Shown: positions 1 to 10,602 of the stretch, piece by piece | Numbering within the stretch: position 1 is the stretch's first letter | How the letters are laid out: each line of letters opens with the position of its first letter | NCBI RefSeq assembly: GCF_035285525.1 | Contig: NZ_JAYKGW010000249.1 | Coordinates: forward strand, 1 to 10,602 | Direction of reading: 5' to 3' | From: Okeania sp. | GTDB lineage: Bacteria > Cyanobacteriota > Cyanobacteriia > Cyanobacteriales > Microcoleaceae | DNA length: 10,602 nucleotides | The notes under the pieces: generated by a model | The model's input: only the letters and a program-made list of their open reading frames with translations | The model's database searches: none | What the model was told of the DNA's origin: nothing | Program-made: the position numbers and the translations under genes

Positions 1-220
1 GTTAAAACCCGCAAGGGCGGGTTGATATAAGTTTGAGAATAGGTATGAAAATTTTAGTTAAAACCCGCAAGGGCGGGTTGATATAAGTTTGAGAATAGGT
101 ATGAAAATTTTAGTTAAAACCCGCCCCTACTATAAATAATTATTCATTGAAGTGAAAGGGCGGGTTGATATAAGTTTGAGAGTAGGTATGAAAATTTTAG
201 TTAAAACCCGCCCCTACTAT
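1..220. repeat. Tandem 56-bp repeat truncated by the window edge. Units lie at 1-56 and 57-112 (identical), and a third unit at 113-198 is split by a 33-bp insertion. A partial fourth unit lies at 199-220.
   Basis: Units 1-56 and 57-112 match exactly. Each unit carries the hairpin AACCCGC-AAGG-GCGGGTT. In the third unit the hairpin loop is replaced by 33 bp (125-157). The string GTTAAAACCCGCCCCTACTAT recurs at 113-133 and 199-219. Confidence 0.9.
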
Positions 221-667
221 TTCCATACTCTTTCTTTCCTTTACTTCTTCATAGAGTAGTTGACTTCGTGAATCTATAATCTAAAATAGAAAATATACAA
301 ATAGCTCGTATCAAGAAACCAACAAATTTGATTGTTAGGTAAAAATACTTGCTTGCTAAATTTTTTTTCAGCTCATCTTTGAGGGAAAGGTTTTAGGGAA
401 TATCAGAAAAAATGGCATTGGTGAATGAAGGGGTAAAATTTAAGTTTTTATTATTAAGAAACTGAGTTTATTGGAAATAGATGTATATTCAGTAATTAAC
501 AATTATATAGTTATGCCTTCTTAAAAGAATGGAATTTACTCAAAGGAAAGTTTTAGATTTATCCTATTTTTAGGACAAGCTTTGAACCTAAATTTTTGAA
601 TTATTTACATTATTAATTCTTGGGTAAAATATCCAATACCAAACCAGCTTATAAACCTTATAAAAAC

Positions 668-768
668 TATAGCTAAAATTATAGCTAAGACCGCCAAAAT
701 TGAAATAATTAATGCCTAAGAATATACCTATTTAAAGTATAAAGACCGCCAAAAAATTAAAGTAATTA
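668..768. repeat. Iteron-like direct repeats: TATAGCTAA x2 (668-676, 680-688) and AAGACCGCCAAAA...TAATTA x2 (687-712, 742-768, 55 bp apart)
   Basis: Direct reading. The GC-containing core GACCGCC is repeated in an otherwise very AT-rich stretch, and flanking similarity continues for about 25 nt. Confidence 0.6.
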
Positions 769-827
769 TTCGGTAATTAGCTATCAGTTACTGGCTATTT
801 TTTATAGGGTATTAGAAAATATTTTTC

Positions 828-848
828 AGGGATAAAAATCCCTTTTTT
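828..848 (+). terminator. Weak intrinsic-terminator-like hairpin AGGGAT-AAAA-ATCCCT followed by a T-run
   Basis: A 6-bp stem (828-833 / 838-843) with a T6 tract ending at 848. No upstream ORF, so it would terminate a non-coding transcript if it is functional. Confidence 0.3.
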
Positions 849-946
849 GTAAAGCATTCCGTTGGCGAAATATTCCTAAAAAAGGAAAAGAAAGGAAAAT
901 AAAAGTCATTTTGCTGAAAGTTGATAGCTAATAGCTAAATGCTTAT
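849..946 (+). mobile_element. MITE-like small repeat element, degenerate copy L (GTAAAGCATTC ... AGCTAATAGCTAAATGCTTAT)
   Basis: Shares both ends with the element at 1761-1929: TTTTTTGTAA(A)GCATTC on the left and AGCTAATAGCT..AATGCTTA on the right. The termini are imperfect inverted repeats. Confidence 0.5.
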
Positions 947-971
947 TATATCTGAGATAACCTAAAATAAA

Positions 972-1751
972 ATGTTCTTTGCGATGCAGGGAAAAATGGA
1001 TTATGAAACTTTAGGAAAAACAGGAGGGATTAGCGCTACTCCTGGAACTCCACAATGGGCACTTGCGATTAAATTAAAATTACAATCTGTTCTGAAAAAA
1101 AGTATAGTTGCTAATGGAGAACAATTAAAAGCATGGCGTGAATTAATGAAACAACCAGCAGCTTATCAACAATTACTTGATGAGCATGGAAAACCATTTA
1201 ATAGTTATGAGGAATTATGTCGTGCTGAACCACCTTATGGATTAGGTTGTGAATCGAAAGAAATTGAAGAATTAATTAGTGGATTAGAATCAACTAAAAC
1301 TGAAAAAGTTGAGATACAAGAAGACCCTGTTAAGGATTTAGGAAATCCATCAAATTATTTTCATAAATTTTCTAAACTGGTGGAGACTTGTTCAGAAAAT
1401 GAAGTTTTAAACGCATCTAAAATAGGGGAAATATTAGATTATGCTCATAGCACTGCTCAACTATGGAGAAAAAGATGGGAACATTTGGGATGGTTGGAAC
1501 AATCAAAAAGTCGCGGAAGAGGCTTTTATCAGATTACTGAATCAGGAAAAGTTGCGGTGAAAAATTGGTTGGAACAACAACCAGAAGGTAAGTTAAGTAA
1601 GGAGTTATGGGTCGTGGTTCCTAAGAATCCTCAAAAGGCAGCAGAAAAGTTAATTAAGTCGTTTAAAGTTGAAGATTTAAGAGAGATTTATAAGTTAATT
1701 GGAGAATCTTTTGGTCAAGAATCAACTGTTTTTTATGAAGATATAGAATGA
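972..1751 (+). CDS. Hypothetical protein, putative DNA-binding (winged-helix-like segment ASKIGEILDYAHSTAQLWRKRWEHLGWLEQSKSRGRGFYQITESGK)
   Basis: A 259-aa ORF in a region with no competing ORFs. The composition is non-repetitive and protein-like. The start is ambiguous: ATG at 972, 984 or 996, and 996 is preceded by AGGGA. No family recognised. Confidence 0.65.
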   Translation: MFFAMQGKMDYETLGKTGGISATPGTPQWALAIKLKLQSVLKKSIVANGEQLKAWRELMKQPAAYQQLLDEHGKPFNSYEELCRAEPPYGLGCESKEIEELISGLESTKTEKVEIQEDPVKDLGNPSNYFHKFSKLVETCSENEVLNASKIGEILDYAHSTAQLWRKRWEHLGWLEQSKSRGRGFYQITESGKVAVKNWLEQQPEGKLSKELWVVVPKNPQKAAEKLIKSFKVEDLREIYKLIGESFGQESTVFYEDIE

Positions 1752-1760
1752 ATATTTTTT

Positions 1761-1929
1761 GTAAGCATTCGGCTATTAGCAGTCAGTTCAAGTGCAATCA
1801 AAACGAATGAAGCAAGGGATCTTTTAACTTCTACTTTTGAACCATATATCTCACTCGATAAAACTATGTATATTTGTCAGAAATTATAGATTTACCTTAA
1901 AAGCTAATAGCTGACTGCTGAATGCTTAC
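1761..1929 (+). mobile_element. MITE-like small repeat element, copy R, with terminal inverted repeats
   Basis: GTAAGCATTC (1761-1770) pairs perfectly with GAATGCTTAC (1920-1929). AGCAGTCAG (1778-1786) pairs with CTGACTGCT (1911-1919). The element begins 10 nt after the stop codon of the 259-aa ORF. Confidence 0.6.
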
Positions 1930-2057
1930 GATAATAATTTTCAGTAAACTAAATTATTTATGTTATGCTTTTTTAATAAAAATTGACCTAATTCAAAAAA
2001 AAATCTTTATAAGAATGATTATTGTCTGATACAATTCATATTGATTGTTAGTAGATC

Positions 2058-2073
2058 GACTATCGAGATAGTC
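2058..2073. promoter_or_regulatory. Perfect palindrome GACTATC-GA-GATAGTC, operator-like, 115 bp upstream of the 196-aa gene
   Basis: 7-bp perfect inverted-repeat arms with a 2-bp spacer. TTGATT lies immediately upstream at 2041-2046. Confidence 0.35.
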
Positions 2074-2188
2074 CATGTTAAATATATAAAGATTTTTAGT
2101 TATGAACATGACTATTTTAGAAGTTTTTACTACAAGGTTTTTGCTAGTGTAAAATATACTGAATTAATAAAATTAAGAAGAGGAACTA

Positions 2189-2779
2189 ATGACAGAAATT
2201 TCAACTGAACAAATGCTTTATTTGCTTTATACATTCGCTTATTCAACAGAGGGAACAGTAACTAAAGGAAATGTCAAGATTAATTTAGCTAAATTATCGA
2301 AAGAATATGGCAAAAATGCAGCACAAATTTGTGAAAGTTTATTTGAAAAGGGATTATTGGAGTCTCCGAAAAGACATAGAATTAGAATGACTGAGATGGG
2401 TATGGAAGTTCTGGTTATTAATCTGCAAAGAACTGAATATGAGTTTACCTCTGTTAAAGGACCTAAAATTTTAAATGCTTTGATGTCTTGTTTGAAGTTA
2501 GTTTCAAAGTATGGGGAAATAGATAAAAAGGTTGTAGATGAAGATATAGATTTTGAGACTTTTGTGGAAAAGTTTGAAAAGCTTTATTTTGAAGAAAGAA
2601 GGGTTCAAGAATTGCGGGGTATAGTTGTTATACGTAGTCAAGAAATCTGTCAAAAATTTATGGAGGAAAATAATATTTCTGAATCTAGTTTAAAGAAATA
2701 TTTTGAGAAATTAAAATCTGACGGTATTGTGTTTGCCGTAGTAGAAGATAATGAAGAACTTATAGAGTGGGTGGATTAA
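2189..2779 (+). CDS. Hypothetical protein with N- and C-terminal winged-helix-like segments; upstream partner of the NTPase gene
   Basis: A 196-aa ORF with the purine-rich SD-like GAAGAGGA at 2177-2184. Its stop (2777-2779) lies 4 nt before the next ATG, suggesting translational coupling. The segments NAAQICESLFEKGLLESPKRHRIRMTEMG and ICQKFMEENNISESSLKKYFEKLKSDGIVF look HTH/wing-like. Confidence 0.75.
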   Translation: MTEISTEQMLYLLYTFAYSTEGTVTKGNVKINLAKLSKEYGKNAAQICESLFEKGLLESPKRHRIRMTEMGMEVLVINLQRTEYEFTSVKGPKILNALMSCLKLVSKYGEIDKKVVDEDIDFETFVEKFEKLYFEERRVQELRGIVVIRSQEICQKFMEENNISESSLKKYFEKLKSDGIVFAVVEDNEELIEWVD

Positions 2780-2783
2780 AATT

Positions 2784-4697
2784 ATGCCAGAAGATTCAGG
2801 AAAGAAAAGAGTAATTAAAGACTTTCTTCAACGGATAAAAGAAGGAGAAGGTTTTATTGAAGATATTTGGATTGAACGTGATATTAGACCTCTTGGAAAA
2901 AATGATATTCTTTCAGATAATAGAAGTTTATGTTCAGCTAACAGTTTGTCTACAAGAGCAGTATCTAATATTACTGAGCTTCTTCAAGATGATATTCGTC
3001 ACACTTTTGAAGAAGGATATTTTACTGCTAGATTTGTTACTGCTGTTTTGGGTAGTGGCAAAACTTCATTACTAACTTATTTAGAACAACTAATTATCAA
3101 TAAACCTGATGATCAAAAAAATTATGTAGTTATTAGGTTTGGATTTGACTATTTATCAGCAACACCAATATCTAGCAATTACAGTTTTGAAGTCAAGTTT
3201 TACTGTTATATTTTAAGCAAAACTTTTTGGGAGTTAACACGAAATCAAGAATCATTAGCAAGAGATGAAGCTATAGAATTTCTCAAAGATTATGATGCAG
3301 ACAAAGCATTATTAGATAAACTCAATAGAAAGAAAATTGCTCGGGATAGTTTAGAAGGAAGTTTTTCGATGTTTTTTGTAAGTCTTGGTGTAGATTTAGG
3401 GAAACTATTTCTTAATCTAATATCCCGTATTAATCAAGTTTCTGCTGGATTTTCTTTTGCATATCTTATAGATGAATTAGATTCGTTAAAAACATCTGGT
3501 AATGAAATAGAAAATACTCAACTAATGTTGAAGGGTTTAATCAAGCGAATACCTGATGAATATAAGTCTAAAATTCCTCTACTAATTTATTTGGTAGGAA
3601 CCAGAAATAGAGTCAGTCAAATTATTGAAGGAAACTCTGTGTTAAAAAGCTTAATTGCGAAAAATTTAATATCTATTAGTATGGGTTTAGAAAAAGAGCA
3701 TCAAATAATTAGACAGAAAATAGATGAAAGGTTTAGAGGAGCATATCAGGGATATAAAGATTTTAATGTTGCTTGGCAAGAGGTTCAAAATATACCATTG
3801 AAATCTCCTATTGAACCTGCAAAAAATTTAAGGGCATTTTGTCAATATTATGGAGGAGAAGTCTTAAGAGTAAACGAAAAGTATTTTGCAGAAATGTCAG
3901 AACAAAAGTTTGAAGGTGATGCTCGTGGATTAGTTGAAGCAAAATGTCGAGAAAAATGGGGAAAATTTTTAAAACAGAAAGCATATACACTATTAACTTT
4001 TGACACTACAAACTCTATTCCAGGTAAAAAAACAGGAAAAAATCACGCTTTAGATTGTTATGTAGAATTACGTCATAATGGTACACAAGTAGCTAGAGGT
4101 TTTGGTGAGGCAAAAAATTATGAATTGTTGAGTTCTCACTTACAAATATTTAGTGATTGGTTAGATGATTTTGAATTTAATCCATATCCTTTGGATAATA
4201 CTCCTCCAGACTTAGCTTTTATGATTGCTCCTTCATGTCCGTCACTTTTAGCAAAAAAGTTAAAGTCGAAAAATATTGAATTTATTGAAGCAGATAAAGA
4301 ACTATCACCTCCAACAAATAAACTAAGTCCACCACCTGAAATGAATATCAACATTTCTGGTCAAGAAAAATCACAACTTATACTACCTACTCCAACTTCA
4401 AAACCTGAAATTAATACCAACATTTCTGGTGAAAAAGAAACACCTCCACCAACTTCAATACTTTCAAAAACTGGAATTAATATTAATACAGCAAATGAAT
4501 CAGAATTAAGAACTGCCTTTAGAGGTTCTGGTGTCAAGAAAACAACTATTCAAAAGCTAATAAAAAATAGAGAAAGTAATCATTATAAAGATTTAGCTCA
4601 TCTTGTATCCGATATGAGATTTACCAACAATGTAAAAGCTAAACTTCAAGAAAAACTTGATAAAAGAGAAATTTGCTTCTCAACCAGAAACTATTAA
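2784..4697 (+). CDS. P-loop NTPase (AAA/ATPase_2-like) fused to a candidate PD-(D/E)xK nuclease-like domain, a Pro-rich repeat linker and a degenerate ComEA-like HhH tail
   Basis: Walker A is AVLGSGKT (aa 87-94, nt 3042-3065). Walker B is FAYLIDELD (aa 225-233, nt 3456-3482). A sensor-1-like strand is PLLIYLVGTRN. The candidate nuclease motif is D424-x17-E442-A-K444 (nt 4053-4115). The tail is ININTANESEL...LQEKL (nt 4476-4680). A GGTGGA SD lies 8 nt upstream of the ATG. Confidence 0.85.
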   Translation: MPEDSGKKRVIKDFLQRIKEGEGFIEDIWIERDIRPLGKNDILSDNRSLCSANSLSTRAVSNITELLQDDIRHTFEEGYFTARFVTAVLGSGKTSLLTYLEQLIINKPDDQKNYVVIRFGFDYLSATPISSNYSFEVKFYCYILSKTFWELTRNQESLARDEAIEFLKDYDADKALLDKLNRKKIARDSLEGSFSMFFVSLGVDLGKLFLNLISRINQVSAGFSFAYLIDELDSLKTSGNEIENTQLMLKGLIKRIPDEYKSKIPLLIYLVGTRNRVSQIIEGNSVLKSLIAKNLISISMGLEKEHQIIRQKIDERFRGAYQGYKDFNVAWQEVQNIPLKSPIEPAKNLRAFCQYYGGEVLRVNEKYFAEMSEQKFEGDARGLVEAKCREKWGKFLKQKAYTLLTFDTTNSIPGKKTGKNHALDCYVELRHNGTQVARGFGEAKNYELLSSHLQIFSDWLDDFEFNPYPLDNTPPDLAFMIAPSCPSLLAKKLKSKNIEFIEADKELSPPTNKLSPPPEMNINISGQEKSQLILPTPTSKPEINTNISGEKETPPPTSILSKTGININTANESELRTAFRGSGVKKTTIQKLIKNRESNHYKDLAHLVSDMRFTNNVKAKLQEKLDKREICFSTRNY

Positions 4698-5095
4698 AAA
4701 ACGACTAACAAAAATTTGGCATTATGAAAAATATAACATGACTTTCTCAGAAGGCGATCGCTACTTCTATTTAAGATAAAAATGAAATTATCTTTAATTA
4801 TCTGACAGAAACTTCCTAACCAGAAACCATCAAAAAAACGACTAACAAAAATTTGGCATTATGAAAAATATAACATGACTTTCTCAGAAGGCGATCACTA
4901 CTTCTATTTAAGATAAAAATGAAATTATCTTTAATTATCTGACAGAAACTTCCTAACCAGAAACTATTAAAAAACGACTAACAAAAATCTGGCATTATGA
5001 AAAATATAACATGACTTTCCGAGAAGGCGATCGCTACTTCTATTTTAAAAATGATGGTTGACAAAATTCAAGTATTTGATAGATATTACTTACTC
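4682..5095 (+). pseudogene. Three tandem diverged pseudo-copies of an internal segment of the downstream prolyl oligopeptidase gene, equivalent to nt ~5477-5650. A is 4682-4817, B is 4818-4954, C is 4955-~5095.
   Basis: Direct alignment by eye. Copies A and C translate as PETIKKRLTKIWHYEKYNMTF(S/R)EGDRYFY, against ETIKKRLTKIWDYEKYSVPFREGDRYFYF in the intact gene. The period is 136-137 bp. Stops and a 1-nt insertion in copy B break the frame. Confidence 0.9.
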
Positions 5096-5138
5096 TTGAA
5101 TAAAAATTAATAGCTGCATTTTACAAGTCAGGTGTCTA

Positions 5139-5300
5139 GAAAAAATATCTTGAGCAGCTAATAAAAAAAGAGAAAAAATTCCGACAAAGATTGAACTTAT
5201 CCAGGTATCTGACCTCAAAAATACCAAAAACAAACCCCAGCAAAAAAAACAAGAAGTAAAACTGCAAGAAAAACTTGATAAAGGCGAAATTTGTTTCTAA
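5139..5300 (+). pseudogene. Decayed relic of a second copy of the NTPase/HhH protein C-terminus, ending ...VSDLKN...KLQEKLDKGEICF*
   Basis: Positions 5262-5300 (CTGCAAGAAAAACTTGATAAAGGCGAAATTTGTTTCTAA) parallel 4646-4680 of the intact ORF. GCTAATAAAAAAAGAGAAA parallels GCTAATAAAAAATAGAGAAA. An in-frame TGA at 5151 and frame breaks lie upstream. Confidence 0.7.
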
Positions 5301-5331
5301 AATTAAATCAACTATTCACAAATAAAAAAAT

Positions 5332-7440
5332 ATGAAATATCCCAAACAACCTCTAACATATCCTGTCACTGAAAAAACAGACACAACAGAAAATTATCAC
5401 GGTATTCAAGTTCCCGATCCTTATAGATGGTTAGAAGAACCAGACTCAGAAAAAACTCAAGATTGGATAAAATCTCAGAACGAAATTACCTTTAATTATC
5501 TGACAGAAATTTCCGAACGAGAAACCATCAAAAAACGACTAACAAAAATCTGGGATTATGAAAAATATAGCGTTCCTTTCCGAGAAGGCGATCGCTACTT
5601 CTATTTTAAAAATGATGGTCTACAAAATCAAAGTATTTTATATACTTTACCTACCCTAGATGCAGAACCAAAAGTTCTCATCGACCCCAACAAATTATCA
5701 GAAGATGGAACAGTCGCTCTTTCTAGAATTTCCATTAGTAATGATGGTAAATTAATCGCCTATGGTATCTCTAAATCTGGTTCAGACTGGCAAGAATGGC
5801 GCATCAAAAATATTGAAACAGGAGAAGATTTGCCAGATATTTTGCAATGGATAAAATTTAATCAACCAACTTGGAAAAATGATAATCAAGGATTGTTTTA
5901 TAGTCGCTACGAACAACCACAAAAAAAAGAATTAGAAGAAACTAATTATTTGCAAAAAGTTTACTATCATACTTTAGGTACTGCTCAAAATGATGATGTA
6001 CTTATCTATGAAAAACCAGACCAAAAAGAATGGTTATTTAATTGTTCTGTGACAGATGATGGCAAATATTTGATTTTGGTAATTAGTCAAAGTACAGAAA
6101 ACAAAAACTTAGTTTTCTACAAAGATTTAACCATACCAAACTCCCCAATAGTAGAACTAATTAGTGAATTTGAAGCACAATATAGTCTGATAGATAATGA
6201 TAATAATATCTTTTGGTTTGTCACAGATTTTAATGCTCCGAAAAAACGAGTTATTGCTATAGATATAAATAACCCCCCATCTCCTTCCTTAGTCACAGGA
6301 AAAAATAAAGATGAATGGCAAGAAATTATTCCCGAAACAACAGATACATTGATAGGAGTAAACATACTTAATAATCAGTTCGTTGCTTTCTATTTAAAAG
6401 ATGCTCATACTCAAATAAAAATCTTAAATCTTGATGGTTCTCCAGTCAGAAATGTAGACTTACCTGGTATTGGTTCCGTAGGTGGTTTTCATGGCAAACG
6501 TTACGACAAAACCACATTTTATAGTTATGTTAGTTTCACAACTCCCTCAACTATTTATCAGTACGATATGGTGACAGGTGAAAGTAAAATTTATCGTCAA
6601 TCAAACGTAGATTTTCATCCCGATGAATTTGAAACCAAGCAAATTTTTTATAATAGTAAAGATGGTACAAAAATTCCCATGTTTATTATTCATAAAAAAG
6701 GTATCAAACTAGATAGCAATAACCCAACTATTCTTTACGGATATGGAGGATTTAATATTTCTATAACTCCCAGCTTTTCTATTAGTAGATTAGTCTGGTT
6801 AGAGATGGGAGGAGTTTATGCCATAGCCAATATTCGTGGAGGTGGAGAATATGGTGAAGAGTGGCATCAAGCAGGAACAAAACAACAGAAACAAAATGTA
6901 TTTGATGACTTTATTAGTGCTGCTGAGTGGTTGATAGAAAATAACTTTACTTCCTCAAAAAGATTAGCTATTAAAGGAGGTAGTAATGGTGGTTTATTAG
7001 TGGGTGCTTGTATTACTCAAAGACCAGAATTATTTGGTGCTGCTTTACCCGCAGTAGGAGTATTAGATATGTTACGTTTCCATAAATTTACTATTGGTTG
7101 GGCCTGGGTTTCTGATTATGGTTCTCCAGATAATCCAGAAGATTTTAAAGCTTTATATGCTTATTCTCCTCTACATAATTTAAAGTCAAAAATATCTTAT
7201 CCTCCAACTTTTGTTACTACTGCTGACCATGATGATCGAGTTGTTCCAGCTCATAGTTTTAAGTTTATTTCTGCTTTACAAGAAGTTCATCTTGGAGATA
7301 ATCCGGTGTTAATTAGAATTGAAACTAAAGCTGGTCATGGAGCAGGAAAACCTACTACGAAAATAATAGAAGAAATTACTGATGAATTTGCTTTTTTGCT
7401 GAGGAATTTTGAAATAGAATTACCTGAAAATTTTCAGTAA
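5332..7440 (+). CDS. Prolyl oligopeptidase (prolyl endopeptidase), peptidase family S9A
   Basis: A 702-aa ORF with the N-terminal YHGIQVPDPYRWLE motif and a beta-propeller-length middle region. The catalytic motifs are GGSNGG (Ser codon 6982-6984), ADHDDRVVP and KAGHGAGKP. Confidence 0.95.
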   Translation: MKYPKQPLTYPVTEKTDTTENYHGIQVPDPYRWLEEPDSEKTQDWIKSQNEITFNYLTEISERETIKKRLTKIWDYEKYSVPFREGDRYFYFKNDGLQNQSILYTLPTLDAEPKVLIDPNKLSEDGTVALSRISISNDGKLIAYGISKSGSDWQEWRIKNIETGEDLPDILQWIKFNQPTWKNDNQGLFYSRYEQPQKKELEETNYLQKVYYHTLGTAQNDDVLIYEKPDQKEWLFNCSVTDDGKYLILVISQSTENKNLVFYKDLTIPNSPIVELISEFEAQYSLIDNDNNIFWFVTDFNAPKKRVIAIDINNPPSPSLVTGKNKDEWQEIIPETTDTLIGVNILNNQFVAFYLKDAHTQIKILNLDGSPVRNVDLPGIGSVGGFHGKRYDKTTFYSYVSFTTPSTIYQYDMVTGESKIYRQSNVDFHPDEFETKQIFYNSKDGTKIPMFIIHKKGIKLDSNNPTILYGYGGFNISITPSFSISRLVWLEMGGVYAIANIRGGGEYGEEWHQAGTKQQKQNVFDDFISAAEWLIENNFTSSKRLAIKGGSNGGLLVGACITQRPELFGAALPAVGVLDMLRFHKFTIGWAWVSDYGSPDNPEDFKALYAYSPLHNLKSKISYPPTFVTTADHDDRVVPAHSFKFISALQEVHLGDNPVLIRIETKAGHGAGKPTTKIIEEITDEFAFLLRNFEIELPENFQ

Positions 7441-8094
7441 GTATTTTCTGTAATGCTACGGAAACAGCTTTTTTATAAATGAAATAAGCATTAGTTTAAT
7501 TTCTACTTTCATAATGATGGAAAAATGCTTCTTTACTTCTCTATTTTTCAGATTAAAATCCCATTTTTTCCATCATTAAATATTTCTATCAATACCTTGC
7601 TTACTAAAAACTATAAACATTTTCATTCTCTGAGCTTCCCAAAAAAAATCGCCCTTGACGGGATTATCGGTTGCATTCTTACTAAAATTGTGATACTATC
7701 TATTTAAATGGGTTTATGTGCCCATATACATGATTTTTTATTCAACTAAAAAATCAGAAATTTTCTCATTATCTCTAGTGAATAATTTTTTTTGCTTAAA
7801 ACTATATATTTTGAGAGATTATTATAATTTCACCAAAAAATTTATCTCAACTAATACATAATTTTGCGGAATAGTAAAGGTAACTTATGTAGAGAAAAAT
7901 CGAAGAAACCTAAAGCTATTTTGATAACTAAGTTTCAGCTTTTGTGTACTCAATCAAAAAAAATTTTAATTTGCTTTAAAAAAAATTAGAGCTATGTAAC
8001 AATCCAAAAATTGGCTGATGTTAACTTTATACATAAAAACTTTACTTTATTATAATCAAAAATTGCTTATTCTCAAGTAAAAACATTAATTCCA

Positions 8095-8124
8095 TTGACT
8101 AGCAAATTCTGTCAAGTATATAAT
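8095..8124 (+). promoter_or_regulatory. Sigma-70-like promoter candidate: TTGACT (8095-8100), 18-nt spacer, TATAAT (8119-8124)
   Basis: Near-consensus hexamers about 70 nt upstream of the ATG at 8192. AT-rich context makes chance matches common. Confidence 0.4.
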
Positions 8125-8191
8125 ATACATCTTTTCTGAAAAAATCAAAATTAAACAAAAAATTCCTTGAAAAAAGGAGGTGAACAACAAT

Positions 8192-8419
8192 ATGACATCA
8201 ACAAATTATGCTCGCTTTATCAATTTTTTACAAAATGAACTATCTATTTCTTCTGCTTCTATAGCAGTTGCTGAACGAGCTAGTGTTACTTCAGAATTAT
8301 CATATCCTCAACCAGACTCTAATGCCTTGTCGATGATTTTGTGGCAATATGGTTTAGTTACTTTAGAACAGTTAGATAAAATATTTGATTGGCTACAAAA
8401 TACTTATGATTTTAATTAA
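8192..8419 (+). CDS. Small conserved cyanobacterial protein (resembles the DUF2949 family as I recall it)
   Basis: The ORF track starts at GTG 8180, but AAGGAGG (8174-8180) sits 11 nt before ATG 8192, so 8192 is the likelier start. The C-terminal LWQYGLVTLEQLDKIFDWL motif is typical of a cyanobacteria-restricted small protein family. Confidence 0.75.
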   Translation: MTSTNYARFINFLQNELSISSASIAVAERASVTSELSYPQPDSNALSMILWQYGLVTLEQLDKIFDWLQNTYDFN

Positions 8420-8423
8420 ATAA

Positions 8424-8535
8424 GGAGTAGGTCATTTCAGTTATCAGTTATCCGTATTTGTAGGTTGGGTTGAGGTAACGAAACCCAACATCAACCCAAA
8501 ACATCATTAGGGAGTAGGAAGTAGGGAGCAGGTGA
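8424..8535. repeat. Cluster of short cyanobacterial intergenic repeats: GGAGTAGG-type units, CAGTTAT x2 (8438-8451), and hairpin GTTGGGTT-N10-AACCCAAC (8464-8489)
   Basis: Direct reading. An alternative pairing is GGGTTGA (8467-8473) with TCAACCC (8491-8497). GGGAGTAGGAAGTAGGGAGCAGG lies at 8510-8532. Confidence 0.6.
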
Positions 8536-8651
8536 AAATAGTTGATAATTTCTTTGGCATAATTAATTTATTATAGCTATTCAGCTCACTTTTTCCTAAG
8601 TCATCTTGTCAAATAGAATTTTAGACAAACAAATTTTTAATAATAAAGGAA

Positions 8652-8786
8652 GCAAGTATTTAGTTTAACTTTTACTTTTACTACATTTTGAACTAGAGAA
8701 TTAAAGTAGAATAACGAGTAGTTCAATTTGCTAACAAAAGCTAATTTAACTAACTCCTAAACACTAAATACTTGCCTTGATTTTTT
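8652..8786. repeat. Long inverted repeat GCAAGTATTTAGT (8652-8664) / ACTAAATACTTGC (8763-8775), with inner pair TTGAACTA / TAGTTCAA and a trailing T6
   Basis: The outer arms are 13 bp and perfect. The inner arms are 8 bp (8689-8696 / 8720-8727). TTTTTT lies at 8781-8786, and an A/T-rich run sits on the other side. This could be an sRNA, a terminator or a MITE-like element. Confidence 0.5.
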
Positions 8787-8944
8787 ATTATCAAAGATTT
8801 CTAATAGTAAAATTTAGTTTATCAATTTAGCTAGAAATAAATACTTTATCTAACTATTAATATCCTCATCTTCCCAATTTACTACTAATAACAATTTCCT
8901 CACTCAAAGAAAGCTAAAAATCATACCTCAAAATTAAAGATTAC

Positions 8945-9033
8945 AGGACTTACGCATTTTTGAGTTTCAACACTAAATAATCTATAACATTGTCATCTTT
9001 GAACTCTATATCTAGTTTGTTTGCGTAAGTCCT
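8945..9033. repeat. 12-bp perfect inverted repeat AGGACTTACGCA / TGCGTAAGTCCT separated by 65 nt
   Basis: Direct reading: arms at 8945-8956 and 9022-9033. Confidence 0.55.
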
Positions 9034-9065
9034 AAATTAATCAAGATAGATAGTATGACCTAGTT

Positions 9066-9096
9066 TAATAAAAATGGCATCACTACTTATCTGCCA
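9066..9096 (-). terminator. Weak intrinsic-terminator candidate downstream of the aminotransferase gene
   Basis: On the minus strand, TGGCA-N12-TGCCA (9075-9096) is followed by TTTTTATT (complement of 9066-9074). The stem is only 5 bp. Confidence 0.25.
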
Positions 9097-9105
9097 ATTT
9101 CATTA

Positions 9106-10260
9106 TCATTCAGTTAAAACTTTGGCAGCAGCAGTTACACCAGCTCCTGAAGCAAAAGAACCATATTCCAACTCTCCTAAAGTAGCTTCCAAAGCAGCGA
9201 TCGCCGTCAGAATATCTCTGTCACAGACAAAACCCAAATGTCCAATACGGAAAATTTTCCCCTTCAGATGGTCTTGTCCACCAGCTAAAGCAATATCAAA
9301 ACGCTTTTTCATAATGGACCGGACTTTTTCTGCTTCTATTTCTGGTGGTGGAGCAACTGCTGTCACAGCAGGACTAGCTACTGCATCTGGACCTAATAAA
9401 GGTAAACCTAAAGCCTTAACTGCTGCACGAGTCGCATTCTTTAAACGTTCGTGTCGAGCAAAAATATTTTCTAATCCTTCAGCTTGCATCATTCTTAGTG
9501 TAGCTTGCAGGCCAAAGAATAAATTTACTGGTGGAGTAAAAGGCGTGGTATTTTTAGCTGCATCTTTACGATATTTACCTAAGTCTAGATAATAGCGTGG
9601 TAACTTAGCTGTTTCATAAGCAGTCCAAGCTTTAGGTCCAACTGCCACAAAAGCCAAACCAGGAGGTATCATGTAACCTTTCTGAGAACCAGAACCAACC
9701 ACATCAAGGCCCAACTCATCTATAGGTACGCTGACTGCCCCAAGACTTGTCACAGCATCTACAATAATTAAAGCTTCACCATGAGCCTTAACATGACTAT
9801 TAATAGTTTCTAAATCATTCAAAACACCTGTAGATGTTTCGCTATGAGTAAGAATAACTGCTTTAATTTGTTTGTCCTTATCCGCTTCTAGGTGTTGACG
9901 AAATTCTTCTGTGTCTAGAGGCTTGCCCCACTCAGCTGTAATTTTCTCAACTTCAACGCCATAAGCTATTGCTACTTCTGCCCAGCGATCGCCAAATTTA
10001 CCATTACATCCACATAGTACGCGATCGCCAGGACTCAGGAAGTTAATTATACCAGCTTCCATAGCTCCAGTACCACTTGCTGCTAGAATCAATACATCAT
10101 TTTTAGTTTGATGGAGCCATTTGAGGTTTTCTGTGACTTCGGCCATAATTTTAGAAAAGTCTCCACTTCTATGGCCTATTGGATGTTTAGCCATTGCTAG
10201 TAATGCTGTTTCTGGTACTGGAGTAGGTCCAGGAATCATTAACATTTGTTTATCATCCAT
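9106..10260 (-). CDS. Class-V PLP-dependent aminotransferase of the serine-pyruvate / alanine-glyoxylate family (the type historically annotated in cyanobacteria as soluble hydrogenase small subunit)
   Basis: A 384-aa ORF with the N-terminal LMIPGPTPVP motif, THSETSTGV, and the PLP-lysine motif SGSQKGYMIPPG. AAGGAA lies 8 nt upstream of the ATG on the minus strand. GC content is higher than its surroundings. Confidence 0.93.
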   Translation of the reverse strand: MDDKQMLMIPGPTPVPETALLAMAKHPIGHRSGDFSKIMAEVTENLKWLHQTKNDVLILAASGTGAMEAGIINFLSPGDRVLCGCNGKFGDRWAEVAIAYGVEVEKITAEWGKPLDTEEFRQHLEADKDKQIKAVILTHSETSTGVLNDLETINSHVKAHGEALIIVDAVTSLGAVSVPIDELGLDVVGSGSQKGYMIPPGLAFVAVGPKAWTAYETAKLPRYYLDLGKYRKDAAKNTTPFTPPVNLFFGLQATLRMMQAEGLENIFARHERLKNATRAAVKALGLPLLGPDAVASPAVTAVAPPPEIEAEKVRSIMKKRFDIALAGGQDHLKGKIFRIGHLGFVCDRDILTAIAALEATLGELEYGSFASGAGVTAAAKVLTE

Positions 10261-10602
10261 TTTTTTCGTTCCTTTATTGTGTTTTATTTGTTTAGTTTCT
10301 ATGTTTAGTTATACATAAGTTTGGTACAGAAAAAAGTTACTTTTTCTTTAAGATTCCTGACTTAAAATTTTGGGAAATTTTTAGTATTTTTTTTAGTTAT
10401 CGAATAGTTATTTAATTCAAAATCATAAATTTATTCAATTTTTTTTGCGTAATTTTTTCTTGACTCTTTTTTGAGAAAACTAATCATAGGGAATAAATAG
10501 TAATTAAAGACATATCAATTTTATTTCAATGGTGTACAAAATTTCATTGTAAATTATTATGCTGCAAAATACTATAGCATTTTCATTAAAAATGCGATAA
10601 CT

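Follow-up and report, generated by a model that had tools for sequence, protein, structure and literature searches.

The best structural match to the N-terminal ~370 residues of the protein described here is RdrA of the RADAR system (8hr8, 8hrb, 8fnw; E=2e-6 to 1e-4, probability 1.00), an ORC/STAND-like AAA+ switch within a two-gene anti-phage system. RdrA, a protein of about 850 aa (matched chains, 830-852 aa), forms heptameric rings and is partnered by the deaminase RdrB. A similar ATPase fold occurs in BrxC/PglY of BREX (PF10923; 9zll, 9zdx; Foldseek E about 8e-4), and the same AAA+ base-plus-lid fold in ORC/Cdc6 proteins (human ORC4/5, A. pernix ORC2 1w5t). In McrBC/Mrr restriction systems a winged helix reads the DNA, alongside an AAA+ NTPase and a PD-(D/E)xK nuclease.

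The locus lies in a window of 10,602 nt, the whole stretch of Okeania sp. DNA that was analysed, and consists of genes A (196 aa) and B (637 aa) on the + strand (Table 1). B carries nuclease-like and helix-hairpin-helix (HhH) domains, which both RdrA and BrxC lack, and its partner is the winged-helix (wHTH) protein A instead of a deaminase. RdrA and B have no sequence-level similarity, their TM-score is about 0.25, and the PADLOC library gave no match. We propose that the two chromosomal genes make up an NTPase-effector conflict module, most likely directed against phage or other foreign DNA, and place the probability of this reading at roughly 0.58. Because PADLOC has no model for A-B, the case for defence is made by analogy and by comparative genomics.

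Table 1. Features of the A-B locus, in window coordinates
Feature	Nucleotides	Strand	Residues	Basis or remark
Candidate operator upstream of A: palindrome ATCGACTATC/GATAGTCCAT (2055-2076) and third half-site CATGACTAT (2106-2114)	2055..2114	.		inverted repeat, 10-nt arms
Shine-Dalgarno of gene A, AAGAGGA	2178..2184	+		(A/C)AGAGG core kept in 11/11 aligned Microcoleaceae upstream regions
Gene A, tandem winged-helix protein	2189..2779	+	196 aa	ORF, AF2, Foldseek
wHTH-1 of A	2189-2431	+	1-81	
wHTH-2 of A	2552-2776	+	122-196	
Gene B	2784-4697	+	637 aa	ORF listing of window
B N-terminal region, near-invariant start MPEDxGKK	2784..3020	+	1-79	alignment, model
B AAA+ ATPase base and lid	3021..3899	+	80-372	invariant motifs, Foldseek
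Walker A, AVLGSGKT	3042-3065	+	87-94 (K93)	
Walker B, AYLIDELD	3459-3482	+	YLIDELD 227-233 (D230/E231)	
B PD-(D/E)xK-like domain	3900..4298	+	373-505	AF2 order, invariant residues
D424 of B	4053-4055	+	424	
E442 of B	4107-4109	+	442	
K444 of B	4113-4115	+	444	
B disordered Pro/Ser/Thr-rich linker	4299..4469	+	506-562	pLDDT below 50
50-nt direct repeat inside B linker	4325-4374 and 4394-4443			repeat family D5
B ComEA/GspK-like (HhH)2 tail, STRNY extension and stop	4470..4697	+	563-633 (tail)	sub-threshold profiles, model
Scar of ~600-nt duplication of B-3'/POP-5' junction	4696..5331	.		repeat analysis
Three decayed copies of POP codons 49-110, 137-nt tandem repeats	4696-5105			
Decayed second B 3' end, reading ...VKLQEKLDKGEICF and stop	5097-5301			

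Gene arrangement and protein A

The stop codon of A ends at 2779 and the ATG of B lies at 2784, leaving a gap of 4 nt. At every locus with upstream sequence retained, the TIR and WD40 variants included, A lies directly upstream of B, and the spacing is constant at 3-4 nt. The two genes always occur as a pair, and are apparently translationally coupled. Of A, decayed loci retain only the 5' part. Upstream of A, an inverted repeat with 10-nt arms (90% complementary) and a further half-site possibly form an operator; its GATAGTC...GACTAT arrangement is kept in a subset of Microcoleaceae alleles.

The description of the segment as repeat-scarred and HIP1-free agrees with the tandem repeats and the decayed B 3' copy, and with the absence of HIP1 (GCGATCGC) from positions 1-4750, beyond which the window has six sites. 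The claim of a typical defence-island context does not hold in the window: the gene order U-A-B-POP is syntenic in Okeania, Trichodesmium and Dapis, housekeeping genes flank the pair here and at other A-B loci too, and no other defence gene was found in the window or beside A-B in its relatives. Synteny across all relatives, which had been expected to speak against an accessory gene pair, is thus present in part.

The AF2 model of A consists of two helix-helix-helix-strand-strand units (pLDDT 87.7), in keeping with the double-wHTH partner predicted from sequence. Its structural neighbours are all weak. The tandem winged-helix KITE proteins MukE (3euh_D, 3rpu) and ScpB (6juv), of about 190 aa, are among the best Foldseek matches, with E-values of at least 7e-3 and TM-scores of about 0.3, and DtxR/MarR-type winged helices score alike. 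Sub-threshold Mrr_N matches cover aa 42-75 in 38 of the 44 homologs, and hhalign aligns aa 40-80 weakly with the N-terminal winged helix of Mrr (E=0.004, probability 8%). Neither A nor B reaches the threshold of any Pfam, NCBIfam or PADLOC model, consistent with the earlier statement that the pair belongs to no named system.

Domains of protein B

The AF2 model of B (overall pLDDT 81) comprises an ATPase, a lid, an alpha-beta domain, a disordered linker and a four-helix tail. In an alignment of 60 sequences with 44-83% identity to the window protein, G90, G92, K93, E231 and D233 of the ATPase are invariant, with D230 kept in at least 90% of the sequences; in the alpha-beta domain E377, R381, D424, G441, E442, A443, K444, N445 and Y446 are invariant. 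The Walker motifs, the D424/E442/K444 triad, the Pro-rich linker and the ININTA tail had all been read correctly, and the invariance or near-invariance of the Walker motifs and of E377, D424, E442 and K444 in 60 homologs shows that these motifs are not chance.

The best PDB matches of the ATPase are RdrA (8hr8, E=2e-6), ORC/Cdc6 and BrxC, at low TM-scores of 0.2-0.29 normalised to the query. Sub-threshold Pfam matches across the members are to NACHT (21/60), AAA_22, BrxC_BrxD (PF10923, 7/60) and AAA_16, and the deep-clade member P0198 is just over the BrxC_BrxD cut-off (23.1 vs 22.2 bits). Judged by its model, the ATPase of B is an ORC/Cdc6-clade AAA+. The sequence-only reading had likened B to the ATPase_2 + DUF234 architecture, an analogy that finds no support in Pfam: ATPase_2 (PF01637) and DUF234 (PF03008) matched neither the window protein nor any of the 60 homologs. 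ORC/Cdc6, ATPase_2 + DUF234 and B all have an additional C-terminal domain past the lid; in ORC it is a winged helix, whereas in B it is a family-private alpha-beta domain.

The alpha-beta domain, aa 373-505, is modelled as helix, three strands, helix, strand, helix, strand. E377 sits in the first helix, D424 at the start of strand 2, and the ExK of E442 and K444 in strand 3; D424, E442 and K444 belong to the stretch HALDCYVEL...GFGEAKNYE. Profile and structure searches of this domain against known nucleases and families gave no significant match. In BFVD, Foldseek found two weak matches (probability 0.94, E about 0.05), including a phage 'restriction endonuclease', and just 39 of 1.84 billion representative proteins matched the domain. 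The domain was met only in the B family and, according to the model, has a restriction-endonuclease-like strand order. The proposed PD-(D/E)xK fold therefore rests on this modelled order, the invariant motif and the correlation with effector swaps described below. We consider this domain probably DNA-cutting.

Relatives of B differ in their effectors. TIR_2 is found in P0197, P0199, P0201 and P0208 (E=1e-16 to 1e-22), and in P0185 WD40 repeats stand in place of the HhH tail. The ExK is lost in 7/7 TIR-clade sequences and D424 in six of these seven, while D, E and K are kept in every non-TIR member except the remote P0216, which keeps D and E and has Thr for Lys. Since the TIR clade keeps the domain despite losing the triad, the domain apparently serves a structural, non-catalytic function as well. 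It is unlikely that the domain is no nuclease at all, with B a DNA-binding ATPase regulator or remodeller, A an ordinary transcription factor, and the E/D/E/K residues serving ligand or metal binding or oligomerisation. The failed nuclease searches and the triad-less TIR clade would fit such a role; the E...D...ExK pattern on helix, three strands, helix, strand is, however, the signature of the PD-(D/E)xK superfamily, the loss of the triad coincides exactly with the gain of TIR, and the phage restriction endonuclease match, though weak, points the same way.

The linker is the sole unconserved, indel-rich part of the B alignment. Beyond it, the ININTA stretch (aa 565-633) forms four helices in the model (pLDDT above 90), and the window protein matches HHH_3 (E=0.003), T2SSK and ComEA TIGR00426, each below its curated threshold; across the members T2SSK matches 26/60 and HHH_3 11/60. 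These results uphold the ComEA-like HhH tail seen from sequence. The second hairpin has no Gly-h-Gly motif, the C-terminal STRNY extension is particular to the window protein, and no signal peptide was apparent in B on inspection by eye. Compared with ComEA/GspK (HhH)2 modules, the tail is part of a fusion protein and has no competence context.

B joins its AAA+ NTPase to a PD-(D/E)xK-like domain and to an HhH tail that would clamp DNA non-specifically, which would also suit NTP-dependent, type IV-like restriction of the McrBC/Mrr kind, with the Mrr_N-like winged helix of A reading modified or otherwise non-self DNA and recruiting B, which would cleave the invader DNA directly. The Mrr_N matches of A favour this scheme, and a cassette without HIP1 could, speculatively, reflect avoidance of a modified target. 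We nevertheless think it improbable. The B domain has no detectable similarity to McrC or Mrr, the ATPase is ORC/STAND-like and of a different AAA+ clade from McrB, the hhalign probability for A is low, and suicide or signalling effectors are likelier than restriction enzymes to trade a nuclease for TIR. The reader in A-B is moreover a separate polypeptide. As direct restriction instead of abortive infection, this scheme amounts to a mechanistic sub-variant of the conflict-module reading.

Distribution, decay and allele exchange

A pattern-based scan of 185,579 species genomes, which may miss divergent copies, recovered 72 A-B loci. All are cyanobacterial, bar one mislabelled short contig (Eubacteriales), and no classic model strain is named in their match titles. 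The only further exception to a cyanobacterial distribution was one unplaced metagenome contig. The carriers are mostly filamentous or colonial, with unicellular ones in Chamaesiphon and an Acaryochloris MAG. One genome carries two distant paralogs, and the tree of B does not follow taxonomy. Deletions or frameshifts mark about 15 of the 72 loci, with clean deletions in Dapis and Nostoc. Plasmids, phages and viral contigs yielded no copies.

Around one TIR variant (L078-L080) we found a ThsB-like TIR gene, a TIR-SLOG gene, two TIR-GUN4 genes and an integrase; TIR-GUN4 is an effector type named in PMC8195603. Elsewhere the neighbours of variants include toxin-antitoxin pairs (HepT/Pol-beta, DUF433/DUF5615 and Xre-RES) and a gene for the N-terminal domain of HsdR from type I restriction.

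The A-B cassette is AT-rich and nearly devoid of HIP1, with 1 site in 129 kb against 424 sites in 519 kb of flanks (54 loci); the motif is 90-fold enriched in the flanks, and is still about 56-fold commoner in GC-matched flank windows than in the cassette. HIP1 is a methylated motif in cyanobacteria.

Both A and B are under purifying selection, with an omega for B of 0.30-0.50, about twice the 0.12-0.25 of the flanks. Two deeply diverged allele classes occupy one syntenic locus in near-identical backgrounds. Between L008 and L009, U is 95% identical and the ATPase segment of B 47%; dS reaches 1.23 in the ATPase segment, compared with 0.13 in the flanking U and 0.07-0.19 across the nuclease and HhH regions. 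In the comparison of L007 with L008 the ATPase segment has a dS of 0.09 against 0.31-0.38 in the flanks. These alignments indicate that the ATPase module is swapped by recombination independently of its flanks. Since the N-terminal/ATPase half (aa 1-79 of B lie within the segment most divergent between alleles) is polymorphic and exchanged, it presumably bears the specificity or is a target of counter-defence.

Purifying selection, the U-A-B-POP synteny with housekeeping flanks and the lack of plasmid or phage copies would also suit a housekeeping factor for DNA transactions in mostly filamentous cyanobacteria, such as an accessory complex for repair, recombination, chromosome organisation or DNA uptake. 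In it an ORC-like ATPase would work with a structure-specific nuclease and a KITE-like tandem-wHTH subunit, and a ComEA-like tail would bind DNA, as the ranking of MukE and ScpB for A and the tail of B allow. We regard such a function as quite improbable, given the patchy distribution with paralogs, the decay of about one fifth of the loci, the TIR and WD40 variants with triad loss, the TIR island, the recombinational exchange of alleles with raised omega, the near-absence of HIP1, and the finding of an SMC or kleisin partner at no locus.

The NACHT-like, TIR and WD40 features resemble fungal heterokaryon-incompatibility NLRs. In multicellular cyanobacteria A-B might serve self/non-self discrimination (kin or allorecognition) or addiction, as an NLR-like locus at which balancing selection and recombination keep the ATPase/sensor alleles polymorphic and cells meeting incompatible partners or losing the cassette are killed. 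Such a module would accord with the diverged alleles, the dS mosaic, these domain features and the mostly filamentous or colonial carriers, but is very improbable, as phage-driven diversifying selection predicts the same polymorphism, some carriers are unicellular, and there is neither a secreted or surface component nor any sign that the cytoplasm of different genotypes meets.

Proposed mechanism and relation to known systems

For the conflict module, we envisage a complex of the two proteins, with A as a DNA- or ligand-recognising adaptor, a repressor of the operon, or both. A trigger would bring the ATPase switch into another nucleotide or oligomeric state, and this would license the nuclease domain to cut DNA held non-specifically by the HhH tail. 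The DNA cut could be that of the invader or, in abortive infection, the cell's own. In the sister clade, where the nuclease would be dead, a C-terminal TIR, presumably an NADase, would act as the effector instead. The defence-like character first suggested from sequence is strengthened by the TIR and WD40 variants, the triad loss, the TIR-rich island, decay, mosaicism and HIP1 near-absence.

Of the BREX components PglX methyltransferase, PglZ, BrxA, BrxB and BrxL, none occurs at any A-B locus. The logic of B is that of the STAND immune NTPases (Avs/AVAST, bNACHT) and of the NTPase-effector conflict systems of multicellular bacteria (PMC8195603): an NTPase switch, an exchangeable effector that is restriction-endonuclease-like or TIR, and WD40 in one variant. 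Unlike Avs and bNACHT, B is small (570-640 aa), mostly without a repeat sensor, has its effector at the C-terminus, requires a tandem-wHTH partner and belongs to no Pfam or PADLOC family. To our knowledge, an HhH tail is not a feature of the Avs, bNACHT or NTPase-effector families. The sequence comparisons suggest that A-B is an undescribed module that varies a theme already known from NTPase-effector immunity.

The A and B proteins

The two genes form a well-supported candidate for an immune module, a reading to which we assign a probability of roughly 0.58. The argument draws on the strict pairing of A, a tandem winged-helix (wHTH) protein, with B, an AAA+ ATPase; on the constellation of acidic residues and lysine in the nuclease-like domain of B; on the flexible tether of its HhH tail; on interchangeable effector and tail domains; and on accessory-type evolution. 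The coordinates of the genes, domains and sequence elements are collected in the table.

Genes, domains and sequence elements, in nucleotide positions of the window or, where marked aa, in residues of B
Feature	Position	Strand	Description
65-nt repeats	13-220		three copies
U	972-1751	+	259 aa; gene upstream of A; only weak HTH_23 and IS630-N-like hints
Possible operator of A	2055-2114		palindrome ATCGACTATC/GATAGTCCAT and third half-site CATGACTAT
Shine-Dalgarno sequence of A	2178-2184	+	AAGAGGA
ORF A	2189-2779	+	196 aa; TAA ends at 2779
ORF B	2784-4697	+	637 aa; ATG at 2784
B N-terminal region	aa 1-79		AF2 model
B AAA+ base and lid	aa 80-372		AF2 model
B alpha-beta (nuclease-like) domain	aa 373-505		AF2 model
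B linker	aa 506-562		disordered, pLDDT below 50; Pro-rich
B tail	aa 563-633		four-helix, confident
B-POP spacer duplication scar	4696-5331		three decayed copies of POP codons 49-110 and decayed second B 3' end
Decayed second B 3' end	5097-5301		ends in family-consensus ...KLQEKLDKGEICF and stop (...GEICF, stop)
172-aa ORF	9074-9592	+	antisense to class-V aminotransferase gene
Class-V aminotransferase gene	9106-10260	-	

The stop codon of A and the start codon of B leave a gap of 4 nt, as described previously. A GGTGGA lies directly 5' of the B start, inside the 3' end of A, so translational coupling of the two genes would be possible. Directly upstream of B, an A homolog was found in every locus that keeps upstream sequence, including the variants in which B carries TIR or WD40 domains, which confirms that the two genes co-occur; decayed loci have only the 5' part of A left. 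No gene family other than A and B is common to several lineages among the loci compared.

A palindrome with a third half-site ~75-135 nt upstream of the A start may be an operator for A, judging from its sequence. Its GATAGTC...GACTAT arrangement is kept in one subset of alleles, and the loci of Okeania SIO1I7 (L008) and SIO2C9 (L009) have unrelated sequence upstream. In two other alleles (L010 and L046) an insertion of ~100 nt (GTGAAGTAC.GCTATGACAGG...), absent from the rest, sits just 5' of the Shine-Dalgarno sequence of A, between it and a conserved promoter-like region; this insertion may be a small mobile element. In nine Nostoc-lineage loci (L014, positions 4510-5095, and eight others) a PhdYeFM-like antitoxin gene and a gene for a 111-aa partner lie immediately 5' of A.

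The AF2 model of A (pLDDT 87.7) contains two consecutive helix-helix-helix-strand-strand units with a low-confidence loop between them, and together with the Foldseek matches it identifies A as a protein of two consecutive wHTH domains. Its structural neighbours are MukE, ScpB, DtxR/IdeR and MarR/SlyA, which are tandem or single winged-helix proteins; these matches are weak, with E-values of at least 7e-3. Winged-helix families of Pfam and NCBIfam are sub-threshold for A, among them Mrr_N, which appears below threshold in 38 of the 44 members scanned individually, and hhalign gives a weak alignment of the N-terminal wHTH with that of E. coli Mrr (E=0.004, prob 8%). All of the 60 relatives of A that have an organism name are cyanobacterial. 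The Mrr_N-like signal in A suggests direct restriction of the McrBC/Mrr type, which is a live variant within the immune reading, though one of low probability. The KITE proteins MukE and ScpB share the tandem wHTH layout of A but associate with SMC and kleisin, and no SMC or kleisin gene was linked to A-B in the loci compared. As the AF2 model of B also has no coiled coil, we rejected the SMC/Wadjet-like reading that the MukE match raised.

The AF2 model of B has a pLDDT of 81, and conservation was read from a 60-sequence alignment of homologs that are 44-83% identical to the B of the window. The start of B, MPEDxGKK, is near-invariant. All of the motifs quoted in the sequence-only reading are present. 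In the Walker A motif AVLGSGKT, which fits GxxGxGK[ST], G90, G92 and K93 are invariant; in the Walker B motif YLIDELD, which fits hhhhDE, E231 and D233 are invariant and D230 is at least 90% conserved. Also invariant are E377, R381, D424 and the run G441-E442-A443-K444-N445-Y446 of the nuclease-like domain. The Pro-rich linker is the sole unconserved, indel-rich part of B.

Foldseek searches of the PDB with whole chains, which is why the ATPase dominates the list for B, returned RdrA of RADAR (E=2e-6), BrxC of BREX (E ~8e-4), and, among other matches, human ORC4/5 and A. pernix ORC2. The RdrA, ORC/Cdc6 and BrxC matches all have a prob of 1.00, but a query-normalised TM of just 0.2-0.29. The Walker motifs and the base-plus-lid fold place the ATPase with the AAA+ ORC/Cdc6-STAND clade, and curated profiles do not single it out. 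The B of the window matches no ATPase family of Pfam except cobW (E=0.055), and none of the NACHT, AAA_16, AAA_22, BrxC_BrxD and ATPase_2 profiles is above threshold for it. Scanned individually, members of the family give sub-threshold matches to NACHT (21/60), AAA_22 (11/60), BrxC_BrxD (7/60) and AAA_16, and the deep-clade member P0198 alone passes BrxC_BrxD (23.1 bits, cut-off 22.2). The analogy drawn earlier to the archaeal ATPase_2 plus DUF234 architecture points to the same broad AAA+ clade and finds no profile support: ATPase_2 (PF01637) and DUF234 (PF03008) have no match to the B of the window at E up to 1, and both are missing from the listing for the 60 members, which comprises 25 families at E up to 0.1.

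The tail of B had been likened to a ComEA-type (HhH)2 module. Its four helices (572-578, 586-596, 604-611 and 615-626) are modelled with pLDDT above 90; a recognisable first hairpin (FRGSGV) is followed by a degenerate second one, and no tail-specific match is visible in the whole-chain fold search. Matches of the tail to HHH_3 (18 bits, cut-off 27; E=0.003), to ComEA TIGR00426 (16.4 bits, cut-off 53.1) and to T2SSK are all below threshold, and the best tail E-values among members of the family are 3e-5 for HHH_3 and 6e-6 for T2SSK. The four-helix model and the sub-threshold matches make the tail a candidate (HhH)2 module.

The nuclease-like domain and its relation to TIR

The PD-(D/E)xK core consists of a helix, three strands, a helix and a strand, with a glutamate in the first helix, an aspartate at the start of the second strand and the (D/E)xK motif in the third. 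In the AF2 model, the alpha-beta domain of B runs through helix 375-391, strands 401-406, 420-431 and 434-443, helix 446-462, strand 477-482, helix 487-495 and strand 499-502. E377 lies in the first helix, D424 at the kink of strand 420-431, and E442-x-K444 at the end of strand 434-443. The order of elements is that of the PD-(D/E)xK core, and the E...D...ExK positions in the model and in the 60 homologs fit the superfamily. Two weak nuclease-type matches of matching size were found among the whole-chain Foldseek matches in BFVD (ranks 33-34, E ~0.05, prob 0.94), one of them annotated as 'restriction endonuclease' in Synechococcus phage S-CAM7.

Profile comparisons gave no significant match to a known nuclease family. 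Pfam searches with the excised domain from seven members recovered no relevant family with an E-value of 10 or below; searches of the PDB by sequence, with single sequences and with the full-length profile, recovered only noise; and hhalign comparisons of the domain profile with E. coli Mrr, McrC and an alignment of eight Uma2 nucleases from fetched A-B loci did not align the motifs. A domain-only profile searched against 1.84e9 representative proteins had 39 matches, almost all with a B-like domain layout or parts of one, and returned only the B family, with no standalone nuclease relatives. This indicates that the domain is private to the B family, and we infer from the model that its fold is restriction-endonuclease-like. 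The D-x(n)-E-x-K signature proposed from the sequence accordingly stands as a set of invariant residues in the predicted order of elements.

Among the 39 matches is a clade of proteins of 721-733 aa with an extra C-terminal TIR domain. TIR_2 matches P0197, P0199, P0201 and P0208 with E-values of 1e-16 to 1e-22, above the Pfam cut-off, and P0209 carries a TIR-protein name at NCBI; WP_051469941.1 of Fischerella PCC 9605 is one of the TIR variants. In this clade ExK is replaced by G/S-x-R/Q in all seven sequences, and D424 by N, S or G in six of the seven. Among the members that lack TIR, D, E and K are always retained, with the partial exception of the remote P0216, in which D and E are kept and the lysine is replaced by threonine. 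In P0185, WD40 repeats take the place of the HhH tail and the triad D424, E442 and K444 is kept. The triad is thus lost exactly where TIR is gained, the behaviour expected of an effector domain. This provides the strongest, if indirect, support for reading the domain as a probable nuclease. That the C-terminal alpha-beta domain of B is something other than a nuclease appears unlikely to us, with the profile searches on its side and the triad loss against it. The loss of the triad at the gain of TIR also amounts to a natural experiment that points to residues for mutation.

The remote clade of P0216 and P0220 (592-595 aa; L086, positions 5345-7788), which shares this lysine-to-threonine replacement, has an upstream partner of 218 aa that overlaps the B start and in which homology to A is not detectable. 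These genes adjoin a bpMoxR-vWA pair on a contig that may not be cyanobacterial, given its GC content of 49% and its lack of HIP1.

Distribution, recombination and HIP1

More than 225 full-length relatives of B were found at ~45% identity; none of them carries a functional name, and all those with an organism name are cyanobacterial. In 185,579 species genomes, a pattern-based scan detected 72 loci, all cyanobacterial except one 2.6-kb contig labelled Eubacteriales. Represented among them are Okeania, Trichodesmium IMS101, Dapis, Microcoleus, Planktothrix, many Nostoc, Stigonema, Chamaesiphon and an Acaryochloris MAG; the titles of the 72 loci name no classic model strain. No copies of A-B were found on PLSDB plasmids, INPHARED phages or IMG/VR contigs.

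The order U-A-B-POP, where POP encodes a prolyl oligopeptidase, is conserved in the clade of the window, and in other lineages the flanks are other housekeeping genes, e.g. those of CobN, PriA and chorismate synthase. The window also contains genes for DUF2949 and the class-V aminotransferase. The flanks are similarly housekeeping in the Planktothrix, Gloeotrichia and Okeania loci, and no neighbourhood enriched in defence or mobile genes was seen in these or in the window. The proposed defence-island context therefore fails for the window; it does apply to one TIR variant (L078-L080), whose neighbours are a ThsB-like TIR gene, a TIR-SLOG gene, two TIR-GUN4 genes and an integrase. Toxin-antitoxin pairs lie near several A-B loci. 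A-B also shows that a defence-like system can reside outside a defence island, where island-based discovery pipelines would miss it.

The HIP1-free gene U is always upstream of A-B in Okeania, Trichodesmium and Dapis and is not found at the A-B loci of other lineages. We considered U as a third component and rejected this, because its co-occurrence is limited to Microcoleaceae synteny and it evolves like the flank. We likewise rejected a transposon made up of a TnsC-like ATPase and a TnsA-like nuclease: the locus is syntenic, with no transposase and no recurrent neighbour but A.

Deletions or frameshifts that do not lie at contig ends affect about 15 of the 72 loci. In six loci (L043, L044, L064, L066, L067 and L075) independent deletions start inside A and extend into B; in L048, L068 and L074 the deletion is confined to B. 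In Dapis M126 a Walker-A-less B remnant of 374 aa lies between intact U and POP. The A-into-B deletions remove the 3' part of A and the N-terminal and ATPase parts of B, so that the nuclease and HhH part remains, and in L066 the remnants of A and B share one frame; such repeated deletions may be simple decay, or may have been selected because they disable the switch. Nostoc and Microcoleus are each spread over several clades of the B tree, in which the two B copies of Nostoc mirabile are distant paralogs.

Across Microcoleaceae loci, U and POP are 81-97% identical and B is 51-95% identical, with two allele groups. Between the two Okeania strains SIO1I7 and SIO2C9, identity is 95% for the U proteins, 47-57% for the N-terminal and ATPase parts of B, and 85-89% for its nuclease and HhH parts. 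The corresponding dS values are 0.13 for U, 1.23 for the ATPase segment and 0.07-0.19 for the nuclease and HhH parts. The opposite pattern is seen between L007 and L008, with a dS of 0.03-0.09 in the ATPase module and 0.31-0.38 in the flanks, so the module is there much younger than its flanks. This mosaic of dS indicates recombination and not selection alone; positive selection was rejected as the cause of the allele divergence because dS, and not dN alone, is elevated ~10-fold in the ATPase segment. The exchange of the sensor/ATPase half at a syntenic locus is a clear case of modular recombination. Omega is 0.30-0.50 for intact B, 0.12-0.25 for the flanks and 0.08-0.28 for A: intact B is under purifying selection that is looser than in the flanks or A.

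We counted the motif GCGATCGC of HIP1, a repeat of cyanobacterial genomes, in the 54 loci with an intact A-B pair among the window and L001-L077. The cassette contains 1 site in 128.8 kb, compared with 424 in 519 kb of flanks (p ~1e-39); HIP1 is 90-fold over-represented in the flanks and at chance level within A-B. The GC content of the cassette is ~7 points below that of the flanks, and in GC-matched flank windows HIP1 still occurs at ~56-fold the level of the cassette. The sequence-only reading, based on one window, had called the segment HIP1-free, and this generalises strongly across the 54 loci. Constant replacement by horizontal transfer could account for this, as could selection against the motif inside A-B; the pattern may bear on the spread or role of HIP1.

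The segment had also been called repeat-scarred, and it is: the spacer between B and POP is the trace of a ~600-nt junction duplication. The POP copies form tandem repeats of 137 nt, of which two are 98% identical, with a HIP1 site in each region, and are accompanied by the decayed second B 3' end; the C-terminus of the live B in the window reads on to ...CFSTRNY. Elsewhere in the window, the 65-nt repeats at the contig end are 88-100% identical, with hairpin-forming arms (AAGGGCGGGTT...AACCCGCCC), and look from their sequence like a small palindromic element of the MITE or REP type. The 172-aa ORF is almost certainly spurious. The class-V aminotransferase gene region is the sole part of the window with ~40% GC. 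Rfam and tRNA scans of the window detected no RNA features.

These patterns bear on a housekeeping role for A-B in a DNA-transaction complex. Synteny, purifying selection and the MukE/ScpB-like partner are consistent with such a complex; decay, paralogy, effector swaps, mosaicism and the HIP1 pattern speak against it, and we regard it as rather improbable. A more far-reaching reading, for which we hold out little probability, is that A-B is a cyanobacterial NLR-like polymorphic immune/allorecognition locus. Homologous recombination at one fixed site of the chromosome would swap its N-terminal/ATPase 'sensor' half between lineages, its effector half (private nuclease or TIR) would stay constant, and the cassette would be HIP1-free because HIP1 or methylated HIP1 is recognised or avoided. 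If true, it would add a new immune family and a new nuclease-fold subfamily, and would for the first time tie the enigmatic HIP1 repeat functionally to a self/non-self system. An allorecognition or addiction locus as such is the least probable of the explanations.

Proposed mechanism and known systems

In the immune reading, A and B would form a complex. A trigger acting via A, the polymorphic N-terminal/ATPase half of B, or both would change the nucleotide or oligomeric state of B, and this change would license the nuclease on DNA that the HhH tail grips; proteins of the TIR clade would cleave NAD+ in place of DNA. The defence repertoire of bloom-forming, nitrogen-fixing cyanobacteria is poorly charted, and phage pressure shapes their ecology. 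If A-B is an immune module, it would be a lineage-specific addition to this repertoire in Trichodesmium, Okeania, Planktothrix and Nostoc.

The pair had been held to match no named system. In agreement with this, A, B and U had no match in any family of PADLOC-DB v2.0.0 at E up to 1 and none above threshold in Pfam or NCBIfam, and a full-text literature search returned the general theme of conflict systems and not the A-B family. Candidate ATPase-nuclease defence modules are common. New here are the architecture, in which an ORC-like ATPase is followed by a private nuclease-like domain and a tethered HhH tail and has an obligatory tandem-wHTH partner; the private domain itself, which has no Pfam, NCBIfam or PADLOC model; and the behaviour of the pair as a recombining cassette, free of HIP1, at syntenic sites among housekeeping genes.

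RADAR provides the nearest structural match to B in RdrA, but its deaminase partner RdrB is absent, with none among the annotated neighbours, and the partner of B is A. The ATPase fold of BrxC in BREX also resembles that of B, but the methyltransferase PglX and the phosphatase PglZ are absent and the loci share A-B only. By these thresholds and missing partners, A-B belongs to none of RADAR, BREX and Avs/bNACHT. By analogy, the module would nevertheless work in a manner similar to the NTPase-effector immune proteins, such as RdrA of RADAR, BrxC-type ATPases and STAND proteins of the Avs/bNACHT type.

Follow-up and report, generated by a model that had tools for sequence, protein, structure and literature searches.

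Tandem segmental duplication across a gene boundary and its later decay, with microhomology-mediated duplication, unequal recombination and deletion, is a general mechanism of bacterial genome evolution. Bacterial tandem duplications are mostly large, unstable and quickly lost.

Arrays built from fragments of an adjoining gene are as such already known, since a comparable case has been published: in Trichodesmium erythraeum IMS101 a 7-unit tandem array lies beside Tery_0080 (Pfreundt et al. 2014, PMC4143802). Its units measure 736-973 bp and are mostly of unknown origin; they carry a gene fragment on the strand opposite to the transcript, and each has a mapped TSS, yielding the most abundant RNA of the cell (PMC4143802).

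Here we describe an array in Okeania sp., in a window (the whole stretch of DNA analysed, 10,602 nt) that belongs to the same cyanobacterial family. The two arrays are alike in being intergenic and in having units that hold part of the adjoining gene; the Okeania units differ in being 137 nt long, wholly gene-derived and free of a promoter signal. Judged from the arrangement of the pieces, the Okeania array is probably a non-functional, lineage-specific scar of a local duplication across the boundary of two genes, called here G1 and POP (Table 1).

Table 1. Positions in the window of the flanking genes, the array copies and the elements next to them
Feature	Position	Strand	Basis and remarks
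G1, 637 aa	2784..4697	+	ORF list; Walker-A-like GSGKTS, weak C-terminal helix-hairpin-helix (ComEA-like) region
X, functional 3′ end of G1 and source of X′	4496..4683	+	68% identity to 5097-5301 over 208 columns, E 1.3e-12
Copy A	4682..4817	+	136 nt; left-truncated; joined to G1 at TTCTCA/ACCAG
Copy B	4818..4954	+	137 nt; gene-like ACCATC patch, one additional A
Copy C and unamplified tail	4955..5096	+	Homologous to POP 5516-5657; least derived copy
X′, degenerate, frame-broken copy of the last ~190 nt of G1	5097..5301	+	Alignment to X
Promoter-like TTGATA-17 nt-TAAAAT	5275..5303	+	10/12 scan matches; within the tail of X′
Intact prolyl oligopeptidase (POP, S9)	5332..7440	+	Pfam PF02897 3e-130, PF00326 6e-68

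The array and its source gene

Both flanking ORFs are full length. POP orthologues in Okeania and Trichodesmium-like genomes show 84-88% protein identity, and the G1 family is conserved across filamentous cyanobacteria, most members having the C-terminus EICF directly before the stop codon. The array had been reported to be fused onto the upstream ORF and is so: in the window G1 stops 16 nt inside copy A, and its terminal five codons (STRNY, then the stop) are read from that copy. The label ‘NTPase’, given to G1 in the original prediction, fits the GSGKTS motif and finds no backing in any family model; the Pfam search yielded a weak HhH match alone (HHH_3, E 0.003), and searches of PDB, NCBIfam and PADLOC were without a match.

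TRF called a single array, of period 137 at 4682-5045 (95% matches, score 677), with 2.7 copies as assembled from a short-read MAG; the unit boundaries drawn originally, with copy C ending at ~5095, are consistent with this call. The units come from POP gene nt 146-326 and lie in the same orientation (direct-repeat families D1 and D2; BLAST). Their source in the window is nt 5479-5660, 561 nt downstream of the array match, corresponding to codons 50-110 in the N-terminal propeller domain. A similarity to the region 5477-5650 had been noticed, and BLAST bears it out: 4918-5099 (copy C and tail) aligns with 5479-5660 ungapped at 87.4% identity (E 1.8e-61), 4781-4922 with 5479-5615 at 86.6% and 4682-4785 with 5516-5615 at 85.6%. 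The homology of copy C to the gene, said to continue beyond the unit, extends as far as ~5657. The whole unit stems from POP: 133 nt, with a further 4 nt at the junction.

The copies are 88-91% identical to the POP gene and 92-97% to one another; for copy A the values are 97.1% (with B) and 87.9% (with the gene). A and B differ at four positions and share three derived changes; on the strength of these later changes held in common we take them to be the youngest pair. An exact 34-mer is common to A and C (4682-4715 = 4955-4988), and an exact 44-nt block to C and the gene. The count of about eight differences between copy C and the gene proved accurate, there being exactly eight in 4955-5054, five of them in the D-Y and S-V-P codons. 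It is also the case, as had been observed, that ACCATC is read in B and in the gene, and ACTATT in A and C; the ACCATC patch, together with the extra A of copy B, is probably a short gene-conversion tract. The copy nearest to the gene was described as the most gene-like. That is true, and is explained by C being the least derived unit and bearing the unamplified tail.

Across the 182 aligned positions copy C differs from POP at 23, distributed 6/9/8 over the three codon positions, and it contains four in-frame stops. The reading frame is lost from unit to unit because the units measure 136-137 nt. These redundant copies lack signs of coding constraint and are non-coding, dead pseudo-copies.

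When set against the POP orthologues at three related loci (L001, L002 and L083), the copies share ACAAAA and CTGACAG with the window's own POP, and copy C additionally shares CCGAG. They also keep ancestral states since lost in the live gene (AAT, ACTATT, GGTT.A and ACTCTT). We read these states as placing the origin of the copies in the POP gene of their own lineage.

A second pseudo-copy next to POP

The stretch at 5097-5301 was overlooked in the original prediction. It aligns with the 3′ end of G1 with seven gaps and a broken frame, and its final codons still read KLDKGEICF and stop. With X′ recognised, the odd array of internal gene fragments becomes the expected middle of a tandem duplication across the G1/POP boundary; such a duplication predicts the order of pieces that is observed, namely G1 with its 3′ end, POP fragments, the G1-3′ pseudo-copy and POP. 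The copies are local, contiguous, head to tail and in the orientation of their sources; both flanking genes are represented by partial copies, first the 5′ part of the right gene and then the 3′ part of the left gene, and both genes are intact. The whole of 4682-5331 is accounted for by local sequence: POP nt 146-326 (2.7 times, plus the tail), the G1 3′ end and the native 30-nt intergenic region. The GGTGT and AATAAAAAA of X′ recur only in the G1 lineage of the window and the related locus L082, and on these states we consider X′ to be derived from the G1 of its own lineage.

The promoter-like element in the tail of X′ ends 28 nt upstream of the POP ATG. Its hexamers and 17-nt spacing are kept in five of six genomes while the spacer sequence has diverged; the element of the related locus L086 is weaker (TGGATA/TCTGAT). 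The element is probably the promoter of POP.

The same boundary in related genomes

Comparison with relatives, proposed earlier as a check, showed that the POP-derived array is absent from all 11 related loci examined (L001-L004, L082-L086, L089 and L091). Two of them, both from other Okeania genomes, carry partial duplications of the same boundary made in a different way. L083 has its own ~700 bp duplication with a different junction, which joins POP nt 569 to X′, and an internal deletion; L086 has a 325-nt unit, repeated 2.3 times, that reaches from the G1 tail through the intergenic region into the start of POP. The array of the window is thus lineage-specific among the loci compared.

Proposed origin and age

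A tandem duplication of ~544 bp would have begun in G1 at nt ~4496, taken in the 30-nt intergenic gap and ended at POP nt ~326. The left copy would have kept G1 intact and the right copy POP, with POP 5′ and G1 3′ fragments as the redundant middle. A deletion of the pseudo-intergenic region and of the first ~184 nt of the pseudo-POP could then have joined the end of G1 and the POP fragment where CTTCTCA and CTTCCTA offer a short stretch of similarity. In a second step a 133-137-nt stretch of the POP fragment would have been doubled head to tail, in a third a recent second doubling of the unit would have given A and B, and in a fourth short gene-conversion patches may have been swapped with the live POP. 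X′, beside POP, would have drifted except for its last ~40 nt, retained probably because the POP promoter lies there.

Of the three origins that the original prediction offered, the best fit is a scar left by slipped or illegitimate recombination. The new junctions show short similarities, TGA between the C tail and X′ (CTCTTGA/ATAAAA), CTTC..A between X and A and AAAAATGA between units, which in AT-rich DNA could be due to chance. The proposed AAAAATGA-type microhomology at the unit junction TATTTAAGATAAAAATGAAATTATC is plausible and not unique: the junction can be aligned with this microhomology and a 4-nt insertion or with a start at gene nt 5466 and a 7-nt deletion. The locus resembles scars of the known type in having copies beside their source, in the same orientation, with flanking genes intact, fragments of each lying between them in the expected order, and decay of neutral appearance. 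Unlike most bacterial duplications, the one proposed here is small, has persisted to 12-30% divergence and was re-amplified as a 137-nt array.

The sites that could date X and X′ conflict, lineage-specific states standing against states common to relatives. Identity is 68% between X and X′ and 87% between the POP copies and the gene, so an equal age would require fast evolution of G1, which is plausible given that G1 identity among Okeania is 51-82%. A different chronology, which we hold to be possible though rather unlikely, would make the X/X′ pair ancient and common to the Okeania/Dapis/Trichodesmium-like clade, with the POP fragment inserted or re-copied at a later time and gene conversion maintaining its likeness to the gene. 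It is a variant of the duplication scar, of the same nature. TTCTAA is present in the X′ of the window, of L083 and of the satellite-bearing genomes described below, whereas live G1 genes have TTCTCA or TTCTCT, and a G1-tail-like stretch with TTCTAA stands just upstream of POP in six of six genomes; GGC and AAC are also common to the X′ of the window and that of L083. This sharing could go back to an older common duplication of the G1 tail, later re-copied or gene-converted. The ancient date agrees as well with the EICF end of X′, typical of the family, and with the ACCATC patch of B and the exact block of C, which indicate gene conversion. Yet in its left 100 nt the X′ of the window has derived states that recur in no G1 outside the lineage of the window and L082, and the POP/X′ junctions of the window and L083 differ. 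The recurrent TAA, too, could be convergent, because it gives the −10 hexamer its A at position 2 (TCAGAT becoming TAAGAT).

Possible RNA and regulatory function

The array had been proposed as a possible source of RNA related to the POP mRNA. It might be an expressed ncRNA locus or a regulatory 3′UTR or 5′ leader, which we think improbable; the RNA would be, in one version, a G1-POP read-through transcript that titrates a factor binding POP mRNA and, in another, a set of per-unit transcripts as in Trichodesmium. Between G1 and POP there is no terminator-like site, and read-through of the array is thus likely. Against a dedicated RNA, the consensus scan gave promoter-like sites at chance level (5, against 4.6 ± 2.8 expected), folding z-scores against shuffles ranged from −0.4 to +0.8 on both strands, and Rfam gave no match. 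The unit also lacks a longer segment of other origin like the TSS-bearing one of Trichodesmium, and the array is missing from all relatives examined. RNA of the array's + strand cannot pair with POP mRNA, because the copies are sense to POP. With these signals absent, the array appears to be neutral.

Possible assembly artefact

That the array, or its copy number, arose in short-read metagenome assembly, for example from strain variants laid in tandem, is in our estimate very improbable. Several circumstances invite the thought: the window is an entire 10.6-kb MAG contig, the 137-nt unit is near the read length, A and B are almost the same, and the species is represented by a single available genome. 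Searches for a second assembly of the array found none; exact-pattern scans of metagenome contigs for the unit junction and for the pseudo-copy signature gave no match, and an exact-protein look-up gave no record of either POP or a 47-aa spacer ORF. Nevertheless, the junctions between units, between G1 and A and between the C tail and X′ cannot come from the POP gene alone, fixed substitutions separate A/B-type from C-type units, and comparable real rearrangements exist at the G1-POP site of relatives. Read-level evidence comes from an independent Logan unitig (run SRR19514071) that matches window 1821-4711 at 100% and ends at 4711. A k=31 graph must branch at 4711 if A and C coexist, because of their common 34-mer; since the unitig contains the G1/A junction and ends at this branch, that junction and at least two unit contexts are present in the reads.

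A 137-nt satellite in relatives

The G1-POP spacer of six relatives, including Okeania SIO3I5 and SIO2C9, Dapis BLCC M172 and the Trichodesmium-like MAG08, is filled by an unrelated 137-nt satellite that extends from the G1 stop to ~70 nt before the POP ATG. We found no description of it in the literature searched. The satellite and the array of the window are alike in locus, strand and 136-137-nt period. They differ in that the satellite, with a unit number of 3 to about 17, is conserved from genus to genus, whereas the array is POP-derived and unique to the genome of the window. BLAST of the satellite unit against the window gave no match; Smith-Waterman alignment of the satellite with the window unit, the G1 3′ end and the POP 5′ end stayed at shuffle level (z ≤ 2), and an nhmmer profile of 31 satellite units found nothing in 4682-5331 and nothing significant in the window, L083 or L086. 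The equal period is probably due to chance. It is hard to credit that the G1-POP spacer of the Okeania/Dapis/Trichodesmium-like clade favours arrays of 136-137 bp (~13 helical turns) whatever their sequence, the POP array being a functional replacement of a lost satellite; such a favoured period would be caused, for example, by a phased DNA-binding protein (the adjacent genes have HTH/HhH products) or by length-measured template switching.

The sole hints of a relationship are that the 3′ half of the satellite has a weak nhmmer match to the G1 end of L091 (E 0.0017) and that the satellite resembles the left edge of the array over 27 nt. A promoter in each satellite unit (TTGAAA...TAGAAAT), suspected by eye, was rejected, as the scan of L001 gave 4 sites against 11.7 expected. 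Arrays are not a general property of the G1 family either: in Planktothrix and Nostoc a convergent gene lies within 150-350 nt after G1, and an array is absent.

Dedicated elements

Near-copies of part of a coding gene, repeated close to that gene, bring to mind the template of a diversity-generating retroelement (DGR), a CRISPR-like array or a gene-fragment carrier of mobile or integrative kind, and we give such readings practically no credence: the copy has A at only 4 of the 23 copy-to-gene mismatches, the target is the N-terminal propeller domain instead of a variable region at the C-terminus, unique spacers and inverted repeats are absent, genes for a reverse transcriptase, an integrase or a transposase are missing from the window, and the spacer, all of it local, holds no foreign DNA. 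Serial integration, another of the origins suggested earlier, is not supported by these observations. No DGR, CRISPR array, MITE or integrative element could be recognised in the window. The only mobile-element-like match was IS630 HTH-like (E 0.006, far below the cut-off).

Implications

For annotation, the 634-nt ‘intergenic’ region and the STRNY tail of G1 should be read as products of duplication and not as native sequence. The array itself would be of little functional importance; its value is that of a clean, fully decomposable example, in which a small boundary duplication appears to have persisted and to have been trimmed and re-amplified in a polyploid, repeat-rich cyanobacterial lineage. 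The retained copy of the G1 tail beside POP appears to hold the promoter of POP, which suggests that such duplications detach a promoter from the coding end of the upstream gene, with which it formerly overlapped. With independent rearrangements in three or more Okeania genomes and the satellite filling it in six others, the G1-POP boundary is a natural hotspot in which the birth and loss of arrays may be studied.

The array and its source gene

The tandem array downstream of G1 comes, as originally predicted, from the interior of the neighbouring prolyl oligopeptidase gene (POP). TRF finds one array at 4682–5045 with a period of 137 nt, 2.7 copies as assembled and 95% matches; its units are homologous to POP positions 5479–5660, with 85.6–87.4% identity. 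The details of the original prediction were also borne out: copy C (4955–5096, including an unamplified tail) differs from the gene at exactly eight positions in 4955–5054, ACCATC is seen in copy B (4818–4954) and ACTATT in copies A (4682–4817) and C, the homology running on from C extends to gene position ~5657, and the array is fused to the upstream ORF, G1 stopping 16 nt inside copy A. Every unit has, in the POP frame, TCC TAA in place of the gene's TCC GAA; there are four in-frame stops in copy C, the unit length is not divisible by three, and C and the gene differ at 23 positions, spread 6/9/8 over codon positions 1/2/3. By these signs A, B and C are dead copies of a POP piece.

An independent Logan unitig (run SRR19514071) equals window 1821–4711 and stops at 4711. 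Copies A and C share an exact 34-mer (4682–4715 = 4955–4988) with different left neighbours, so that a k = 31 graph must branch at 4711; the reads hold the junction of G1 with A and also show the unit in a second context.

Features of the G1–POP region and of related loci (L-numbers)
Feature	Position	Strand	Description
HTH-like protein, 259 aa	window 972–1751	+	ORF and profile search
Winged-helix-like protein, 196 aa	window 2189–2779	+	ORF and profile search
G1, 637 aa	window 2784–4697	+	GSGKTS motif; weak C-terminal helix-hairpin-helix match
G1 linker coding repeat	window 4325–4443; L082:9533–9662; L084:9488–9600		
Array segment	window 4682–4785		85.6% to gene 5516–5615
Array segment	window 4781–4922		86.6% to gene 5479–5615
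End of B, C and tail	window 4918–5099		87.4% to gene 5479–5660, ungapped, E 1.8e-61
TTGATA-17-TAAGAT/TAAAAT element	window 5275–5303		same position in L001, L083, L085, L086 and L089
POP	window 5332–7440	+	PF02897 at 3e-130, PF00326 at 6e-68
Satellite	L001:5543–7928; L082:9892–10336; L084:9820–10555; L085:6145–6930	+	
Satellite	L089:4665–6930; L090:2–150; L091:6832–6920	+	
Duplication across G1/POP boundary	L083:4720–5177		own, ~700 bp
Tandem array	L086:6083–6824		2.3 copies of a 325-nt unit

Origin of the spacer

The original prediction overlooked a further element, X' (5097–5301), a degenerate copy of the G1 3' end (X, 4496–4683) with 68% identity over 208 columns, seven gaps and an E-value of 1.3e-12; its 3' end, ...AAACTTGATAAAGGCGAAATTTGTTTCTAA, reads KLDKGEICF*. 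Since 5097–5301 aligns as a G1 3' copy, all 650 nt between the native G1 end and the POP start are local sequence, in the order G1...X, A, B, C with its tail (POP nt 146–326), X', a 30-nt intergenic region and POP. The layout is that made by a tandem duplication with one end of its unit within G1 and the other within POP.

Under the history we propose, a tandem duplication across the G1/POP boundary, with an implied unit of ~188 + 30 + 326 = 544 bp, would have kept G1 on the left and POP on the right whole and left in the middle a POP 5' fragment followed by a G1 3' fragment. A later deletion would have taken out the pseudo-intergenic region together with ~184 nt from the start of the pseudo-POP, fusing G1 to the POP fragment at TTCTCA|ACCAG, between the similar flanks CTTCTCA and CTTCCTA. 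A stretch of ~133 nt would then have been duplicated head-to-tail (junction TATTTAAGATAAAAATGAAATTATC), a C-like fragment giving rise to the A/B type and the A–B duplication coming last. This order is suggested by the identity gradient (the copies are 88–91% identical to the gene and 92–97% to one another) and by three changes common to A and B and absent from C (AAATTTGG, TCTCAG); A and B differ at only four positions, three of which make up an ACCATC+A patch in B. The ACCATC of B is the derived state of the live gene, the orthologues having ACTATT or ACTATC, and C has an exact block of 44 nt in common with the gene; the patch and the block point to short gene-conversion tracts between copies and gene.

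The comparison took in the POP orthologue of L083 (Okeania SIO2F4), 90% identical in nucleotides, and those of two Trichodesmium-like loci, L001 and L002, whose proteins are 86% and 84% identical. The copies have several derived states in common with the window's own POP (ACAAAA versus ACTCAA, CTGACAG and, in C, CCGAG) and keep ancestral states since lost by the live gene (AAT, ACTATT, GGT T.A and ACTCTT); thus they split off partway along this lineage's POP branch. In X', GGTGT and AATAAAAAA are matched only by G1 of the window and of its closest relative, L082, a pattern that favours a lineage-specific duplication.

Among the origins first offered, a scar of illegitimate recombination is very likely the right one. 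An array serving as an RNA source has a low probability and finds no support: promoter-like sites are as many as chance would give (5 versus 4.6 +/- 2.8 expected), A, B, C and the reverse strand have folding energies no different from those of shuffled sequences (z −0.4 to +0.8), and Rfam, searched at E <= 1, has no match to the window. The array has no terminator-like site and, with no terminator between G1 and POP, probably undergoes passive read-through transcription from G1; its orientation is sense to POP, and therefore it would not pair with POP mRNA. Serial integration is likewise unsupported; the integrative-element reading fails its defining tests, and so do the DGR, CRISPR and MITE readings.

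A probable POP promoter within X'

An element of the form ACTTGATAA, 17 nt, TAAGAT or TAAAAT, TAAATCAACCATTCACAAATCAAAAAT|ATG ends 27–28 nt upstream of the POP ATG in each of the six genomes whose spacer is intact, the hexamers of L086 being weaker (TGGATA and TCTGAT). Hexamers and spacing are kept, and the 17 nt between the hexamers have drifted from a G1-like sequence (GGCGAAATTTGTTTC) to one no longer recognisable (AAAATCCAATCAACTTC), a pattern that we read as the probable footprint of a sigma-70-type promoter, the predicted POP promoter. The element lies within what is left of the G1 C-terminus typical of the family, ...EICF*, suggesting that the POP promoter once overlapped the last G1 codons. 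After duplication or insertion, the POP-proximal copy would have retained the promoter and the G1-attached copy the coding function; the promoter role is the probable reason for retention of the POP-adjacent G1 tail. The window's G1-attached copy has TCAACC at the −10 position, so that promoter activity directed into the array is not expected.

The same spacer in relatives

No POP-derived array was found in any related locus examined, and the G1–POP spacer is remarkably unstable among relatives. Okeania SIO2F4 has its own duplication, ordered G1, X, pseudo-intergenic region, pseudo-POP start (MKHSK*), POP nt 472–569 (84% identical to its own gene), X', intergenic region and POP; its POP|X' junction is not the same as the window's. 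The 325-nt unit of L086 (an uncultured organism from an ENA metagenome assembly, with POP 87% identical in amino acids to the window's) opens with the G1 tail, followed by the intergenic region and ~30 nt from the start of POP. Its last copy opens an ORF of 75 aa (6749–6976) that begins with the first codons of POP, possibly a newborn small ORF. Further long intergenic arrays, at L082:876–2268 and L083:7445–8035, have units of 75–77 nt and 145 nt and show that tandem arrays commonly form in these genomes.

A conserved satellite (units of 136–137 nt, short variants of 89–101 nt, 3 to about 17 copies) occupies the spacer, beginning at the G1 stop and ending ~70 nt short of the POP ATG, in Trichodesmium-like MAG08, several Okeania and Dapis, the contigs of L082, L084 and L091 ending within it. 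It occurs on the + strand only and nowhere else among the 96 loci compared, with no Rfam match and no excess of promoter-like sites; no array lies downstream of the G1 homologues in Planktothrix and Nostoc. Period and position equal those of the window's array. BLAST finds no similarity between the two, alignment scores are at shuffle level, and a profile of 31 satellite units has no match in 4682–5331. The window's 137 is made of 133 nt of POP and 4 nt at the junction, a composition that looks accidental, and we take the shared period and position to be a matter of chance.

Gene neighbourhood

The gene order PdxA, 259 aa, 191 aa, G1, POP is kept across Okeania and Dapis. The winged-helix-like gene (191–196 aa) and G1, separated by 4 nt, make a conserved module of two genes (window 2189–4697; L093–L096) that spans Okeania, Dapis, Planktothrix and Nostoc; neither has a family, defence-system or solved-structure match. 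A coding tandem repeat of 57–69 nt, variable in sequence and copy number by species, lies in the proline/serine/threonine-rich G1 linker, just N-terminal to the helix-hairpin-helix region. Broken or degraded versions of G1 occur in L085 (341 + 185 aa) and L001. In Trichodesmium sp. MAG_R03 (L002:7900–8010) a deletion has fused the middle of the 196-aa gene homologue to POP codon ~7, with loss of G1, of the spacer and of the beginning of POP. The window is one whole contig (10,602 bp) from a metagenome-assembled Okeania genome, and its 637-aa and 702-aa proteins have 100% matches among NCBI Okeania entries. The window, with a GC content of ~30%, begins inside a 56-nt tandem repeat (1–230; 2.2 identical copies, a third diverged at ~160–215) that contains the hairpin AACCCGC-AAG-GGCGGGTT and is absent from all 90 loci compared.

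Significance

The closest published analogue is the seven-unit array of T. erythraeum, whose units hold a duplicate of part of the neighbouring gene, Tery_0080; that array gives the cell's most abundant RNA (PMC4143802). Unlike these, the window's units are short, wholly gene-derived and without promoter signal. In mechanism the window's array is most likely a tandem-duplication scar of the ordinary kind. It is real, specific to this lineage and most likely neutral; its main value lies less in the array itself than in its context, a rearrangement hotspot.
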